DNA from: a virus
Taxonomy: Duplodnaviria > Caudoviricetes
DNA: 59,328 nt
Reading direction: 5' to 3' (one strand)
Virus record (IMG/VR): IMGVR_UViG_3300010052_000181
Coordinates: 1-59,328 of that record
Shown here piece after piece: positions 1-59,328 of the stretch. The notes under the pieces are model-generated. The model saw only the letters and a program-made list of their open reading frames with translations, did no database searches and was not told where the DNA came from. A program made the translations under genes and the position numbers. Numbering within the stretch: the first letter of the stretch is position 1; the number at the start of each line of letters is the position of its first letter.

Positions 1-270
1 TCATTGAGGCCGATTCCGCCCGCTCCACGCGCCGTGGATCAGCTCCGGGCGCCCGCTATCCCGCGAATAGATGAACGACGTCTGCTTGCTCCCGCAGTTC
101 GGGCAGTGCAGCAGCCGCTTGAGGTCGCCGGCCATGGCGGGATGGTCCGGCCCGAGCCGACCGGCAAGGGCTGCGAGATCGACCGGCTTGTGGAACCGGC
201 AGTCGTCGCAATAGGCCTCCACCCGCATCGATGCAGCGATAAGCGAGGCGAAGGTCCAGACGTCGCTCAC
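1..270 (-). CDS. Small zinc-ribbon protein (CDDC...CPNC)
   Basis: Two CxxC pairs; GTG start at 270 overlaps the upstream stop (GTGA). Confidence 0.65.
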   Translation of the reverse strand: MSDVWTFASLIAASMRVEAYCDDCRFHKPVDLAALAGRLGPDHPAMAGDLKRLLHCPNCGSKQTSFIYSRDSGRPELIHGAWSGRNRPQ

Positions 271-362
271 AGCAGCCACCAGACCACCGCGATCACCACG
301 GCCATGCCGACAGCGCCGCCGAGGCAGCCGAGCCGGGTTGAACGCGGGTAGGCTTCGCTCAC
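267..362 (-). CDS. 31-aa membrane peptide (MSEAYPRSTRLGCLGGAVGMAVVIAVVWWLL), below ORF-track cutoff
   Basis: GTGA overlaps with both neighbours; single hydrophobic helix. Confidence 0.55.
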   Translation of the reverse strand: MSEAYPRSTRLGCLGGAVGMAVVIAVVWWLL

Positions 363-628
363 GGCCTGTGGATGATCCTCTCGATAGGCACGAGGATGCT
401 AGCCTCATCGGCGGCGGCTGCGAAGGCCTTGCGCGCGGCCGAGGCGTCCTTGATGCCTTCCAGGGCGTCGACCACGGCCTGGCGCGCCGTGCGATGCCGC
501 CGGGTAGGCTTGGCCGGCCACTGGTTGAGCAGGGCGTCGGCCGCCTGCAGGGCCGAGGTCACGACCCGGATCTTGCCGGGAGGCCCGAGCAGCACATGCA
601 CGGGCTCGTCGAAACGCTTGTCTTCCAC
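359..628 (-). CDS. DUF982 family protein
   Basis: FDEPV..G....V.SA..A...L...WP...H..AR.A...AL.G....AARKAF.AAA.EA.IL pattern; GGAG RBS before GTG at 628. Confidence 0.8.
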   Translation of the reverse strand: MEDKRFDEPVHVLLGPPGKIRVVTSALQAADALLNQWPAKPTRRHRTARQAVVDALEGIKDASAARKAFAAAADEASILVPIERIIHRP

Positions 629-700
629 GCGGTACTCCCGAACTCGGACAACACTACAGCGAAAAGCCGCCCGGTTGGACCCGCGGCGGCTTTGCATTTT

Positions 701-752
701 TACGCAGTTTCTGCGTATTTCTGTTGCGCAGTTTCTGCGTATATGCAATAGT
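701..752 (+). promoter_or_regulatory. Two palindromic operators overlapping a putative sigma70 promoter
   Basis: TACGCAG-TTT-CTGCGTA (701-717) and TGCGCAG-TTT-CTGCGTA (725-741); TTGCGC-N17-AATAGT (724-752). Confidence 0.7.
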
Positions 753-800
753 CATTTCACCGAAGCAATCCCGCTTCGGCAACTGGACTAGGAGGCAACC

Positions 801-869
801 ATGAGCGTCAAGCTCACCTTCCAAGTCCGGATCGGCAAGTGGAGACTAGCACTCTCCATCAGCCGGTAA
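801..869 (+). CDS. 22-aa cationic peptide MSVKLTFQVRIGKWRLALSISR
   Basis: GGAGG RBS at 791-795, ATG 801, TAA 867-869; lies between the promoter and the HTH gene. Confidence 0.65.
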   Translation: MSVKLTFQVRIGKWRLALSISR

Positions 870-936
870 CCCGGAGCCGGGTGGGGGTCCAAACCTCACC
901 CGGTCCCGAATATAGCAAAGCAAGGGGAGACCTTCA

Positions 937-1209
937 ATGACGCCTATGGGACTTCAGGAACTGCGCAAGTCGCTCGACCTCTCGCAGACTACCATGGCGG
1001 ATGAAATGGGCCTGTCGCTCCGCGCCTATCAGGAGATTGAAAACGGCAGGTCGCCATTCCGTAAGCTGCATGTTCTGGCTGCCGAAAGGATTGCCCTGGC
1101 CCATGCCGCGCGGGCCAGTCATCCCGGCGCGCTGCCGGCCTCGGTGCTGTCCGACATCATCGTCGTCGCGCGTTCCATCAAAGCGGCAAGTCGCGCAGGT
1201 GCCTCCTAA
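937..1209 (+). CDS. XRE/Cro-C1 family HTH regulator
   Basis: LQELRKSLDLSQTTMADEMGLSLRAYQEIENG; GGGGAG RBS. Confidence 0.85.
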   Translation: MTPMGLQELRKSLDLSQTTMADEMGLSLRAYQEIENGRSPFRKLHVLAAERIALAHAARASHPGALPASVLSDIIVVARSIKAASRAGAS

Positions 1210-1214
1210 AATAC

Positions 1215-1249
1215 AAAAAAAGCCCCGCCACCTTTCGGCGGCGGGGCTT
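1215..1249 (-). terminator. Intrinsic terminator between convergent genes (U-tract on minus strand; ends the late/lysis transcript)
   Basis: AAAAAAAGCCCCGCC-ACCTTTC-GGCGGCGGGGCTT. Confidence 0.8.
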
Positions 1250-1271
1250 CGTCGTCAGGGTACGCGGCAGA

Positions 1272-1532
1272 TCAGCCGGCCGGCCTGAAGTCCAGATAGA
1301 ACGTGCTGCCGGGCTCGATCTTGCCGATCAGGGCCGGATTGGCGATCGTGATCGTCAATTCACCGGACGGCGAAAACTTCGCAAAAGTGTTGTTCTCGTC
1401 GCTGCCATCCTCCGGATAGCCGCCGCTGCGCGCCACGCAGTTCATCGTCACCTTGTCGCCGCCGTTCCAGCGCTCGACACGCGACACCGTCATCTTTGCT
1501 CGCATTTTGGTGGACATTTCAGTCTTCTCCAT
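1272..1532 (-). CDS. Hypothetical phage protein
   Basis: Protein-like composition (MRAK...ENNTFAKFSPSGEL.ITI.NP...FYLDF); followed by terminator. Confidence 0.7.
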   Translation of the reverse strand: MEKTEMSTKMRAKMTVSRVERWNGGDKVTMNCVARSGGYPEDGSDENNTFAKFSPSGELTITIANPALIGKIEPGSTFYLDFRPAG

Positions 1533-1564
1533 TGTGATTGCCCGGAGCCGCCGGGCGCGGATTG

Positions 1565-1948
1565 TCAGGGCGGCGGCCGGCCGGTGAGATAGGTGTAGAG
1601 CCAGGCCACCCAGCCGACAGCGGCGACCACGCCCACGCCGATCCTGATGACGATCGCGCCTGCCGTGCCGGCGCCCAGCGCGCGTTCTCGCATCTTCTCG
1701 ACGCCGTCGGTCACGCCGCGCATCTTGATGATGCTGTCTTTCACCGAGTTCATGTCGACTTCCAGATGCGTGGTTCTCAGCACGAGCTTGCCGAGTTCGT
1801 CGCGCACGCCCTGCCGGTAGTCTGCCGACTTCGCCTCCGATTCGGCGGCGACGGTCTTCAGATCGTCGACCTTGCTGTTCAGGCCCTTCATGGAGCCGAT
1901 GAGTTCGCCAACCTGCTGGTAGATATCGGTTAGGCTGGTGTCCGTCAT
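1565..1948 (-). CDS. Coiled-coil protein with C-terminal TM (DUF1515-like), lysis module
   Basis: Start MTDTSL at 1948 overlaps upstream stop (ATGA); C-terminal hydrophobic helix. Confidence 0.7.
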   Translation of the reverse strand: MTDTSLTDIYQQVGELIGSMKGLNSKVDDLKTVAAESEAKSADYRQGVRDELGKLVLRTTHLEVDMNSVKDSIIKMRGVTDGVEKMRERALGAGTAGAIVIRIGVGVVAAVGWVAWLYTYLTGRPPP

Positions 1949-2358
1949 TTCCGCCCTCTGATTGCCGCTGCGATTGCCGAGAAGCCCATGCCGACCGCCT
2001 GGACGCCGAAGAACGACAGCAGGATCGTGCCCTGGTATTCGTCGAAGGGCGCAGGATATTTCGGAATGCCCCAGCCGAACCTGCCGATCGTGTCGAGCGT
2101 CACGGCGAGATAGTGCGCCGTCGCGCATCCCGCGATCACAGCGGTGATCAGCCGCATCTCCCAGAAGCCCGCCGTGGCGAGGCGGATTTCCTTGGCCGCC
2201 GCGCGATCGGCCATCTGCCGCTCGATGTCCTTGACCGCGACGTCGGCGATGAGGCGCTGCGTCTCGTTCTGGGCGGCTTCGCGGATGCGGTAGGCCTCGA
2301 CAAGCTTGGTGCCCAGCGTGCCCGTCACCAGGCGGAGGATAGCGAGCAGCATCGACAT
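1945..2358 (-). CDS. Putative holin-like membrane protein
   Basis: 2-3 hydrophobic segments, basic C-terminus, downstream of endolysin; TGATG coupling. Confidence 0.6.
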   Translation of the reverse strand: MSMLLAILRLVTGTLGTKLVEAYRIREAAQNETQRLIADVAVKDIERQMADRAAAKEIRLATAGFWEMRLITAVIAGCATAHYLAVTLDTIGRFGWGIPKYPAPFDEYQGTILLSFFGVQAVGMGFSAIAAAIRGRK

Positions 2359-2462
2359 CAGCAGAAGCTCCATCCGGTGCAGCCGAGCCACCACCAGAAC
2401 ACCGCGCCCACGGCGGCGAGCATGGCGGCCGAGCCGGCGAGGAAGATCGCGACATCCTTCAT
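2358..2462 (-). CDS. 34-aa membrane peptide (MKDVAIFLAGSAAMLAAVGAVFWWWLGCTGWSFC)
   Basis: ATGA and TGATG overlaps with both neighbours. Confidence 0.55.
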   Translation of the reverse strand: MKDVAIFLAGSAAMLAAVGAVFWWWLGCTGWSFC

Positions 2463-2893
2463 GCCTCGTCTTCGTCAGGCTGAGGTGGCGCTATCCGAAA
2501 GCCCAAAGCATGCCGCCGGCCGCTATGTCGTTTGTTGGCCCACTCCATAGGCTGAATCTTGAAGTCGACGGGCAGGTCGGTCTGCGCCCTCAACCAGTCG
2601 GACAACGCTACCGTCATCAGCAGCCACTTGTTATCCCACTCGAACGAAGACGGATGCGCATGCGGGAACTCGGCGTAGAACGACTTGTCGTCGAGGATCA
2701 GGACGACATCGACGTCCCGCCAGTCAGGCCGGATGATCGAACTGCCGACCAGATACAGGCCGACATGCCCATCTTTGTCGTAGTGCCGATAGGCGTCCCT
2801 GATGTGGCGCGCGGCCATCTCCAGCTTGAAGATGGCCGGCACCCCTACGTGGGTCGCTTTCGCGGCGGGAGCCTTGGCCGCTCGCTTGCTCAC
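2459..2893 (-). CDS. Minimal nucleotidyltransferase (Pol-beta superfamily)
   Basis: LYLVGS....DWRDVDVVL motif plus distal PVDF aspartate. Confidence 0.7.
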   Translation of the reverse strand: MSKRAAKAPAAKATHVGVPAIFKLEMAARHIRDAYRHYDKDGHVGLYLVGSSIIRPDWRDVDVVLILDDKSFYAEFPHAHPSSFEWDNKWLLMTVALSDWLRAQTDLPVDFKIQPMEWANKRHSGRRHALGFRIAPPQPDEDEA

Positions 2894-4011
2894 GCCAGCA
2901 CCGGATCGTCAGCGCCGGCCGCCTCGGCGGGCTCGACATCGCCCTCGTCGGTGCGCTTGCTCTTGATCCAGCCCCACACCGCATAGGCTGCGAGCCCGAC
3001 GCCAATGAGCCCGGAGCCGGCCATCAGCACGTTGGCTACGGTCTGCGCGGTCTCGGCCTCGATTCCGGTCAGCGCAGCTGCGGTCTCGGCGATCTGGTTG
3101 CGCAGCGAGATCACGAGGGTGAGAACAACGCCGCCGCCGGCGGCGTCCTTCACCTCCTTGACGTCGGTAGGCTTCTGCTGGCCGATCTTCTCGTCGGGCG
3201 CCACCTTCAACGCCTCGAGGCGGCGAAACGTCTCGGGCCCGGCAACGCCATCGGCCTTGATCTTCTGCGAGCGCTGGAAACCCTTCACCGCATCGCGCGT
3301 CGAGGGGCCGTAGTCGCCGTCGACCTTCACGGCATAGCCGGCGCGCAGCAGCAGGCCCTGCAGCTCGCGCACGCGCGCTCCTGACGAACCCATGCGCAGC
3401 ATGCCGGTCGCCTTCGAAACCGCCGGCCGGCCGGAGAGCCGCTTGTAGGCCGCAGCCATCTTCAGGTGATAGCCGTCCTTCCGATAGCCCGGCCCGTTGT
3501 AGCCGCGGGCAAAACCGGAGAAATCGAGCCGCTGCAGCTCGTCGATCAGGCCGAAGGCCGCGCAGTATTTCACCATCAGCTCGAGCTGGCCCAGCGCGTC
3601 GCGCCGCGCTTCCTTGATCAGATCGTCGACCTCAGCGAACTCGAGTACCTTCCAGTGCGCCGTCATCACCTGGCCGAGCCCGATCGAGAAGGATTCCAGC
3701 GCCGCCTGCCGGTCGATCTTCGAGGCCCGGGTCACCAGGTCCCAGCGCTTGGCCTGGCTGGCCGGATTCTTGATCGCGCCGGCCTTGGGGCTGGCGAGCT
3801 TCTCGGCCCGCGCCCGATCGCGCGCAGCGCCCTTCAGCCGCCGGTCGAAATAGTGGCCCTCCCAGCGGATGACCGGCTCCTGCCGGCCCTTGACCAGCGC
3901 GAACACCTGGCCCGCACTCTCCACCTCGGCCACCGCCTGGAGGGCGGCCGGCTCGACCTTGATGCGCGCGGCGATCTTCTCGATGCCGGCAAGCGTTTGC
4001 GCGTCGAACAT
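2890..4011 (-). CDS. Endolysin: N-acetylmuramidase (DUF3380-type) + peptidoglycan-binding domain + C-terminal TM
   Basis: AVAEVESAG, EGHYF, SIGLGQVM, FARGYNGPGY; LRMGSSG...VDGDYGPST...ADGVAGPET. Confidence 0.9.
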   Translation of the reverse strand: MFDAQTLAGIEKIAARIKVEPAALQAVAEVESAGQVFALVKGRQEPVIRWEGHYFDRRLKGAARDRARAEKLASPKAGAIKNPASQAKRWDLVTRASKIDRQAALESFSIGLGQVMTAHWKVLEFAEVDDLIKEARRDALGQLELMVKYCAAFGLIDELQRLDFSGFARGYNGPGYRKDGYHLKMAAAYKRLSGRPAVSKATGMLRMGSSGARVRELQGLLLRAGYAVKVDGDYGPSTRDAVKGFQRSQKIKADGVAGPETFRRLEALKVAPDEKIGQQKPTDVKEVKDAAGGGVVLTLVISLRNQIAETAAALTGIEAETAQTVANVLMAGSGLIGVGLAAYAVWGWIKSKRTDEGDVEPAEAAGADDPVLA

Positions 4012-4022
4012 GGCTGGTCCTT

Positions 4023-4349
4023 TCACTTGATGATGCTGAGCGTCACAGGCGCGGTGCCGGCCGCGATCATGCCGAGCCGCTGCGCCACGGCGCGGGAGAC
4101 ATCGAGCACCCGCCCGCGCACGAAAGGCCCGCGATCGGAGATCCGGCACGTCGCCTGGCGGCCATTGTCGAGATTGGTCACCCGCACCATGGTGTCGAAA
4201 GGCAAGGTGCGGTGCGCGCAGGTCGCGGCGCCCTGGTCGAAGATCTCGCCCGAGGCCGTCACCTCGCCATCGAAGCCCGGCCCGTACCAGGACGCCGTGC
4301 CGGCATGCGCAGGCAAGACGGCAGCAAGCATCGCTGCGGCGAGACGCAT
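4023..4349 (-). CDS. rlpA: RlpA-like lytic transglycosylase (DPBB domain) with signal peptide
   Basis: GTASWYG, TASGE, AHRTLPF, VRVTN, DRGPF, LDVS motifs. Confidence 0.9.
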   Translation of the reverse strand: MRLAAAMLAAVLPAHAGTASWYGPGFDGEVTASGEIFDQGAATCAHRTLPFDTMVRVTNLDNGRQATCRISDRGPFVRGRVLDVSRAVAQRLGMIAAGTAPVTLSIIK

Positions 4350-4387
4350 GGCAGTTCCTTTCGGGTGGGGAGATGTGGTAGACGGAC

Positions 4388-4575
4388 GGCGGCTCGCCGA
4401 AGGCGGGCTGGGGCGTCGAAACCCCTCGGTGGCGGCTTCAGTGCAGCCGTTATCAGCACTCTCCGAACAGTGGTCGGGGAGGCTCGCGCGTATGTCCAGG
4501 GGAGCAATCCCTAAAGGCGCGAGCGCTCTCCACCGAGAGTTTCGAACTCCCCGACTCTGTTCCGGGAGAGTTCAC
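4388..4575 (+). ncRNA. Candidate structured RNA / long 5' UTR
   Basis: Outer stem 4458-4481 pairs with 4547-4571 and encloses GCTCGCGC/GCGCGAGC, GGGA-GCAA-TCCC and CTCTC/GAGAG stems; further hairpins at 4388-4452. Confidence 0.55.
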
Positions 4576-4713
4576 ATGGGTTTTCGTCTTGCCGGGGTTG
4601 CCGTTGTCGTGATGCTTGTCTTGACCGGGATGGTGTTCTGGTATGCGCCACCGGTGTGCGAGCCTGATACCCCGTCGCTCAGGCTGGGGAATGCGCTGTT
4701 TGCGGGCTGCTAG
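4576..4713 (+). CDS. 45-aa single-TM protein with two cysteines
   Basis: MGFRLAGVAVVVMLVLTGMVFWYAPPVC...AGC; GGGAG RBS. Confidence 0.55.
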   Translation: MGFRLAGVAVVVMLVLTGMVFWYAPPVCEPDTPSLRLGNALFAGC

Positions 4714-4937
4714 GCCGGCTTGAACTTCCAGACGCCGTTCTCGTCCTCGACAAGGTTGATGCGTTCCTTGGCGGCGTCCACGATGGCCTGGCTGAATACC
4801 TTGCGGTCGATCTTGAGCTTGCCGGCGACGGTCCTGACGCCGACGCGCCACTTGCCGTCCTTCTGCTTCAGTTCGCCGCCGCGCACCATGGCGTCGGTCA
4901 GCGCGTTGACCTGGATCTTGGTTGGGGCTTTTTCCAT
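4710..4937 (-). CDS. Small basic hypothetical protein
   Basis: GGAG RBS before ATG 4937; follows hydrolase stop. Confidence 0.6.
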   Translation of the reverse strand: MEKAPTKIQVNALTDAMVRGGELKQKDGKWRVGVRTVAGKLKIDRKVFSQAIVDAAKERINLVEDENGVWKFKPA

Positions 4938-4939
4938 TC

Positions 4940-5674
4940 TCAAACTCCAATCTGCGCCGCCGTGAAGGCCAGCTTTGCCACCCATGCCTCTTCATATTTC
5001 ACAGGGTCTGTGATGACCCCATGCCCGCCGTCATGCGTGAACAAGTCGCACGATACGCCTACGGCATCCATCGCGGCCTTGTAGGCGGTGCTTTGAGCGT
5101 AAGAGACGGTCGTGTCGGCGGTCCCATGAATGAGCAGATGCGGCGGGGTAGATGCACCAATAAAAAGCTTCGGTGAGTAAGCCTCGCCCTGTCCGTTATT
5201 CAACCAGTTCTTCAGTTTCAGCTCCGATGCTGCATCGCTAATATCGCTCGGCGCACATTCGGCAATGACAGCGGCGACGGCCGCGTCAACGCCGAGCTTC
5301 ATGGCGAGATTGCCGCCAGCCGAAGACCCCCACGCCAGCACCTTGCCCGGATCGACATAGGCGCGAGACTTCGCCCAGGCGCAGGCCGCCGCGACGTCGC
5401 TGTAGGTGTCCGGCGCGCGGAAAGTGTAGCCGTCGCCGTATCCACGATAGCCAACGACGAAGACGCAATACCCATTTTCGGCCCAGCGGATCGCTTCGTC
5501 TTCTCGCGCCAGCAGGTCGCTCGCCGTAGCCGGCGAAAATCCGCCCCCGACAAACATCAAGACGCATGGCATCAGGCCAAGCGCCGCCCAATTGTCGGGA
5601 CGGTAGCGGTTTGCCTTCTGCAGAGCGTGCTGCTGCCGGTATGGCATACCGACGGTCTTTTCAACGGTGGTCAT
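4940..5674 (-). CDS. Alpha/beta hydrolase (esterase/lipase)
   Basis: GGGF oxyanion loop, GSSAGG nucleophile elbow, HGTAD Asp, GGH His. Confidence 0.85.
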   Translation of the reverse strand: MTTVEKTVGMPYRQQHALQKANRYRPDNWAALGLMPCVLMFVGGGFSPATASDLLAREDEAIRWAENGYCVFVVGYRGYGDGYTFRAPDTYSDVAAACAWAKSRAYVDPGKVLAWGSSAGGNLAMKLGVDAAVAAVIAECAPSDISDAASELKLKNWLNNGQGEAYSPKLFIGASTPPHLLIHGTADTTVSYAQSTAYKAAMDAVGVSCDLFTHDGGHGVITDPVKYEEAWVAKLAFTAAQIGV

Positions 5675-5687
5675 GTTTCAACGATCC

Positions 5688-7016
5688 TTAACTGAAATAG
5701 CTGGCCGAGAAGGTGCCGCTGCCATCGAATGTGTCGGTGGTCAGAATGCGAATGCGGTCCAATGTTCCTGACAGGGATTTTACTCCAGAGGCGGCAAGCG
5801 CCCCTGCGGCGCTGTCGGCACCGACAAGGGAAAAGGCCCATTTATTGGTTGCCGCGTCCATCAGAACAAGATTGACAGTGCCACTATAGGTGTTGGCCGC
5901 CGTAACCGATCCGCGCAGCAAAAATTGCGTGGTGGAAGTACCGCCGCCGCCGAAGGCAGCAGAGACGTAGCCTGTGTTCTCGATGCCACCGGAATCGCCA
6001 ATCTGGAAACCGAGCGCGCCCGTACCGTTGGTGGAAATTCCTTCAAACGCGATGACGATGAGGTTCACGCCAGCAGGGATGCTGGTAATGTCAACCGTCG
6101 AGCCGGCCGTAACGTTGACTATTCCCGATGATTTCGGCTTGACCCCTGTGCAGTTATCCAGCGCTCCAGAAGCCGGCGTGCCGAGTGCCGGCGTCACGAG
6201 CGTCGGCGAATTCGCAAAGACGGCGGAGCCAGTGCCGGTTTCGTCGGTGAGAGCGGCGCGAAGGTTTGCGCTGGTGAACGACGCCATGAGCGTATCGACA
6301 CCGGAAGCGCGACTAATGCTGGCCCACGATGTCAGCGCCGCAGCGAGCGGCTGGAATGTCGTGCCGACCGCCGCCAGGGTCGCCAACACCTGCGCTGCCG
6401 TCCGCGAAGCCCATGCGCTCGCCACCGCCACGATGAAATTGTCCGTGGTGGGGGTAAGCCCGGCGATGGTCGACAGATTGCTATTGAGCGGCTGCTTCTC
6501 GGAGTCCAGTTCATTGATCGCAGCCTGAACAGTCGTCGCAGCAATGTTGCCAGCCGGAGTATTGGCAATGTTGGTTCCCGGTGTGCCGGCAAAAAGCGCT
6601 ACTCCCGTACCGCTTTCATCTGTCAGTGCTGCCCGCAGATTGGCGCTGGTAAATGACGCCATCAACGTATCGACGCCGGATGCCCTGGTGATCGCACCCC
6701 ATGACGCGAGCGTGGCAAGAAACGGCTGGTAGAGCGTGTCGAAATAGGTCTTCAGTGTGGCCTTGATATTGGCCCAGGTGACCTTTTTCAGGACGTTCGA
6801 CGCGGCGCTGTCGATGATCCCAACAAGATCGGCGTCGACGGGTGTCGTCTTGGCGGTCGCGGCGCTGATACCGAGATAGTCTTCCGGAAGGACGGCGCTA
6901 TCTGCCAGATCCTTGACACGCTGCCTCACATCGTCCGGCGTGATGTCGCCGGTCGTGTTGTCGGCCAGATAGGTTCCGGCATCGCTGTTGAGCTGCGCGC
7001 GCGTGCGAACGGTCAT
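5688..7016 (-). CDS. Tail fibre / receptor-binding protein
   Basis: A/T/S/G-rich, internal repeat, end of tail module. Confidence 0.7.
   Translation of the reverse strand: MTVRTRAQLNSDAGTYLADNTTGDITPDDVRQRVKDLADSAVLPEDYLGISAATAKTTPVDADLVGIIDSAASNVLKKVTWANIKATLKTYFDTLYQPFLATLASWGAITRASGVDTLMASFTSANLRAALTDESGTGVALFAGTPGTNIANTPAGNIAATTVQAAINELDSEKQPLNSNLSTIAGLTPTTDNFIVAVASAWASRTAAQVLATLAAVGTTFQPLAAALTSWASISRASGVDTLMASFTSANLRAALTDETGTGSAVFANSPTLVTPALGTPASGALDNCTGVKPKSSGIVNVTAGSTVDITSIPAGVNLIVIAFEGISTNGTGALGFQIGDSGGIENTGYVSAAFGGGGTSTTQFLLRGSVTAANTYSGTVNLVLMDAATNKWAFSLVGADSAAGALAASGVKSLSGTLDRIRILTTDTFDGSGTFSASYFS
6232..6707 (-). repeat. Internal protein repeat SW.AI.RASGVDTLMASFTSANLRAALTDE.GTG (two copies, ~6232-6330 and ~6604-6707)
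   Basis: Seen in the translation; DNA copies differ at synonymous sites. Confidence 0.8.
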
Positions 7017-7030
7017 GGTTCAGCCTCCGA

Positions 7031-7474
7031 TCAAGCCGGATTGGTGATGCGGAAGATGCCGTTGGCGTTGAACGTCACCTTGAAGTCGGTGCCGACGCCG
7101 GCCTCCTGCGGGCCGTCGAAATCGATGTACCAGAGGGGCGCATCGTTGACGTGAGCGCTGTCATAGATGCAGCCAGCGGAGGCTGGTCCGATGTTGCCGC
7201 CGGTTGCTGTGACAGAAATGTCTGCGGCGTCCAGCATGGCTCCGCTTGTCGAGACCGTAGTGATCGCCACGCTGGCCAGCGCTTCTCCACCGGCGTCCCA
7301 TCCATTGCCGGATACCTCGGTCGCCGCTCCTGCAAGCACGTCGGTAAGCGTAGTGTCCGTGGCGTCGAATGCGGCATTGCTGTCGAGCAGCATGAACTTG
7401 AGAGCGGTGTAGTCGATCTCCTTGTTCGTGATCAGCTTGGCGGTGTGGTTGTAACGCGAGATGGTGACGGCCAT
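7031..7474 (-). CDS. Minor tail protein
   Basis: Acidic, beta-rich; GGAG RBS; tail module. Confidence 0.65.
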   Translation of the reverse strand: MAVTISRYNHTAKLITNKEIDYTALKFMLLDSNAAFDATDTTLTDVLAGAATEVSGNGWDAGGEALASVAITTVSTSGAMLDAADISVTATGGNIGPASAGCIYDSAHVNDAPLWYIDFDGPQEAGVGTDFKVTFNANGIFRITNPA

Positions 7475-7514
7475 GAAGCGGCTCCCGTTCGATCTGGAGA
7501 GTGGAGAGAGGGAA

Positions 7515-8585
7515 CTAGCGGAACGATGCGAGGATGCGGGTGCCGCGGAAAATGGCTGTACAATCCATCGTAACGGTCCGGTTGGTTTCGTCGGCTGTCA
7601 ATTCGGCCGATCCGCAGACCATGTTGTGATTGGAGTTGATCGCCACATCGTCATCCAGCGTCGCGCCTGCTGTGTAGGAGTAGGATTGGAATGCCGTGCC
7701 GTTCAGAGCCATCTGGCAATCGAACAGCAACCCGCCGTCGAGAACATCGGCGGTCAGGCTCTTGGCGCCCCCAGCCGTCGACCAGCCGCCAACAGCAGTG
7801 TCGACCGGAGTCAACGACTGGAGGCCAAGGACCTTATAGGTTCCGCAGCTCTTCAACTGGAGCGCTGCCGAGCTGTTCAGCGTGATGACAACGTCGCCCG
7901 TTGTTCCGGTGTCTACCTGGGCCGCGACGAGCGCGACATGCAGGTAGTAGCTACCTCCCATCGAGAAGGCGTACTGGTGAAGCACTAGGCCTGTATTGCC
8001 GCCGAAGGTCGCGCCCGTCACAGTTTTGCTGGATGTGGCGTAGAACACGACCACCGCGAAGACATATCGACCGGCGATGGCGCTGCCGAAATCGCAAGCC
8101 GTGAAGGTATGCGTCGCGGACGTGCTGTTGCCCGAGGACTTGCTGCCCCGATATTCGCGAGTGGCGATCGATTCCGCAGTGATTGTCGGCGCATAGTCGG
8201 TCAGGACCATGCCATCGTAAGTGAGCAGCGTCGCCCCTGCATCCGATGGCAGCGCGTTGAACCCGGACGAGAAGCCTTTCGAGAAACCGTAACCCGAGAT
8301 AGCGAAGTCGCGCCAATCCACCAGATCGGGGGGAACGGAAATGTTTACGCCGGTCAGGATGGTGGGCGCATAGTCCGTCCATGTAGCGAGATCGCCGGCA
8401 ATGCCGGTATCAGGCGTTGCAGTGATCTCCGGCGCGAAGTCTGCCCAGGTCATCGCATCGACAGGCACGCGCACGGTCAGCGCGAACGGCCATATCCGCT
8501 CCGAGCCGTAGTAGACTGCTGTGACTTCGCTCGACCCGTAATAGATCGCGTCGACCGAAAGACTGCCGACGCGGATGTCAGACAT
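7515..8585 (-). CDS. Tail fibre-like structural protein
   Basis: Start MSDIRVG; repeated T[DW]..AP.I motifs; beta-rich C-terminal domain. Confidence 0.65.
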   Translation of the reverse strand: MSDIRVGSLSVDAIYYGSSEVTAVYYGSERIWPFALTVRVPVDAMTWADFAPEITATPDTGIAGDLATWTDYAPTILTGVNISVPPDLVDWRDFAISGYGFSKGFSSGFNALPSDAGATLLTYDGMVLTDYAPTITAESIATREYRGSKSSGNSTSATHTFTACDFGSAIAGRYVFAVVVFYATSSKTVTGATFGGNTGLVLHQYAFSMGGSYYLHVALVAAQVDTGTTGDVVITLNSSAALQLKSCGTYKVLGLQSLTPVDTAVGGWSTAGGAKSLTADVLDGGLLFDCQMALNGTAFQSYSYTAGATLDDDVAINSNHNMVCGSAELTADETNRTVTMDCTAIFRGTRILASFR

Positions 8586-8952
8586 CTTCGACGATGTAAT
8601 AGAGGACGCCGGGTGTCGGCGGATCGAGCGCGTCAAACTCCGCTTGGCTCAGCATGACCATGGGATAGGCGATTGCGTCGCTCTCGCCAGCGAGGCCGAT
8701 CGCGACGTACCGCCATTGTTTCGTCGCGTCGCCCAGCGTCGCCGTGATCCGGTAGGCCCCGCCGGGCGCATGGAAGAAGAAATACCCCTCGCTGTCGGCC
8801 GTGAACGGATTGCTCTTCGGCGTTGCGCCGGCCCGGTCGGAATAGACCGTAACCAGCGAACCCGACGATTCCAGCCGCACCTCGATCGAGGCTGAGGGAA
8901 GCACGTTGCCGGCAGTATCAACCGCCGTCGCCTGAAAGCGCGCTAAAGCCAT
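8578..8952 (-). CDS. Tail fibre adaptor-like protein
   Basis: NPFTADSEGYFFF beta-sandwich and LSQAEFDAL...GVLYYI fibre-junction motif. Confidence 0.6.
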   Translation of the reverse strand: MALARFQATAVDTAGNVLPSASIEVRLESSGSLVTVYSDRAGATPKSNPFTADSEGYFFFHAPGGAYRITATLGDATKQWRYVAIGLAGESDAIAYPMVMLSQAEFDALDPPTPGVLYYIVEDV

Positions 8953-8964
8953 CGGTCAATCCTG

Positions 8965-11247
8965 TCAGTTGATTTGTGGGCCGCGCCGGTCGGGCGAGGC
9001 GCTGACCAGCGTCACATAGCTGACGCCGTCGATGGCCGCCCCGGCTGCCGCACCGTTTCCCGGCGTCCCAAAACCCTGTTTAGAGCCGTTCTGACCAGAC
9101 AAGCCAGGCCCACCGCCATTGCCGCCATTTGACGTCCCGACACCGTCGCCACCGTTGCCGCCGGCTTCTGTGGTGCCAGGATCGCTGTAGCCGCCATAGT
9201 CGCCGTTGCTCGCCCCGTTGCCGGGATCAAAACCAGCGCCGCCGCCGCCGCCGCCGCCAGCATCCTTGCCCACCGCCAGACCGTAGCCGCCGCCGCCGCC
9301 GCCGCCGCCGCCGAAGATTTCACCTTCGGGATCGCCGGCATCAAGCTTCTCAATGGTGATGGCGCGGCGGGTGTAGAGCGCCGGGCCGCCAACGAAGCCA
9401 TTCTGACCAGTTCCTGCACCGCCCTTGCCGCCCTTGCCCTGGATGCGGCCGCGCACGATCAGGTGGACGTTTACCCCGGCCGGCCACGATCCGATGTTAA
9501 AGGCCGGCTGCGATGTGCTCGTCGATCCGATCTTCACCCCGGTCTCGACGATGAAATATACATCGTCGCCGCTTTCTGGCGTTGGATAGAAGAGATCGAA
9601 CACCGTGCGGGCGTTCACATTGTAGGTGTCGATATCGAAGATGACGGTCGGATCGCCGTCGTCGACGAAGGTGAAGTCGAACTCCTCGAGCTCGGTTGGC
9701 ATCTGCGCGGACTGCGGGTCTATCCTGACCACTTGCGCGGGCACTTGTACGCGCTCGCCGGTGGCGTCCTGCAGTGTTCGCCATGACATCTTGTAGCCGA
9801 TGCCAGGCGACGGCGTGACAGGCCCGCCACGACTGGCCGTCAGCTTGAACCGGCGCGGCGGCCGACCGAACCGCCCCACCAATATCTCGCCGATCCGCTC
9901 GGCAATTGCCCGGCCGCCGAGCGGGATCCATCGCGAATAGATTTTCTCGATTGCCGGCGATCCGTAGTCGCTTTCCAGTTCCAGGTTCGCCACCACCGAG
10001 CAGGATCGATAGTTGTCGGTATCGTCGACACCCTTGAGTGGGTTGATCTGCGCGAAATAGGTCCACACCTGCGAAAGCCGCTTCGTCGGCTGGTCGCTGA
10101 TCGACAGGCTGTCGGCAACGATCACGTTCTCGTCGAAGACTGCCGCGTCCGTGTCAATCTGGCGTAGCACCTTCAGCCTGATCAGCCGGGCGATATCATC
10201 CCACCAAAGCGAAAGCGCGCCCTGCCTGATCAGCTCCTTGACCAGCTTCTCGACCGATGTCGGCTCCGCGATCACCGTCGTGTAGAGCGTGCGCAGGAAG
10301 GTGGTCGTCTCTGCCTTCCACCCGACGAGGTCAATGTAGCTGTCCGGCATCGCCGCGTAATTGACCATCAGGTCTTCCAGAACGTCGGCGATATCCGCGC
10401 TGGCGTACCGAATGCAGATTTGCACGCGATCTGAGGCGCTGTGCGCAACGGCCGTCGTGTTGAACTGGCCGCGCGTCAGCGTCAGCGAATTGCCCGACCG
10501 GGTGAAGGCGCAAATCTCCGAACCGCCGATCGCCACATAACCCGATGACGGGTATTCGAGGTTGCCGATGCCGGACGGCGAAAGCGTCGCGCTTGTCGTG
10601 CTGTTGTTGATGTCGCTGGCAAGGAATCCGTTCGACATCTTCGGCGCCTGCGCGCGGTCGCCGTCCAGAAGCTTCAGGACATCCTTGGCGACAATCGCAT
10701 ACTTGCCGTCCCGGCCCGGCCCGTCGATGCTCTCCACGACATAGTGCCGGGTTTCCATGTCCGCCAGCGCCTGGCCGAGAAAGCCGCGGATGACGCGGAA
10801 GGCTCGACCCCTGAGCGATGGGTGTCGAGCCCGGAACTTCCCCCAGAATGTGCCGACCCGGTACGGATCATACCCGCGATCGGCGAGATACTTGTCGAAG
10901 CCCGGCCCTGTGTCCGACCATGGAAAATCTGCCATCGTGACGCGCAGCGACGACCGAGTTCCGAGATCCTCGCCAAGCGAAATCGTGCCCGGCGTGAATG
11001 CTATCGCCTCGATGCAGGCGATGGCCTCAATCCCGCTCTCGGCCAGGTAGGCGGTGCCCTCGGCGAAGCGCAATGTCACGGTGCTCGTCGCAAAGTTGGT
11101 GCGATCCTGGCAGGTGCCCTTGCTGTTGAAGCACTTGATCGTCCCCGTCGGGCTTCCACCCTCCAGCGTCGCCGTGCAGGGCGACACGCCATAGCTGAGC
11201 GAGCAATACTCGATGTCGAGCTCGATGAACGTCAGCGCCTTGCTCAC
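8965..11247 (-). CDS. Tail tip / central fibre (hub) protein with Gly-rich C-terminus
   Basis: 760 aa, second gene after tape measure; N-terminal Cys cluster; polyglycine tail. Confidence 0.75.
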   Translation of the reverse strand: MSKALTFIELDIEYCSLSYGVSPCTATLEGGSPTGTIKCFNSKGTCQDRTNFATSTVTLRFAEGTAYLAESGIEAIACIEAIAFTPGTISLGEDLGTRSSLRVTMADFPWSDTGPGFDKYLADRGYDPYRVGTFWGKFRARHPSLRGRAFRVIRGFLGQALADMETRHYVVESIDGPGRDGKYAIVAKDVLKLLDGDRAQAPKMSNGFLASDINNSTTSATLSPSGIGNLEYPSSGYVAIGGSEICAFTRSGNSLTLTRGQFNTTAVAHSASDRVQICIRYASADIADVLEDLMVNYAAMPDSYIDLVGWKAETTTFLRTLYTTVIAEPTSVEKLVKELIRQGALSLWWDDIARLIRLKVLRQIDTDAAVFDENVIVADSLSISDQPTKRLSQVWTYFAQINPLKGVDDTDNYRSCSVVANLELESDYGSPAIEKIYSRWIPLGGRAIAERIGEILVGRFGRPPRRFKLTASRGGPVTPSPGIGYKMSWRTLQDATGERVQVPAQVVRIDPQSAQMPTELEEFDFTFVDDGDPTVIFDIDTYNVNARTVFDLFYPTPESGDDVYFIVETGVKIGSTSTSQPAFNIGSWPAGVNVHLIVRGRIQGKGGKGGAGTGQNGFVGGPALYTRRAITIEKLDAGDPEGEIFGGGGGGGGGYGLAVGKDAGGGGGGGAGFDPGNGASNGDYGGYSDPGTTEAGGNGGDGVGTSNGGNGGGPGLSGQNGSKQGFGTPGNGAAAGAAIDGVSYVTLVSASPDRRGPQIN

Positions 11248-12053
11248 AGGGCGACAGCCTTCAGGTCGAGGCTGAAGTTTACCATGAGATTGTTCTGCAT
11301 CTCAGGGCGGATGTCGCTCTGGGTCCAGGCAAAGCCGACTTCATCGGGATAGGTCGCCGGCAGCCAGGCAAAGAAGAAAGGCTGCCGCAGCCGGGCGTGA
11401 GCGATGAATCCCGGCATGTTGGTATTCCACCAATCATAGTCGACCCACTGGACCGAAACAGACATCGACAGCGACTGGCGCATGACGATGGCGCCCAGAT
11501 AATCGCCAGCCTCCGATTCCGAAGAGACAACAGTGTCCGATGCGGCCCAGAGGAGCGGGACCAGGCCAGGCTGGACGCCGCGCTGCAGCCTCAAAAGCTT
11601 GCCGACATAAACCACCGCGATGCGCGGGATGACCGATCCAGGCTGTAGCTTGATCCTGATCTGGGATGGCTGCACGTCCTCGAAACGGATGACGATCGGC
11701 TGGTCGCCGGCCGGGATGAATTCCGCCGCGATCTCTTCCCAGCTATCGCCATCCCATGCCTCGACAGACACGGTGACCTGTCCCGACCCGAGGTTGTGCC
11801 TGGCGATGCCGACATAATCGATCTCGTCCGACCCGGTGAGCGTAAAGGTCAGGTATTGATCGTCGGTCGTTTCAGCCTGCCACCGAAGCGCGGTTGACGG
11901 GTTCGCCAGGTTGGTCGCCGGATAGCCGGACGCTTCCTCATCGGCCGCACTTCCGGCTGCCGTCACGAGATTGTGCCAGCCGATGAGCGGCGCATCCGGG
12001 CCGCCCTCGGTTGGCGTCGCAAGGACGAGCGCCTGTGAAATGACGACTGGCAT
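11244..12053 (-). CDS. Distal tail-like protein
   Basis: Directly downstream of tape measure. Confidence 0.6.
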   Translation of the reverse strand: MPVVISQALVLATPTEGGPDAPLIGWHNLVTAAGSAADEEASGYPATNLANPSTALRWQAETTDDQYLTFTLTGSDEIDYVGIARHNLGSGQVTVSVEAWDGDSWEEIAAEFIPAGDQPIVIRFEDVQPSQIRIKLQPGSVIPRIAVVYVGKLLRLQRGVQPGLVPLLWAASDTVVSSESEAGDYLGAIVMRQSLSMSVSVQWVDYDWWNTNMPGFIAHARLRQPFFFAWLPATYPDEVGFAWTQSDIRPEMQNNLMVNFSLDLKAVAL

Positions 12054-12054
12054 G

Positions 12055-14070
12055 TCAGACGGTCCTGATTACCAGCTTATGCCCGTCGGACACGGCTTCG
12101 TTGATCTGGGCAAGCAAATCTTCCACAGACTGCCGGCTGTAGACATCGCCGCTGAGGTTGATCGAAACGGCTTGCTGTGGTGCCGCATTCGCGCCGGCCG
12201 TGGCGCTTGCGCCGGCACCGCCACCCGACGCAGCGCCGCCGCCACCGCCCTTGCCGGTTGAACTGATCGCCGCGACCTGCGCAAAGCCATGCGCAGCCAC
12301 CGCTGCCGACTGGGCCCAGTTAAGCGGGAACGGCAGTTCCATAGCCTTCGCGATGCCGGTGTAGGTCGAAATCAGGGCCGACGCGATACCGAACGCCTTC
12401 GACGTAGCGAGCTGCTTTTCGCCTTGGCTTTCCAGGAGGCTTCCGACACTGGATAGAGCGGAGGCCACCGCATCGAACGATGCCAGACGGATGCGCTGCT
12501 CGGTCTCAAGACGCTGCCTTGCGATATCCAGCAAGCGATCCTCGTGTTCCTGTTTCGCCCGCTCGATCAGCTCGTAATAATCGGCGTCCTGGATCAGGTT
12601 GGCGTCGTAGAACTCCTGGATGTCGATGAGCTGGTTCGCATAGCTGTTGCGCGCCGTCTCTTCCTCGGTGAGCAAGGACGCCTGCAAGCTCTCCAGACGC
12701 TGCATCTGAGCGGCGGCGGCAGCCTCGGCTTGACGCGCGGCGGCTTCGGCAGCAGCCTGTCCCTGCCGTGCGAGCGCTTCCTGCTCGATCTCGTATTGCG
12801 ATTTCGTGGAGTTAGCTCGATCGTTCTGGACGTCGGCCTCATTCTGAAACACGCCGCCACCGCTAAAGACCGGCGGAATCGTCCCAAGCGGATTGCGGGA
12901 GTTGAAATCTTGGATGGCCAGATCGGAACGCAGCTTGACCGCGTTGGCGCTGGCCGTCGCGATCGATCCAGCCAGCGTGTCGAATTGACCGGCCAGCGCA
13001 GCGGTCGCCGGCGACGCGACCGAATTGAACAGGGCAGACAGCGCAGCGCTGACCCGATTGGCTTCCTCCACGCCGCCGTTTTGCTCTTTGACGGCCTTGT
13101 CGAGGTCAGCAAAGGCGCGCTGGAGCGTCACGATCTCGTTGTCCGACGCCCCCAGCATCTGCATGCGGGCAACAGTGTCGACGACCTCCGCATTGAGGGT
13201 TCGAACCTGCTCGGCCGCGTCGGCATAGGCCGCCTCCAGCCCGAGATCGGTCGCCTCCTTCATCTTGGTCTGGTCGGCCAACCTCTGGCGTTCGTCCGCG
13301 AAAGCTTTCAGCGCCGGGAGAGCATCGCCCCACGTGTTGGCGACCTCACGGATAAGCGCCGCTTCCTTTTCGAGCGTCTCTTCGCTTTTCTGCCCACCGG
13401 ACACGACGCTGCTGAAATACTGGATCGCAACCGCAGTGAGCGCGACAACGCCGATCGTCACGAGCGAAACCGGGCTGATAATGGACGTGAAAGCACCGGC
13501 CAGCGCGGCGCCCACGCCCTGACCGCTGGCTTTCAAACCCTCAAACACGGCAGAAAGCTGCGTGCCTTGCTGCAGCGCGATCTGGATAGGTGACATGCCC
13601 ATGGCTGAAGTGACGCCGATATCCTGAAACTGAGCGGCGATGTTGGCGGTATTGAAAGAGCCGGGGCGATTCGAATTCGCGGCAGCCTGCATGCGCTGCA
13701 CGTTGGTCAGGCGTTCGGTTTGGTCGATCTCTTGCTGTATTGCTGACGACGCAAGTTTATGGCGCTCGGCGGCCATGCCGAGGAGCTCTACGCGACGCTG
13801 TAGCGTGATCAAACCCTGCTGCTGCGCGGCGGCCAGGGTCCGCTCGACGCGCGCGAGCTCCATCTGCGAGCGATAGCCCTCATCGTATTTTCGCTGAATC
13901 GCACCAAGGCGGGTATCTAGGCTTTGTGTCGCCTTCTCTGCGCGCGTGCTGGAGACCGCAACCCCATCGATCGCCGTACCGAGCGCCTTGGCATCGTTGG
14001 CGGTCTCTTTCACGTTGACCGATCGCGCTTCGACCGTCAGCCGGCGAACCGCTTCCTGTACTGTCGCCAT
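12055..14070 (-). CDS. Tail tape measure protein
   Basis: NIAAQFQDIGV...GMSPIQIALQQGTQL motif; long Ala-rich helical protein. Confidence 0.92.
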   Translation of the reverse strand: MATVQEAVRRLTVEARSVNVKETANDAKALGTAIDGVAVSSTRAEKATQSLDTRLGAIQRKYDEGYRSQMELARVERTLAAAQQQGLITLQRRVELLGMAAERHKLASSAIQQEIDQTERLTNVQRMQAAANSNRPGSFNTANIAAQFQDIGVTSAMGMSPIQIALQQGTQLSAVFEGLKASGQGVGAALAGAFTSIISPVSLVTIGVVALTAVAIQYFSSVVSGGQKSEETLEKEAALIREVANTWGDALPALKAFADERQRLADQTKMKEATDLGLEAAYADAAEQVRTLNAEVVDTVARMQMLGASDNEIVTLQRAFADLDKAVKEQNGGVEEANRVSAALSALFNSVASPATAALAGQFDTLAGSIATASANAVKLRSDLAIQDFNSRNPLGTIPPVFSGGGVFQNEADVQNDRANSTKSQYEIEQEALARQGQAAAEAAARQAEAAAAAQMQRLESLQASLLTEEETARNSYANQLIDIQEFYDANLIQDADYYELIERAKQEHEDRLLDIARQRLETEQRIRLASFDAVASALSSVGSLLESQGEKQLATSKAFGIASALISTYTGIAKAMELPFPLNWAQSAAVAAHGFAQVAAISSTGKGGGGGAASGGGAGASATAGANAAPQQAVSINLSGDVYSRQSVEDLLAQINEAVSDGHKLVIRTV

Positions 14071-14127
14071 GGTTGCGCATTCTCCGGAGAAGGCGCTAAG
14101 GTTGCGCCCGTTTTGCGGGAGGCAGAT

Positions 14128-14550
14128 TTGAAACGAGTGGCTCTATGTGCCGTGGTTGCGCTCGTCGGCTGCGCGCCGAACTCGACCGAAACCCCAGCAG
14201 CTTCTGCGCCGCCAGCGCCCGTCGGCTATCGCGAGGCAGTGATCGCCGAAGTGAAGGCGACCTTCTTCGATCCCTACAGCATCCGCGACGCCACGATCTC
14301 GCGCCCACTCTATGCCGTCGCTATCTACAACGGTGGCAACGTTGTCCCGATTTCTGCGTGGATCGTCTGCGTCAAAGCGAACGCCAAGAACCGCATGGGC
14401 GGCTATGGCGGTCAGGAGTTCACCGCAATGGTGTTCGCCGGCAACACGATCACCACGACTCTTTCTGGGCCGTCATTCCAAGGTCAGGTAAACCAGCACT
14501 GCAAGCCGGCCCGGATGGAGCCGTTCCCCGAAATCGAGATGACCGGCTAA
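14128..14550 (+). CDS. Lipoprotein moron, antisense to tail operon
   Basis: TTG start with GGGAGG RBS; MKRVALCAVVALVGC lipobox. Confidence 0.8.
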   Translation: MKRVALCAVVALVGCAPNSTETPAASAPPAPVGYREAVIAEVKATFFDPYSIRDATISRPLYAVAIYNGGNVVPISAWIVCVKANAKNRMGGYGGQEFTAMVFAGNTITTTLSGPSFQGQVNQHCKPARMEPFPEIEMTG

Positions 14551-15185
14551 ACCCTGACCGTAATCGTCGGATAACGCAGCTTCGCCTTGTTCCCGGCTCG
14601 TCCACCGACCACACCGCCGCCAGCATACCCGCGATAGGTAAAACCAATCTTCGCCACATTCCCAAACCGTGCGCGGGCATCCTTGGCCGTGCGCTCATAG
14701 ATCCGGTTCGGAACCGAGATCAGGAAGTCCCGGCCACTCTTCGTCCGCGCGATCTCCAGCTTTCTGGCGTAGGGCTGCAAGTTGGCGAAACTGTACTCTT
14801 CTGCGATCGGCGGCGCCCCGATGACCGCCTGCGCACCATCGGCAAAAAACGTGTGGCTGTCGCGATATCGGCCTGACCGTCGCGGCGATCGCTCGATCAG
14901 CATCGTCATGATCCAGGCCAGCACTTCGCTGACCAATTCGAACTCAAAGACGATGACGCCACGTTCGGGATTGACGCTCTCCAACATCGCGCCCTTGCGG
15001 CCGTCGACAAACTGTTCGAACGGTGTGGTGCCGCCGACAGCCCTGCTGTTCTTGTCGAGCGCCTCGTCAAGCCGCCCTCTGGCAAACTCGGCAATGGCCT
15101 CCGACCGGGCCTCCGGCGCCAACAGTTCGCTGACGGTCACAGCAACCCAGCTATCAACCGGCTCGACCTTTACCCGCAGCGCCAT
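14547..15185 (-). CDS. Neck/tail completion-like protein (HK97 gp10-like)
   Basis: SPRRSGRYRDS and NLQPYARKLE motifs. Confidence 0.55.
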   Translation of the reverse strand: MALRVKVEPVDSWVAVTVSELLAPEARSEAIAEFARGRLDEALDKNSRAVGGTTPFEQFVDGRKGAMLESVNPERGVIVFEFELVSEVLAWIMTMLIERSPRRSGRYRDSHTFFADGAQAVIGAPPIAEEYSFANLQPYARKLEIARTKSGRDFLISVPNRIYERTAKDARARFGNVAKIGFTYRGYAGGGVVGGRAGNKAKLRYPTITVRV

Positions 15186-15579
15186 CGAGCGACTTCCTGA
15201 TCTCTTCGCCTTCGATCTCGGCCCGCAGCGTCGAAAGCCGCATCATCAACCGGACCTCCCACGGCTCGACGACTTCGCCGGTCATTTCCGACCAGGCTTT
15301 GACGTCGACCCATGCGATGATCGCCGGCCCCGAACCGCCTCCCGACGATCCGCCGAGAAGCTCGACAAACCAGTTCCAGAGATAGATCAGATCGGGCGGA
15401 CAGAACGATGCGCGGCCGGACTGCTGCTTCGCCTGCTTCTTCTTCGGCAGCCCGGCTCTGATGCGATCGGCTGCCTCGTTGTGCTGGCGTTCGGTGGAGC
15501 CGTCCGCCTTGACGCGGGCGGCCCGGAATTCCTGCTCGGCGAAGGCGATCAGTTCTTCGCAGAGCGCTTCATGAAATTT
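15154..15579 (-). CDS. Tail assembly chaperone T segment (expressed as G-T fusion by -1 frameshift)
   Basis: Open -1 frame after the slippery site; YLWNWF.EL, I.W.DVKAW, PWEV motifs. Confidence 0.75.
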   Translation of the reverse strand, partial: KFHEALCEELIAFAEQEFRAARVKADGSTERQHNEAADRIRAGLPKKKQAKQQSGRASFCPPDLIYLWNWFVELLGGSSGGGSGPAIIAWVDVKAWSEMTGEVVEPWEVRLMMRLSTLRAEIEGEEIRKSLDGAAGKGRAG

Positions 15580-15977
15580 GCGGGATTGGTCGCTCCGACC
15601 CAGACCTGGCTGAACAGCCATGACATGCCGGGCTCGGAATAAAGCTCAAGCGCATTGTCGGCATTGCAGGGGACGTCGATCACGGCGCCGGTGGCCGGAT
15701 CGACCAGGTGCCACGCCTTGGTCAGCTTGGCGGCCTTGGCGAAGTTCGCCTCGAGCTGGTCGGGGAGATCGGCCGAACGGCCTTTGATCGCCTTCTCGGT
15801 CACCTTCTTGCGCTCGGTGGCATCGAAGGCCCGGCCGGGAGCGCTGTCGGTGGAGAACACGTCGATATATGCGGGCTTGCCCTGCTTGTCCTTGATCGGC
15901 TCGTCGGTGAGCGGGTCGAGAAGCTCGACGCGATAGGGCGTGGCGACATCGGCCGCCAGTGCGGAAAACTTGCTCAT
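15549..15977 (-). CDS. Tail assembly chaperone G
   Basis: Between tail tube and tape measure; ends ANFMKRSAKN. Confidence 0.8.
   Translation of the reverse strand: MSKFSALAADVATPYRVELLDPLTDEPIKDKQGKPAYIDVFSTDSAPGRAFDATERKKVTEKAIKGRSADLPDQLEANFAKAAKLTKAWHLVDPATGAVIDVPCNADNALELYSEPGMSWLFSQVWVGATNPANFMKRSAKN
15573..15579 (-). other. Programmed -1 frameshift heptamer A AAT TTC
   Basis: X XXY YYZ in correct phase (GCA AAT TTC); -1 frame reads KFHEALCEELIAF. Confidence 0.8.
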
Positions 15978-16090
15978 GGGATTGTCCTTGTCGGAGGATT
16001 TCGGTGGACGGCACCGACATGCCGCCCACCTGTTCGCGAACATCCGGCCAGGGACCCCCAACCGGATTTCTAGCCGCCTGTCGGGGCGGA

Positions 16091-17341
16091 TCAGGTAACA
16101 GCGGTGTCGAAAATCTGGAGCGTGGTCTGCTCGATGCCCGCGCCGGCCCCCTCATATTTCAGCGCCTGGAACGGAAGCGTGATCGATTGCCCGCCTTCGC
16201 CAGCCGTTTGGAGATCAGCGCCGCCGAGCTTGATGCGAGGCAAGTAGAACGTCATGGCCTCCGCCGCGGCAGCGTTGCTGGCCGTGAGGTAGGCGAGGAA
16301 TTCGATCTCGCTCTCGTTGATGAAATCGTTGATCAGGTCCGGGTTCTCAAAGAACGCCGTCATCTGGCCTGTGACGTTGGCGCGACCGAGGAAAATTTCG
16401 GGCACCAGGTTGGACCCGACAACCGGCTCAGCGGACGGCGACAGGTCCATCTGGATGTTCGCCGCGGTGACCACGGCCACAGTGTCGCCCCCGATGCGCA
16501 GAAGCCCGTTAACCGCAGCGAGAAGACCCGTTGTCGTGGCCGCAGTGGGCGACGTGAAGAATGGCGCGGAGCTGTCTTCGTAGATCGCCATATTGCGGCC
16601 GAGCATACCGAACTCGATCGTCGACATCCCGGAGGCGGGAAGCTGAGCGTTGAAGCTGCCGACGCGGCATTCCGTGAACAGCCGGGCGATGTCGACATCC
16701 TCGTTCCAGATTTCGATGGCCACCTTGCGGCTGACATGGCTGGAGGCCGGGACGATGAGTTGGCGGCCGACCGTGGCAACGGTGAATGCGGAATCCGCGG
16801 TCATCGTATCGGGCGCCGGATAGACGGTCACCTCGCGATTGGACGTGCCGCCGAAGGCCAAAATCAGGAAGTTCTTCGAGTTGTTGTCGGCGTCGGACAG
16901 GTTCGCGAAGCGCATGATCATGCCTACGCGGAAGCCTTCGGTGACGGGATTGCCGCCAGTGAAGGTGAACTTCGACGTCGGATTATCGGCGGCGACCGAT
17001 GTGAATTCGGTGTTGCTCTTCGAAATCGCCGACGCGGACCAGGTGCCGCGAAACGCCGCTTCGAAGAAGTCGGCATAGGTCAGCGGGGAGAGTTCGCCTG
17101 AGATATTGCCCGGCACCCGGCGGACGCCGTGGCGGTAGTCGGCGATCTGGCGATCGGAGCGGATTTCCGCCGACTGGTAGGTGTCCTTGGACAACGCCAG
17201 CGTCGACCCGACACGCCGCAGAATCTGCGCGCCCGATGCGCCGGGATCGGTGCCGGCGGCCGGTTCGACGCCGGGAATGATCGCGGCGTCGGTGTAGAAT
17301 TTATAGGCAATGCGTGCGGCCACGCCTTCAGCGAGCGACAT
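16091..17341 (-). CDS. Major tail tube protein
   Basis: SAEIRSDRQ..D.RHG...GNISGELS motif; position; GGAG RBS. Confidence 0.85.
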   Translation of the reverse strand: MSLAEGVAARIAYKFYTDAAIIPGVEPAAGTDPGASGAQILRRVGSTLALSKDTYQSAEIRSDRQIADYRHGVRRVPGNISGELSPLTYADFFEAAFRGTWSASAISKSNTEFTSVAADNPTSKFTFTGGNPVTEGFRVGMIMRFANLSDADNNSKNFLILAFGGTSNREVTVYPAPDTMTADSAFTVATVGRQLIVPASSHVSRKVAIEIWNEDVDIARLFTECRVGSFNAQLPASGMSTIEFGMLGRNMAIYEDSSAPFFTSPTAATTTGLLAAVNGLLRIGGDTVAVVTAANIQMDLSPSAEPVVGSNLVPEIFLGRANVTGQMTAFFENPDLINDFINESEIEFLAYLTASNAAAAEAMTFYLPRIKLGGADLQTAGEGGQSITLPFQALKYEGAGAGIEQTTLQIFDTAVT

Positions 17342-17373
17342 GGTGGTTCTCCATCAAAGTTGGGAAGGCGCGA

Positions 17374-17820
17374 TCAGCCGATCTGATCGAAGTGCAGGCT
17401 GACTTCCACGCCAGCCCAGAAATAATTGCCGACCTCCGACGATAGGCCGGGAGGGGTCAGCGCTGCCCCGTCACCGCCCGGATAAACCGTGGCGTCGAAG
17501 CACGAGATATGCTCGTCGCGGTAGGACCGGAACAGCGCGGCGATCTGCTCGGCGATGGTTTCCGCCTGGTCTAGCCCGACGCCCTTGGGCACGAAGACAT
17601 AGGCCTCGATGCGGGCCGGGTTGCGATACAAGTTTCCGCCTCTGCCACCACCAAAGCCGGCGATCGAGCCGCGCTCGGTGTTGAACTCGACATAGGCGAA
17701 CGGCGTTGGCACGTCCGGCAGAGGGCCGCCGTCCTCATTCTGCCACCGCAGCGGGATCGACGTGATGTTGGCCTCCAGCCGCGACCGGACGACCGCGCGG
17801 GCGTCAGAGACAGTCGTCAT
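17374..17820 (-). CDS. Tail terminator-like protein
   Basis: Upstream of tail tube; WQNE...P...VFVPKG.G...A pattern. Confidence 0.65.
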   Translation of the reverse strand: MTTVSDARAVVRSRLEANITSIPLRWQNEDGGPLPDVPTPFAYVEFNTERGSIAGFGGGRGGNLYRNPARIEAYVFVPKGVGLDQAETIAEQIAALFRSYRDEHISCFDATVYPGGDGAALTPPGLSSEVGNYFWAGVEVSLHFDQIG

Positions 17821-18011
17821 TTCGCCTTGCGGGTCCGCTTGACCTTGGCGGCCTTCTCGTCTTCAGGCGGTGCCAGGTAGCCCTCCTGCTCGAACCGGGC
17901 CGCATGGTCGGCATCAAACGGATAGGACTTGCCGACACGCATACGGCGCGGCGTCTTACCGTCGACGCCGGCATACTGGAATTCCTCCAGCACCTTGCGA
18001 TGCACGATCAT
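17817..18011 (-). CDS. Small hypothetical protein
   Basis: ATGA coupling on both sides. Confidence 0.6.
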   Translation of the reverse strand: MIVHRKVLEEFQYAGVDGKTPRRMRVGKSYPFDADHAARFEQEGYLAPPEDEKAAKVKRTRKAK

Positions 18012-18361
18012 CCCATCACCGTCAGTTCGATCCGGACCAGGGTGTCGTCGATCCGGATATGATTGGCGAATTCGACGTTCTTCTCCGCGCCGGCGACCAG
18101 CACCTTGTCGCCCGTCCTGATCGGCAGCAGTGAGGACAGGCCGGTCGGGCTTAGGATCACCTTCGACTGGTTCTGCTTGATCGCGCCGGCTAGCTCGTCG
18201 GCGCCCACTGCTAGGACGCGAGCTCGAGCAGTGACATCAGTTTTGGGTCGTGGTGTTCCGGTCGGCGCTGTGTAGCGGCGCAAGGTGACGTCCTCGCCCC
18301 TGCGTTCCAAAGCTGCGTCCAGCCGCGCGATTGAGCCGGCCGGCGTGTCTTCCGTCGTCAT
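18008..18361 (-). CDS. Head closure/stopper protein
   Basis: Size, beta-rich, follows adaptor. Confidence 0.65.
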   Translation of the reverse strand: MTTEDTPAGSIARLDAALERRGEDVTLRRYTAPTGTPRPKTDVTARARVLAVGADELAGAIKQNQSKVILSPTGLSSLLPIRTGDKVLVAGAEKNVEFANHIRIDDTLVRIELTVMG

Positions 18362-19023
18362 ACCCAGCTGTTCACATAGCGCGACAGTCGGCCCATGATC
18401 TCGGGCGGAACGCCGGTTGTGTTCTTGCCGGAGGCCTGTCCGGGATAGCCGCCGACCCAGCGGTCGGTCCGCACCGTCTCGACGCCGGGGATCTCCACTG
18501 TGACCGCCTTGGCTAGCGGATCGGCGGAAGCCTCGGAAAGCCGGATGCGCGCGAGATCAGCGACGCAGCCTTCGAGGTCCGGTGGGATTTCATCGAACCC
18601 GGCGTCGTAGACTACCACGATCTTGCTGGCGCACCATTTCGATGGGGTACCGTCGATCAAGCGATCAAGCAGCCCGGATTCAACATCGATCGCCTCGGCG
18701 TCGAGGGTAACGGCCTCGTCGTCTTCCGTGAAGCTGACGATCGCGACTTCATGGCGCCGGCTGAGCACCAGCGTTCCGACCGACTGGCCTTTCGGGGAGA
18801 AGGTCTCGGTCAGGCGCTCCTGGCGCAGGGTAGGGGGCGCCCCACTGCCGACCACGACCGCACAGGCGTTCACGATCTCGGCCGAGAGCCGCAACGCCAG
18901 CGAGGTCAGCTGGGTGTCGCGGCTGGCGTCATCGGAGGCGAGCCCGGCGGCGACGCGCATAGTCTCGATCGACGCCAGCGAGGTATCATTCGCCGGCGTC
19001 GTCACCACGAGGGTTGAGCGCAC
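18358..19023 (-). CDS. Head-tail adaptor/connector
   Basis: VVYDAGF.EIPPDL motif. Confidence 0.75.
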   Translation of the reverse strand: MRSTLVVTTPANDTSLASIETMRVAAGLASDDASRDTQLTSLALRLSAEIVNACAVVVGSGAPPTLRQERLTETFSPKGQSVGTLVLSRRHEVAIVSFTEDDEAVTLDAEAIDVESGLLDRLIDGTPSKWCASKIVVVYDAGFDEIPPDLEGCVADLARIRLSEASADPLAKAVTVEIPGVETVRTDRWVGGYPGQASGKNTTGVPPEIMGRLSRYVNSWV

Positions 19024-19031
19024 GGGTCGGA

Positions 19032-19565
19032 TTACTTTTCTTCGGCGGCCAGGCGGGACTCGACAATACGGGCGATGATCTCGTCCTTGCGATTGTCCTC
19101 TGCCGTGAGGGTCACGTTCTCCTCCTTGGCGAGATCCTTCAGCTGCGCGACGGTCATGGCGGCAAGCTCGGCCTCCATGGCTTCCTTCAGCTTTGCAGCC
19201 TCCTCAGCCTTCCGCTTGGCTTCATCATCATCGCCACTGCTGCCGCCGCCAGCAGCTGCCTTTGCCTTTTCGGCCTCGACCGCCTCGGCGATTTCGGCGG
19301 CCGAGCTCTGGGAGGCATAGCCTGCCGGCGGGTAATTGGCGGCGGGGTAGCCTCTGGCGACCCACTCAGCGATCGTGGGGCCGTCGGTGCGGGGATGCTC
19401 GGCGCCGGCTTTGACCACGTAGCCCGCCTTTTCGAGATCGGCGAACAGCTCGGCCGGAACCTCATCGGAAGTACCGGCGAGGATCTCGCGGCCATAAATC
19501 GGCGCACTATCATCAGCGATCCTGATCGAAATCAGGACGTCCACTGCAACTTTCGACATTGCCAT
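19032..19565 (-). CDS. Head-module protein with C-terminal HeH/Rho-N-like motif
   Basis: MTVAQLKDLAKEENV......RKDEIIARI. Confidence 0.6.
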   Translation of the reverse strand: MAMSKVAVDVLISIRIADDSAPIYGREILAGTSDEVPAELFADLEKAGYVVKAGAEHPRTDGPTIAEWVARGYPAANYPPAGYASQSSAAEIAEAVEAEKAKAAAGGGSSGDDDEAKRKAEEAAKLKEAMEAELAAMTVAQLKDLAKEENVTLTAEDNRKDEIIARIVESRLAAEEK

Positions 19566-19570
19566 TGCTC

Positions 19571-20908
19571 CTACTTTTGACCGGCCGCGACGAGGCGGTT
19601 CGGATGCTTCGAATGATCGTAACGGGCTTCGATCTCAGCCGCTTCGGGCACTCGATCGTGCGGCGTCATCACCACCTTGATCGGGCCGTCGCCATCGCCT
19701 TGGAAATCGAGATCGACTGTGTCGTAGCCGTAGACCCGCTCGTTGAACGGAGCGTTCGAATCCAACAGCGAGGTGTTGCTAGGAAATCCGATCTTCATAC
19801 CGCGCGAGACCGCCATCCCGAGATGGAACTCGACGCAGGCGCGACCCTTCTCGGCCTTGTGGCTGTCCGAATAGGTGAAGTCGAAGCCGAAGAGACTGAG
19901 CCGCTCGACGCCGATGTGCACGGCGTACGCCACAGCGTAGGCGGCGGTGCTGTTGAAGTAGGACCAGCCGCAACTGTTGATCACTGCCTCAAGAGGGAAC
20001 TCGACAAGGCCAGGGAAATCTGGGTGGGCCCGGCTGGTGAAGATCGGGCCGGGATGGACGCGCATCCAGTCCAGCATCCGGGCGATATTGCTCTCGGGCG
20101 CCGCCGCGGCGCGCGCCATCTGCACCCTGACATCATCCATGTGGAAGACACGGTCGCACTGGATCAGGCCGCCGACGGCGTTGATGCCCCAGATTTCGTC
20201 CGTGAAGGCATGGCGGCCACCGAGACGCTTCGCCTGATCGACATAGGCTTCAAGGGACGGGCCAAGCCCAAGAATGCAGACGTGACGCGGCACATAGAAG
20301 CGCCGATGGTCGTGCGACCGCGCATCGCCGCCCCAGCGGATATCCGGAAGGCGGCCGTCAAACCCGTGCGAGATCTCGATCGGAAAGAAGTGGGATAGGC
20401 GGTCGATGTCGCCGAAATCGAAGTGAAGATCCGGAAGCGAGGCCTCGACGTTCTGCACGATGACCGAGATATTGTAGCCGTAGGTTCCAACCCGCGCATT
20501 ACGGCAGTCGAACCCGGCCAGGATAAGATGATAGAGCAGCACGCCGGCGTTCCATAGCGCGACGTGACCGCCGACCACCTCATGCTTCAGCGGTGGCACT
20601 GTCACCGCGAGATACCCGCCTGGCCGAAGACGACGGCGGCATTCCCGCAGGAAGGCACCGGGATCGACCTGATGCTCGAGGACATGGCAAGCCCAGATCG
20701 CATCGAAGTCGGTACGGGGATCATCCCAGGTCAGGAAATCGCCGATCACATCGGCCGGCTCGATCATCGAGATCGTGGTGACGTTGCGGTCGGCCGCGCG
20801 CATTACCGCGGCATGCTCGCCGGCGCCGCTGCCGACGTCGACGATGGTACGGATGTCGGAATACTCAAGCAGGCGCGCAAGCGCCTGGTCGCCTCGGAGT
20901 TTGGTCAT
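19571..20908 (-). CDS. Class I SAM methyltransferase fused to DUF115/Maf/CstII-like domain
   Basis: VDVGSGAG, HVLEH; C-half ILGLGPS...IWGIN...NSTAAYAVAYA...LFGFDF. Confidence 0.7.
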   Translation of the reverse strand: MTKLRGDQALARLLEYSDIRTIVDVGSGAGEHAAVMRAADRNVTTISMIEPADVIGDFLTWDDPRTDFDAIWACHVLEHQVDPGAFLRECRRRLRPGGYLAVTVPPLKHEVVGGHVALWNAGVLLYHLILAGFDCRNARVGTYGYNISVIVQNVEASLPDLHFDFGDIDRLSHFFPIEISHGFDGRLPDIRWGGDARSHDHRRFYVPRHVCILGLGPSLEAYVDQAKRLGGRHAFTDEIWGINAVGGLIQCDRVFHMDDVRVQMARAAAAPESNIARMLDWMRVHPGPIFTSRAHPDFPGLVEFPLEAVINSCGWSYFNSTAAYAVAYAVHIGVERLSLFGFDFTYSDSHKAEKGRACVEFHLGMAVSRGMKIGFPSNTSLLDSNAPFNERVYGYDTVDLDFQGDGDGPIKVVMTPHDRVPEAAEIEARYDHSKHPNRLVAAGQK

Positions 20909-20972
20909 TGTGTCGGATTCCTGTTGTCGGACAGGGAAAGGGGAGCAGCCGGGTGTCGGCCCGGCGCGAAGA

Positions 20973-21398
20973 TCAGGAGGCCGGCTTGGATGCCGCCTGC
21001 TGGATGGCGTTCACGGCTATCGGCACAGCTGCGGTGGCCGTCGACTTAACGCCGCACTGGACGTAGCGCTTGCCGCCCTTGTAGCCGATCTTCTTCGTGA
21101 CGTTCTTGTTAACGTTCGAAGTGCGCGGCGTGCCGGCGGCGATGCCGGCTGCGGATTCGGTTCCGATAAGATCCGCGTCGGCAACGGAGGTCATGGCGCC
21201 AGTGGTGTCACCTTCCTTGACGGTGACCGTGAAGACGGCATTCGTCGCGGTGATAGAGCCGTAGCCGATGTCGAAAAGCACGGGACCGATATAGCCCTTG
21301 CGGTCGATGATCTTCCCGACCTGACCGGTGCCGGTGGTGCCGATCGCAACAGGCGCGACGGCGCGGACAATGTTCAATCCGCTATAGAGATCGTCCAT
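20973..21398 (-). CDS. Putative head decoration/cement protein
   Basis: Directly after capsid; IIDRKGY...IGYKGGKRYV. Confidence 0.6.
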   Translation of the reverse strand: MDDLYSGLNIVRAVAPVAIGTTGTGQVGKIIDRKGYIGPVLFDIGYGSITATNAVFTVTVKEGDTTGAMTSVADADLIGTESAAGIAAGTPRTSNVNKNVTKKIGYKGGKRYVQCGVKSTATAAVPIAVNAIQQAASKPAS

Positions 21399-21504
21399 TT
21401 TGGTTCTCCGTTATGGACTGGATTCGGGGAGGGGTGAAAAGCCGACGCCCGCGTTGGAAGCGCGGGCGCCGCAGGAGCTCTAGGAGCCGGATCAGTCGAT
21501 CAGG

Positions 21505-22914
21505 TCAGGTCGAGCACTTCAGCTTGCGGATGGCCTCGGCGAGGACGACCTTGCCTCCGAACCGCTTGCGGAAGATGAAGCGGAGGTTGCCCGAGGTCGC
21601 CTGCGTGTAGGGGTCACGCAGCATCTCCATGACGATGCGATCGACCATCGTGTAACCACGGCGGAAGTCGCCATACGCAACCGGGTACAAGCCGGCGCCC
21701 TCGTTCGGCATGTCAGGGAACTCCGCGTAGGGATCACCGTCGATGGTGTTCGGCTGGCCCAGCTGGATGCCGGGCATCCAGATGTAGTTGTTCTGGCCAT
21801 CCTTCAGCTTGCGCACGGACCCCATCGTGGTGCGGTTCATGATCCAAGTCGCGTTGCGCGCGTATCCAGACTTCAGCGCATACTTCAGGGTCAGCAGGCC
21901 ATTTGCTTGGCCGTTGGCGTCGGCGATGGTGCCTGCAGTGCCGGAGTTGTTCTCGCCGACGCTGCCGTTGGTGAGGATGCCTTCCATCTCGCCGACGCCG
22001 GTTCCGGAGACGAATTCGGCGCCTTCCTTGACGGCGAACTGTTCCGATGCTTCCTCGCGGAGTTCTGCCTCCATGTCGAACGCGCTGTCCTCGAGCATCT
22101 GGTTGGAGATGTCGATCAGCGCGTAAGCTTCGGGAGCCGGCAGCTCCTCAAGACCATATGCCAAGCCGGTCGTCTCAGATCGGGTGCCCTGTTCAGTCAC
22201 ACGGCGCGCCGCAAACTGGCCAGTCCGCTTGGGGATCTGGATCGCCTTGTTTGCGGTGGTACGGACGCGAACCAGCGAGCGCGCCGGGCTCGACAAGGTG
22301 ATGGCCTTGATGATTTCGCGCACATACTCCGTCGGCGCCAAATAGCCGCCGGCGGTGTCAGGGGTGATGGACAGCGCCTTGTGCTCCGCAGCGACATCAG
22401 CCAGCGCCTTCTGCTGCTCCGCTGACAGGTTGGGGATGCCGATGGTGTGGGCAAGGACGACTGCGCGACCCCAGTCGTTGACCGACTTCTTCAGAGCAGC
22501 CGCCTTCTCTTCAGGCGATCCAGCGCCAGGACGAGAAAGCTTTGCCTCAAGCTTGGCGATCAGCTTGTCGGTTTCCTCCAGCTGGTCCTTGGCCGCCTTC
22601 TGGGCTTGCTCCATCTGGGCGAATTTCGCGCTGAGCTGCTCGCCGGCGTCCATCGCCTTTTCGAGCTTTGCAAGCTTTTCCAGGGTCACCGGATCGGCGA
22701 CTCCCTTCTTCTCGATCTCCCTGATACGCTGATCGTTGGTGGACTTGAATTCATCCAGCGCGGTCATGAAGCCGTCGACGGTCTTCTTCATGTCCTGAAG
22801 AATCTTCTCGTCATTGCCATCCTTGACCTCGGGGGCGACGGCGGGATGCGCGGCGCCGGAAAGCATGACGGCCGCGGCGAGCGCGGTGCCCGCAAGCAGA
22901 TTGGTCTTACGCAT
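21505..22914 (-). CDS. Major capsid protein, HK97 family
   Basis: Coiled-coil delta domain, GGYLAP, ISNQMLEDS, YGDF, KRFGG. Confidence 0.95.
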   Translation of the reverse strand: MRKTNLLAGTALAAAVMLSGAAHPAVAPEVKDGNDEKILQDMKKTVDGFMTALDEFKSTNDQRIREIEKKGVADPVTLEKLAKLEKAMDAGEQLSAKFAQMEQAQKAAKDQLEETDKLIAKLEAKLSRPGAGSPEEKAAALKKSVNDWGRAVVLAHTIGIPNLSAEQQKALADVAAEHKALSITPDTAGGYLAPTEYVREIIKAITLSSPARSLVRVRTTANKAIQIPKRTGQFAARRVTEQGTRSETTGLAYGLEELPAPEAYALIDISNQMLEDSAFDMEAELREEASEQFAVKEGAEFVSGTGVGEMEGILTNGSVGENNSGTAGTIADANGQANGLLTLKYALKSGYARNATWIMNRTTMGSVRKLKDGQNNYIWMPGIQLGQPNTIDGDPYAEFPDMPNEGAGLYPVAYGDFRRGYTMVDRIVMEMLRDPYTQATSGNLRFIFRKRFGGKVVLAEAIRKLKCST

Positions 22915-22925
22915 TGTGGGGTTCC

Positions 22926-23630
22926 TTAAGAGCGCAGCGCCTCGGTGGCCTTGCGCATTGTCATGAGGAGGTCTCGCGCGTGTTCACCACGCCGCTCCTC
23001 GGACTCCCCAGCATCGCGCTGGAGCCAATCGCGGAAAACAGCGGTCGCCTTCACGGCGTCCGCCCGCGACAGGTCTGCGTCACGCAGAGCCTTTTCCATG
23101 TCGCGTGGATTGAAGTTCTTTCTCGATTTGACGCCGGAGATCTGCGCCTCCTCGAGCATCGGAATAGCGACCAGCGAGATCTCCCAAAGGTCTACCTTCT
23201 TCAGGTGCCTTGCGCCGGTGGTGCGATCCCAGTCGTAGTCTTCGGTCCGGTAGCCGATAGACATGCCGGACACGGCCTCGCGCTTGATCAGCGCGTGCAC
23301 CGCCTTTGCCAGCGGCACCTCGAGGATCAGCTCGCCGCGGACCTTCAGCCCGACGTCATCTTCGGCGATTTCCGTCCAGACGCCGATCGGCTGCGTTGGA
23401 TCGTGGCTCCAGAGCATCGGCGGCATGCGCTTTTTCTTGCGCCAGGCCGACATAGACGCCTTGAACGCCCCCGGCTTGACGATATCGCCACCGCGATCAA
23501 GCAGATTGAATACCGACGCGTAGCCCTCGATCGTGCCATCGGTGACACCATCGCCGACGGCGAACTTGACATCGAAAGGAATGTCGAACCGCTCGTGCGG
23601 CAGTGTATCCTTGACTTCGAGCAACCTCAT
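22926..23630 (-). CDS. Prohead maturation protease, HK97 family
   Basis: EGYASVF, MLWSHD, GMSIGY, LWEISLV. Confidence 0.95.
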   Translation of the reverse strand: MRLLEVKDTLPHERFDIPFDVKFAVGDGVTDGTIEGYASVFNLLDRGGDIVKPGAFKASMSAWRKKKRMPPMLWSHDPTQPIGVWTEIAEDDVGLKVRGELILEVPLAKAVHALIKREAVSGMSIGYRTEDYDWDRTTGARHLKKVDLWEISLVAIPMLEEAQISGVKSRKNFNPRDMEKALRDADLSRADAVKATAVFRDWLQRDAGESEERRGEHARDLLMTMRKATEALRS

Positions 23631-25018
23631 TCTGAGGTCTCCTGTGGCAACGTGTTAAGTACTTTTTCGAGGTCGTCGCGCGCGGAGCGGATGCGGTTTT
23701 CATTGGCCCGCGAGAGAACGCGCCCGATCTTCTTCTCGATCTCGGCGTCGTCGAGCTGGGGGCCGCCGTTGTGTCCGATCATCGACTTCACCGCCGAGGT
23801 GACTTCCTTGGCCATTGCGTCGCGCTCGGCCTGCGTCCCCATATTCAGCGGGATCAGCGGCTCGTCGAGGCCATCAATCGGGTTGAGGTTCTCCCACTTC
23901 CGGACCTCGTTGCGAGTGAAGTACCCGTTGACGATGCCGGCAGCATAGAATTCAGCGCGCGTCTTGTGGTCGCCGCGAAGCAGGCCCTGCACGCTGAATT
24001 CCGCGGAGACGTCATCCTCGTCGGGAAAGAGATCGCGGGCAAGGACCTGCTGCCAATTCTCGATCCATGGTTCCAGCGAATGGATGACGTGCGCTAGGAA
24101 GAAGGCCTCGGCCGACGCGAAAGTTGCCGTCTTGTCTGAATGGCCAACCATCTGCGGGAAAACGCCGAGATCGCGACAGATTTCTTCGATCTGAAACCTG
24201 CGGGTCTCCATGTGCTGCGCATCGACGCCCTTCATAGTGAAGGGGGTCCACGTGGCTTCTTGATCCAGCACAAGCGTCTTGAACGCGTTCCGGAGCCCCG
24301 ATAGGTTCTCGGTGGCGAGTGCCTTCAGCCGGTCCTTCGCAGGCTTGCCGAGCGACTGCTTGAATGAGATCAGGCCGCCCGGCTGCGCGCCATTAGAATG
24401 CAGCCTGGCGTGCGTCTCCTCTGTAGCGATCGCCAGACCGATGGCCTCGCGAGCTAGATGGATCGCATTCATCCCGGCGAACCCATTCCATGACGGGCCC
24501 CGAAGATGCATGATTTCTTCCCGGGCATACGTAGTGGTCACGCCGTCGCGATCAGTGACGTCGTATTTCAACGTCCAATCGGCGTCCTGCTTCGGCACCA
24601 CGTTGCCAACAAGCGGGATCAGTTCGACCACACGCTTTTTGACGCCCCCGCGGCCGATGTAGGCGTACGCGTTGCCCTTCAGCACGGCGTGGAACATCAT
24701 AAGTTGGCGGAACTCGAACGATGTCATCCAGTCGTTTGGCCGCCGCCAAAGCAGGTTGTACACCGGATGCTTCTTGTCCGGCAGCTTGTTGCCTTTTTCG
24801 TCCTCGCGATAGACCTTCAGAGGTATCTGAGACAGCCCATTCGCCAACGAGCGCGTCGCAGCGAGCGCCGTCGACACCTTCAGCGTCGAATCGACATTCA
24901 CGGCGACGCCGGATTTGACTTTGGCCTCCTCTCCGAAGAGGCGCTCCCAGGTCAGTGCTGATATGTCGGTCGCCTTGGTCTCAAGCCCCGAGGCGATCGA
25001 CGAGAACAGGCCGCTCAT
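23627..25018 (-). CDS. Portal protein, HK97 family
   Basis: PNDWMTSFEF, GNAYA, DAQHMETR, TRNEVR..ENLNPI.G.D. Confidence 0.95.
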   Translation of the reverse strand: MSGLFSSIASGLETKATDISALTWERLFGEEAKVKSGVAVNVDSTLKVSTALAATRSLANGLSQIPLKVYREDEKGNKLPDKKHPVYNLLWRRPNDWMTSFEFRQLMMFHAVLKGNAYAYIGRGGVKKRVVELIPLVGNVVPKQDADWTLKYDVTDRDGVTTTYAREEIMHLRGPSWNGFAGMNAIHLAREAIGLAIATEETHARLHSNGAQPGGLISFKQSLGKPAKDRLKALATENLSGLRNAFKTLVLDQEATWTPFTMKGVDAQHMETRRFQIEEICRDLGVFPQMVGHSDKTATFASAEAFFLAHVIHSLEPWIENWQQVLARDLFPDEDDVSAEFSVQGLLRGDHKTRAEFYAAGIVNGYFTRNEVRKWENLNPIDGLDEPLIPLNMGTQAERDAMAKEVTSAVKSMIGHNGGPQLDDAEIEKKIGRVLSRANENRIRSARDDLEKVLNTLPQETSE

Positions 25019-25227
25019 TACGGCTCACGCCTGCGCGCCGTGAGTATCACACCGGCGAGGACCAGAGACCCGCCGGTGATGTACCCTGCCGACGGATGTA
25101 TGAGCCATGCGCCGTAAGAAATCGAACCGACAGCGGTCAGCCCGACGGCGTCACGAAACAGCGGCGGCACCGTTCGCGCGATCCACCCACCGATTTTCGC
25201 CAACGCCCCGCCTAACCGATCGACCAT
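25018..25227 (-). CDS. Small 2-TM protein between terminase and portal
   Basis: TGATG/TAATG coupling; ISYGAWLI.P.AG.I.GG. Confidence 0.7.
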   Translation of the reverse strand: MVDRLGGALAKIGGWIARTVPPLFRDAVGLTAVGSISYGAWLIHPSAGYITGGSLVLAGVILTARRREP

Positions 25228-26930
25228 CAGATCACCATGAGTTCTTCGTTGTTGAGGTACGAGCCGCCGGCGTTTGGATTCCGACCCATCAAGACGACGC
25301 ACCCAAAGGTCGCCATCAGCGGATCGATCTTGGCCGTGCCGGATACCTGTTTCGTGATCGAGATCGCGTTGCCGCGTGGCTCGACCCTCGCATTCTCGAC
25401 AGCCCAGTCCATCAGCTCGAGCCCGCCGTGCACCAGCGTGCCGCCGGCGAGCGCGCGTTCAGTTGTTTTGATGGCGCCGTTCAGCTGCCAGCCCTGCGGA
25501 ATGCCGACGATGCGTTCCGACGCAATGCCCCGGCCTTCGGCGGTCAGCGCCTTGGTGATGTCGGTAACGCCAAACGAGTCGACGCCGACCGAATCCTCCT
25601 CTGCGAGAAGGCCGGCTTCCTCGATCTGCATGATAAGCAGCGCGACCTCGTCGACGTCGTCACCGGGTTTCTGCACGATTGTCAGCTGGTTCAGTCCCTG
25701 CAAGTCCTGCAGCTTCGCCGCAATATCCTTGCGGCGCTTCAGCACGATCTTGTGGGCCCAGGCGTGGTTCCAGAGCAGCCAGCGGCCGGTCCCGATCTCG
25801 CGGCCGAGCGCCGCAAAGCCGAGAAGATCGTCGAGCCCGCCGCCGTCGATGTGCACCACGATGACTTCCGAACGCTTCAGAAGCTCGGCGAACGTCAGCG
25901 TTCGATCGACGTTCGACGAACCGGTCTCGGGGTTGCCGCGCCAGAACTCGGCGCCGGCCCAGCTATCCCCGCCGAGTGCGATGCCGATCTCGATGTTGAG
26001 GTGCTGTGACGCCCACAACCGGATCGCGGCGTCGCCCTTCGGTTCCTCGCCGGCGAAATCCTCGATCAGCGCCTCGATCGTGATGGACCGGTCGCGGTTC
26101 GGCGTGACCATCCACCAGTTCTCAGGGTTCCGCCAGGAGCCGTCCTTCATCATGCGGACGGGGAACTCGTACAGGATCGGCAGCATGTTGCCGACTTGCT
26201 TCCCGTCGCGTATCGCGCGCGCCTTCTGCAATTCCTCCTTGAAGATACCGACCGGGGCCTCATCCGACTGCGTCGTGATGATGATCAGGAAACCCTCGGG
26301 GAAGGGCAGTATGCCGCCCCTGATCTGCCGCAACACCTTCGCCGCCTTGGCATCCTTGCCGAGCTCGTGCAGCTCGTCGATCAGCACGCCGACCGGTTTG
26401 ACGCCGACCAGAATCTTGGTGTCGAACGTCTTGATCTTCAGCTTCGCGCCGTTGGTGCGGTCGCGGATCGTCTTCGTATGCTCGACGCAGTGGAACCGCT
26501 TCATCAGGTACGGGTCGGCTTCGATCATGCCGACCGCCTGGCTGAAGGCGGTCTCCGAAACGGCCTGCGTCGGGCCGATAAGCAGAAACTCGGCGCGCGG
26601 CCGCTCGTTGACGAGCAGCGCCGTCATCATGATCGCGGCGGAGCCGGTCGTCTTGTTGTTCTTCTTCGGGACCAGGTTGAAGATTTCCCGAATGAACCGG
26701 GCCTCTCCATCCTCGACGAAGCCCCCGAACAGAGCGGCCACGATGTCGCGTTGCCAGTCGCCGCACGCTTCGCCGAGCGTTGGCTGGCCGATGACGTCGG
26801 GCAACCTCAGCTTGTTGAAGATCTTGACCGCCGTCGCCGCCTTTTCAGCGTGCAGCGGCAGATCCGGGAGAAGCGATTGCCCGGCCTCAAGTCGCGTCGC
26901 CCAGTCCGGGCACGCCAGCGTGGCGTACAT
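25227..26930 (-). CDS. terL: Terminase large subunit
   Basis: PKKNNKTT Walker A variant, LIDELH Walker B, IDGGGLDDL nuclease motif, KIDP. Confidence 0.95.
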   Translation of the reverse strand: MYATLACPDWATRLEAGQSLLPDLPLHAEKAATAVKIFNKLRLPDVIGQPTLGEACGDWQRDIVAALFGGFVEDGEARFIREIFNLVPKKNNKTTGSAAIMMTALLVNERPRAEFLLIGPTQAVSETAFSQAVGMIEADPYLMKRFHCVEHTKTIRDRTNGAKLKIKTFDTKILVGVKPVGVLIDELHELGKDAKAAKVLRQIRGGILPFPEGFLIIITTQSDEAPVGIFKEELQKARAIRDGKQVGNMLPILYEFPVRMMKDGSWRNPENWWMVTPNRDRSITIEALIEDFAGEEPKGDAAIRLWASQHLNIEIGIALGGDSWAGAEFWRGNPETGSSNVDRTLTFAELLKRSEVIVVHIDGGGLDDLLGFAALGREIGTGRWLLWNHAWAHKIVLKRRKDIAAKLQDLQGLNQLTIVQKPGDDVDEVALLIMQIEEAGLLAEEDSVGVDSFGVTDITKALTAEGRGIASERIVGIPQGWQLNGAIKTTERALAGGTLVHGGLELMDWAVENARVEPRGNAISITKQVSGTAKIDPLMATFGCVVLMGRNPNAGGSYLNNEELMVI

Positions 26931-27343
26931 CAGGCTGGCCGACGATTGGCGGGCAAGATGTCGGACCAATCGGCGGTCGGCGGCTCGTTCGCCTCAGCCT
27001 CGGCCTGGGCCTTCTTGCCGAGCGGCTTTTGCGCCGGCTGCGTCGGCTCCCTCGGCTTCGGCGGCGGGTTGTATTCAGACCAGCCGGCGCGAGTCTTCAT
27101 CCAGAAGATTGCCGCGGTGACGGCCTCGCGGCCTTTGCCGGTGGCGATCTTATAGAGGTTGGCGCCGACGCGCGAGTTGGCGACGATCAGAGCTCGATCG
27201 ATCTCGCCGCGGTAGTGCTTTCGCAGCGTCTTCACGTCGATCTCAAGGACCGTCGCGATTTCCTCCTGCGTTACTACGACCGCCATCGCCTCGACCATCT
27301 TGCGTGATTTGGCGTCTGGATTGTGCCGGCTGCCCTGCGGCAT
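26930..27343 (-). CDS. terS: Terminase small subunit
   Basis: HTH (EIA..LEID.KTLRKHY..E), AAIFW.K.RAGW, GKK motif; coupled to terL. Confidence 0.85.
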   Translation of the reverse strand: MPQGSRHNPDAKSRKMVEAMAVVVTQEEIATVLEIDVKTLRKHYRGEIDRALIVANSRVGANLYKIATGKGREAVTAAIFWMKTRAGWSEYNPPPKPREPTQPAQKPLGKKAQAEAEANEPPTADWSDILPANRRPA

Positions 27344-27479
27344 ATGATGTTCTCATAAGTACATGCTTTTGCTGCATTTTTTCGCAGACTTGGCATTGCT
27401 TCTGTTTTCGATGGCGAGCAATCGTCGTTCATCGCGAGCGGCATGGTGCCGTCTCGGAAAACTACGAGAGGAACGACAG

Positions 27480-28136
27480 ATGACGCAGATCAATATCACC
27501 GGCCTTGAAGTGGCCAAGCTAACCGCTGTGATCACCGGCGGCGGCTTCAAGCGCTCCGCTTCCAAAGAGATCGCAGCGACCCGCTTTTACAACGCGGCGT
27601 CCAACCGCGGCATTGCGGTGGTCGACGCGGCGATTATCCTCGAGGCCGCTACGTTTGAAGCCGCCAGTGCCCAGCTGCAGGCACTTCTGGCTCCACCGGC
27701 CGCTGCCAAGAAGGCTGCAGCGGAACGTAAAACACCGGTAGCCAAGGACCGGGCCGCGACCGAACAGAAGGCCGGAAGCAAGATCGGCGCCGTCATGGAA
27801 CGCGCCAAGTCCGATCACGGCGTGTCAAACAGTGAGATCCGCTCAATGACCGGGTGGGCCAAGCTTGGCGGCTTCTTCAACGCGGTGACGAATAGCGGGT
27901 TCGATCGCCATCGCGTCCGCGAGGATGGCGACACCCGGTGGTTCGTCGTCGCGCCCGGCTCCGGATGTCACGCGTATATCCGCCCGGCCGCCGGCGAGCC
28001 TTTCCAACGGTTCGGCACCTACAAGGATGCGGACGAAGCCAGCAAGGCCGCCAAGGAAACGGCCGCGGCCGACGGCGAGGACGTCTCGATCGAGATGATC
28101 GCCGATACCGCGATGCTGATCACGGCTACCACCTGA
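27480..28136 (+). CDS. Putative DNA-binding protein with DUF3489-like wHTH
   Basis: GSKIGAVM......GVS.SEI...TGW pattern; GAGG RBS. Confidence 0.55.
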   Translation: MTQINITGLEVAKLTAVITGGGFKRSASKEIAATRFYNAASNRGIAVVDAAIILEAATFEAASAQLQALLAPPAAAKKAAAERKTPVAKDRAATEQKAGSKIGAVMERAKSDHGVSNSEIRSMTGWAKLGGFFNAVTNSGFDRHRVREDGDTRWFVVAPGSGCHAYIRPAAGEPFQRFGTYKDADEASKAAKETAAADGEDVSIEMIADTAMLITATT

Positions 28137-28479
28137 TCACGACGCCTTCGAACTCGTCACCGTTAAGGCCGCTGTAGTACTCCGCAGCAGCCTCAGCGCT
28201 TTCATGGCCGAGCTCTGCAGCCAGCGCGGCGACGTCGGCCCCTGACAAAGCAATCCCGTTTTGCGCGATGGCGAGTCGGCCGCTCCTGATCGAAACGTCG
28301 ACCAGGTCGACGCCCGACACGAGGGGATCAGGATCGACGAGCCGACCGGTTCCGTACATGAGCGTCGCGCGCTCGCCGACCTTTGGAACGCGATGCCCGC
28401 GCCGACGCAGGGTCGCGCGCTTCTTGCCGCTAGCGACGAGCGGCGTCAGGTGATCGCGCAAAAACCTAAGCAGAGCCAT
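28126..28479 (-). CDS. ASCH/PUA-like domain protein
   Basis: VASGKKRATLR......KVGE motif; TGATG coupling. Confidence 0.7.
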   Translation of the reverse strand: MALLRFLRDHLTPLVASGKKRATLRRRGHRVPKVGERATLMYGTGRLVDPDPLVSGVDLVDVSIRSGRLAIAQNGIALSGADVAALAAELGHESAEAAAEYYSGLNGDEFEGVVIRW

Positions 28480-29147
28480 CAGGCCGCGTTCCTTGATACG
28501 CGGAAGCCGGCGGGCATCGCCCCGATCAGTTCCAGTTCAGGTCTGAACGCCGGTGCCCGCTCCCACGACGGCTCCCAGGACGCGAGCCTATGATCCTGCG
28601 GCGCCCGTCTGACAAGCCCCGACATGAGGTCGCGGATCGTTTGGCGCAGGAGCTCGACGCCGAGCGGCATGAGCTTCGCCCGCCACAACTCGCCGGCGTC
28701 CTCGTCGGGATCGATAAAAACGTGCCGCTGCGCGGCGACATCGCCGGCGTCGATGGCGTCACCGAGCCAGAACACAGTCCCGCCGGTTACCGCCTCTCGC
28801 ATATGGACGGCCCAACGCACGGCATCGCGGCCCCGATGACGCGGGAGGAGGGACGGGTGGTAGCCGATTGCGCCAAGCCGGGCACGCGCCCGCGTCTTCG
28901 CGCCGATGAAGTCGAAGCTGTGCGCGGCAACGATCAGATCGGTGTCGGGGGGCACCACTCCGGCTCGCAGGCGGCCGGCCTCAACGCAGGGGACCTCGTC
29001 TCGCTCGGCTTCCCACCTGAGGCGGTCGACACCGCCGTCCGCCCGCAGCAGCGGCGCCGAAGCGGCGACGACGTCGCATTTTTCGTCGCGAAGCATCCGG
29101 TAGACGGCCGCCCCAAACTCCTTCTGGCCGGCGATCAAGACCCTCAT
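28479..29147 (-). CDS. Formyltransferase (Fmt/PurN-like N-terminal domain only)
   Basis: GYHPSLLPRHRG..AV.W and IDAGD motifs. Confidence 0.9.
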   Translation of the reverse strand: MRVLIAGQKEFGAAVYRMLRDEKCDVVAASAPLLRADGGVDRLRWEAERDEVPCVEAGRLRAGVVPPDTDLIVAAHSFDFIGAKTRARARLGAIGYHPSLLPRHRGRDAVRWAVHMREAVTGGTVFWLGDAIDAGDVAAQRHVFIDPDEDAGELWRAKLMPLGVELLRQTIRDLMSGLVRRAPQDHRLASWEPSWERAPAFRPELELIGAMPAGFRVSRNAA

Positions 29148-30304
29148 GACGAGGCCTCGACCGCCAGGGCGGCTTGACCGTAGAAGCGAAAGCCTTGGAC
29201 TGCCCGGAAATGACCCCCGAACCCCGCCTGCAGCGCTGCCTTACCCTTTTTCGCCGCGCTCTTGTTGATCGACATGGCGCTCTTGCGCCTGCTGTCGCCG
29301 TGAAGTGTGGCTGACAGCTGGCGCCACCTGCGGTCCCGCCTCAGCGCCGCGCACAGCTGCGGGTGGCTGGTATGGAAGATCGTCGTTGCCGGCCGGCCGG
29401 AGAGCCGGGCCCAGTCCTCGCCTCGCTCCTGAGCAGCGCAGATCTCGTTCAGGAAACGTAGCCCGACGCCGGCGCCCTGCCATTCAGGCATGACCACCAG
29501 GCGGCAGGCCCGCGCCTCGACTTCGCGTCCCTTGTTCTTCGATGAGACCCCGAGGTGACAGACGAGTTCCCCGTCGACCACCCCGACGTAATACGCGCAG
29601 CCGACCATCCGCGGCAGCTTCAGATAGTGATGCGGCTCAAAGAGCGGCCAGTAATTTCCGTCCGTCTTCCAGATTTCGAGATCGAACGAAGGCCGTCGAA
29701 GACGCCCCCTTGCGAAGGAGCCCTTCGCCGTATCGAACACCCAGTCCGGCTCGATCCACTCCACGACGTCGTAGTGTGGCGTCAAAAGTACGACCTGGCC
29801 GGAGCCTCGCCGCCACGACTTCGCAAAGGCGAGGGCGCCGAATTTGGCGATCTGCCGATCGACAACTGACGTGAACTCGTCGACGATCGCGCGGGCCGGC
29901 GCCTCGACCACCAAGCGGGCGAGGTCTGCCCGGAACTTCTCTCCGTTGGAGAGCACCGGGTAGGGCCTCAGCCATGTCGGCACCGTACCCAGGCCGACGG
30001 ATCCAAGCGCCGCCGTGACATCGTTAAACTCGCCGTCCGGCGCGATCGCGTCGATAATCGGCGCGTCGTCCGGCCACTCGGGCAGCCAGAACGGCGCCGG
30101 CTCCCCGAATATCTGGCGACCGATCGACGTCTTTCCGGACCCGGACGGGCCGACGATGACGCCGATTCGCCAGTCACCTCCATCGATGTCGAGCTCTGCG
30201 TCGAGCGAGAAATCGCAGCCGGTTTCGGCGTTGAACAGGCTTTTCGTGCGGGCCGCCCGGTAGCTGTTGAAGTCCGAGCAGCGGTTCCTTACCTCGACCT
30301 TCAT
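29144..30304 (-). CDS. ABC-type ATPase fused to GNAT acyltransferase
   Basis: GPSGSGKT, LSNGEK, IVDEF, TPH; HHYL and RLVVMPEWQGAGVG. Confidence 0.88.
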   Translation of the reverse strand: MKVEVRNRCSDFNSYRAARTKSLFNAETGCDFSLDAELDIDGGDWRIGVIVGPSGSGKTSIGRQIFGEPAPFWLPEWPDDAPIIDAIAPDGEFNDVTAALGSVGLGTVPTWLRPYPVLSNGEKFRADLARLVVEAPARAIVDEFTSVVDRQIAKFGALAFAKSWRRGSGQVVLLTPHYDVVEWIEPDWVFDTAKGSFARGRLRRPSFDLEIWKTDGNYWPLFEPHHYLKLPRMVGCAYYVGVVDGELVCHLGVSSKNKGREVEARACRLVVMPEWQGAGVGLRFLNEICAAQERGEDWARLSGRPATTIFHTSHPQLCAALRRDRRWRQLSATLHGDSRRKSAMSINKSAAKKGKAALQAGFGGHFRAVQGFRFYGQAALAVEASS

Positions 30305-30855
30305 GTCACGACCACCTTGACCTGGTGGCCCGACTTTGCGAGCTGGCCGAAGACCTCGGCTTGGTGCTTTTCGTCGCGGCAGACGACGATGACACCATAC
30401 TGCTCGCTGTAGCGGTCAGCGGGAATCGAGGCGTCGTCGTCTTCGCCGCCAAGCAGCCCGAGCGATTCCGGGTCCAGCCCGAGTTCGCCAAGGTCCATGT
30501 CCAAGTCGGCGAGATCGTCGAGCTCGAGCGACAGCGCGGGCAAGTCCCAGCTCGTCTCCTCACCAACGCGGTTGTCAGCCAGGCGGTACGCCTTGACCTG
30601 CTTCGACGTCAGCCCGTCCGCGACATGCACCGGGACGAATTCGAGCCCAAGGTGCTGTGCGGCTTTCAGCCGGGTATGGCCGACGATGATGACGCCGGCG
30701 GCGTCGACCACGATCGGCTGCCGCCATCCGAACTCTCGGATTGAGGCCGCGACCTTCAGGACCGCGCTTTCCGGGATGACCCGCGGATTGCGTTCGTAGG
30801 GGATAACCTCGTCGATCGGCCGCATCTCGGCCGAGTAGGAATTGTGCGATTGCAT
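30301..30855 (-). CDS. ParB/Srx N-terminal domain protein (packaging-associated type)
   Basis: PYERNPR, SIREFGWRQPIVVD, GHTRLKAA, AYRLADNR. Confidence 0.9.
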   Translation of the reverse strand: MQSHNSYSAEMRPIDEVIPYERNPRVIPESAVLKVAASIREFGWRQPIVVDAAGVIIVGHTRLKAAQHLGLEFVPVHVADGLTSKQVKAYRLADNRVGEETSWDLPALSLELDDLADLDMDLGELGLDPESLGLLGGEDDDASIPADRYSEQYGVIVVCRDEKHQAEVFGQLAKSGHQVKVVVT

Positions 30856-31048
30856 GAAGAAGGCCCATCGTGCCCCCGCCGCGTGCGCGGTGGCGGGGTG
30901 GCCGGATTGCCGGCCGGGTCTTGGTCATGCGAGTGACAGCTCGCGGCTCGGGCGCGTCAACGCCCGGGCTCCCGCCTCTTCCGAAGCAGGGCCTTCGTTC
31001 TCCCATCCTTTAATAGACGGGAAAGTGTGGTGTTCAGCCCGAGGCTGA

Positions 31049-31148
31049 GAAAAAAATCCACGCGTGAGCCCCGAGCGGTTCAGCCCCCCAAGGCCCCAGA
31101 GATCGGATACCCCCCTCCCTTGCCCGTTTGACGGGGCAGGGGGGTCAG
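31049..31148 (-). other. Probable cos/packaging-initiation region
   Basis: Non-coding G-run/hairpin/T-run segment just downstream of HNH, where HK97-like phages usually carry cos; cut site not determined. Confidence 0.45.
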
Positions 31149-31194
31149 CTGTCGATGGTGATCGACCTTGATGAAGTCCGGGGACGGATGAAGG

Positions 31195-31524
31195 TCAGAT
31201 GGGCTGCTGCATGCGCTGTGCTCGAGCACGCAGCCCTTTCAGGGTGTTATGCTTGACGCATAGACATTGCCCGTTTGCAGGATCGAGTGCTGATCCACCA
31301 TCCTTGCGTTCGGTGATGTGGTCAGCGATCAGACGGAGCGGAGCTGCCGTCAGGCAGCGCTTCCCATCTTCGACCCATTCACATCGGTATCCAGCACGGG
31401 CGATGACCTGTGCCCGCCATGCCCGGTGCTCAGGTGTGAGCAGCTCAGGATCAGCCTTCTTACGAGCAGGGCTGGCGGTACGGATGTCGAGGGTTCGCAC
31501 CGAGGGGCGGAGCAAGCGCACCAT
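31195..31524 (-). CDS. HNH endonuclease (terminase-associated)
   Basis: RCE...C...ADHI.E..DGG..LD..NGQCLC..HN..K. Confidence 0.9.
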   Translation of the reverse strand: MVRLLRPSVRTLDIRTASPARKKADPELLTPEHRAWRAQVIARAGYRCEWVEDGKRCLTAAPLRLIADHITERKDGGSALDPANGQCLCVKHNTLKGLRARAQRMQQPI

Positions 31525-31700
31525 GCCATTCTGAATCCTGGTGTAGTGCTCTACCTTTAGATCGCAGAGCGCTGCCTTGGCCGGGCGGGGCTTACGCCCG
31601 CCGGCCGGAGGGCACCGAAAGATCAGAATCAGCGTCTGCGCGCGTGCGCGAGGGGGCCGCGATCCAGTACCACATGTTTTTCGTCGTTTCGGGGCCGGGG

Positions 31701-31745
31701 CGAGAATGTCCGAGAAGTGTACCGAGAATGTCGCGAGTTTGTCCG
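31701..31745. repeat. Four tandem ~10-11 bp direct repeats
   Basis: CGAGAATGTC 31701, CGAGAAGTGT 31711, CGAGAATGTC 31723, CGAGTTTGTC 31734. Confidence 0.7.
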
Positions 31746-31767
31746 CTCGATTTAGCTTGACAGCTTT

Positions 31768-32466
31768 TCAGGCCTGGCCGGATTTCAGCGCCTTTCGCTT
31801 GGCTGCTTGCTTCCGGCGCCGGCGCTCGTTGCGCTTCCTCGCCCAGCTGAAGGCATTTTGCGGCTCGTCAGGAATGAAGGGCACGACGGTCCCATCAGCG
31901 GCCCACGAATTGAGACCTTCTCGTTGTCCCGCATCTTCCGCGATCGTATCGGAAAGGTGGCCGATTTCGGGGCCGCTGCGCAACACCCTGATTTCCGGCA
32001 TTTCGCCATTCTGCGAACCCCTGCGAACCAGATATGCGGAAATTTTCGCCAAAGCGCGGTCTTTCCTGCGCCTCCCGGTCTCCGGATGAATGCCCTCCGT
32101 CTTGAAACACCAGCGCCGAAAAGACTTGCCGCCGACCTTGGAGCGGGCCCATGCGAGCAGGGCGCGCCGCTCATCCTCGCTGTCGACCGCGACCAGCCAT
32201 GCCTGCAGGATTTCGAGCTCGGACAGTTCGTGCGCGCTCGGCAGCACGCCGAGTCGCTCCCAGAATGCCCTCCGTTCCTCGGCCAGCGGATCGGCTCCGA
32301 TCTCCAGATGATCGCCTGGCACCTTGCCCCAGCCGTTCTTGTCCGATTGCGAATGAACATAGGGCAACGCAAGCGACCGCGGCTGCGCAGGCCCGACATG
32401 CTCGCGGGTGGCACGGTCGATCTCGGCGGCTCGAATGAAGAGTTCTGCGATCTCTCCGATGTTCAT
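31768..32466 (-). CDS. Putative late-gene transcription regulator
   Basis: Last early gene before late operon; sigma-region-4-like HTH (ERRAL.AWA...SFRRWC...GI..ETGRRR..RAL..I). Confidence 0.6.
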   Translation of the reverse strand: MNIGEIAELFIRAAEIDRATREHVGPAQPRSLALPYVHSQSDKNGWGKVPGDHLEIGADPLAEERRAFWERLGVLPSAHELSELEILQAWLVAVDSEDERRALLAWARSKVGGKSFRRWCFKTEGIHPETGRRRKDRALAKISAYLVRRGSQNGEMPEIRVLRSGPEIGHLSDTIAEDAGQREGLNSWAADGTVVPFIPDEPQNAFSWARKRNERRRRKQAAKRKALKSGQA

Positions 32467-32912
32467 CGGGGACGTCTCATGTCGTCGAACAGGTCCAGTT
32501 GATCCGCATTCTCGCCGAACCGTCTGAATATCCTTTCATAGACCATGCCGCCGAGCGCGTAGCGCTGCGGGACCAGCCCGCTGAGATCCTGGCAAACGTA
32601 CTGCAGCTGGCCGACCGGCATCCGGTCCCAGAGGTCAAGCCAGTCGCTGTCGATATGGTCGACCCCTCTGATCAGCACCATGTCGGACGCCATCCAGAGG
32701 CCGACCTCGTCGAGCAGCGCCTTGTTGTTGGCAGTTTCGGCCAGCGTGGTCAGGACCATTCGGAGATGGGTTTCGCCGTGGCGGCGGTAGATGCGAGCCA
32801 GCGTTTCAACGGCCCTGGTCTGCCCGATTTCCGGGTATCGATGGCCGTCAATGATCTCGATACGAAACTCGTCGCAAAGGCGCCTGATATGAGCTGGGAC
32901 GAGGGCGCTCAC
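32463..32912 (-). CDS. Hypothetical phage protein
   Basis: Overlap-coupled to both neighbours. Confidence 0.7.
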   Translation of the reverse strand: MSALVPAHIRRLCDEFRIEIIDGHRYPEIGQTRAVETLARIYRRHGETHLRMVLTTLAETANNKALLDEVGLWMASDMVLIRGVDHIDSDWLDLWDRMPVGQLQYVCQDLSGLVPQRYALGGMVYERIFRRFGENADQLDLFDDMRRPR

Positions 32913-35176
32913 AGCAGGATTTCCTGATCACTGTCGATGATCTCGGCCATGCCCGGCGAAAGGGGCGGGGGCGAGTTTGTCCCAGAAATGTCCGAAGTTT
33001 GGGGCGAGTTTGTCCGATTCCGCATTTCTGGCGGGAAGGTCTCGGGGAAGCCTCGAATTGGCTTCCCGGTCCACCACACCAGCGCCGACTTTTCGGAGAT
33101 CCGCTTGAACACCACGATGCCCGCCTTGACCAGGAATCCGGTGTTACGCTCGAAGTTCTTCCGGATCTTCGCTTTGGCAGCGGTGACGTCCTGCTCGGAG
33201 GCGTCCATCGTGACGGCGACATCGAGGTAGTAGCTGAAGTCGACGACGTGCTTGCCGATCGCCTCCGCGGGCCCGTCCTTGTCGGTGGCGACGAACTTCC
33301 CGTATTTCTTGATGGCTTTGAACAGCGGGATCAGGAGGGCCTCCTCCGACGGCCGCACCGAGAATCCGAACTGTTCGCCCTCCTTCTTGAGCTTTTCCTT
33401 CTCGTCGACGGTGACGACGACGCATGACGTTTGATCGCGCCCGGTCTTTGCATTGGCGCCGATCTGGACGGACTGGAGGCTGAAAGTTAGCTTGAGGCCG
33501 TCCTCGTCATCTTTCTGCTTGTCGAGCAGGGCGGTCCGGATCTTCGTCATGGGATCGACGGTGACGAGGACAACCTGGTCGACGTTGGCGTAGATCGAGG
33601 TGTGGCCTCGCAGCTTCTTGCCATCGGCGTTCATGTGATGGACCAGGCAGACGTGGACGCCACATTCGTGCTCGATGCGGGCGATGTGATCGAGCACCAC
33701 CGACATGTCCTTGCCGTCGTTCTCGTTGGCGCCGGCCGTGGCGGTTGAGAGGGTGTCGATGACGACGAGGCGCAGCGGCTTGGAGAGCGTCAGCGACCAC
33801 GCCTTGATCTCGTCGATGAGCGGTTGGGTGTCGCCATCCTTGGCGTAGAGGTTGACGCGCGCCGTGAGCGGGACAATCGGGACGTCTTCGTCGGGCCCGA
33901 CCTCGAAGTGCTTCCGATAGGCCTTGAAGCGCTTCTTGATACCCCAGCCGCCTTCGCCGGCCTGGTAGACGACGGCGCCTTCCTTCACCGGGATGTCGAA
34001 GAACGGGAGGCCGCGGGCGACACACATGGCGAGATGGATGGCGAGGAACGATTTGCCGGATTTCGATGGCCCGCCGATGACGGATCGTCCGCGTTCCGTC
34101 CACCAGCCCTCGACGAGATAGTCCTGCTCGAGCCCGGGATTGTCGAGCTCCGACCAGGTGAAGGCGCCGAAGCGCGACTTCGGCCGCTCTGGCGACCAGT
34201 GCGGCGCCTTCTTGATCAGCGCCGCCAGTTTTTCGCCGGTCCCGCCGGCGCGTTCCTTCCAGTCGGTGACGTCTGCCTTTGGGGGCATGTCCTTCCAGTG
34301 CGCGGCGAGATCCAGGACGCGCACCGATTTCACATGTGGTTTCAGCCCGGCGCCGCGCAGACTGACCCGTTGTCGGCCGGTGTCGTCGTTGTCCGGCAGC
34401 AGGATGACGTTGGCGCCGGCGAGATCATCGTGGAAGGATTCCGACCAGTATTTGGCGCCACCGGCGTTGGTGGTTGCGGCGAGGCCCCATGCCCGCAGGG
34501 TTTCGACGTCCTTCTCGCCCTCCGCCAGCAGGATCGCGCGACCTTCCGCCTTGGCCTTGAGGACCTCGTCGCGGTTATACAGCCAGCGGGTGGCGGCGGG
34601 GATTTGCTCGACGCGATCGTAGTGCTTGTCGGGCTTGGTCGCGAACCAGTCTCCGGACTTGTTGCGGTAGAACTCGCCCTCCTGCAGCTTCCAGATCCAG
34701 CCGCCCTCGGGATGCGGGCGCCGCTGCATGTAGCGGGGTCCCTCTGTCTCTTTCGGGAACTTCAGGACCTCGTAGGCGAGTTTTCCCTTGTCATCGAAAT
34801 ACTCGAAGATGGCGATCGGTTTCGGCTCCAGCCAGCGCGGCACGCGCGCGGCGAGTGCGCTGGCTGCCTGGCCGTTATCCTGCTGATCTCGTCCGCCGGC
34901 GCGGCGCTGGATGAACCCGCGTTCCTGAAGCCACTCCAGAGCCTCCGGTGTGTTAAAGCCTCTGTAGGCCCGCAGCAGATCGAGGACGCCGCCGCCGGTC
35001 TGGTCTTCGTGGTCGAACCACGTCCCCTTTTTGAGGTCGACGGAAACGGAGCCTTTGTCGCCCCAGCGCCATTCGCTGGAGCTCGACATATGCTTGTTCT
35101 TGTCGCCCATGAACTCGGGGAGCACGGCCTCGGCGACCGGCCCCATGATGGCGGCAAACTCTGCTGAATCGGACAT
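32909..35176 (-). CDS. Primase-helicase (TOPRIM + RepA/AAA_25-type helicase)
   Basis: LAEGEKD, LPDND..G; GPSKSGKS, VVIDTL, VHH, LRGH. Confidence 0.9.
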   Translation of the reverse strand: MSDSAEFAAIMGPVAEAVLPEFMGDKNKHMSSSSEWRWGDKGSVSVDLKKGTWFDHEDQTGGGVLDLLRAYRGFNTPEALEWLQERGFIQRRAGGRDQQDNGQAASALAARVPRWLEPKPIAIFEYFDDKGKLAYEVLKFPKETEGPRYMQRRPHPEGGWIWKLQEGEFYRNKSGDWFATKPDKHYDRVEQIPAATRWLYNRDEVLKAKAEGRAILLAEGEKDVETLRAWGLAATTNAGGAKYWSESFHDDLAGANVILLPDNDDTGRQRVSLRGAGLKPHVKSVRVLDLAAHWKDMPPKADVTDWKERAGGTGEKLAALIKKAPHWSPERPKSRFGAFTWSELDNPGLEQDYLVEGWWTERGRSVIGGPSKSGKSFLAIHLAMCVARGLPFFDIPVKEGAVVYQAGEGGWGIKKRFKAYRKHFEVGPDEDVPIVPLTARVNLYAKDGDTQPLIDEIKAWSLTLSKPLRLVVIDTLSTATAGANENDGKDMSVVLDHIARIEHECGVHVCLVHHMNADGKKLRGHTSIYANVDQVVLVTVDPMTKIRTALLDKQKDDEDGLKLTFSLQSVQIGANAKTGRDQTSCVVVTVDEKEKLKKEGEQFGFSVRPSEEALLIPLFKAIKKYGKFVATDKDGPAEAIGKHVVDFSYYLDVAVTMDASEQDVTAAKAKIRKNFERNTGFLVKAGIVVFKRISEKSALVWWTGKPIRGFPETFPPEMRNRTNSPQTSDISGTNSPPPLSPGMAEIIDSDQEILL
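32968..33016. repeat. Iteron-like direct repeat GGGGCGAGTTTGTCC (two copies)
   Basis: 32968-32982 and 33001-33015, with AGAAATGTCC between. Confidence 0.7.
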
Positions 35177-35229
35177 GTTCAGGCGGCCGCCTCATTTGCT
35201 ATGGTTGCGGCATTGGGGGAGGCGCCTAC

Positions 35230-35949
35230 ATGCGCATCGACTATGCGAGCTTCTGCATCGGACTGCTGGCAGGCTTCACCGGCTTCGTGATCATCTTCTA
35301 TCTGGCGGACAGCTACGGCATACAGTCGGCCGAGCTTTGTCTCCCGGGTGAGAGCCTGGTTACATGCGTCCGGGATTGGGCGGACGTCCTGGCGATCATA
35401 GGGGCCGCGGCGACTGTGATTTTCATCTTGTTGCAGATGCGTGGGTCCGATCGCCAGCACCAGGACAACGTGGCTTTGCAGACTTTGCCTATGCGCGCGA
35501 GCATCGCCCGCTTCATCGTTGAGACTATCGAGCCCCTCGAACGGATGCTTCAACCGGTCCTCGAAGCGGAAATGAAATATGCGACCGGCAACTGGACTAA
35601 GATTAGGCCAGCTAGTGTTCACGATGCTCTCAACGAGATTGCCAGGTGGACGCAACCCACCAGCCTCACGCGGATCATCGTATACGACGATGGCACATTG
35701 ATCGAACTCTGCGACAAGGCGGAGCGCGCGGCTCTCGCGACCGCCATGACGTGGAGCAGACCGGATGGGTATGGGAACTCCGCGCCGATCAGCGTTGTGA
35801 CCAAGGAAGCCTGCGCCAGTTTGCAGCCCGTGATTTCGGCCTGTTATGCCTTTACCGAAGCGGCGCGTGCGCTGCATGCTCAGGTGAGCTCGGGCACGGC
35901 GCCGACCGTGCGCGAGAGACTTCGCAGGCATATCGCAATTGTCCCCTGA
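35230..35949 (+). CDS. Membrane protein moron (2 N-terminal TM), antisense to early operon
   Basis: GGAGG RBS; two hydrophobic helices linked by a C...C loop. Confidence 0.75.
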   Translation: MRIDYASFCIGLLAGFTGFVIIFYLADSYGIQSAELCLPGESLVTCVRDWADVLAIIGAAATVIFILLQMRGSDRQHQDNVALQTLPMRASIARFIVETIEPLERMLQPVLEAEMKYATGNWTKIRPASVHDALNEIARWTQPTSLTRIIVYDDGTLIELCDKAERAALATAMTWSRPDGYGNSAPISVVTKEACASLQPVISACYAFTEAARALHAQVSSGTAPTVRERLRRHIAIVP

Positions 35950-35951
35950 TC

Positions 35952-36236
35952 TCATCGCCTGACGACCTCCACCGGCCGGCGGCCCTTGCCTGGGAAGATC
36001 TTGGCGAACTCACCCTCCGCGCGCGCTATCGAGGCCTTCTCGCCACTACCAACGATATCGCCCTGAAGATGGGCGCGCAGCGCGCGCCAGGCTTCCAGCT
36101 CGGCCTCGGTCTCGGACGGATAGATCTGGGCGATCCCATCCTTGCACACCGACTCCCAGCCGGCGCGGTGAACCTTGCGGAACTGGCCTTCGAACCCGCC
36201 CATCACGGGGACGGCCCTTGCGTTGACCTCGTTCAT
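35952..36236 (-). CDS. Hypothetical phage protein
   Basis: Protein-like composition; early operon. Confidence 0.65.
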   Translation of the reverse strand: MNEVNARAVPVMGGFEGQFRKVHRAGWESVCKDGIAQIYPSETEAELEAWRALRAHLQGDIVGSGEKASIARAEGEFAKIFPGKGRRPVEVVRR

Positions 36237-36282
36237 CAGGCGGTGCCCCCAGGGGAGAGGGAGGCCGCCGGATCATCAAGAG

Positions 36283-36462
36283 CTAGCGCCGCTGGCCGGA
36301 ATATAGTTCGGGAACGAACAGCTCGTTGAAGCGCCCAAGCGCCCGCATCGCCGCTATTCCGTCCTCGACCTTTCCCGTCGACTCGGCTCTCGATCGAGCA
36401 TCGAGATATTGCTGCCAGGCGATATCGACCTCGCTGGCGAAGGGGATGATCTTTGCAGCCAC
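36283..36462 (-). CDS. 59-aa helical protein (MAAKIIPFASEVDIAWQQY...), below ORF-track cutoff
   Basis: GTG start with AGGA RBS; TAG at 36283-36285. Confidence 0.55.
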   Translation of the reverse strand: MAAKIIPFASEVDIAWQQYLDARSRAESTGKVEDGIAAMRALGRFNELFVPELYSGQRR

Positions 36463-36688
36463 GTTCCTGCCTCGTTCCGGGTGCGGCAGAATGGCCGCAA
36501 ATCATGCTTGCAATATACGCGCAGCCTAACCCTGCTAGCATCCAGAAAAGCACTACGTACCCGCTATCCCCAGTGTCCACAGGTTGTCCCCACCATCGGT
36601 GGAAAACCGCTTGGTCGGGCGGCGGCGCTGACCGCAGCTCAAACAAGTCGCCAAAAAAGAAGCCGCCCAGAGCTGTTGGCATGTCTGA

Positions 36689-38395
36689 TCAGGCGTCCTC
36701 GAGCTCGGTTTCGTCCACCTCGTCCTCGATCGATTCCGGGTCAGGATGCGGTTCTGGGGCCGTCGGTATCGCGCCGGGGCCGCCATAGGTCGCGCAGCGC
36801 AGCTCTGGCGGCAGCCAGCCCGTCGATGGCACGTTGGCCACCGCGAAGGCGACCAGCTCGGCCTTCTTCATTTTGTCCGCCTTCTTGGCTTCATCCTCGT
36901 TGATCGCCTCGCGGATCGCCTGAACAACCAGGGGCTTCGCGACGCCACCGAAATAGTCGGCCGGATCGAAAGCACCCGTGAGAGCTAGCTCCATCCGCTT
37001 GCCGTCGATCGCATTGGCGAGCGGTGCCGCCATGGCGTCGAAGATGACGTTGCCGCTGTTGTGGCGCTGCAGATCCAGCGCCTCGCCGGCGAGCCCGGCC
37101 GCCACCTTGAAGAGATCGGCGTCGTTCATCGCAGAAAAGCGTTGAAAGAGAATGCTGAACTTTTCCGGTTGACGGCCGCCGCTCCGATAGCCGTTGATCG
37201 ATGCTTTCAGCGGACCATCGTTCCAGCTCGTCAGGCCCGCCAGCAAGGCGACGAGACCGACGCGCGGCTCTTCTGCCAGTGCTGTCCTGGTGCCCATCGT
37301 GGCGGCCACGCTGAGGCGGTGCATCATGGCATTGGAGACCGTCGGCGGGGCCGGCGCCTTGCCGTCAGCCTTGTCCTTGGCCTTCTTCTCTTTTTTGGCT
37401 TCCTCGGGCTTCACGACGCCGTAGGTGATCAACAGCTTGCCCTTGTGGTCGAGATCGACGACCGCGCCGGACTTCGCCTTTTCCGCCTTGGTGGCCTTCT
37501 TCTTGTTGAGCGAAAGCTTATCCCACGACCAGGACCAACCCTGTGGCATCTCCGATGCAACCGAGGCCCACGACCAGCCGTCGCCGAGGAGCTCCGCAGC
37601 CTTTGCTGTCAGCTTCTCATCGGCCAGTTTTTTCAGCAGTGCCTTGTCGGATACGACGTGATCCTCGCCGAAGAGGTCCTCGACGACTGCCCCGCCGGCC
37701 TTGACGAAAGCTTTGTCGCCAACGAAGGCGAGCAGCTTTCCGACATCACGATCGCCGGCGCCGAACTCCTGTTTGACGTAGTGGTACCAGAGGCCGCCCG
37801 ACTTCTTGAGCTTCTTGAAAACGCGCTCTTGCTCGTCGATCGAGGGCGCCAAAGTGAAGGCGCGCACCGTTTCGATGAGACTGCCGCGATCGGCGTCGCC
37901 GGCGCGCCACCAGTCCAGCACCAAGGGTGACAGCCGGCCGAGCGCGAGCATGCGGCGGACACGCTTCGGCTCAATCCCGAACCTGCTAGCAATCTGGGTT
38001 TCTGATAGTCCGCGATCAGCGAGCTCCCGGAAGGTCTCGAAGGTGTCGGCCTCGTGCTGGGGTAGCCGGATCAGGTTCTCCGCCTGGCTGATCTCGCGCG
38101 CCGTGGTATCGTCCTCGTCGCCGACGATGACCGGAACCGGGTATTGGTCCGTGACGGGGACGCCGGCGATCGTGCCGCCGGTCGAGGCGAGCTCGCACAT
38201 GACGCGGTACCGGCGATGCCCGGCGATGATCCTGAACTTCTTGCCGGCGGCGCGGACGCGCAGGGATTGCGCCAAGCCGTGAGCGGCGATCGATGCCTTC
38301 AGCTCGTCAAGACCTTCGTCGGATTTCAGGCGGCGGGCGTTGATGCTGTCGTCTGGCTCGAGGTCGACGAGCGCTACTGACGTGATGTCGGTCAT
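36689..38395 (-). CDS. ParB/RepB/Spo0J family protein (long form)
   Basis: LKASIAAHGL.Q.L.V, IIAGHRRY, AENLIR, HTH. Confidence 0.88.
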   Translation of the reverse strand: MTDITSVALVDLEPDDSINARRLKSDEGLDELKASIAAHGLAQSLRVRAAGKKFRIIAGHRRYRVMCELASTGGTIAGVPVTDQYPVPVIVGDEDDTTAREISQAENLIRLPQHEADTFETFRELADRGLSETQIASRFGIEPKRVRRMLALGRLSPLVLDWWRAGDADRGSLIETVRAFTLAPSIDEQERVFKKLKKSGGLWYHYVKQEFGAGDRDVGKLLAFVGDKAFVKAGGAVVEDLFGEDHVVSDKALLKKLADEKLTAKAAELLGDGWSWASVASEMPQGWSWSWDKLSLNKKKATKAEKAKSGAVVDLDHKGKLLITYGVVKPEEAKKEKKAKDKADGKAPAPPTVSNAMMHRLSVAATMGTRTALAEEPRVGLVALLAGLTSWNDGPLKASINGYRSGGRQPEKFSILFQRFSAMNDADLFKVAAGLAGEALDLQRHNSGNVIFDAMAAPLANAIDGKRMELALTGAFDPADYFGGVAKPLVVQAIREAINEDEAKKADKMKKAELVAFAVANVPSTGWLPPELRCATYGGPGAIPTAPEPHPDPESIEDEVDETELEDA

Positions 38396-40371
38396 GTCGG
38401 TGTCCTTTCGGTTTCAGAATCGGAAGTGCGCCCGATCTTGAAATTGAGCTTCAAGAAGGCGGCCTGGCGGGCGACGTTGACGTATGGCCGGCCTAACTGT
38501 TGCGCTGTTTCAGTCAGCGACTTCCCGGAGGCGGATGCCTGACGCAGGATCTCGTATTCTGCGTCTGTCCACGCTACGCGCTGCTTCAAGCCGAGATTGC
38601 TGGCGCGGGTGCGTATCGAGGCGATCGGGCGCCCCAGCTTCTCCGCGATCTCCTTGACCGGCATCTTGGCGGCATAGAGCTCCTTCAGCCGCTCGATTTC
38701 TTCGTGGGACCAAGGATCGGCGCCGCGCACCAGGTTGTTCTTCTGGGCAAACTTCAGGATGGACGTTAGTCCGCGCTCGTAGCCGGCGTCGCGAAGCTGC
38801 TGGACAATCTCGCGGTAGGGGAGGCCGCCCGTCAGGCCGGCAATGGCAATCGCCTTCTCGGGTTCGGTCCAGTAGTTCACACGATCGCGCGTGATCCCGA
38901 GCGCGATCGCTCGCATTTGGACCGCGACGCGGCCGCGCTTGAACCCGCGCTCCTCAAGCAGCTTGACGATATCGATGATGCGGACCTCGCGGACATATGC
39001 ATCACGCAGGATTTCATCTTCGTCATCGGACCAGCTTGCGATGGCATTCTGGCTGATCAGGCCAAGGCCGTGAGCCCGCATCGATATGGTGCTGGTTGAT
39101 ACCTGCAGGCCGAGATCGGCAAGAGCCTTGCCAATATCCGCGAGCGGCATGCCAGCGGCGTAGCCGTCACGTATTGTCTTGTCCCAATCTTGATCCCAGT
39201 CGATGCCACGGCGGCCAAGCTTCTTACCCGCGACTACAGTTGCGGTCGCGGTCGTCGCGAGGGGCGGCGGGGCATCCGGGACCTGACCTAGCAGCGACAG
39301 CGCCGCGGCGGCTGACATCGCCGGAGGCGTCAGGATCTCGGGTGCGGCGCCTTTGTGGCGGGAAACGACCGGCCCAGCCCGAAACCTGATCCGCCGAGGC
39401 CCAGCGATCGCCGGCCCCATCGCGAGGAATTCGCCATCGGCCAATGTGCGCAGCGCGCGGGAGTGGCCAAGAGTGAAGCCGAGTAAAGCGCCAGCCCGCT
39501 CCATGTCTCGGTCAAAGATCGTGCGCCCGACAACCACATTGGTGGCCTTGGAGACCACCGCTTTGGCGGTCTCGGCGATACGCTGCGTCGCAATGACGCC
39601 GGCGATCCCCCGCTTGCGTCCCCGCCCCATGAGATCTGCGAGCATCGCAGACGATCGCTTGCGGACATCGGCTGTGACATCGCCGGTGTCGTAGTGCGGT
39701 GCCAGCGTCTGCGCCTCGTCGATCAGCACCAGCAACGGGTGCCAGTGGGCTTCCGGCGCGGCGACGAGGCCTTCGGCGAGATCGGCCGCGATATCAAGGC
39801 GCTGCTCGGAGGTCGCGTCCGACAGATCGAGGACGGCGCTGTAACGATGCTCACGAAAATGGGCGGCGAATCGGTCGGCGCCAACCCGCAGGACCTCGGC
39901 CGTTGTCAGCACGGCGACGTCGAAGTGCTCCTTCAGCGTGGAGAACTCGCCATCGGGATCGATGAGCAGCTGCTGGACGCGGCCGAAGGCCTGCTCAAAC
40001 AGGCGGCGTAGCAGCATCGACTTGCCGGCACCGCTGTTGCCCTGGATGAGCATGCGCCCTTCGATCAGTTTCGGAAGATCGATACCGACAGGCTCGGCCT
40101 TCGACGTCGCCCCGATTTCGACATCGCTGTCGCGCAAGGGGCGCGCCGGCGTCGAGGTTTCAGCTTCTTCGACCGGAGGCCTGGGCTCCCGCGCATGGAT
40201 AGGTTCCTGTGGCGGCTCGATGCGAACCGGGGAAGGAACACCGGATTCCTGGGCGAGCAGCTGCATCACCTTGCGGTCGGCTTCCGACAGCTTCGACACG
40301 TCCTTGGGGAAAACGATCCCGAAGCGGCGGTCTATCGGCCGCTCGGGAGCTTCACGCACGCTCGTTTGCAT
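38392..40371 (-). CDS. HerA/FtsK-like (DUF87/DUF853) ATPase with five C-terminal Myb/GcrA-like HTH repeats
   Basis: GNSGAGKS, IDPDGEF, LIDEA, GRKRG, ATQR; five W[ST]xxE-type repeats. Confidence 0.85.
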   Translation of the reverse strand: MQTSVREAPERPIDRRFGIVFPKDVSKLSEADRKVMQLLAQESGVPSPVRIEPPQEPIHAREPRPPVEEAETSTPARPLRDSDVEIGATSKAEPVGIDLPKLIEGRMLIQGNSGAGKSMLLRRLFEQAFGRVQQLLIDPDGEFSTLKEHFDVAVLTTAEVLRVGADRFAAHFREHRYSAVLDLSDATSEQRLDIAADLAEGLVAAPEAHWHPLLVLIDEAQTLAPHYDTGDVTADVRKRSSAMLADLMGRGRKRGIAGVIATQRIAETAKAVVSKATNVVVGRTIFDRDMERAGALLGFTLGHSRALRTLADGEFLAMGPAIAGPRRIRFRAGPVVSRHKGAAPEILTPPAMSAAAALSLLGQVPDAPPPLATTATATVVAGKKLGRRGIDWDQDWDKTIRDGYAAGMPLADIGKALADLGLQVSTSTISMRAHGLGLISQNAIASWSDDEDEILRDAYVREVRIIDIVKLLEERGFKRGRVAVQMRAIALGITRDRVNYWTEPEKAIAIAGLTGGLPYREIVQQLRDAGYERGLTSILKFAQKNNLVRGADPWSHEEIERLKELYAAKMPVKEIAEKLGRPIASIRTRASNLGLKQRVAWTDAEYEILRQASASGKSLTETAQQLGRPYVNVARQAAFLKLNFKIGRTSDSETERTPT

Positions 40372-40558
40372 ATCGATTCCTCCGATTTCCGATGAGATCG
40401 CGCCACTCGCCGGCGCCTTCGACATCGCGCTGCGCGGCGAGATCGATACCGTGTGAGAGCTCTTGCGCGGCTCGGCGCAGGAGATCGGCCTGCCAGTCCG
40501 CCATGCGGTCGGCGAGGTCGTCCCAATCCAAACCAAGGCGGGCGAGGGGGCCGGTCAT
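40352..40558 (-). CDS. Hypothetical protein
   Basis: ATGA coupling to upstream gene. Confidence 0.5.
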   Translation of the reverse strand: MTGPLARLGLDWDDLADRMADWQADLLRRAAQELSHGIDLAAQRDVEGAGEWRDLIGNRRNRYANERA

Positions 40559-41040
40559 CGCTGCCCCCCGACACCGGCGCAAAGCCGGTAGATCTCGGTC
40601 AGCGCCGCGAGCTGGCGGCCGAGCCCGGCGATCGTGCGCGCCGACGGATCGTCGGTCAGAACAAGCCCGGCGTTGACATGGGCGTCGGCCAGCAGGAATT
40701 CCTGCTCGATAGTCTCGACACCTTCCTTGACCGAAACGATCTGCCAGTCGTCGCCCTTGCGGCGGATGATCCGCTCCACCTGCTGGCCGGCGAGATAGTA
40801 CCGCCAGACCACATCCGATGTCGGTGTCGGTTTCGGCGCGGTGTCGCCGGCGCGTACCAGCGTGACGCCTTCACCTGCGAGCAGCCGGATCAGGTGGTCG
40901 GCGCGCAGCCTGACCTGCTCGCAGGCCTCCGGATTGAATGAGGCATATTCCTGCCAGAGCGGGCGGACGAGGCCTCCCAGCCGTTCACGCCGCATGACAT
41001 CGGCGAGAATGTCCCTGATCTCGCGTGGGGCCTCGTCCAT
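40555..41040 (-). CDS. Hypothetical protein
   Basis: GGAGG RBS; in operon. Confidence 0.65.
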   Translation of the reverse strand: MDEAPREIRDILADVMRRERLGGLVRPLWQEYASFNPEACEQVRLRADHLIRLLAGEGVTLVRAGDTAPKPTPTSDVVWRYYLAGQQVERIIRRKGDDWQIVSVKEGVETIEQEFLLADAHVNAGLVLTDDPSARTIAGLGRQLAALTEIYRLCAGVGGQR

Positions 41041-41041
41041 G

Positions 41042-41773
41042 TCAGGCCGACCTCCGATAAAGAGGAATGACCTTCGGCGCGACGCCCTCGGGGCAGAAGC
41101 GATAGCCCTGGCCCCAGACGTTCTCGATCACGTTGATCCCGCCTGTCGCGGCCGTCAGCTTCTTGCGGAGCTTGCAGACGAAGACGTCGACGATCTTGAC
41201 CTGGGGCTCGTCGCGCTCGTTGTAGAGCGCGAGCATGCACATCGCCCGGCTGACCAGCACGCCCGGCCTTGATGCCAAGAGATCGAACAGGCGATTTTCC
41301 TGCCCGGTCAGGCCAACGGTGACGGCACCCTCGATCGCTGACTTGTCGGGAGTGTAGACGGCGCCACCTGGCAACGCGACGAACGGAAGGGCGCGGTCTC
41401 GCTCCCGGCGATGCAATGCCTGCAGGCGGGCAACGGTCTCGCGGTCGTCGATCGGCGCATGCTGGGTGTCATCTGCCCCGGCGTTCAGCACCATGACCCG
41501 TTCGCGCATCGGTCGACCGGCATCGACGGAGCGGCCGGTCAGGATGACAAGCAGTGGGTTGCGGATTCCTGTCTCGCGGAACTCGCGACAGATTTCGACT
41601 GCGCTCGCCCATCCTCCGATCCAGAACACACCAACGCATTCGGGGTCGCGATAGAGGGCTGAAGCCAGGGCCTGCAGCGACGCCGCGGTCTCGCAATCTA
41701 TGCCAGCGAGTGAGGCCGCGACGCTGGCGGCCGACGTGACGGTTGGATCCGGGGAGTACAGGGCGGCGTTCAT
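41042..41773 (-). CDS. CtrA-like OmpR-family regulator with degenerate receiver domain
   Basis: DEPQVKIVDVFVCKLRKKL..ATGG.N.IENVWGQGY closely follows the CtrA DNA-binding domain; GADD motif. Confidence 0.85.
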   Translation of the reverse strand: MNAALYSPDPTVTSAASVAASLAGIDCETAASLQALASALYRDPECVGVFWIGGWASAVEICREFRETGIRNPLLVILTGRSVDAGRPMRERVMVLNAGADDTQHAPIDDRETVARLQALHRRERDRALPFVALPGGAVYTPDKSAIEGAVTVGLTGQENRLFDLLASRPGVLVSRAMCMLALYNERDEPQVKIVDVFVCKLRKKLTAATGGINVIENVWGQGYRFCPEGVAPKVIPLYRRSA

Positions 41774-41856
41774 GGCGTGGCCCCTGCGGTCAGAACGATG
41801 GCGAGGATGAAGCCCGTCGCCGTCGCGAACGCGAGATAGGGCAGGGCGCGCGTCAT
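41770..41856 (-). CDS. 28-aa membrane peptide (MTRALPYLAFATATGFILAIVLTAGATP)
   Basis: ATGA overlaps at both ends. Confidence 0.5.
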   Translation of the reverse strand: MTRALPYLAFATATGFILAIVLTAGATP

Positions 41857-42146
41857 GCCGACACCCGTTCAGCGGTCACGATGCCCGTTTCGGTCTTATC
41901 CAGCGGCCGGAACCTATAGGCGCCGAAAGGCCACTCGCCATATTCCGGGTCGACTCCCCGAAGGACCTCGACCAGCAAGACGCCGGGCTCGTCGAGCGGA
42001 CGTCCGAACAGCTTCGAAAACAGCGGGTCGGGGTCGACAACCGCGCGGACAGTGTAGGTGCGTCCGCGCACGATCTCCACGGTGCCGAAGACATTGGTGA
42101 AGGTGTCATCGACGCAAACTACGGTCTGGCCGGGATGAAACATCAT
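41853..42146 (-). CDS. Hypothetical phage protein
   Basis: F.PGQ.VVCVDD...YTVR...F...RFRPL; ATGA coupling. Confidence 0.65.
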   Translation of the reverse strand: MMFHPGQTVVCVDDTFTNVFGTVEIVRGRTYTVRAVVDPDPLFSKLFGRPLDEPGVLLVEVLRGVDPEYGEWPFGAYRFRPLDKTETGIVTAERVSA

Positions 42147-42745
42147 GCCGCCCTCGCTTTCCCGGTCCTCAAATCCATGAAGGCCTTCTGCCAGCGCTGA
42201 GGGATGAAGGTGCATCTCGCCCAGGCGGAGGCGACGCCGACGGCCTCGGCCGCATCGCGCTGCGCCTGCACCGACCCCGGCAACAGGATCTTCTGCAAGA
42301 CAGCGCGGTCGACGGCCGCCTGCTTCCAGTCATCGTCTCGCGGCTTCCAGCCCTTGCCGAAATAGCTTGAGCGCCATGTCGACACGGCGACAAGGCCCCA
42401 GGGAACCCTGCTGATTTCGCATGCCGCTGCCGCTCCGCCAGCGAGCCCGGACAACTGCAGGGCGTTCGGGTTGATGGTCTTGACCTGCTTATCCTCGCCG
42501 GTCTCAGGGTCGCGCTTGGTGCGGTCGAACTGGGCGACACTGCGTTGGGGCATCTCGATCGCCACGAAATCGGGGCGGCGGGCCTGCCAGCGCTGGAAAA
42601 GGTAGTGGGCGAGGTCGGCTGCCTTGTCTTCGGCGTTCTCGCCCTCGGACTCGACGGCCAGACATTTCCAATGCGATGGCGGCAACGCGCTATCGAGATC
42701 GCAAAGACCAGTGCGCGTTGCGACATCTAAGCCGACGATCAGCAT
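42143..42745 (-). CDS. RuvC-like Holliday junction resolvase
   Basis: IVGLD.ATRTG, VAIE, DAAEA acidic residues. Confidence 0.75.
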   Translation of the reverse strand: MLIVGLDVATRTGLCDLDSALPPSHWKCLAVESEGENAEDKAADLAHYLFQRWQARRPDFVAIEMPQRSVAQFDRTKRDPETGEDKQVKTINPNALQLSGLAGGAAAACEISRVPWGLVAVSTWRSSYFGKGWKPRDDDWKQAAVDRAVLQKILLPGSVQAQRDAAEAVGVASAWARCTFIPQRWQKAFMDLRTGKARAA

Positions 42746-42854
42746 GGTTCCCTCGAATAGGCGTGGCGGGCGGCGGGCTGGGCCCCTACGGTCGTGCCGT
42801 TCCGAAACGGTGCTGGAGGCCTTGCGAGCCGTGCCAGACCGCCCTCTGGGTTAT

Positions 42855-43358
42855 TCAGTGTGGGCCTGCGGCAGCGGGCGCGCCGTCGCCTTCCCAGGCC
42901 TTGCTGGCGGCCGCGGCGACCGGATCGACGCCGTCGCTCTTGTCGACCACATCCTTGGCAACCGCGGCGGCCCCGAGCCCGAAGCCGGCGAAATCAGCGC
43001 CGAGAGCCTCGACGATGCCGCGCGCATAGCTGCGGTCCTCATCCTCCATCTCGTCGATCGCGCTGACGGCCTTCTCCCTGGCGCCGGCGAGGCCTTCCTC
43101 ATATTTGCGGATGCGGCGCTGGCCGTTGACGATAGCTGAGAGGACGCCCTTCTTGACGCCGACCTTCTTGGCGTCGGCGTATATGGCCGCCTGGTCGGAA
43201 TTGACTGACTTGTTGAGGGCGCGCTTCTTCTGCTTGTAGTCGGCGTCGAGCTGGGCAAGCCGGTTTTCGCGGTCCTGCTCCATCCGATCGAGCTCGTCGG
43301 CGAACGACGCCGCCTCCGACTCCGTAGCGCGGTTAGCGCCCTCGTGGACCTTTGGCAT
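42855..43358 (-). CDS. GapR/DUF2312-like DNA-binding protein (divergent)
   Basis: F.DELDR.E ... D...IYADAK..G....VL..IV..R pattern. Confidence 0.55.
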   Translation of the reverse strand: MPKVHEGANRATESEAASFADELDRMEQDRENRLAQLDADYKQKKRALNKSVNSDQAAIYADAKKVGVKKGVLSAIVNGQRRIRKYEEGLAGAREKAVSAIDEMEDEDRSYARGIVEALGADFAGFGLGAAAVAKDVVDKSDGVDPVAAAASKAWEGDGAPAAAGPH

Positions 43359-44665
43359 CAGCGTATCCTTTCCGCCGAGCGCAGCCCGGCTTTTTGACGT
43401 TGGCTGGCCGGCGTGAACGCCAGGCGGCTGTGGTAGGGGCAGTAGGGCGCGACGGCGGTCGCATTGCCGCAGAACGCGAAGTCAGGAAGCTGCGGATCGC
43501 CCTGCGGCCACTTGCAGGTCTGTTCGGTGAGCTGCGTCAGCGTCAGTTTGCGCGACGTCGGAACCTCAAGAACGATGGGCCGGCGCGCTTCGCCGGCGAT
43601 CAGATGCGGGGCCAGGCCCTGCGACGAGGCGCGATCAGCCGCGCGCTGCTTGAAATCGAATTGGTTGGTCTTTGGCTTGCCGCCGGGAAGGACGGCCAAG
43701 AGCGGCGATGGTTTTACAACCTTGGGTGCCGCCACCTTTCTGGACTTCGGCGTCCTTGCGCCCCTCACGGAACCGGCCGGTGGCAGCAGGCCGGCAACCT
43801 GCAGCCGGGCAATGACGGTAACGACCTGATTCCGGCTTTCGAGGCGGAGGCGGGTTGCGATCGTGGAGGCCGAGTGCCCGGCCTTTGCCAACGGCAGCAC
43901 GGCCGCTTCCTTCTGGCGCGAACTGAGCATCGTCCATGGGATGGAGGGATCAGGCGCGGCAGGAAGAATGCCCGAGACGGCGGGAGGAGGTGCCGCCTCG
44001 GGCGCGGTCACCGGCTGGGAGGAGGTAGCCGGTGTCTCTGATGGGGAAGGCCCTCCGGAGAGGGGAGGTGCTGCACAGTCGGGTTTCTCGGCTTTGCCAG
44101 CAGCATCCTCGGCGGCCCTGACACCGCCCCTTTTCGCGGAAATGGGTGCGGGTCTCTCCCCGCCGTCACGCCTGATAGGAGGTGGCGTTCCCCCTGCATG
44201 GACCGCCCCATGCGGCCTACTCACCTCTCCCGTCATCGGGTCGCCTTCCGCGGCGATGATCCGATCGTTGTCCTCGGAGGCTTTCGCTTCGGGATTGATT
44301 TCTCCGACGAGGGCCGGATTGGATACCGGGGCAATTTGCCCATTTGCGGGGATCGTCTGCCTTCCCAGGACAGCACTCACCTCGCCGGAGGCCGGGCTTT
44401 CATCGCTGTCGCGCCCGGCAGGCGACGCTCCCAAGGATGGCGGAGACGGTATCGCGTCATCCCCGCCGCTTTGCGATTCCTCGATACTGTTTTTTGCCCA
44501 AGCCTCGCGCCGGATCAGCGCGGCGAGACGATCGACTTCCTTGCGTGGTGCCTTCAGCTTGAAGGCGATCGTGCTGGGTGCCTGATCGGCGGCCAGCAGC
44601 TCGCGCACAGCAGCAGTCTGCCGCTCTACCGACATCCGATCCCATTTCGCAGGGGCGGCGCTCAT
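43358..44665 (-). CDS. gcrA: GcrA-family regulator with long N-terminal extension
   Basis: GHSASTIA.RL...SRNQV...IARL and LTLTQLTEQTCKWPQGDP...FCG......YCPYH. Confidence 0.85.
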   Translation of the reverse strand: MSAAPAKWDRMSVERQTAAVRELLAADQAPSTIAFKLKAPRKEVDRLAALIRREAWAKNSIEESQSGGDDAIPSPPSLGASPAGRDSDESPASGEVSAVLGRQTIPANGQIAPVSNPALVGEINPEAKASEDNDRIIAAEGDPMTGEVSRPHGAVHAGGTPPPIRRDGGERPAPISAKRGGVRAAEDAAGKAEKPDCAAPPLSGGPSPSETPATSSQPVTAPEAAPPPAVSGILPAAPDPSIPWTMLSSRQKEAAVLPLAKAGHSASTIATRLRLESRNQVVTVIARLQVAGLLPPAGSVRGARTPKSRKVAAPKVVKPSPLLAVLPGGKPKTNQFDFKQRAADRASSQGLAPHLIAGEARRPIVLEVPTSRKLTLTQLTEQTCKWPQGDPQLPDFAFCGNATAVAPYCPYHSRLAFTPASQRQKAGLRSAERIR

Positions 44666-44961
44666 GATGCCGCCCTCGGATTCAGGAAGGTCGGCAGCCC
44701 CTCGGAAACTCGGATGGTATCGACGAAGCGGAAGAAAGCCGCGACCGTAAGGCGCCGGGTCTTCTCACCATCGCGCTCGACCCGGACCTCGCCACGCTGC
44801 GAGAACGACGCCTGGTAGTTCCGGGCGGCGAGGAAATGACGGACGGCGTCGAAGTCGTTCGATGTACCGGGCTCAAACCGGCGGGGTCCGCCGTTCTCCC
44901 GGAGCCAGTCTTCGATCGTTTGCCTGACCGCCGGCTCCACGTCTTTGATCGCCGGGCGCAT
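44662..44961 (-). CDS. Hypothetical phage protein
   Basis: TGATG/ATGA coupling. Confidence 0.65.
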   Translation of the reverse strand: MRPAIKDVEPAVRQTIEDWLRENGGPRRFEPGTSNDFDAVRHFLAARNYQASFSQRGEVRVERDGEKTRRLTVAAFFRFVDTIRVSEGLPTFLNPRAAS

Positions 44962-45437
44962 CAGGCGTCTCCGGCGAAGGTTTCGATTCCGGCGCGATCC
45001 AGTGCGCCAGAGAGTCGCCCCAGAGCGCGGATCTGGCGGCCATCCAGAGGCGCGCCCTCAGCGGCAAGTAGCGCCGCCAGCCTGTTGGCGGTGGCCGCAA
45101 GTTTGAGACGTTCACGTCTAGCCTCCTCGAGCGCCTTCAGTTCCTTGAGCGCTTGTACCTCGTGATATTCTGCGGTCCTGGCCTCACCGTAGAACCACGA
45201 TTTCACGCGGTTCCACGTCAGGGCTTCGAGCCGCAGCGGGAATCTCTCGTCGACCAACCCATTGTAGACCGCCGAGATCTGGCTCTTCCAGCCGCCGCCG
45301 GGAGCCATGATCTGGCCGATCTCCTTCGTCAGGCACTGGGCGGTCGCGACGCTAGACATGACACGACCGCCTGGCCGGAAGCGCTCCGAATGGAATTCTG
45401 AGAGCTCCGAAGACCTTTCCGAGAAGTCCGAATGCAT
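44961..45437 (-). CDS. CII-position regulator-like protein
   Basis: Follows cro; TWNRVKSWFYGEAR HTH-like motif; start uncertain (45437 or 45359). Confidence 0.55.
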   Translation of the reverse strand: MHSDFSERSSELSEFHSERFRPGGRVMSSVATAQCLTKEIGQIMAPGGGWKSQISAVYNGLVDERFPLRLEALTWNRVKSWFYGEARTAEYHEVQALKELKALEEARRERLKLAATANRLAALLAAEGAPLDGRQIRALGRLSGALDRAGIETFAGDA

Positions 45438-45608
45438 CTGCCGTACCCCTGTTTCCAGCGACGGAACTTCTGGGGTGCAGCGATGAGCAGACGGAGAAAG
45501 TTGGATGGCCCACGAACGCAGAACGAAATACGTGGGCCACCAGGGCCGGCCGCCGGGAAGAGAAGCTCCGGCGGCCGGTGCGCGCAAATGGGAGGAAGCG
45601 CGGGGAAA

Positions 45609-45821
45609 TCATTCAGCGGCCTCCGCTTTCGGGAGGTCATAGAAATCGTTCGGGAGCACCTGGCCGTCAGTAGCGGCGACGATGCGCTCCATCTGATCTT
45701 TCTGCGGGATCCGCTCGCGATTGATCCACTTCCTCAAGCCAGAAACCGAGCAGTCGCCGATCTTGGCGGCGAGCTCGTCCAAGGGGATGCTTGTGGCTTT
45801 GACAAATTCAGCGAGTGTCAT
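45609..45821 (-). CDS. cro: Cro-like repressor
   Basis: MTLAEF...ELAAKIG...LRKW...RIP....I..AT.G.V.PNDF; divergent from cI. Confidence 0.85.
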   Translation of the reverse strand: MTLAEFVKATSIPLDELAAKIGDCSVSGLRKWINRERIPQKDQMERIVAATDGQVLPNDFYDLPKAEAAE

Positions 45822-45828
45822 GGGCGCA

Positions 45829-45913
45829 AAGTTGCCCACAATGGGTAATTACGTCAACCCTATTTGGGAAACATCGCTAACGCTCCTGACGTGCTACATG
45901 GTCCCGTTATGGG
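45829..45913. promoter_or_regulatory. Lysis/lysogeny switch: three CCC-N5-GGG operators and the cro promoter
   Basis: CCCACAATGGG 45835-45845, CCCTATTTGGG 45858-45868, CCCGTTATGGG 45903-45913; minus-strand TTGACG-N17-CAACTT. Confidence 0.75.
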
Positions 45914-46634
45914 CAACAACCTGAAATCAATCAGAAATTTGAAGGGCTTGACGCAGCAGGAAGCCGCCGATGGCATGCGCGTGTCCAAGGGGCAGTACAT
46001 CAAGCTCGAGCGAGGCGATCGCCGACTCAACGAGGATTACATCATGAGGGCGGCGCGGACGTTCAGGGTCCCGCCCAGCGAGATCATCGCCGAGGATGAT
46101 GACTTGCTGCCCGCCGATCCGGCAGCATCTCTTCAGGGATACCTCGAGTTCGCCGGTGTCGCGGAGGCCGGCGCTTTCCGTGAGGTCGACGTCCACAACG
46201 ACGACCGCCGCCGGGTGGTGCCTATCGCGCCGGATCCTCGGTACAAACGCGCCAGGCAATACGTCTGGCAGATCGCAGGAGACTCGATGAACCGCGCCGG
46301 CCTGCTCGACGGCATGTTCGCGGTAGGCATAGATTACAAGGATTTCGTCGAGTTCTATCGGGACATTGAGCCCGGCGACATCGTGGTGGTCGAGCGGATG
46401 CGCTTCGACGGCCAGGAGCGCGAGCTGACCTGTAAAAAGTTCTGGAAGGAGAGGGGAGGAATCGCCTTCGTCCCTGATTCGACCAATGACAAGCACCGAG
46501 CGATCTCGGTCCCTCGTGACGGCGAAATCGAAGGCGAATCGATAACGATCCTCGCCTACGTCACCGGCGCCTACACGCTGTTCGGCAAGGCGGTTTATGA
46601 TCTCGACGAGGGTCAGCTGGTGAAGCTGAAATAG
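45909..46634 (+). CDS. cI: CI-like repressor (XRE HTH + S24 peptidase)
   Basis: HTH; EAG cleavage site, GDSM Ser, TCK Lys. Confidence 0.92.
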   Translation: MGNNLKSIRNLKGLTQQEAADGMRVSKGQYIKLERGDRRLNEDYIMRAARTFRVPPSEIIAEDDDLLPADPAASLQGYLEFAGVAEAGAFREVDVHNDDRRRVVPIAPDPRYKRARQYVWQIAGDSMNRAGLLDGMFAVGIDYKDFVEFYRDIEPGDIVVVERMRFDGQERELTCKKFWKERGGIAFVPDSTNDKHRAISVPRDGEIEGESITILAYVTGAYTLFGKAVYDLDEGQLVKLK

Positions 46635-46839
46635 GTCGATCCTCGCGCGCGCGGTATCGCGCGCGTGCGCGATAGAAGGTTATCTCTAACCTTAGACGTA
46701 GAGCTCTACGCGATACGATTCCGTGTCCCTGGATGTTGATGGTTGGACGCTTACGCGTCCACCTCACTGAACGATTCGTGGTTGGCGTTTCCGCGCGCGC
46801 GCGTGCTTATTTTCGCCAAAATCGTTCCAAAAATAATTT

Positions 46840-46879
46840 CCCACAATGGGTTGACGGCTATCCCATTTTGGGGAAGCCT
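46840..46879 (+). promoter_or_regulatory. Rightward early promoter with two operators
   Basis: CCCACAATGGG 46840-46850, TTGACG 46851-46856, CCCATTTTGGG 46862-46872. Confidence 0.75.
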
Positions 46880-46905
46880 ATAGGGGCAACAAGGTGCTCG
46901 CCCCG

Positions 46906-47034
46906 ATGTCTCAGCCATCAGCCTTCCTCGAATTTCTTTCTGACGCGGCCAAGCTGCTCGCGATCGCCGCCGCGCTGACCGGCTGGTACTTCGTGGCCTG
47001 GGCGATCGCGACGAGCCCGGTGGTGGTCCCATGA
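46906..47034 (+). CDS. 42-aa membrane peptide, first gene of rightward early operon
   Basis: MSQPSAFLEFLSDAAKLLAIAAALTGWYFVAWAIATSPVVVP; ATGA coupling. Confidence 0.55.
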   Translation: MSQPSAFLEFLSDAAKLLAIAAALTGWYFVAWAIATSPVVVP

Positions 47035-47399
47035 GCGACCACCCAAAAATCCGCAACGCCACGACATCCCAGCTCCGCAGCTGGGCCGACGCCCACGCGA
47101 TATCGTCCGCACGGTTTGCCGACGAGATGGAGCGCCGCCGCAAGGCTGGAAGGCTGGAGATCGCAGAGGCGCCGCCGCTCGACTACGCGACCATCGTCGA
47201 GGGCGAACTCGACATCCCGCTCTACCCGCACGAGATTAGGATCGCAGACGACCGGGAGGATGACTTCGGGGCGCAGCCGCATTCCGACCTGGTCGGCTGG
47301 ATCTGCATGGCGGTTGCGATCCTGGCGACCGCTGGCCTGATCGCGCTCTGCATCTGGGGTGTCAGAGTTTCAGGTACGTCATGGCTGGACATGCTGTGA
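47031..47399 (+). CDS. Hypothetical protein with C-terminal TM
   Basis: Coupled to neighbours; hydrophobic helix. Confidence 0.6.
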   Translation: MSDHPKIRNATTSQLRSWADAHAISSARFADEMERRRKAGRLEIAEAPPLDYATIVEGELDIPLYPHEIRIADDREDDFGAQPHSDLVGWICMAVAILATAGLIALCIWGVRVSGTSWLDML

Positions 47400-47635
47400 T
47401 GGCGCGGTCCCCATTCACGCCGGCGATTTCCAACGCCCTTCGCGCTCTCAGCGGCGCGCCGCTCGATCGCGTTTCCGGCGGCTATGGAAAGGATTGGCCG
47501 GCCGGTCACATCCCGTTGAAAACCGCAAAGCGAATGGTCGATCTCGGCTACGCGGCGGTTGATGGAAAGCTTGGAGGAAAACGCTCCCGGCTGCTGCAGA
47601 CTGAATCCGGTCGCGTTGCAGGGGGGACTGCCTGA
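47399..47635 (+). CDS. Hypothetical protein (wHTH-like)
   Basis: TGATG coupling. Confidence 0.5.
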   Translation: MARSPFTPAISNALRALSGAPLDRVSGGYGKDWPAGHIPLKTAKRMVDLGYAAVDGKLGGKRSRLLQTESGRVAGGTA

Positions 47636-47932
47636 ATGGTCCCCGCCTCCCGCCTCACTGACGAGCAGCTCCGCGATCTCGCCGAGAGTAGCTTCGAGGT
47701 CCTGAATTTCTGCAGGCGCAAGGGGCTCAAACGCGCCCCGCAGATCGCTGAGCTTGTCCGGACCTTCGAGGTCCGACTCGGATATCGCCAGCCTGAGCTG
47801 CCTCGCTCGGAACTTGTGGATGTTGCAAAGAATATCGGCAAGGTCTCATCTGAAAGCAGCAGCAATTACGATGGCGTTACTAGGGACGCTGCCGCCGTAT
47901 CTCGCGCTGCTTTCCATGAACAGTGCAATTGA
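47636..47932 (+). CDS. Hypothetical protein
   Basis: Starts 1 nt after previous stop. Confidence 0.5.
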   Translation: MVPASRLTDEQLRDLAESSFEVLNFCRRKGLKRAPQIAELVRTFEVRLGYRQPELPRSELVDVAKNIGKVSSESSSNYDGVTRDAAAVSRAAFHEQCN

Positions 47933-47948
47933 GGGGGAGACTTTCATT

Positions 47949-48875
47949 ATGTCAGTTGAAGTTCTACGACCCGCCGACCGCACCGCCTGGCTGGCCGAAC
48001 GCCGCAAGGACCTTACCGCCTCCGACATCGGCGCCGTCGCCGGCGTCGACCGCTACCGTTCCGCGCTCCGGGTCTATGCCGAGAAGACCGGGCAGTTCCA
48101 CGACGACTCCGACAACAACATGATGCGGCGCGGACGCTGGCTGGAGCCAGCCGTGATCGAGGCGCTCAGGGAACGCTTTCCGACTTGGGACATCCGTCGC
48201 GCCGGCGTCTATCTGCGCGACACCGAGATCCGCATGGGAGCAACTCCGGACTGCATCGCGGAGGATCGAGACGAACCGGGCATCATCAACATCCAGTGCA
48301 AGGTCGTGGCCAAGCCCGTCTTCGACAAGGAGTGGGAGGATGGCAGGGCCCCTCTGAAGTACCAGCTTCAGACGCTCGCCGAGGGGTTAATGCTGGGAGC
48401 GCGCACGAACCTGGTCGCCGCGCTGGTGATCGATACCTTTTCGGCCGAGCTGGTGGTCGATGAGGTTCCCCGGCATGCCGGCGCAGAGGCCAGGGTCCGG
48501 GAGATCGTGACCACATTCTGGTCTGACATCAAGGCGGGCAAGCAGCCCAAGGTCGACTATCAGGCCGATGGCGAACTGCTGTCATCGATGTACCCCGAAC
48601 ATCAGCCCGGCAAGATCATCGACCTTCGATCCGACAATCGCATGCCGATCCTGCTCGCCGAGCGCGCCGATCTCAAGGCGCGCATCAAGGCTGACGGCGA
48701 GCGCGTGGACGAACTGGACAGCGAGATCAAGGCGAAGATGGGCGATGCCGAGGAAGCCCTGGTGCCTGGGTTCAAGCTGACGTGGAAGAGCCAGCACCGC
48801 AAGGAATACAAGGTAGAGGCCTCGACCATCAGGCCACTCCGGATCACTGACCGCAGAGAGAAGGAAAACGGCTGA
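47949..48875 (+). CDS. YqaJ/lambda-exonuclease family recombination nuclease
   Basis: WLAERR..LTASD, G..LEP, ATPD, QCK, Y.LQ. Confidence 0.9.
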   Translation: MSVEVLRPADRTAWLAERRKDLTASDIGAVAGVDRYRSALRVYAEKTGQFHDDSDNNMMRRGRWLEPAVIEALRERFPTWDIRRAGVYLRDTEIRMGATPDCIAEDRDEPGIINIQCKVVAKPVFDKEWEDGRAPLKYQLQTLAEGLMLGARTNLVAALVIDTFSAELVVDEVPRHAGAEARVREIVTTFWSDIKAGKQPKVDYQADGELLSSMYPEHQPGKIIDLRSDNRMPILLAERADLKARIKADGERVDELDSEIKAKMGDAEEALVPGFKLTWKSQHRKEYKVEASTIRPLRITDRREKENG

Positions 48876-48876
48876 A

Positions 48877-50130
48877 ATGGAAACCGTGACAGCAGAACGG
48901 GAGGAGCGCTATTCCGCGCTCGATCAGTTTGCCCGGCAGGGCGAGCAAAGCAGGGGAGAGGTTGCCGCGATACCCGCGTTTGCGGCGCCCGTCGATCGCG
49001 TCGTCGGCGCGCAAAAGGTGGCCGTCTACCGCGACGAGGCCCGTGTCCTCGGCAAGCTGAAAGCGCTCGCCGCCGCCGCAGGAACAGACTGGTACTATCG
49101 TTTCCCGGTCAAGAACCGGAAGGACAACCGGACGGACTGGATCGAAGGGCCATCCATCAAGCTCGCGAACGATCTCGCCCGCCTCTACGGCAACTGCGAC
49201 ATCGACGTCAGGGTTCAGGATGTCGGGCAGGCATGGATGATCTACGCCCGGTTCGTCGACCTCGAGACCGGCTATTCCTTGGTGAGGCCGTTCCAGCAGA
49301 ACAAGGGCGGCTCCAGGATCGGCGGCTCCGACGACAGCCGCCGGCTCGACATCGCGCTGCAGATCGGAGCCTCGAAGGCAATCCGCAACGTCACTGTCAA
49401 CGCGCTGCAGACCTTCGCCGACTTCGCCTTCGAGGAAGCCAAGGGGGCCCTCGTCGAGAAGATCGGCAAGGACATCGGGAAGTGGCGGGGTGCAACGGTC
49501 GAGCGCATTCAGGAGCATGTCGAGCTGATCCGCGTCGAGACCGTCGTCGGCCGAAAGGCTGCGGACTGGCTGGCGCCTGACATCGCCAGGATCATCGCCA
49601 TGATGAAGGCCGTTCAGGACGGGATGGCGACGCTGGACGAGACCTTCCCGCCGATCGCTGCGACCGGCGAGGTCAAGGATGACGCCGCCGGCGATGGTGA
49701 AGGCGACAACAAGCTCGATGGGTTCGCCGCGGGCGAGAAGAAGCCCGCACCGCCAGCCGAGACGAAGGCTCAACCGGAGAAGCCGGCCAAGGGCAAAACG
49801 TCGACTGAAAAGCAATCCGCCAAGAGCGAAGAACAGCACCAGCAGAATTCGGAGCCCGGCCCCGTTAGCGGCTCCGAAGGCGGCGAGGGCAGTCCCCAAG
49901 CCCCGACCCCGGCCCAAGCCGCCGAGAAGCCGTCGCCCGACACCACCGAACCGTCGGGCGACGGTGATCCCCTTGCAAAGGCCAGAGCCGAGGGCGCCCA
50001 GGCCCGCGCGAACAAGCAGGTCAGGAAATCGATGCCGGCCGCGTACCGAAAGGACGAGGCCCTGTCGGAGGCCTGGCTGCTCGGATTCGACACCGGCGAA
50101 GCCGAGAGGCAACCCGGCGAAGACGGCTAG
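48877..50130 (+). CDS. Putative single-strand annealing protein (partner of YqaJ)
   Basis: Position; IEGPSIKLA..LAR.YGN and SKAIRN core, long disordered tail. Confidence 0.55.
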   Translation: METVTAEREERYSALDQFARQGEQSRGEVAAIPAFAAPVDRVVGAQKVAVYRDEARVLGKLKALAAAAGTDWYYRFPVKNRKDNRTDWIEGPSIKLANDLARLYGNCDIDVRVQDVGQAWMIYARFVDLETGYSLVRPFQQNKGGSRIGGSDDSRRLDIALQIGASKAIRNVTVNALQTFADFAFEEAKGALVEKIGKDIGKWRGATVERIQEHVELIRVETVVGRKAADWLAPDIARIIAMMKAVQDGMATLDETFPPIAATGEVKDDAAGDGEGDNKLDGFAAGEKKPAPPAETKAQPEKPAKGKTSTEKQSAKSEEQHQQNSEPGPVSGSEGGEGSPQAPTPAQAAEKPSPDTTEPSGDGDPLAKARAEGAQARANKQVRKSMPAAYRKDEALSEAWLLGFDTGEAERQPGEDG

Positions 50131-50205
50131 ATAGCATAAGCGTTTCGATGCCCGCCGCCCCTGTTGGAGGGCGGCGGACGGCACCGCTTTGTCGAAAGAA
50201 GGCAC

Positions 50206-50562
50206 ATGAAAGAGATCAGGGCGAACGTCATCGACAGGTTCAGGAAGGGAGAGCGCCTCGTGCAGGTCGTCTCCGAGCCCGGCGTCACGAAGGTGATGAC
50301 GAAGGCTGGCCTGGTCGATCATCCCTTCAAGCCTGGCGACATCGCTCTGACGGCCGGAGATGGAACCGTGATTGTAGCCCCGGCCGGCTTCGAGGCCGTG
50401 CTCGACTACGCAGAGCGGGTTCTTGATGGCGACCAGCGCGCCAACACCGACCCGATCGGGCTGCAGATGCTGGCGGCCGCGATCGTGGCGATCTCCTCGA
50501 TCCAGCCGCCCATTGCGCCACCACCTGCCGCTGAAGCTGCTGCCGTCCTGGCGACGGCCTAA
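50206..50562 (+). CDS. Hypothetical protein
   Basis: AAGG RBS; operon context. Confidence 0.6.
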   Translation: MKEIRANVIDRFRKGERLVQVVSEPGVTKVMTKAGLVDHPFKPGDIALTAGDGTVIVAPAGFEAVLDYAERVLDGDQRANTDPIGLQMLAAAIVAISSIQPPIAPPPAAEAAAVLATA

Positions 50563-50577
50563 CGTTGGAGCCCCTCC

Positions 50578-50820
50578 ATGACTGATATCAGAGAGCGCGT
50601 CGCCTCGATCATCGCCAAGCACCTCGGTGTGCCGGCCGAGCGCGTGGTTCCTCCGGCCTCGATCATCGAGGATCTCGGCGGTGACAGCCTCGACCACGTC
50701 GAGATCGTCATGACGCTCGAGGAAACCTTCGGGATCGAGATCAGCGACGACGAGATGGATGCGATCCGAACCGTCGGTGATGCGATTGCTCGCGTCGAGA
50801 AGGCCACCCGCAATGGCTGA
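50578..50820 (+). CDS. acpP: Acyl carrier protein
   Basis: 80 aa, acidic, [27 protein letters not shown]...I.TVGDA. Confidence 0.92.
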
Positions 50821-51145
50821 GGTTGTCATCACCGACGAGATGGTCAAGGCAGCAGCTCAGGCCGCCTACGGCTCGCACTACGAGCGTCACATGAAGATGA
50901 TGCGCAAGGCGCTAGCGGCGGCCGTGACGGCGGGCGAGCAAGAATGGCAGCCAGGGCCGCCGCCTGACAACGTTGGCTACGTCGACGTCCGCGAAGTCAC
51001 CACCTATCGCTTCATGCCTTACAAGCCGGACGGTCGGCGGCAGATGGGAAAGCGCGGGCGCTGGCAGTCAGCGACCCAATACGGCTTTGAGAATTGCGAT
51101 CCGCCAGTTGGTGAGTGGCGTACAAATCCGGGAGGCGATCAGTGA
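50813..51145 (+). CDS. Hypothetical protein
   Basis: ITDEMV.AA motif; overlaps neighbours. Confidence 0.55.
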
Positions 51146-51972
51146 CCGAAGACCTCGCCCTCCCGCTGCAGCCGGCCTTTGTCCCGCCGTCCCTCATAAG
51201 GATCGTGGACACAGAGACGACCGGGCTGAAAGACCCCGCCGAAATGGTCGAGATCGGCTGGACCGATATTGTCCTGACGCGCGGCGGCTGGGTCATCGAC
51301 GACGGCCCCCACAGCCTGATCGTCAATCCAGGCATGCCGATCCCGTTCCCGGCAATGGCCGTGCACCACATCACCGAAGCTGACGTCGCCGAGGGCGTCG
51401 ATCCAGAGCAGGCCCGCCGTCTCATCCTCAACGGCGCCGACATGCTGGCGTCGCACAACTGGGCCTACGACATCCGCTTCATCCGGACCAAAGCGCCGGC
51501 GATCTGCACCTACAAGTGCGCGCTGACCCTGTGGCCGGACCTCCAGAGCCACGGCAACGGATCGATCCGATACGAGCGCGGCTATTGCATCGGTGACGAC
51601 CGAGCCTACCCGCCGCACCGCGCCGGCCCCGATACATGGATCACCGCGCACATCTTGCTCGATATCCTCACCGAGATCTCGGTCGAGCGCGCAGTCGAGA
51701 TCACCGAGAACCCGGTCGAGCTGAAGCGGATCAATTTCGGTGAGCACGACGGCAAGCTCTTCACCGAGGTCCCCTGGGACTACCTGCACTGGATTGTCCA
51801 CAAATCGAAGATGCCGACTGATCCGGAGCGCGTGAACGAGGTGTTCACGGCGCGCGCGGAGCTCGCCCGCCGGCAAGCCGAGAACGCTGCGCAGAATGTG
51901 GGTGGAGCATCCGACGTCGATCCGGATGGCTGGCGCCGCACCTTGCCGGCGGCAACAGGGGGTGCCGCCTGA
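51142..51972 (+). CDS. DEDDh 3'-5' exonuclease (ExoX/DnaQ-like)
   Basis: VDTETTG, HN.AYD, HRA.PD; C-terminal FGEH.G....VP.DYL.W. Confidence 0.9.
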   Translation: MTEDLALPLQPAFVPPSLIRIVDTETTGLKDPAEMVEIGWTDIVLTRGGWVIDDGPHSLIVNPGMPIPFPAMAVHHITEADVAEGVDPEQARRLILNGADMLASHNWAYDIRFIRTKAPAICTYKCALTLWPDLQSHGNGSIRYERGYCIGDDRAYPPHRAGPDTWITAHILLDILTEISVERAVEITENPVELKRINFGEHDGKLFTEVPWDYLHWIVHKSKMPTDPERVNEVFTARAELARRQAENAAQNVGGASDVDPDGWRRTLPAATGGAA

Positions 51973-52361
51973 TGGCCATCTTCTCGGCAACCACAATCCT
52001 GTCGGACGAGCAGTTCCAAGAAGCCATGAGACTGGCAGCCGCTTCGGCGGTTCACGCGCTGGAGCCGACGATGACTGCCTACAATCGGCGGCTGAACGAC
52101 CTGCTTGAGGCGAACAACCGGTACCTCCAGGACGGCCGGAACTGGCGCATTGTCGAGAAGCTGCGCGCCAGCGAAGGGAACTCGGTCGAGGTCCTTTGCG
52201 ACAACCCCGACTTCAACGGCCAGCCGAACAGCGCGGTGGTCTGCAGCGGCGACTGGACCGACTGGCAGCCGGCCCGTTTCACAGGCGATTCCATCGACGA
52301 AGCCCTGGGCGCGGCAGTCGTGGCCTTCAACAAATGGGAGCGCGAAAATGGAAGCCGCTGA
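51972..52361 (+). CDS. Hypothetical protein
   Basis: TGATG coupling; DLLEANNRYL coiled segment. Confidence 0.65.
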   Translation: MAIFSATTILSDEQFQEAMRLAAASAVHALEPTMTAYNRRLNDLLEANNRYLQDGRNWRIVEKLRASEGNSVEVLCDNPDFNGQPNSAVVCSGDWTDWQPARFTGDSIDEALGAAVVAFNKWERENGSR

Positions 52362-52566
52362 GCCGAAACGGCCCCGACACCACGGTGCAATCCTTGCCGC
52401 GCTGGAAGCCGGCCTCTGCACCGCCCACAGCCTCGCCCGGCAGCTCGGTATCACCGAGCGCTCGATCTACCGCAACATCGCGCAGCTGAAAGCCGACGGC
52501 GTTCCGATCAAGGGGGAAGCGGGAGTCGGCTATATGCTGCGTCGTCAACCGGGGGTGTCCCAATGA
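52348..52566 (+). CDS. Stand-alone HTH_11 (YafY N-terminal-like) protein
   Basis: TA..LA.QLGITERSIYR.I..L...GVPI.GEAGVGY.L. Confidence 0.8.
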   Translation: MEAAEPKRPRHHGAILAALEAGLCTAHSLARQLGITERSIYRNIAQLKADGVPIKGEAGVGYMLRRQPGVSQ

Positions 52567-52721
52567 CCCGCCGGCGCGATCGCCGCTTTGCGATCATCTC
52601 GACATGGCTTCGCCGGCGGGGGTTCCGCATGCGGACGATCAACACGGGCAGCAGCCACCCTCGCGAGCCGGTTTGCATCCTGATCGTGAAAGCGACGAGC
52701 AGGGAGGTTGCCCGGCTATGA
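52563..52721 (+). CDS. 52-aa basic protein
   Basis: ATGA overlaps at both ends. Confidence 0.45.
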   Translation: MTRRRDRRFAIISTWLRRRGFRMRTINTGSSHPREPVCILIVKATSREVARL

Positions 52722-53851
52722 CTGACGTTCGCTCATGGTCGCCACAGCAAGCCGCCGCCCTCGACGCGGTTTCCCGCTGGTATGGGAGCGGGCTGGACCG
52801 GTCACAGGTCTTCCGGGTTTTCGGCTATGCCGGTACCGGCAAGACGACCTTGGCCCGCCACTTCGCCGAGGGTCTGGCCGGCGATGTCCTCTACGCCGCC
52901 TACACCGGCAAGGCGGCGATGGTGATGCGCCGCAATGGCTGCCACAACGCCATGACCATCCATGCCACGATCTACAACGTCGATTTCAACGTCGACACCG
53001 GCGTCAAGAAGTTCGTCCTAAAAGACGTCGACGACCTCTCGCATATCGCGCTGTTCGTCATCGATGAGTGTTCGATGGTCGACGCAGAGATCGGCAAAGA
53101 CTTGCTTTCGTTCGGCGTCCCTGTGCTCGTGCTCGGCGACCCCGCGCAGCTGCCGCCAGTGAAGGGAACCGGTGGGGGGTTCTTCACCGACGCGGATCCG
53201 GACGTCATGCTGACGGAGATCCACCGCCAGGCCGCCGAGAATCCGATCGTTCGGATGGCAACGCATATCCGCGAGGGCGGCCGTCTGCAGCACGGCCGGT
53301 TTGGCGAGAGCCGTGTTATCGCGCGCGGCGACCTGAGCCAGGATGATGTCACCGGTGCGGATCAGGTCCTGGTCGGGCTGAACAAGACGCGAGCGCTCTA
53401 TAACAGCCGCATGCGACAGCTGAAGGGCTTCCAAGGCCAGATGCCCGAGGTCGGCGAGCAGCTGGTCTGCCTGAAAAACGACCGCAACAAGGGCATCTTC
53501 AACGGGGGTTTGTGGAGCGTCGTCGAGCTAAAGAAGCGCCGGCGCGGCAGCCTCAACGATCATTGCGTCCGCATGTTCGTGTCATCGCTCGATTTCGAGT
53601 CGACGACGCCGGTCGATATCCGCGTCCGCGAGGAATTCTTTCAGGGCCGCGGGAACGAGGTGCCCTGGAAGGAACTCCGTGGAACTCAGCAATTCGACTA
53701 CGGCTATGCCCTCACGGTCCACAAGAGCCAGGGCAGCCAGTGGGATCACGTCTGCCTGTTCGACGAATCCGGGAACTTCAGCACAGACCGAGCGCGCTGG
53801 CTTTACACCGGCCTGACGCGCGCGGCTGCAAAAATCACGGTGGTGATGTGA
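52718..53851 (+). CDS. RecD/Dda-like SF1 helicase
   Basis: GYAGTGKT, IDECSMV, GDPAQLPPV, YALTVHKSQGS, YT.LTRA. Confidence 0.92.
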   Translation: MTDVRSWSPQQAAALDAVSRWYGSGLDRSQVFRVFGYAGTGKTTLARHFAEGLAGDVLYAAYTGKAAMVMRRNGCHNAMTIHATIYNVDFNVDTGVKKFVLKDVDDLSHIALFVIDECSMVDAEIGKDLLSFGVPVLVLGDPAQLPPVKGTGGGFFTDADPDVMLTEIHRQAAENPIVRMATHIREGGRLQHGRFGESRVIARGDLSQDDVTGADQVLVGLNKTRALYNSRMRQLKGFQGQMPEVGEQLVCLKNDRNKGIFNGGLWSVVELKKRRRGSLNDHCVRMFVSSLDFESTTPVDIRVREEFFQGRGNEVPWKELRGTQQFDYGYALTVHKSQGSQWDHVCLFDESGNFSTDRARWLYTGLTRAAAKITVVM

Positions 53852-54054
53852 TGGCACCCAAGCTCGCTCAAAGCATCAGCTTCTTCCTCTGCGAACACTG
53901 CCATTCGGTTCACATCGGGCTTTGGCGCAACGGCAAGATGTACGCTGAAGCAATTCCGACTGACATCGATGGCGTCGCCGCTGATCTCGCCGCGACGATC
54001 GAGGAAAGCCGCCGGCGCCAACGCGGCGCGCCGCTGGCGCACAAACCCCACTGA
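53851..54054 (+). CDS. Small CxxC protein
   Basis: TGATG coupling; CEHCHSVH. Confidence 0.5.
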   Translation: MAPKLAQSISFFLCEHCHSVHIGLWRNGKMYAEAIPTDIDGVAADLAATIEESRRRQRGAPLAHKPH

Positions 54055-54076
54055 GCCGCGCAGAAGGAGCACGGAA

Positions 54077-54268
54077 ATGGCAGCACCGAAGAAGGTCTTC
54101 AACTGGTCCGCCAGGAGGTCGACGAACTCGATCTCGATCAGCGGATTCGACGCCAAGGGCACGGCCCTGAAGGTGGTCGGCGTCCCGGTCATTGAAGCCG
54201 GCAAGAAGGGGAAGGGGCCCGTCGTCACCGACAAGGCCGGCGACCGCTTCGAACTGGTCTCGGCGTAG
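54077..54268 (+). CDS. Small basic hypothetical protein
   Basis: AAGGAG RBS. Confidence 0.6.
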   Translation: MAAPKKVFNWSARRSTNSISISGFDAKGTALKVVGVPVIEAGKKGKGPVVTDKAGDRFELVSA

Positions 54269-54284
54269 GGGAGCGGCGACCACG

Positions 54285-56024
54285 ATGACAATCCCCGTCG
54301 CCGCCTTAGAACGCCACATCGGCATCCTCGGCAAGACCGGTTCCGGCAAGTCCAACGCCGCGAAGGTGCTGGCCGAAGGCATCATGCAGGGCGGCGGCAG
54401 GGTTTGCGTCATCGATCCCACCGGCACATGGTGGGGTGTCCGCCTCTGGCCGAACGGGAAGCCGTCGCGGTTCAAGCCCGTCATCTTCGGCGGCAACCAC
54501 GCTGACATCGCGATCTCAGCCGAGCACGGCGCGGCGGTAGGTGAGGCGATTGCCACGGCCTCATCGTCGGCGATCATCGATACCCGGTTGATGACGGTCG
54601 GCGCCAGGACGCGGTTCTTCACCGGCTTCGGCGAGGCACTGCTGCGCACGAACAAGGGTCCGCTGCATCTCATCATCGACGAGGCTCACCTCTTCGCGCC
54701 TCAGGGCAAGGTCAATGATCCGCAGTCCGGCGCTATGCTGCATGCAGCCAATAACCTGGTCAGCTTGGGGCGGGGGATCGGCCTTCGCATCATGCTGATC
54801 AGCCAGCGGCCGGCGAAGCTGCACAAGGACAGCCTTACCCAGATCGAGACCCTGGTCGCGCTGCGCCTGATCGCGCCGCATGACAGGCGCGCCATCGACG
54901 ACTGGATCGGCGAGTGGGCTGACCCGGCGAAGGGCAAGGAGATCACAGCGTCGTTGGCGTCGCTGCCGACCGGGACGGCATGGGTGTGGTCGCCGGAGAT
55001 CAATCTGCTCGATCAGATCAAGTTCCCGCTGGCCGCTACATTCGACAGCGGCAAGCCGCTATCCTTTGGCGAGGCAGCCCCGGAATTGACGCCGATCGAC
55101 ATCAAGGAGGTCGGCGACCGGCTGGACAACATCCGTCAGGAGGCGGAGGCCAACAACCCGGCGCGGCTGAAGGCGGAGATCAACAGGCTGACGGCGGCAT
55201 TAAATAAAAGTCCGAAACACGACATGCCCGATCCGGCAGCGATCGAGGCGGCGCAGGCCAAGGCTTACAGCGACGGCTACAAAGAAGGACGCAAGGCTGG
55301 GCAGCACGACGCGTGGATCGAGGGCGAGAGCGCCATCCGCGCCGAGATCGGACGGCTGCAGCAAGACAGCGATAGCGTTGCAAGAGATGCCGCTGCCGTG
55401 CATCGCAGCCTGAAGTCTCTCGATCAGGCTATAGCGAAGTTCTCAAACCGGCCCCGTCCAGACGTCCAGAATCCTGCCCCGGCAGCCACTGCGCCCGTGA
55501 GACAACTGAAGCGTCCGTCGCCAATCGCTCCAAAAACTGAAGTGTCGGGGGGTCGGCTAATCCTGACCAACCCGCAGAGCGCGCTGCTCGCCACCCTGGC
55601 CTGGTGGCGTGCCATGGGTCATGCGGAACCGACTCGAGCACAGATCGCCGCCAAGGTCGGCTGGAAGGTTGGCGGTTCCAATCTCAGGAATCGGTTTGCT
55701 GATCTCTCCGGCCTGGGCCTGATCGAATATCCGTCGACCGGACTGGTCCGGCTCACCGAGGCCGGCGTTGCGGCCGCACCGGAGCCCGATGTCGCCGACG
55801 GCCTGATCGAAAGCATCCGCCGGGAGCTGACCAACCCGCAGCGGTCGCTTTTTGACGTCCTGCTCAACGCTGCGGGACCGATGTCGCGGGAGCAGATCGG
55901 TGCCGCGCTTGGATGGGAGCCCGGAGGGTCGAACCTTCGCAATCGCCTCGCTGACCTCTCCGCGCGCGAGCTTATCCGCTATCCCGGCAAGGGCATCGTC
56001 GAGCTGCAGGAGTGGGTGCAATGA
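54285..56024 (+). CDS. HerA/FtsK-like (DUF87) ATPase with coiled coil and two C-terminal wHTH repeats
   Basis: GKTGSGKS, IDPTG, IIDEAH, GRG.G, SQRPA; LTNPQ...GW..GGSNLRNR.ADLS twice. Confidence 0.85.
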   Translation: MTIPVAALERHIGILGKTGSGKSNAAKVLAEGIMQGGGRVCVIDPTGTWWGVRLWPNGKPSRFKPVIFGGNHADIAISAEHGAAVGEAIATASSSAIIDTRLMTVGARTRFFTGFGEALLRTNKGPLHLIIDEAHLFAPQGKVNDPQSGAMLHAANNLVSLGRGIGLRIMLISQRPAKLHKDSLTQIETLVALRLIAPHDRRAIDDWIGEWADPAKGKEITASLASLPTGTAWVWSPEINLLDQIKFPLAATFDSGKPLSFGEAAPELTPIDIKEVGDRLDNIRQEAEANNPARLKAEINRLTAALNKSPKHDMPDPAAIEAAQAKAYSDGYKEGRKAGQHDAWIEGESAIRAEIGRLQQDSDSVARDAAAVHRSLKSLDQAIAKFSNRPRPDVQNPAPAATAPVRQLKRPSPIAPKTEVSGGRLILTNPQSALLATLAWWRAMGHAEPTRAQIAAKVGWKVGGSNLRNRFADLSGLGLIEYPSTGLVRLTEAGVAAAPEPDVADGLIESIRRELTNPQRSLFDVLLNAAGPMSREQIGAALGWEPGGSNLRNRLADLSARELIRYPGKGIVELQEWVQ

Positions 56025-56242
56025 CGCGGGCGGAGCATCTGGCTTGGGCGAAGGCGCGCGCGCTGGAACTCGTCGACGCCGGGGAATTGGAACAGGCCGT
56101 CGCTTCGATGATCTCCGACCTCGGCAAGCATGAAGGAACCGTCATGCACGGCGCGCCAGCATCGGTGGTGATTGCTTTGGGCATCGCGGAGGTCGATCGC
56201 GGCGCTGCCGCTGTCCGTCACTGGATCGAAGGCTTCAACTGA
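56021..56242 (+). CDS. Hypothetical phage protein
   Basis: ATGA coupling; RAEHL.W.K.RALE...SDL.KH...IEGFN. Confidence 0.7.
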   Translation: MTRAEHLAWAKARALELVDAGELEQAVASMISDLGKHEGTVMHGAPASVVIALGIAEVDRGAAAVRHWIEGFN

Positions 56243-56257
56243 AAAGGGAAAATCGCA

Positions 56258-56746
56258 ATGGCGGGTAGCGTCAATAAAGTCATTTTGGTGGGAAATTTGG
56301 GCGCCGATCCCGAGATCCGGCGCATGAACAGCGGCGATGCGGTGGTCAATCTCCGCATCGCGACATCGGAGAGCTGGCGCGACAAGAACTCGGGCGAACG
56401 CAAGGAAAAAACCGAGTGGCATCAGGTGGTTATATTCAATGAGAATATTGCCAAGGTGGCGGAGCAATATCTGAAGAAGGGCATGAAGGTCTACATCGAG
56501 GGCCAGCTGCAGACCCGCAAATGGGAGAAGGATGGCGTCGAGCGCTATTCGACTGAGATCGTGCTGCAGAAGTACCGCGGCGAGCTTCAGATGCTGGATT
56601 CGCGCGGGCAGGGCGACGGTGGCGGCGATCGGCGGGATGACCGCCGCGACGACAGGCGCGATGACCGCTCCAGTGGCGGCGGTACCAGCAGCCGGTCATC
56701 GCGCGAGCTCGACGACGAGATCCCGTTCGGTCCGGAGTGGCGGTAA
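56258..56746 (+). CDS. ssb: Single-stranded DNA-binding protein
   Basis: [28 protein letters not shown] tail. Confidence 0.97.
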
Positions 56747-57162
56747 TGGCCGACGCCGTCCAGCACCCCCCACATTACGGTGGCGACGCCATCTACGAGA
56801 CGATCAAGGTCCTGGAGGCTTGGTTGTCACCCGAGCAGTTCATAGGATTCTGCCGGGGCAACACGATCAAATATCAGTCGCGCGCCGGTAAGAAGGGCGA
56901 CGTGGCCGAGGATCTCCGCAAGTCGGAGTTCTACAGCGCCTATGAGCGCGATTTCCGGCGCCGGCTCGATATAGCCGAGATCGGGGAGGAGCGCGCAGCG
57001 TCGATCGCGGCCGTGGTTTCCACGATGCTGCTCGATCACCAGGTCAGGGAACTGCTCGACGCGCTTGATGTGCCGGCAGAGGCTCGGCCCGCGCACCGCG
57101 GCGAGGCCTTCAAGATGGCGATCGATCTCGTCAAGAGGCGCGAAACAAGGAGTTCAACCTGA
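56746..57162 (+). CDS. DUF3310 (T7 gp1.7-like nucleotide kinase family) protein
   Basis: D.V.HP.HY...ETI...GFC.GN.IKY..R.GKK...EDL.K. Confidence 0.8.
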   Translation: MADAVQHPPHYGGDAIYETIKVLEAWLSPEQFIGFCRGNTIKYQSRAGKKGDVAEDLRKSEFYSAYERDFRRRLDIAEIGEERAASIAAVVSTMLLDHQVRELLDALDVPAEARPAHRGEAFKMAIDLVKRRETRSST

Positions 57163-57229
57163 TGGACAAGATTAGTGTTCTCGACCACGGATTCGTCAGG
57201 CTCGACGCGTTTCTCGAGGAGGTCGGGCT

Positions 57230-57553
57230 GTGACCGTCCGGTGCGCGACATGCGGTCAAGCGACGCCCGCCTTCGACGCGGAAGCGGCGATCTTCACCGC
57301 TCGGCTCTCGCATCTGCAGGCTCGCATTTTCAGGGCGCTAGCCTCCGGTGACGGCCAGTTCGTTTCTTGGTCGGAAATCGCCGCACAAGCCTACAGCACC
57401 GATCCAGCAGGCGGACCCGATGACGTCGCAAACGTGATCAGCGCGATGGTACACCGCATGAGGGCGAAGCTTCGGCCGCTCGGTCTTTCGATCGACGGGC
57501 ACAAGGGCGGCGATGGCGGGTATAGGCTTTCGGTGAAGGAAGACCTGAGATGA
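57230..57553 (+). CDS. CxxC + OmpR/PhoB-type wHTH protein (no receiver)
   Basis: CATCGQ; LS..Q.RIF..L....G..VS...Y...NVI...V.R.R.KL...I....G..GYRL. Confidence 0.75.
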   Translation: MTVRCATCGQATPAFDAEAAIFTARLSHLQARIFRALASGDGQFVSWSEIAAQAYSTDPAGGPDDVANVISAMVHRMRAKLRPLGLSIDGHKGGDGGYRLSVKEDLR

Positions 57554-58047
57554 CGCCATCTGCTACAATCATTCACCGCTATCGGTTCCTAACGGCTGAG
57601 GTCGTCGAGGCCCTTGGCGTCAGCCAGGACTGCCTCGCCTACAGCATCTCGATCGACGCCGGTGGGCTTGTCGTGGATGTCGTCGAGCCGGGAATTAACT
57701 CCCAAGGTTCGCAGACGAACTCCCAAGGTTCGGCTGATCCGACGCCGTCGATCGCGGACGGTGACGCCGAGTCGCCGCCATGGGACGAGGAAGAGACCCC
57801 GGCGCCCGAGCCGGAGCTGAAAGGTGGCCCGCTAGCCCAGCGCGCGTCGATCTGTTGCGGGGAGGGAAGTTTCCGGCTGCTGCTTGGTGTGCAGACCGCC
57901 GAAGATGCCAGAGCGGAGATATTGCGCCGCTGCGGGATCACAACCCGCAAGATGCTCGATCACGATGACAGAGCAGCCGCGATCTGGCGCGCGATCGACG
58001 GCAAGTATCGACTCTGGTTGGACGGTCATGATGTCGAACTCGATTGA
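57550..58047 (+). CDS. Hypothetical phage protein
   Basis: ATGA coupling; A..I.C....F...CGI..R..LD pattern. Confidence 0.65.
   Translation: MTPSATIIHRYRFLTAEVVEALGVSQDCLAYSISIDAGGLVVDVVEPGINSQGSQTNSQGSADPTPSIADGDAESPPWDEEETPAPEPELKGGPLAQRASICCGEGSFRLLLGVQTAEDARAEILRRCGITTRKMLDHDDRAAAIWRAIDGKYRLWLDGHDVELD
57697..57732 (+). repeat. 15-bp direct repeat AACTCCCAAGGTTCG (two copies, 21-bp period, in frame)
   Basis: 57697-57711 and 57718-57732. Confidence 0.8.
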
Positions 58048-58231
58048 CGACCGACCGGCCACGCGTGTGCGCGCCAGCGAGGCCGCGATCACGGCGGCGC
58101 TAAACGCGCTGCGCGCCACCGGACACCACGTCCAGGCGCTGTGGATAAGCGGTGGAAAAGTCGAAATCAGGTGCAGTCCGCTTGAGGGCGCGCCCGAGCC
58201 CGAAAAGGATGGAGGCCTCAAGGATTGGTGA
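58028..58231 (+). CDS. Small protein upstream of integrase (possible excisionase/RDF)
   Basis: Position and size only. Confidence 0.45.
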   Translation: MMSNSIDDRPATRVRASEAAITAALNALRATGHHVQALWISGGKVEIRCSPLEGAPEPEKDGGLKDW

Positions 58232-59328
58232 GGTCTGCTGTGAAAGTCGATTATCCCGGGCTGTTGCTCGAGCCGCTGCCTTCGGGTGCCATGCGCTACC
58301 GGGTCCGTCCTGCCGGCGATCGCGCGAGGCGTATCCGCATCCATTGCGGCCCCGGCCACGACGACTTCCAGCGCCAGTATCTCGCGGCACGCCGCGGCGA
58401 AACTCCAGAGCCGCTTAAGGCGGCGTCAGACTACGCCCTTCCGAAATCGATCGGCTGGCTGGTCAACGCCTATTTCGAGTTCTTGGCTCGACGTGTCGAC
58501 GCCGGCACGACCAGCGCAAAGACTGTGAAGAAGAAGCGCAACCTGCTCAATCGTCTGCTCGCCGATCCCGACCGCAAGATGCTCATTCCGCACGAAAAGC
58601 TCATCGAGATGCATGACACGATGGGCGCGACGCCCGCCCAGGCTGACGCCTTCATCGAGGCGGTTGCAGTCATGTACGACTGGGCGATCGAGCGCAAACA
58701 CATGCGGGAAAACCCCGCGCGCGGCATCAAGGCGGTTTACCAGAAGGGGGAGGGCGCAACGCCATGGAATGCCGGAGACGTGAAGGCATTCTTTGCCAGG
58801 CATGCGACGGGGTCGAAGGCGCACGTAGCCATGTCGGTCCTGCTGTGGACCGGCTGCCGTATCGAGGATCTCACCATGCTCGGCCGCGCGCATGAATGCG
58901 TGATCGAAGGGATAGAGGCAGTCCGCTGGCAACCGCTTAAGAAGGGGTCGACGGAGGTTGCCGTGCCGCTGCTGCCGCCGCTGAAGGCGGCGACCAGGGC
59001 GCCGAAGGTGCAGGGCGCAACGTACGTTCTGGGCAGGGGAGGAAAGGCCTACGCGAGCGGCGACTCGATGTCCGCTATGTTCAAGCGCTGGTGCCAAGAG
59101 GCGGGCTTATATAACCTGTCCGCTCATGGGGTCCGCAAAGGCCTCGCTGAGCTGCTCGCGGAGCTGGGTTGCAGCCAGTACGACATCATGGCGATCCTTG
59201 GCCATTCGGAGGCCAAGACGAGCGAGGTCTATACGCGGAGAGTGGAGCGTTGGCGGCTGGCGGCCAAGGCCATCAAGCGAGTCAGTGTGTCCCACGACTG
59301 GTTCTCGCGTGGGACACATTCGGCCTGA
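58228..59328 (+). CDS. int: Tyrosine integrase
   Basis: TGCRIED (R), HGVRK (HxxR), LGH, EVYTR (Y); start 58228 or 58240. Confidence 0.93.
   Translation: MRSAVKVDYPGLLLEPLPSGAMRYRVRPAGDRARRIRIHCGPGHDDFQRQYLAARRGETPEPLKAASDYALPKSIGWLVNAYFEFLARRVDAGTTSAKTVKKKRNLLNRLLADPDRKMLIPHEKLIEMHDTMGATPAQADAFIEAVAVMYDWAIERKHMRENPARGIKAVYQKGEGATPWNAGDVKAFFARHATGSKAHVAMSVLLWTGCRIEDLTMLGRAHECVIEGIEAVRWQPLKKGSTEVAVPLLPPLKAATRAPKVQGATYVLGRGGKAYASGDSMSAMFKRWCQEAGLYNLSAHGVRKGLAELLAELGCSQYDIMAILGHSEAKTSEVYTRRVERWRLAAKAIKRVSVSHDWFSRGTHSA

Follow-up and report, generated by a model that had tools for sequence, protein, structure and literature searches.

A conserved rhizobial phage cassette encoding a predicted 22-residue cationic peptide, a probable HTH autorepressor and a predicted antisense RNA

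Results

Layout of the cassette

The window, by which we mean the whole 59,328-bp stretch analyzed (IMG/VR record IMGVR_UViG_3300010052_000181, Caudoviricetes), carries a short cassette beyond the last late (lysis) gene, at the end of the prophage opposite the integrase and in the opposite orientation. A 22-codon small open reading frame (sORF) and a gene for an XRE-family helix-turn-helix (HTH) protein are set among the following features.

655..695, minus strand: G+C-rich hairpin, predicted antisense terminator and insulator; stem 666-671 with 685-690, followed by UUUUC on the minus strand
655..903, minus strand: predicted antisense RNA of about 240 nt, deduced from P_as and the terminator
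701..717, no strand: operator 1, a perfect 7+3+7 palindrome, TACGCAG-TTT-CTGCGTA (TACGCAGTTTCTGCGTA)
724..752, plus strand: sense promoter P_s; -35 TTGCGC at 724-729, 17-nt spacer, -10 AATAGT at 747-752, placed in register with 61 relatives
725..741, no strand: operator 2, TGCGCAG-TTT-CTGCGTA (TGCGCAGTTTCTGCGTA), overlapping the -35 and spacer of P_s
760..779, plus strand: hairpin 1, CCGAAGC-aatccc-GCTTCGG, at the predicted 5' end of the sense RNA
783..830, plus strand: compound helix on the translation start, from the minimum-free-energy fold
791..795, plus strand: Shine-Dalgarno (SD) sequence GGAGG, 5 nt before the ATG; GGAG is invariant in 56/56 aligned sequences
801..869, plus strand: sORF of 22 codons plus stop, ATG at 801 and TAA at 867-869, encoding MSVKLTFQVRIGKWRLALSISR
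831..866, plus strand: hairpin M, within codons 11-22 of the sORF, from the fold
872..908, plus strand: hairpin 2, beginning 3 nt past the stop codon, from an inverted-repeat listing and the fold
909..937, minus strand: predicted convergent promoter P_as; -35 TTGAAG (937 to 932), 17-nt spacer, -10 TATATT (914 to 909) with TG before the -10
937..1209, plus strand: XRE-family HTH gene (90 aa, Pfam HTH_3), probable autorepressor
1219..1250, minus strand: intrinsic terminator of the convergent lysis operon, a 14-pair stem whose T-run lies on the minus strand alone, bounding the cassette

The original prediction, made from the sequence alone, described a self-contained unit of twin operators, promoter, 5' hairpin, sORF, second hairpin and XRE HTH gene, and this layout is upheld. 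The twin 17-bp palindromes lie over the promoter, the first hairpin sits near the predicted transcript start, GGAGG and the 22-codon ORF follow, and both the second hairpin and the HTH gene are in place. The terminator assigned to the HTH gene fared less well: a hairpin is indeed present (1219-1250), but the minus strand alone has the T-run. The hairpin therefore serves primarily to end the neighboring lysis operon and could give the HTH transcript no more than a weak, bidirectional stop. Newly recognized here are the predicted pairing of the SD and AUG with codons 5-10, compensatory changes in hairpin 2, and a predicted minus-strand promoter and terminator.

Occurrence and genomic setting

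The same cassette was found in 62 distinct sequences from rhizobial phages and prophages and from 13 Rhizobiaceae/Phyllobacteriaceae species genomes, and its occurrence is therefore not due to chance. The hosts represented by the 13 genomes belong to Rhizobium, Sinorhizobium/Ensifer, Mesorhizobium, Agrobacterium, Neorhizobium and Aminobacter, with the ORF intact in all but one (12/13). When viral contigs were scanned with only hairpin 1, GGAG and the ATG fixed, 50 were returned; 47 contained an intact 22-codon ORF of the peptide family, one was cut by the contig end and two were unrelated chance matches. We also searched with the HTH motif only, using a 12-sequence HTH subset because the full HTH alignment was too divergent. 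This recovered 27 loci: 25 with the canonical sORF, one with a divergent 22-codon version (MSKRLTLHIRIGKWRVTLTISR) and one with none. The pairing of sORF and HTH gene proposed from a single sequence thus recurs at 26 of the 27 relatives reached through the HTH alone. The divergent copy (L082) keeps the length and residue classes of the peptide. The relative without an sORF (L083) keeps the operators and the HTH gene, an arrangement that counts against the reading favored below. The yield of HTH searches depended on method: the single HTH protein as query had no match in the viral or genome contigs, a word-index search found only two proteins, and an exhaustive HMMER search found 313 representatives at E <= 0.001, a count that does not include genomic context.

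Outside the window, the cassette follows a NusG-like antiterminator gene, a primase gene or members of the phrog_6836 or phrog_21451 families, nearly always in convergent orientation; in phage RHph_TM3_3_3 it is the NusG-like antiterminator gene that adjoins it. This phage and the element in the window are temperate, and both carry a CI-like S24 repressor. The sORF is annotated in none of the records examined. A search of positions 400-1500 against Rfam gave no family at E values up to 10, all matches being noise around the 3' terminator. We found no published description of the cassette or of the peptide strings among literature listings and the beginnings of abstracts; small-proteome and Ribo-seq supplementary files on rhizobia could list the ORF. 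Short metatranscriptome contigs from four runs in four studies contain relatives of 697-916 at a depth of 2-3.5, and two of these extend upstream of the predicted sense start. These contigs are unstranded and may reflect DNA carry-over, and we take them as a weak hint of cassette transcription. No sequencing run contained more than 0.07 of the sampled words.

A nearly invariant cationic peptide

The proposed ORF proved to be conserved. Its frame, length and residue classes are kept in 48 of the 49 distinct ORF DNAs, always behind GGAG, and entropy summed over codon positions 1, 2 and 3 (11.3, 2.8 and 10.0) shows second positions to be nearly invariant. The 38 distinct peptides encoded share M1, L5, R10, G12, W14 and R22. 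Comparison of substitution rates, the check on coding that had been suggested, did not discriminate the frame (pN/pS 0.44 in the sORF frame versus 0.47 in frame +1), and the coding case is therefore carried by three-base periodicity, frame integrity and the SD sequence rather than by dN/dS. Among 39 distinct ORFs, codons 4, 5 and 10 do not vary and codons 8-9 hardly do, synonymous sites included; RNA pairing, not the peptide, accounts for some of the nucleotide conservation.

As anticipated, the peptide contains five K/R and no D/E residues (net charge +5), with the charges spread along the chain and a mean Eisenberg hydrophobicity near 0. The amphipathic beta pattern attributed to it is strong for residues 2-11, where the hydrophobic moment at 180 degrees (1.09) is reached by 0.6% of 5000 shuffles, but weak for residues 13-22, where 23% of shuffles score as high. 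No similarity to the peptide was detected in Pfam, PHROGs, NCBIfam or PADLOC, and PDB sequences gave no match at E <= 10. Unlike classical type I toxins, the peptide lacks overall hydrophobicity, and at this length and charge it could not form a membrane-spanning helix; this counts against the toxin-antitoxin-like reading favored below.

The HTH protein varies together with the twin palindromes

The HTH protein matches Pfam HTH_3 above the cut-off (E 8.7e-08; 32.5 bits versus 23), its start at 937 is supported by an invariant CAATG, and its AlphaFold2 model (pLDDT 96.2) has five helices. The nearest folds identified by Foldseek are restriction-modification (R-M) controller proteins, Aca2, HigA2 and HipB, at weak E values of 0.02-0.06. 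Scores against NCBIfam type II antitoxin models (Y4mF/HipB-type and MqsA-type) reach 26.7-28.2 bits at best, far from the cut-off of 71.65, and do not place the protein in those families. Mean pairwise identity is 33% for the HTH protein versus 76% for the peptide.

The operators also form a 19-nt direct repeat (700-718 and 724-742, 95% identical, 24 bp apart), and exact matches to their 13-nt core (CGCAGTTTCTGCG) occur at these two sites only in 59,328 bp. The 24-bp period of the original prediction is correct for the window but is not a general feature; most relatives have about 30-31 bp between operator starts, with the -35 in between. The -10 of P_s ends 7 nt before hairpin 1, which places the predicted transcript start at ~759. 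A consensus promoter scan of the window did not call P_s; its geometry, TTGCnn-N17-nATAAn, was read across 61 modules, in which the commonest base occupies each named position in 44-59.

In relatives, the palindrome lies at the same place but differs in sequence, tracking the recognition helix of the HTH protein. A YENLE helix accompanies CCACCAAAATGGTGG operators in 13/13 modules (one with G for A in one operator), and YED[LIV]E accompanies CCACG(G/A)...(C/T)CGTGG in 15/15. LRGYQKLE is found with CGAAC...GTTCG (4/4), PLRSYQDIE with ACGTATTACGT / CACGTAATACGTG (4/4), and F-R-x-[YF]-Q-D with GCACGGTTTTCGTGC in nine of ten modules, the tenth having ACACGGTTTTCGTGC. Because the twin palindromes vary jointly with the recognition helix, the HTH protein is most likely a dedicated autorepressor of the cassette. 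This co-variation across sequences also supports the repressor role first proposed for the downstream gene. A plain addiction module has no obvious need for such diversified HTH/operator specificity.

In one type of phage module, an XRE-type factor controls an adjacent small ORF, and the product of that ORF inactivates cI (Silpe et al., bioRxiv 10.1101/2022.09.16.508337). By analogy, the peptide could serve as an antirepressor of the master repressor, or of a host factor such as LexA, with the HTH protein setting the timing of induction; the presence of an S24 repressor in both phages examined fits this reading, which we nevertheless consider very unlikely. In the modules described there, transcription factor and smORF are divergently transcribed, the factor activates, and the smORF is 171 nt (Silpe et al., bioRxiv 10.1101/2022.09.16.508337). 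The cassette differs from that description: its genes are co-directional, operator 2 is placed as expected for repression, and the sORF is 66 nt. An invariant peptide is also hard to square with master repressors that are presumably heteroimmune.

The original prediction drew an analogy to acr-aca operons and offered an anti-defense peptide, an exclusion factor or a toxin as candidate functions. An unrepressed promoter would deliver a pulse of peptide against a host defense or other host function, after which the accumulating HTH protein would shut it off. The layout agrees with this, with the effector first, the HTH autorepressor last and inverted repeats over the promoter. Further points are in its favor: RHph_TM3_3_3 and the element in the window, being temperate, must establish infection, and diversified HTH/operator specificity would allow an incoming phage to escape the HTH protein of a resident prophage, a rationale that is absent from the toxin model. 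A profile of 36 HTH sequences matches Aca10 (7xi5, E 0.0012) and Aca2 (E 0.008-0.009), and Aca2 is among the top folds. However, these matches are weak, cover no more than the general HTH motif and fall well short of every family threshold, and the Foldseek hit (E ~0.03) stands alongside many other XRE proteins, so that membership in an Aca family is not indicated. The conservation is also reversed. In acr-aca loci it is the effector that varies and Aca that serves as the conserved marker, anti-defense genes being typically patchy and fast-changing, whereas here the peptide is nearly invariant over phages of at least six host genera, and the HTH protein and operators vary. To our knowledge, no Acr is as short as 22 residues, and neither SD sequestration nor a full-length antisense RNA, both predicted for the cassette (see below), is known in acr operons. 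We regard an early burst of this kind as fairly improbable.

Conserved folds in the sense leader

The sense leader (759-945) folds far better than dinucleotide shuffles (z = -5.56, 0/200 as good), and its helices are maintained across relatives. Over all leader helices, 95% of cells are paired, versus 33-52% when the partners are slid, and 13 pairs are changed on both sides; the observed values were reached in 0/500 shuffles. Hairpin 1 has seven pairs, all of its cells being paired in 61 sequences (100%) and one pair changed on both sides. In the compound helix, the 5' UTR with the SD sequence (783-795) pairs with codons 6-10 (818-830), and a second stretch (802-806), made up of the UG of the AUG and codon 2, pairs with 812-816, which comprise codon 5 and the nucleotide after it. 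Across the same number of sequences (61), the share of paired cells is 89.6% in helix 2, with two pairs changed on both sides, and 100% in helix 3. The SD-sequestering helix carries two compensatory changes from C-G to U-A, in L016 and L082. The predicted mRNA fold therefore suggests that the SD and AUG of the sORF are sequestered by the ORF's own codons 5-10. Farther along, helix 4 of hairpin M has 89.9% of its cells paired and a single pair in which both sides have changed.

Hairpin 2 shows the most extensive covariation: 99.3% of the cells in its 14 pairs are paired, and both partners have changed in 9/14 pairs. At two positions the most frequent pair is G-U, which points to a structure of the sense-strand RNA; the hairpin is hence no evidence for structure in an antisense RNA.

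The sORF might be a regulatory uORF, acting as an arrest peptide or through translational coupling, whose translation remodels hairpins M and 2 to set the expression or stability of the HTH message, with the HTH protein as the real product; we judge this decidedly improbable. The ORF stops 3 nt before a covarying sense-strand hairpin, its invariant W14, G12 and C-terminal R22 next to the stop resemble arrest peptides, and the leader is far more conserved than the downstream HTH gene. TnaC is an arrest peptide brought to mind by such invariant residues. The relative that has the HTH gene and no sORF is likewise compatible with a leader role. Against this, the HTH protein seems to regulate its own promoter only, there being no second exact operator in the window, and the leader would thus be an HTH-tuning device without output. 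In addition, the HTH gene has its own SD sequence, which hairpin 2 does not sequester in the fold, and the predicted antisense RNA would not overlap the HTH ribosome-binding site.

A predicted convergent promoter and antisense RNA

P_as was the sole promoter-like site in a scan of 300-1600. Its -35 overlaps the HTH start codon and its predicted start is at ~902. In all 62 distinct modules, the TTG and TA of TTGAAx-N17-TAnnnT are kept at the fixed 17-nt spacing, and the spacer, which contains the HTH SD region, varies. Together with the hairpin upstream of the operators, P_as predicts an antisense RNA of about 240 nt that is complementary to the sORF message, spanning hairpin 2, the whole sORF, the SD, hairpin 1 and the operators. 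The predicted transcript folds well (z = -6.58), and the hairpin at 655-695 forms in its fold. That hairpin is also followed by a weaker T-run on the plus strand, and by our own crude criteria a terminator-like hairpin with a T-tail precedes the operators on the minus strand in 48/60 modules and on the plus strand in 33/60. Given the plus-strand T-runs, it may simply be an insulator of the cassette.

Two other interpretations of the minus strand were rejected. A conserved antisense-strand ORF was discarded, as no frame is open in more than 32/62 modules. An analogue of lambda PR'-6S-tR', in which the minus-strand promoter, leader and terminator form a late promoter unit served by the NusG-like antiterminator, was set aside because the cassette in the window lies downstream of the whole late operon with no antiterminator gene adjoining, and elsewhere its neighbor is a primase or unrelated gene.

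With strong folds on both strands (z -5.6 and -6.6), several codons invariant at synonymous sites, abundant compensatory change in hairpin 2 and a dN/dS that does not single out the sORF frame, the conserved 183-nt block might be an element centered on RNA, giving rise to convergent regulatory transcripts or a trans-acting sRNA, with the frame tolerated or secondary. We give this reading scant credence. It is countered by the three-base periodicity and quiet second codon position, by the nearly unbroken frame among the distinct DNAs, by the invariant SD and ATG at optimal spacing, and by L082, in which the peptide has diverged with its length and residue classes retained. Nor did the element match an Rfam family.

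Discussion

A model for the cassette

We tentatively favor, with confidence somewhat short of even, the view that this is a mobile, insulated and triple-locked effector-peptide cassette that works in the manner of a toxin-antitoxin (TA) system, the function of the peptide being putative. The unusually tight control of the cassette suggests a potent, host-directed peptide function. According to this model, all other parts of the cassette would keep synthesis of the conserved cationic 22-residue peptide low and conditional. P_s, as its conserved geometry implies, would fire from ~759 to produce an mRNA with hairpin 1, the sORF and the HTH gene. A dimer of the HTH protein would then turn P_s off by binding the two palindromes, which flank the -35 and spacer or overlap them, as the operator/recognition-helix co-variation suggests; nothing else in the phage stands out as a likely target of the HTH protein. 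Once the mRNA is complete, the SD and AUG of the sORF would be paired with codons 5-10, and ribosomes may load mainly on nascent RNA, consistent with the fold and its conservation. From over the HTH start, P_as would drive the ~240-nt RNA, fully complementary to the sORF message and ending upstream of the operators, and this RNA may block translation of the sORF mRNA or promote its decay.

The peptide would consequently become abundant only if the repressor and antisense RNA were missing or outrun. Possible triggers include entry into a naive cell, loss of the prophage, and a superinfecting phage that shuts off host transcription. We speculate that the peptide acts on a target common to all hosts, most likely harming the cell; we infer this from the tight control and from the invariance of the peptide compared with the variability of its regulators. 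The unit could thereby function like a TA, addiction or abortive-infection module that combines an RNA antidote, as in type I systems, with a private transcriptional repressor.

A more far-reaching proposal, which we consider on balance unlikely, is that the cassette represents an undescribed class of phage micro-effector: a nearly invariant, cationic, beta-hairpin-like peptide of 22 residues, common to temperate phages of Rhizobiaceae and Phyllobacteriaceae, directed at a core cellular target and held under three locks as a kill or takeover switch. The locks would be a private XRE repressor, whose exchangeable operator specificities number at least seven or eight, a self-sequestered ribosome-binding site, and a full-length countertranscript, and the switch would fire on infection, prophage loss or superinfection. 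The variable repressor specificities could then reflect related prophages competing over the firing or silencing of a common weapon.

Gene callers miss proteins this small, and yet few parts of these otherwise mosaic phages are as well conserved as the sORF. Should the peptide prove to be a toxin or takeover factor, it would rank with the shortest known phage effectors and give access to a conserved weakness of rhizobia that matter to agriculture, and the cassette would provide a compact model for the layered control of a single gene by a protein repressor, mRNA folding and antisense RNA. The helix/operator sets amount to a natural collection of orthogonal repressor-operator pairs with which XRE specificity can be dissected. 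If the sORF is a cis-acting leader, we would be left with an ordinary autoregulated HTH gene that has an elaborate leader, a finding of much less importance.

Comparison with known systems

The cassette is not assigned to any named family, and it shares parts with several. Like acr-aca operons, it has the effector first, a small HTH gene last and two inverted repeats over the promoter, and its HTH fold is near Aca2/Aca10; unlike them, its effector is invariant and its HTH variable, and a predicted layer of RNA-level control is added. No link of the cassette to CRISPR-Cas or another defense system was found in our analysis.

The TF-smORF modules of Silpe et al. also consist of a phage XRE-type regulator and a neighboring tiny ORF, free-standing and at varying sites in temperate phages. 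They differ in that the cassette is co-directional and probably repressed and its peptide is shorter and invariant, and the divergent arrangement with an activating factor that defines those modules is not seen in the cassette.

Type II TA systems with an XRE antitoxin (higBA, mqsRA and hipBA relatives) share the toxin-then-HTH order and autoregulation through palindromic operators, and the HTH protein has weak matches to Y4mF/HipB-type and MqsA-type models and to the HigA2 and HipB structures. A 22-residue product, however, cannot have the HigB, MqsR or HipA fold.

Among the top structural matches of the HTH protein are the R-M controller (C) proteins C.AhdI, C.BclI and C.EcoT38IS (2ef8, 2b5a, 1y7y). 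These are likewise small XRE dimers that act on two palindromes around the -35 of their own promoter, and C proteins use paired operator sites for activation followed by repression. Most modules place one site ahead of the -35 and the other within the spacer, a geometry that would permit the same sequence of events. Unlike R-M units, the cassette has no restriction or methylase gene; it consists of the sORF and HTH gene only, bounded by terminators, and the co-transcribed 22-codon ORF lies upstream of the regulator, not downstream.

Dual units of repressor and antisense RNA are known from pMV158 (copG-repB with RNAII) and from P22 immI (arc-ant with sar RNA). Like the cassette as predicted here, they combine a small autorepressor with a countertranscript from a promoter inside the operon, both acting on one short operon. 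Their first gene is that of the repressor, and their antisense RNA lies over the ribosome-binding site of the downstream gene, whereas in the cassette it would lie over the upstream sORF and leave the HTH start region uncovered.

Type I TA systems comprise both fully overlapping cis-antisense RNAs (ibs/sib) and pairs with LexA as an added repressor (tisB/istR-1 and dinQ/agrB). The cassette resembles them in its very short ORF, in a structured leader that would hide the ribosome-binding site, in a convergent promoter predicted to yield a complementary RNA, in its residence on prophages and mobile DNA, and in probable repression of transcription as well. Of the hallmarks of this class, an mRNA fold that would block initiation is predicted, and a hydrophobic toxin, usually with a membrane-spanning helix, is not what the ORF encodes. 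The cassette peptide is instead cationic and amphipathic, and the repressor that accompanies it is private and co-transcribed.

Position and elements of the cassette

The palindromes, hairpins, SD, sORF and HTH gene of the original prediction were all found in their places:

701-717 and 725-741, palindromes (operators 1 and 2)
760-779, hairpin 1
791-795, GGAGG (SD)
801-869, plus strand, sORF of 22 codons
872-908, hairpin 2
937-1209, plus strand, HTH_3 gene
1219-1250, terminator hairpin with a T-run on the minus strand only

The prediction also closed the operon with a terminator. A hairpin is indeed present there, but because its T-run lies on the minus strand only, it is first of all the terminator of the convergent lysis operon.

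The record is a complete IMG/VR provirus of 59,328 bp; the phage is temperate, lambdoid in style, and has a high-G+C host. The replication genes, followed by terminase, portal, capsid and tail genes, lie on the minus strand; other landmarks are as follows:

1-231, minus strand, zinc-ribbon-like ORF reaching the record's end
267-362, minus strand, 31-codon ORF with a hydrophobic stretch, left of the cassette
359-628, minus strand, DUF982 gene (Pfam E 3.1e-18), left of the cassette
ending at 1272, lysis block: muramidase endolysin gene, then DUF1515 and holin-like genes
2890-4149, muramidase endolysin
45609-45836, Cro-like gene
45864-46631, CI-like S24 repressor, facing the Cro-like gene
58225-59325, integrase

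The cassette sits directly past the last late gene and is oriented oppositely to it, at the prophage end far from the integrase. The minus-strand genes of positions 1-640 may be morons, or host DNA beyond the true prophage end.

The exact operator core occurs only twice in the window. A perfect palindrome at 17217-17229 (CGCAG-ATT-CTGCG), inside the minor-tail-protein gene (16091-17338, minus strand) and about 38 codons from its start, has the operators' half-sites with one spacer base different; matches with at most one mismatch are rare by a rough count, and this site, which is not at a promoter, could be a chance occurrence or an auxiliary site. The stretch CAGGAACTGCGCAA at 955-968, in codons 7-11 of the HTH gene, matches the left part of operator 2 (724-737) with 93% complementarity; it amounts to half an operator lying downstream of the promoter by about 200 nt. 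Finally, an imperfect 22-nt direct repeat (766-787 and 822-843, 77% identity) makes the loop, 3' arm and next bases of hairpin 1 resemble sORF codons 8-15.

The leader recurs among rhizobial phages

A blastn search with window positions 600-1300 against 50,697 phage records matched a single record, Rhizobium phage RHph_TM3_3_3, and only over 759-942 (82% identity), which comprises the leader with the sORF and both hairpins and ends at the HTH start. The conserved part of the cassette is the leader, not the HTH gene. The GenBank record of that phage (MN988468.1) carries no annotation of the sORF.

A degenerate pattern for the first ten sORF codons found 11 viral contigs, all 11 with a 22-codon ORF. 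To avoid circularity, a second pattern fixed only hairpin 1, GGAG and ATG; 47 of the 50 contigs it returned hold an intact 22-codon ORF of the family, the remainder being one cut by a contig end and two unrelated chance matches. With codons 1, 4 and 5 additionally fixed, the cassette was found in thirteen species genomes, from Rhizobium, Sinorhizobium/Ensifer, Mesorhizobium, Agrobacterium, Neorhizobium, Aminobacter and an unclassified Rhizobiales isolate. A search by HTH motif alone gave 27 loci, 25 with the canonical ORF upstream. This search also yielded L082, a locus whose divergent ORF has equal length (MSKRLTLHIRIGKWRVTLTISR), and L083, an IMG/VR contig (about 1300-1500) with operators and HTH gene, without sORF or hairpins. 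In L083, matching twin operators (CCACGGTTTTCGTGG / CCACGAAAACCGTGG) accompany a promoter, and the HTH gene starts about 45 nt after the -10; it is a natural "peptide-less" version of the cassette. A decayed remnant lies on plasmid pMspAR02b of Mesorhizobium sp. AR02 (2500-2960). It has a hairpin 2 identical to that of the window, the conserved stretch up to CAATG, and a broken HTH-like frame in which the family pattern is lost after about 45 codons; an upstream sORF is absent, and the match carries no gene annotation.

The sORF is predicted to be translated

With duplicates removed, the modules comprise 62 different sequences and their ORFs 49 different DNAs. The ORF proved to be conserved, with frame and length intact in 48 of the 49; the only broken copy, in Sinorhizobium shofinae (sORF near 5659), has a frameshift after codon 12 and keeps hairpins, operators and HTH gene. 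SD and ATG are invariant and optimally spaced in all 56 aligned sequences. Variation has a three-base periodicity (summed entropy 11.3, 2.8 and 10.0 at codon positions 1, 2 and 3), which is the signature of conserved residue class. The 38 distinct peptides share the consensus M-S-x-K-L-[TS]-h-Q-V-R-h-G-[KR]-W-R-[LV]-[TA]-h-[ST]-h-[SGA]-R, with h standing for any hydrophobic residue; M1, L5, R10, G12, W14 and R22 are invariant. The Nei-Gojobori pN/pS is 0.44, which does not beat frame +1 (0.47); several codons are frozen even at synonymous sites because of RNA pairing in the start-sequestering helices described below. No antisense-strand frame is conserved across modules. We predict from these patterns that the sORF is translated. 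Accounts of the block as a purely RNA-based element, or of the peptide as a cis-acting leader peptide, are less likely.

Operators and HTH proteins diversify together

The downstream HTH proteins form one divergent family, with a mean pairwise identity of 0.33, compared with 0.76 for the peptides; the window's protein is 22-46% identical to those of other modules. Each module has two palindromes before hairpin 1, whose sequence differs among modules in step with the recognition helix:

Recognition-helix motifs and their operators
...RTYENLE: CCACCAAAATGGTGG, 13 of 13 modules
...R[ST]YED[LIV]E: CCACG(G/A)nnn(C/T)CGTGG, 15 of 15
F-R-x-[YF]-Q-D: GCACGGTTTTCGTGC, 9 of 10 (the tenth, ACACGG...)
LRGYQKLE: CGAACnnnGTTCG, 4 of 4
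PLRSYQDIE: CACGTAATACGTG, 4 of 4
SLRAYQEIE (window): CGCAGTTTCTGCG

Of the evidence at hand, this co-variation speaks most strongly for binding of the HTH protein to the palindromes. A promoter-like TTGCnn-N17-nATAAn keeps the same register throughout, with 7 nt between the end of its -10 and hairpin 1. In most modules the -35 follows directly after operator 1, and the spacer is taken up by operator 2; in the window, a 7-bp shift puts operator 2 on the -35. The predicted structure is a five-helix XRE fold (pLDDT 96.2), and the nearest solved structures are R-M controller proteins, Aca2, HigA2 and HipB, with weak E-values of 0.02-0.06. Profile and family searches gave sub-threshold, motif-level matches only. 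The protein is a member of the XRE superfamily in no named family, and we infer that it is a private autorepressor.

Diversified repressor specificities would suit an incoming phage escaping silencing by resident relatives, and to that extent they favor the acr-aca-like operon of the original prediction, in which the HTH protein silences an anti-defence peptide, exclusion factor or toxin, as a serious rival. Set against it are the invariance of the effector and the locks at the RNA level. A TF-smORF-type antirepressor, of the kind described by Silpe et al. (bioRxiv 10.1101/2022.09.16.508337), is less likely.

A predicted sequestered start and a predicted convergent promoter

Every element that the original prediction listed stands; a predicted sequestered start, covariation in hairpin 2, a putative convergent promoter and a putative upstream terminator had escaped it. 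The sense leader folds with a z of -5.56. In the predicted fold, codons 6-10 (818-830) pair with the 5' UTR segment that holds the SD (783-795), and codon 5 pairs with codon 2 together with the UG of AUG; across 61 sequences, pairing in these two helices is 89.6% and 100%. In L016, another relative locus, and L082, a C-G pair is exchanged for U-A, a V9I codon change there being matched by a UTR change. Hairpin 2 begins 3 nt after the stop codon. Of its 14 pairs, 9 have changed on both sides, and 99.3% of its cells are paired; its frequent G-U pairs indicate selection as a sense-RNA structure. Over the structure as a whole, the paired share of cells is 95%, compared with 33-52% with slid partners, and none of 500 shuffles reaches any of five measures; these statistics use a structure taken from the fold of the window itself, and sequences that share ancestry.

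The only promoter-like site that a scan of 300-1600 found on the minus strand or elsewhere in that range is a minus-strand TTGAAG-N17-TATATT with an upstream TG, whose -35 overlaps the HTH start codon. TTG and TA recur at exactly 17-nt spacing in 62 of 62 distinct modules (consensus TTGAAx ... TA[TC][AC]T[TC]), and the freely varying spacer between them is the HTH SD region. This conserved promoter element explains why CAATG is invariant before very different HTH N-termini. Just upstream of operator 1, a G+C-rich hairpin carries a minus-strand T-run in 48 of 60 modules and a plus-strand one in 33. Promoter and terminator together predict a countertranscript of about 240 nt (about 902 to 660 in the window), whose complementarity would extend over hairpin 2, all of the sORF, the SD, hairpin 1 and the operators, leaving the HTH ribosome-binding site uncovered. 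Direct evidence is thin and comes from metatranscriptomes: four runs, each of a different study, gave one short contig apiece (168-191 nt, depth 2-3.5) matching 697-916 at 85-95% identity; these are unstranded and may include DNA carry-over, and two of them extend upstream of the predicted sense start.

An inverted cassette in varied neighborhoods

The cassette's neighborhood varies among loci. In the isolated temperate phage RHph_TM3_3_3 (record positions 1-1422), the cassette has a NusG-like antiterminator gene on one side and, on the other, a tRNA-Met followed by the terminase genes; its minus-strand promoter points along the late-gene direction. We considered this promoter as the phage late promoter and rejected the idea: the window's cassette lies downstream of the whole late operon with no adjoining antiterminator gene, and the neighbors elsewhere are primase or unrelated genes. 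Across 49 loci, the right-hand convergent neighbor is NusG-like phrog_25909 in 6, primase/polymerase phrog_906 in about 10, phrog_6836 in 6, phrog_21451 in 3 and otherwise something else; in the window it is the lysis block. The operon that runs into the cassette nearly always has the opposite orientation, and the cassette has terminators on both sides. Such a layout is that of a moron, or of a mobile accessory cassette, expressed on its own, presumably in the lysogen.

Interpretation and comparison with known systems

A conserved block of about 183 nt combines a translatable 22-codon ORF with a covarying RNA structure. On its flanks are an operator-HTH pair that varies yet stays matched, two promoter-like elements that converge, and terminators. 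The output is probably the peptide and less likely the RNA, and its synthesis would be restrained at three levels. Layered restraint, together with a peptide held constant in phages of at least six host genera while the regulators diversified, argues for a potent effector directed at a conserved cellular target. We regard the architecture by itself as well founded; the full statement, with a toxin-antitoxin-like or abortive-infection-like role, is the reading we favor, tentatively and with slight doubt.

Our literature searches by peptide string and topic found no description of the cassette or peptide, although supplementary tables of rhizobial small-proteome studies might list the sORF, and no model in Rfam, Pfam, PHROGs, NCBIfam or PADLOC matches leader or peptide. 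The control of the cassette is built from known motifs (an autorepressor acting at twin operators, sequestration of the ribosome-binding site and a countertranscript), so the cassette is not categorically new. [quoted passage not shown]

What the first reader, a model, noticed from the sequence alone, without database searches (positions are those of the whole stretch)
28126..30855. Packaging-linked operon ParB-N / ABC-ATPase-GNAT / formyltransferase / ASCH: candidate DNA base acylation-formylation system
Seen: four translationally coupled genes (ATGA, ATGA, TGATG) between HNH/cos and terS, each with intact motifs: ParB-N (GHTR); ABC Walker A/signature/Walker B fused to a GNAT with HHYL and PEWQGAGVG; a stand-alone formyltransferase (HPSLLP) lacking the Fmt tRNA-binding domain; and ASCH. 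Known: this slot beside terminase usually holds ParB-N plus a DNA methylase or other base-modifying enzyme, Mu Mom is a GNAT-fold adenine modifier, and ASCH domains bind nucleic acid (E. coli YqfB hydrolyses N4-acylcytidines). Inference: the operon writes an acyl and/or formyl mark on phage DNA late in infection to evade restriction, with ASCH as reader or eraser. No permease genes are present, so the ABC domain is not a transporter. Similar neighbourhoods may have been predicted computationally; I know of no characterised product.
Basis: partly seen in the sequence, partly recalled or inferred. Interest (0 to 1): 0.85.

Follow-up and report, generated by a model that had tools for sequence, protein, structure and literature searches.

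The report
Phage ABC-GNAT base-acylation module
A prophage carries a widespread but never-tested four-gene module that most likely puts a small acyl (probably formyl) group on phage DNA bases, and its partner genes hint at how the unusual donor molecule is made.

Summary
Four overlapping minus-strand genes (30855-28126) encode ParB-N, an ABC-ATPase fused to a GNAT, a formyltransferase-fold protein (FT) and a weak ASCH-like protein, upstream of terS/TerL in a provirus.

In 160 related loci the conserved core is a ~38-aa mini-domain (the ParB C-terminus here, often a solo ORF), ABC-GNAT and FT. The mini-domain is adjacent in 133/156 loci and FT in 118/137. ParB-N and ASCH are accessories.

A later paper by the same group cites Iyer et al. 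2013 as predicting that ABC-GNAT acylates a DNA base. I found no experimental test.

New points:
- FT is closest to the hydrolase domain of 10-formyl-THF dehydrogenase, whose acceptor is a phosphopantetheine thiol. It lacks the Asn of PurN/Fmt in 116/116 partners.
- A sister ABC-GNAT clade has aspartate decarboxylase plus a CoA-transferase-III-like gene in the FT slot (20/42 loci against 0/160).

I therefore infer that the partner genes make the GNAT's acyl-CoA donor: formyl-CoA here, beta-alanyl-CoA there. The DNA target, the base and the chemistry remain untested.

This is a new member of a predicted kind, of high experimental interest.

The parts
30301..30855 (-). ParB-N domain protein (184 aa) whose last ~37 residues form the conserved mini-domain
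   Evidence: Pfam ParB_N 6.6e-7. phrog_620 1.6e-47; phrog_498 (ParB-methylase type) 1.5e-40; residues 148-183 hit the 54-aa family phrog_28816 at 5.4e-9. PADLOC MTase_II N-terminal region 3.2e-29.
30304..30414 (-). beta-alpha-beta mini-domain (consensus Y..QYGVIV.C.DE..Q..VY..L...G...KVV.V), always ending at the ABC-GNAT start codon
   Evidence: The same domain is a stand-alone small ORF in phiE255 gp28, Komp_PAO1_1 and a Porphyromonas phage, and the C-terminus of Gordonia Sisko gp1. It lies immediately upstream of ABC-GNAT in 133 of 156 loci with room. Alignment A6.
29144..30304 (-). ABC-ATPase (about residues 1-200) fused to a GNAT acyltransferase (about residues 205-386)
   Evidence: phrog_11143 full length 7.7e-138. 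ABC_tran 9.1e-6. Full-length model pLDDT 85.9; Foldseek top hits are ABC nucleotide-binding domains MalK/SufC/FtsE. GNAT model pLDDT 87.8 with 93 PDB chains at E<=0.001. 70-sequence alignment with invariant Walker A, signature, DE, H-loop, PE.QG.G.G, TSHP and GGH motifs.
28479..29147 (-). stand-alone formyltransferase-fold protein, FDH-hydrolase-domain-like (222 aa)
   Evidence: Formyl_trans_N 4.1e-18; phrog_9240 1.5e-50. Best PDB match is the 10-formyl-THF dehydrogenase N-domain at 1.1e-25, against Fmt at 1.5e-12. With the family profile: 7.1e-48 against 1.7e-29. His97, Asp133 and HPSLLP are invariant. No Asn at H-2 in 116/116 partners.
28126..28479 (-). ASCH-like small protein (117 aa), accessory
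   Evidence: Pfam ASCH 0.008, below cut-off. 6 of 13 family members hit ASCH at E<=0.1, best 0.001. 18 other proteins at E<=0.001 in 1.84 billion representatives, 6 of them long multi-stretch proteins that I excluded from A4. Motif K20-x-x-T23-x-R25. Three further copies lie inside modules of other loci.
31195..31524 (-). HNH endonuclease (upstream flank)
   Evidence: phrog_589 3.6e-14; Pfam HNH 0.0014.
26930..27343 (-). terS-like gene (downstream flank), overlapping TerL (25227-26969)
   Evidence: phrog_12540 5.4e-16 and phrog_309 2.7e-9; TerL phrog_9 3.3e-92.

Best explanation
This is a late-expressed phage system that N-acylates a nucleic-acid base, most likely in the phage's own DNA after replication.

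Proposed mechanism (all steps inferred):
- The writer is the ABC-ATPase-GNAT protein. ATP binding and hydrolysis by the ABC domain, probably through dimerisation, is proposed to give the GNAT domain access to the target base. This is analogous to the ATPase-dependent GNAT enzymes TmcA/NAT10.
- The neighbouring formyltransferase-fold protein is proposed not to act on the nucleic acid. Like the FDH hydrolase domain and the HypX N-domain, it would move the formyl group of 10-formyl-THF onto a phosphopantetheine thiol, here free CoA. The product, formyl-CoA, would be the GNAT's acyl donor, so the mark would be an N-formyl group on an exocyclic amine (N4 of C or N6 of A being the obvious candidates).
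- The ~38-aa mini-domain is proposed to be the adaptor or activator of the writer. Where it is fused to ParB-N, as here, the ParB-N part would couple the writer to double-stranded DNA, as ParB does for a subclass of phage thymine dioxygenases.
- The ASCH-like protein is an optional accessory: a reader, or an amidohydrolase that edits or erases N-acyl-cytosine-type marks.

Shown here: gene order, domain identities, synteny statistics, closest solved relatives and motif differences.
Inferred: the substrate (DNA), the donor (formyl-CoA), the base, the role of ATP and the anti-restriction purpose.
For: 1. Conserved core. Of 160 loci, the mini-domain is immediately upstream in 133/156 with room, and FT immediately downstream in 118/137 with room. 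ABC-GNAT identity is 53-60% across phages of Burkholderia, Pseudomonas, Gordonia and Porphyromonas.

2. FT is FDH-like.
- Single sequence: FDH N-domain 1.1e-25 against Fmt 1.5e-12, ArnA 1e-8 and PurN 7.7e-8.
- 42-sequence profile: FDH 7.1e-48 (166 bits) against Fmt 1.7e-29 (106 bits), ArnA 4.5e-22, PurN 3e-17 and HypX 9.5e-12.
- The H-2 residue is G/I/A/S/V and never N in 116/116 partners. Three housekeeping Formyl_trans_N proteins of one host genome (G001) carry N-I-H, while its prophage FT carries G-Y-H.
- The FDH hydrolase domain passes formyl to the 4'-phosphopantetheine arm (PMC8748788, passages; PMC6802093, discussion). HypX is proposed to make formyl-CoA from 10-formyl-THF and CoA (PMC6802093, abstract and discussion).

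3. Independent support for 'the partner makes the acyl-CoA'. In the sister subfamily, typified by phage Jace, the FT slot holds aspartate decarboxylase (Pfam 2e-33) plus a CoA-transferase-III-like protein (2.2e-8).
- The CoA-transferase is present in 20/42 loci and PanD in 16/42 (Pfam tallies 16 and 14 of 111 proteins).
- In the window-like loci the counts are 0/160.
- FT is present in 129/160 window-like loci against 1/42.
- GNAT motifs (TSHP region, C-terminal GGHFRAVQGF) differ by subfamily in step with the partner type.

4. DNA context.
- The ParB-N is of the type fused to DNA methylases.
- ParB_N is the only recurrent fusion partner of the mini-domain: 39 of 57 long forms, counting the window's own protein.
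- The genes after FT are mostly terminase small subunits.
- A third, more distant group of loci from the Jace-seeded search sits beside family-B DNA polymerase (7 proteins) or between primase and helicase.
- In Mu-like phages the module lies at the end of the late operon.

5. Literature. A ParB with only the nucleotide-binding domain and a C-terminal domain activates a phage DNA base-modifying enzyme on dsDNA (PMC13229309, abstract). [quoted passage not shown]

6. ASCH. YqfB hydrolyses N4-acylcytosines using Lys21/Thr24/Arg26 (PMC6972931, passages). The window protein has K20-x-x-T23-x-R25. ASCH proteins follow ParB-ABC-GNAT in Streptococcus and Oenococcus phages.
Against: - No experiment and no direct sequence evidence identifies the substrate; DNA is inferred from context only.
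- The ABC domain resembles transporter-type or SufC/FtsE-type nucleotide-binding domains, not the DNA-binding ABC clades.
- The GNAT fold matches are generic: protein N-acetyltransferases and an entry titled only 'bacterial toxin', with TM about 0.45-0.55. They do not favour a nucleic-acid substrate.
- No GNAT known to me uses formyl-CoA (recalled).
- N-formyl groups on exocyclic base amines are hydrolytically labile (recalled, e.g. N6-formyladenine). That fits poorly with a durable virion mark.
- FDH-likeness does not prove a thiol acceptor. The FT could still formylate an amine or simply hydrolyse 10-formyl-THF.
- 19 of 137 close loci lack an adjacent FT, and Firmicute versions have none.
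- The CoA-transferase-like partner in the sister clade is short (about 225 aa) and matches only the first ~107 of 366 profile positions.
- The ASCH assignment is below Pfam's cut-off. The family profile finds no ASCH structure in the PDB and no similarity to the Firmicute ASCH proteins.
- I could not read Iyer et al. 2013, so some of this may already be in print.
Confidence: 0.4

Rival explanations
1. The GNAT transfers an acyl or aminoacyl group from a host acyl-CoA to a DNA base. The FT then, or separately, uses 10-formyl-THF to formylate an amine directly on the base or on the adduct, as DpdN does for 7-aminomethyl-7-deazaguanine. ASCH reads or erases the mark.
For: - Every listed PDB match with a named acceptor other than FDH and HypX is annotated as an amine formyltransferase: Fmt, ArnA, PurN, sugar N-formyltransferases and the LgrA F-domain.
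- A phage formyltransferase acting on a DNA base side chain is in print: DpdN, seen in the search listing of 10.1101/2023.04.13.536721.
- His and Asp of the transfer site are invariant.
Against: - FT is about 60 bits closer to the thiol-acceptor FDH domain than to any amine formyltransferase.
- It lacks the Asn present in the PurN/Fmt/PurU-type proteins examined.
- Canonical DNA offers no aliphatic amine, and FT-type loci hold no gene for an aminoacyl donor.
- The sister clade replaces FT with CoA-thioester enzymes, not with another tailoring enzyme.
Confidence: 0.2
2. The target is RNA, probably tRNA. The module would be a TmcA/NAT10-like ATP-dependent N4-acylation of cytidine, with ASCH as eraser, used to protect or retune host or phage tRNAs, for example against anticodon nucleases.
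For: - The ATPase + GNAT + ASCH combination parallels the ac4C writer/eraser logic. YqfB hydrolyses ac4C (PMC6972931). A 2026 preprint titled 'ASCH Domain-Containing Proteins Act as tRNA N4-acetylcytidine Erasers' appeared in a search listing.
- The second-best solved relatives of FT are Met-tRNA formyltransferases.
- The top GNAT fold hit is an entry titled 'bacterial toxin', 7byy. I recall it as an aminoacyl-tRNA acetylating toxin but did not check.
Against: - The ATPase is ABC-type, not the helicase-type of TmcA.
- FT has no tRNA-binding C-domain.
- The recurrent fusion partner is ParB-N of the DNA-methylase-associated type.
- Neighbours are terminase, DNA polymerase, primase and helicase genes.
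- There are no tRNA genes in the window.
Confidence: 0.12
3. The target is a protein or a small molecule. This would be host takeover or anti-defence by N-acylation, for example of a host defence or transcription protein or of a signalling nucleotide, with ParB-N only as a regulatory nucleotide-binding module.
For: - GNAT fold neighbours are mainly protein N-terminal or lysine acetyltransferases (RimI, Naa60, Ard1) and small-molecule GNATs.
- In Mu-like phages the module occupies a typical accessory-gene position.
- The small ORF in the Porphyromonas phage record is annotated 'acr candidate'.
- The ABC domain is SufC/FtsE-like, i.e. of a type that works with protein partners.
Against: - 53-60% identity across phages of four phyla points to a universal target.
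- The link with DNA packaging and replication genes and with ParB-N is consistent.
- No PADLOC defence model matches beyond a P-loop stretch.
Confidence: 0.1

Closest known systems
ABC-ATPase-GNAT system predicted by Iyer, Zhang, Burroughs and Aravind (NAR 2013), as cited in Iyer et al. 2021 (PMC7824862)
   Same: Same architecture (N-terminal ABC ATPase, C-terminal GNAT) in phages. [quoted passage not shown] The window protein is a full-length member of phrog_11143.
   Different: I could not read the 2013 paper. I therefore cannot say whether it describes the FT, mini-domain, ParB-N, ASCH or PanD/CoA-transferase partners. None of my 10 literature searches listed an experimental product; no search was aimed specifically at experimental work on the family, and one search listed 25 of 251 papers.
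Phage Mu Mom (GNAT-fold adenine N6 modifier)
   Same: A late-expressed phage GNAT-fold enzyme thought to acylate a DNA base. In Mu-like phages phiE255 and Komp_PAO1_1 the module sits at the distal end of the late operon. That this resembles mom's position in Mu is recalled, not tested.
   Different: No Mom family appeared among the Pfam or PHROG hits. This system has an ATPase domain and a donor-related partner gene. The small upstream ORF is a beta-alpha-beta mini-domain, not an evident zinc-finger Com.
TmcA / NAT10 (ATP-dependent GNAT making N4-acetylcytidine in RNA)
   Same: A P-loop ATPase fused to a GNAT, and an ASCH-type enzyme (YqfB) as the known hydrolase of the product.
   Different: The ATPase here is ABC-type, not helicase-type. 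There is no tRNA-binding domain, and the context is DNA metabolism.
Hydrolase (N-terminal) domain of 10-formyl-THF dehydrogenase ALDH1L1, and the HypX N-domain
   Same: Closest solved relative of FT. It shares 'YHPSLLPRHRG' and the absence of Asn at H-2. Its acceptor is a phosphopantetheine thiol. HypX is proposed to make formyl-CoA.
   Different: The window protein is stand-alone (222 aa) with no carrier or ALDH domain. HypX itself is only a distant match (9.5e-12 with the profile). CoA as acceptor is my inference.
ParB-dependent phage thymine dioxygenases (O'Toole et al., PNAS 2026, PMC13229309)
   Same: A short phage ParB with a nucleotide-binding N-domain plus a small C-terminal domain and no evident DNA-binding domain, encoded next to a DNA base-modifying enzyme and needed for its action on dsDNA (abstract).
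   Different: The enzyme partner is different (Fe/2OG dioxygenase). I did not test homology between that ParB's C-terminal domain and the mini-domain. Here the mini-domain alone suffices in 77 of 133 loci.
E. coli YqfB (ASCH amidohydrolase for N4-acylcytosines)
   Same: Small ASCH-type protein with the K-x-x-T-x-R spacing of the catalytic Lys/Thr/Arg.
   Different: No significant sequence match to any ASCH structure in the PDB with the family profile. The Pfam score is below cut-off. The Glu equivalent is not identified.

Membership tests
Phage ABC-ATPase-GNAT family (phrog_11143; 'ABC-type ATPase with predicted acetyltransferase domain') | Complete ABC ATPase motifs (Walker A, signature, Walker B, H-loop) | tested here: met
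   GPSGSGKT, LSNGE, VDEF and H177 are invariant or nearly invariant in 70 sequences. ABC_tran 9.1e-6. Foldseek hits ABC nucleotide-binding domains at E about 1e-9.
Phage ABC-ATPase-GNAT family (phrog_11143; 'ABC-type ATPase with predicted acetyltransferase domain') | C-terminal GNAT fold with the Q/R-x-x-G-x-G/A acyl-CoA loop | tested here: met
   PEWQGAGVG is invariant. Model pLDDT 87.8. 93 PDB chains at E<=0.001, the 37 rows listed being GNAT-type acyltransferases.
Phage ABC-ATPase-GNAT family (phrog_11143; 'ABC-type ATPase with predicted acetyltransferase domain') | End-to-end match to the family profile | tested here: met
   phrog_11143 7.7e-138, residues 1-378 on profile positions 1-352 of 357.
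Phage ABC-ATPase-GNAT family (phrog_11143; 'ABC-type ATPase with predicted acetyltransferase domain') | Acylates a DNA nucleobase | not testable with these tools
N10-formyl-THF-dependent formyltransferases (Formyl_trans_N) | Pfam score above the gathering cut-off; catalytic His and Asp | tested here: met
   66.2 bits against a cut-off of 26.1. H97 and D133 are invariant in 42 sequences.
PurN/Fmt-type amine formyltransferases | Asn two residues before the catalytic His (N-x-H) | tested here: not met
   G-Y-H in the window. 0 of 116 partners have N. Three housekeeping proteins of genome G001 have N-I-H.
Met-tRNA formyltransferase (Fmt) | C-terminal tRNA-binding domain; equivalog score | tested here: not met
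   The protein is 222 aa and only Formyl_trans_N is hit. TIGR00460 scores 59.9 bits against a cut-off of 201.5.
10-formyl-THF dehydrogenase (ALDH1L1) | Hydrolase domain followed by carrier-protein and ALDH domains | tested here: not met
   Only the catalytic subdomain aligns (residues 1-193 on FDH 1-202). No further domains. The window protein therefore works like the domain but is not a member of the fusion enzyme.
ParB/Srx superfamily | ParB N-terminal domain | tested here: met
   ParB_N 29.7 bits against a cut-off of 26.3. PHROG ParB families down to 1.6e-47.
Chromosome/plasmid partition ParB | HTH DNA-binding domain, dimerisation domain and GERR CTP motif | tested here: not met
   TIGR00180 scores 29.1 bits against a cut-off of 58.45. 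No HTH hit. The motif reads GHTR.
ASCH domain | Pfam gathering score | tested here: not met
   17.3 bits against a cut-off of 21.2, residues 9-39 only. 6 of 13 relatives hit at E<=0.1. No PDB ASCH with the profile.
YqfB-type ASCH amidohydrolase | Lys-x-x-Thr-x-Arg catalytic motif | tested here: inconclusive
   K20, T23 and R25 are present. K20 is invariant and R25 nearly invariant in 13 sequences. The YqfB residues are taken from PMC6972931. The Glu74 equivalent was not located and the fold was not modelled.
TmcA/NAT10 | Helicase-type ATPase domain fused to the GNAT | tested here: not met
   The ATPase is ABC-type.
Mom (phage Mu) | Sequence membership in the Mom GNAT family | tested here: inconclusive
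   No Mom-named family appears among the Pfam or PHROG hits. I did not check that those libraries hold a Mom model.

The most novel reading that the evidence does not exclude
Phage ABC-GNAT modules would be a family of ATP-driven DNA base N-acyltransferases whose mark is set by a swappable donor cassette.
- An FDH-like enzyme makes formyl-CoA, giving N-formyl bases. This is the type in the window.
- PanD plus a CoA-transferase makes beta-alanyl-CoA, giving N-beta-alanyl bases.
- Versions with no donor cassette would use acetyl-CoA, giving N-acetyl bases.
ASCH proteins would act as erasers. If so, the family would add previously undescribed natural DNA modifications, and the first GNAT that uses formyl-CoA.
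Probability: 0.3. Interest if true: 0.85.

Novelty: new member of a known kind. Interest (0 to 1): 0.68.

Why it matters
- The family is large. At least 6784 protein clusters scored E<=0.001 among the 8000 candidates examined. It occurs in phages of many phyla.
- I found no experimental work on it in 10 full-text searches.
- If the donor-cassette reading is right, it points to new DNA (or RNA) base marks (formyl, beta-alanyl) and to a new use of formyl-CoA.
- It also gives a defined three-protein set (mini-domain/ParB, ABC-GNAT, FT) that can be expressed and assayed directly.
- Such marks would matter for phage escape from restriction, for reading nanopore or SMRT signals of phage DNA, and as tools for enzymatic DNA labelling.

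Tried and rejected
- **Complex prediction** of ABC-GNAT (A3) with the mini-domain (A6): verdict 'no answer', score 0.00. I draw nothing from it.
- **Foldseek with the full-length model**: dominated by ABC transporter nucleotide-binding domains and uninformative for the GNAT.
- **Foldseek with the GNAT-only model**: generic GNATs with near-equal scores. It cannot tell the substrate class.
- **tblastn with the window's ASCH-like protein**: 0 of 160 loci. The word-indexed protein search found only the protein itself. The full HMMER scan found 18 other proteins, and a profile then found 3 loci.
- **Profile of the ASCH-like family against the PDB**: no ASCH structure. It also found no similarity to the Firmicute phage ASCH proteins.
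- **Pfam scan of 119 genes downstream of FT/ABC-GNAT**: no ASCH among the first 25 of 49 families listed; mostly terminase small subunits.
- **PADLOC**: only P-loop-level hits for ABC-GNAT.
- **Promoter/terminator scan**: 0 promoter-like sites and nothing useful.
- **MetaGPA paper (PMC8670742)**: none of ParB, formyl, ABC, acetyltransferase or ASCH occurs in it.
- **Iyer et al. 2013** (PMC3763556, doi 10.1093/nar/gkt573): not held. What it says about partner genes is unknown to me, and its supplements and those of other papers were not seen.
- **Whole genome**: 'own genome' is only this 59,328-base provirus record. No host genome could be searched.
- **Considered and rejected**: the ABC domain as a transporter (no permease; soluble fusion to a GNAT); FT as a PurN-like auxiliary metabolic gene, as the PHROG label suggests (no N-x-H, obligate pairing with ABC-GNAT); chance ORFs (codon-position GC, and synteny).

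Full report
**1. What is in the window**

The window is itself an IMG/VR provirus record, estimated 92% complete. No host genome was available.

Four minus-strand ORFs occupy 30855-28126. Their stop and start codons overlap as ATGA, ATGA and TGATG.

- **Gene 1 (184 aa).** It has a ParB N-terminal domain: Pfam 6.6e-7, above cut-off; phrog_620 1.6e-47. It is of the type found fused to phage DNA methylases: phrog_498 1.5e-40 and the PADLOC MTase_II N-terminal region at 3.2e-29.
- **Gene 2 (386 aa).** It matches the uncharacterised family phrog_11143 from end to end at 7.7e-138. It has complete ABC ATPase motifs and a C-terminal GNAT. The GNAT Pfam hit is sub-threshold. AlphaFold models (pLDDT 85.9 for the full length and 87.8 for residues 200-386) and Foldseek (ABC nucleotide-binding domains; 93 PDB chains at E<=0.001 for the C-terminal part, the listed ones GNAT-type) confirm both folds.
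- **Gene 3 (222 aa).** It has only the Formyl_trans_N domain, at 4.1e-18.
- **Gene 4 (117 aa).** It is only weakly ASCH-like: E 0.008, below cut-off. It does have coding-like codon-position GC and a few relatives: 18 other proteins at E<=0.001 among 1.84 billion representatives, of which I left out 6 long multi-stretch ones. Six of the 13 aligned members touch Pfam ASCH at E<=0.1.

HNH lies upstream and terS-like, TerL and portal genes lie downstream. Major head, tape-measure, tail-fibre and primase/helicase genes show a complete siphovirus-like prophage. A 257-aa ORF on the opposite strand (27363-28136) sits between gene 4 and terS. I did not verify a cos site.

**2. The module elsewhere**

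tblastn of the phage collection found ABC-GNAT in 61 records and FT in 52 records. The two genes are adjacent in:
- the Mu-like Burkholderia phage phiE255 (gp29, gp30);
- Pseudomonas phage Komp_PAO1_1;
- Porphyromonas phages;
- Gordonia phages, where genes 1-4 are ParB-like, ABC-like, FT and terminase.

ABC-GNAT identity to the window protein is 53-60% across these hosts.

In the Mu-like and Porphyromonas phages there is no ParB-N. Instead a 42-54-aa ORF overlaps the ABC-GNAT start. Its sequence is the same beta-alpha-beta mini-domain as the last ~37 residues of the window's and of Gordonia Sisko's ParB proteins. This agrees with the phrog_28816 hit on residues 148-183.

I then took 160 loci: the best 80 of about 600 candidates in each of genome contigs and IMG/VR.
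- The mini-domain lies immediately upstream of ABC-GNAT in 133 of 156 loci that have at least 150 bp of room.
- FT lies immediately downstream in 118 of 137 loci that have at least 650 bp of room.
- By longest-ORF calls, 77 of the 133 mini-domains are solo ORFs under 100 aa and 56 end a longer protein.
- Of those 56 plus the window's own protein, 39 hit Pfam ParB_N. The only other hits are three single HTH matches.
- The gene after FT is variable and most often a terminase small subunit.

The conserved core is therefore mini-domain + ABC-GNAT + FT. ParB-N is a frequent add-on. The placement is either at the head of the packaging genes or at the distal end of the late operon.

**3. The ASCH-like gene**

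- No locus matched it by tblastn.
- A profile of its small family (A4) found three more copies among 15,612 stop-to-stop ORFs from 202 loci. All three lie inside the module. In L034 and L109 the copy sits between the mini-domain ORF and ABC-GNAT. In L085 it sits on the opposite strand between ABC-GNAT and FT. E-values range from 5e-23 to 4e-15.
- In distant Firmicute versions the order is ParB-N, ABC, GNAT (as a separate ORF), ASCH, then terminase. This is seen in Streptococcus phiNIH1.1 (record annotation) and Oenococcus Vinitor-27 (Pfam ASCH 1.9e-4).
- Those ASCH proteins are not detectably related to the window's family.
- The window protein carries K20-x-x-T23-x-R25. This is the spacing of YqfB's essential Lys21, Thr24 and Arg26 (PMC6972931, passages).
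- I treat ASCH as a sporadic but recurrent accessory, and the assignment in the window as tentative.

**4. The formyltransferase is FDH-like**

Against PDB sequences, the window FT matches:
- the hydrolase domain of 10-formyl-THF dehydrogenase at 1.1e-25, over residues 1-193;
- Fmt at 1.5e-12;
- ArnA at 1e-8;
- PurN at 7.7e-8.

A 42-member family profile widens the gap:
- FDH 7.1e-48 (166 bits);
- best Fmt 1.7e-29 (106 bits);
- ArnA 4.5e-22;
- PurN 3e-17;
- HypX 9.5e-12.

The printed alignment shows FDH 'IIYHPSLLPRHRG' against the window's 'IGYHPSLLPRHRG'.

In all 116 FT partners the residue two positions before the catalytic His is G, I, A, S or V and never Asn. In the one host genome I examined (G001), the three housekeeping Formyl_trans_N proteins read N-I-H and the prophage copy reads G-Y-H.

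According to PMC8748788 (abstract and introduction passages) and PMC6802093 (discussion), the FDH domain hands the formyl group to the thiol of a 4'-phosphopantetheine arm. The HypX N-domain is proposed to do the same to CoA, giving formyl-CoA.

GNATs take their acyl group from acyl-CoA (general knowledge). A stand-alone FDH-like enzyme that is tightly paired with a GNAT is therefore most simply read as the maker of the GNAT's donor, formyl-CoA.

**5. An independent test of that idea**

In Rhodococcus/Gordonia phage Jace the order is:
- ParB-N;
- ABC-GNAT (37.7% identical to the window's);
- aspartate decarboxylase (Pfam 2e-33);
- a ~225-aa protein matching the N-terminal part of CoA-transferase family III (2.2e-8).

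I fetched 42 IMG/VR loci with the Jace protein as query.
- The CoA-transferase-like gene is adjacent in 20. All 20 are among the 24 loci whose ABC-GNAT is at least 44% identical to Jace's.
- PanD is adjacent in 16. The Pfam tallies are 16 and 14 of 111 downstream proteins.
- Six to seven of these loci are near-identical copies, so the number of independent lineages is smaller.
- Neither gene occurs in the 160 window-like loci.
- FT occurs in 129 of those 160 but in only 1 of the 42.

The two partner sets therefore exclude each other and track the GNAT subfamily. The GNAT subfamilies also differ in motifs near the presumed active site. Aspartate decarboxylase plus a CoA-transferase would give beta-alanyl-CoA. 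This is the same logic: a cassette that makes an uncommon acyl-CoA, placed next to the transferase that uses it. The Firmicute versions have no such gene and may use acetyl-CoA.

**6. Which substrate?**

Nothing here proves DNA.

For DNA:
- the ParB-N type and its exclusive recurrence;
- terminase, DNA polymerase B, primase and helicase neighbours;
- late-operon placement;
- the precedent of a short ParB that activates a phage DNA base-modifying enzyme on dsDNA (PMC13229309, abstract);
- the earlier prediction by the Aravind group.

Against, or neutral:
- the ABC domain is transporter/SufC/FtsE-like;
- the GNAT fold hits are generic;
- formamides on exocyclic base amines are labile (recalled).

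RNA (a TmcA-like logic) and protein targets remain live rivals.

**7. Comparison and novelty**

- Ronning et al. 2010 listed phiE255 gp29 as an 'ABC transporter' and gp30 as a formyl transferase, with no function proposed (PMC2920897, passage).
- Iyer et al. 2021 state that they had previously predicted ABC-ATPase-GNAT proteins to make an uncharacterised acyl modification of a DNA base, citing their 2013 paper (reference confirmed). I could not obtain that paper.
- My 10 full-text searches listed no experimental characterisation. The last broad one showed 25 of 251 papers, none on phage.
- The window's module is a typical member of this predicted but untested kind.
- To my knowledge the following are not in the papers I could read: the mini-domain adaptor, the FDH-like nature of FT with the formyl-CoA donor hypothesis, and the mutually exclusive donor cassettes. 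They may be in the 2013 paper or its supplement.

**8. Verdict**

- Observation: confirmed.
- Best explanation: an ATP-dependent base N-acylation system, probably acting on DNA, with FT supplying formyl-CoA. Confidence 0.4.
- The finding is worth bench work, because three small proteins and two commercially available cofactors would settle it.

Noticed in passing
window 27363-28136 (+): A 257-aa ORF on the opposite strand, wedged between the ASCH-like gene and terS. It has no Pfam or NCBIfam family and only a weak PHROG hit. Its codon-position GC is coding-like. It interrupts the otherwise one-directional late region.
   Followed up: partly
window 36689-38395 (-): A second, much larger ParB-like protein (568 aa; phrog_7783 1.4e-67 plus ParB-like PHROGs) in the same provirus. 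It lies next to a 714-aa protein with a D5-like C-terminal region.
   Followed up: no
L176-L181, about 5001-8261 in L176: Two ABC-GNAT paralogues flank the PanD and CoA-transferase-like genes (ORF lengths 366, 115, 223, 367 aa). Six proteins in the Pfam tally carry ABC_tran plus GNAT.
   Followed up: partly
L201, L203, L209-L211, L216 (downstream of ABC-GNAT): In a more distant ABC-GNAT subfamily, the gene two places downstream is a family-B DNA polymerase of about 840 aa (7 proteins, lengths). In Nonlabens phage P12024S the ABC-GNAT lies between primase and helicase.
   Followed up: no
L165 4010-5079 (Streptococcus phage phiNIH1.1): The ABC part is annotated as a 225-aa 'ABC transporter ATP-binding protein'. 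The GNAT part is unannotated and appears only as an 89-aa ORF starting inside the GNAT loop. tblastn joins two pieces in several Streptococcus and Oenococcus phages. This could be a split gene, a frameshift or a sequencing error.
   Followed up: partly
ESM Atlas hit list for window 29144-30304: A cluster of 731-aa proteins, mostly from Chlorophyta (88% Eukaryota), scores 0.97 by language-model features with the ABC-GNAT protein. A lead only.
   Followed up: no
window about 31060-31170 (-): In the 340-bp gap between HNH and the ParB gene, I saw by eye a G+C-rich inverted repeat (C-run ... G-run) and, further on, a run of T. It could be a terminator after HNH or a packaging-related site. The simple scan did not call it.
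   Followed up: no
L003 3876-4004 (Porphyromonas phage record PP754929.1): The mini-domain ORF of the Porphyromonas phage is annotated 'acr candidate protein' in the public record. Its conserved pairing with ABC-GNAT suggests that label is unlikely to be right.
   Followed up: partly
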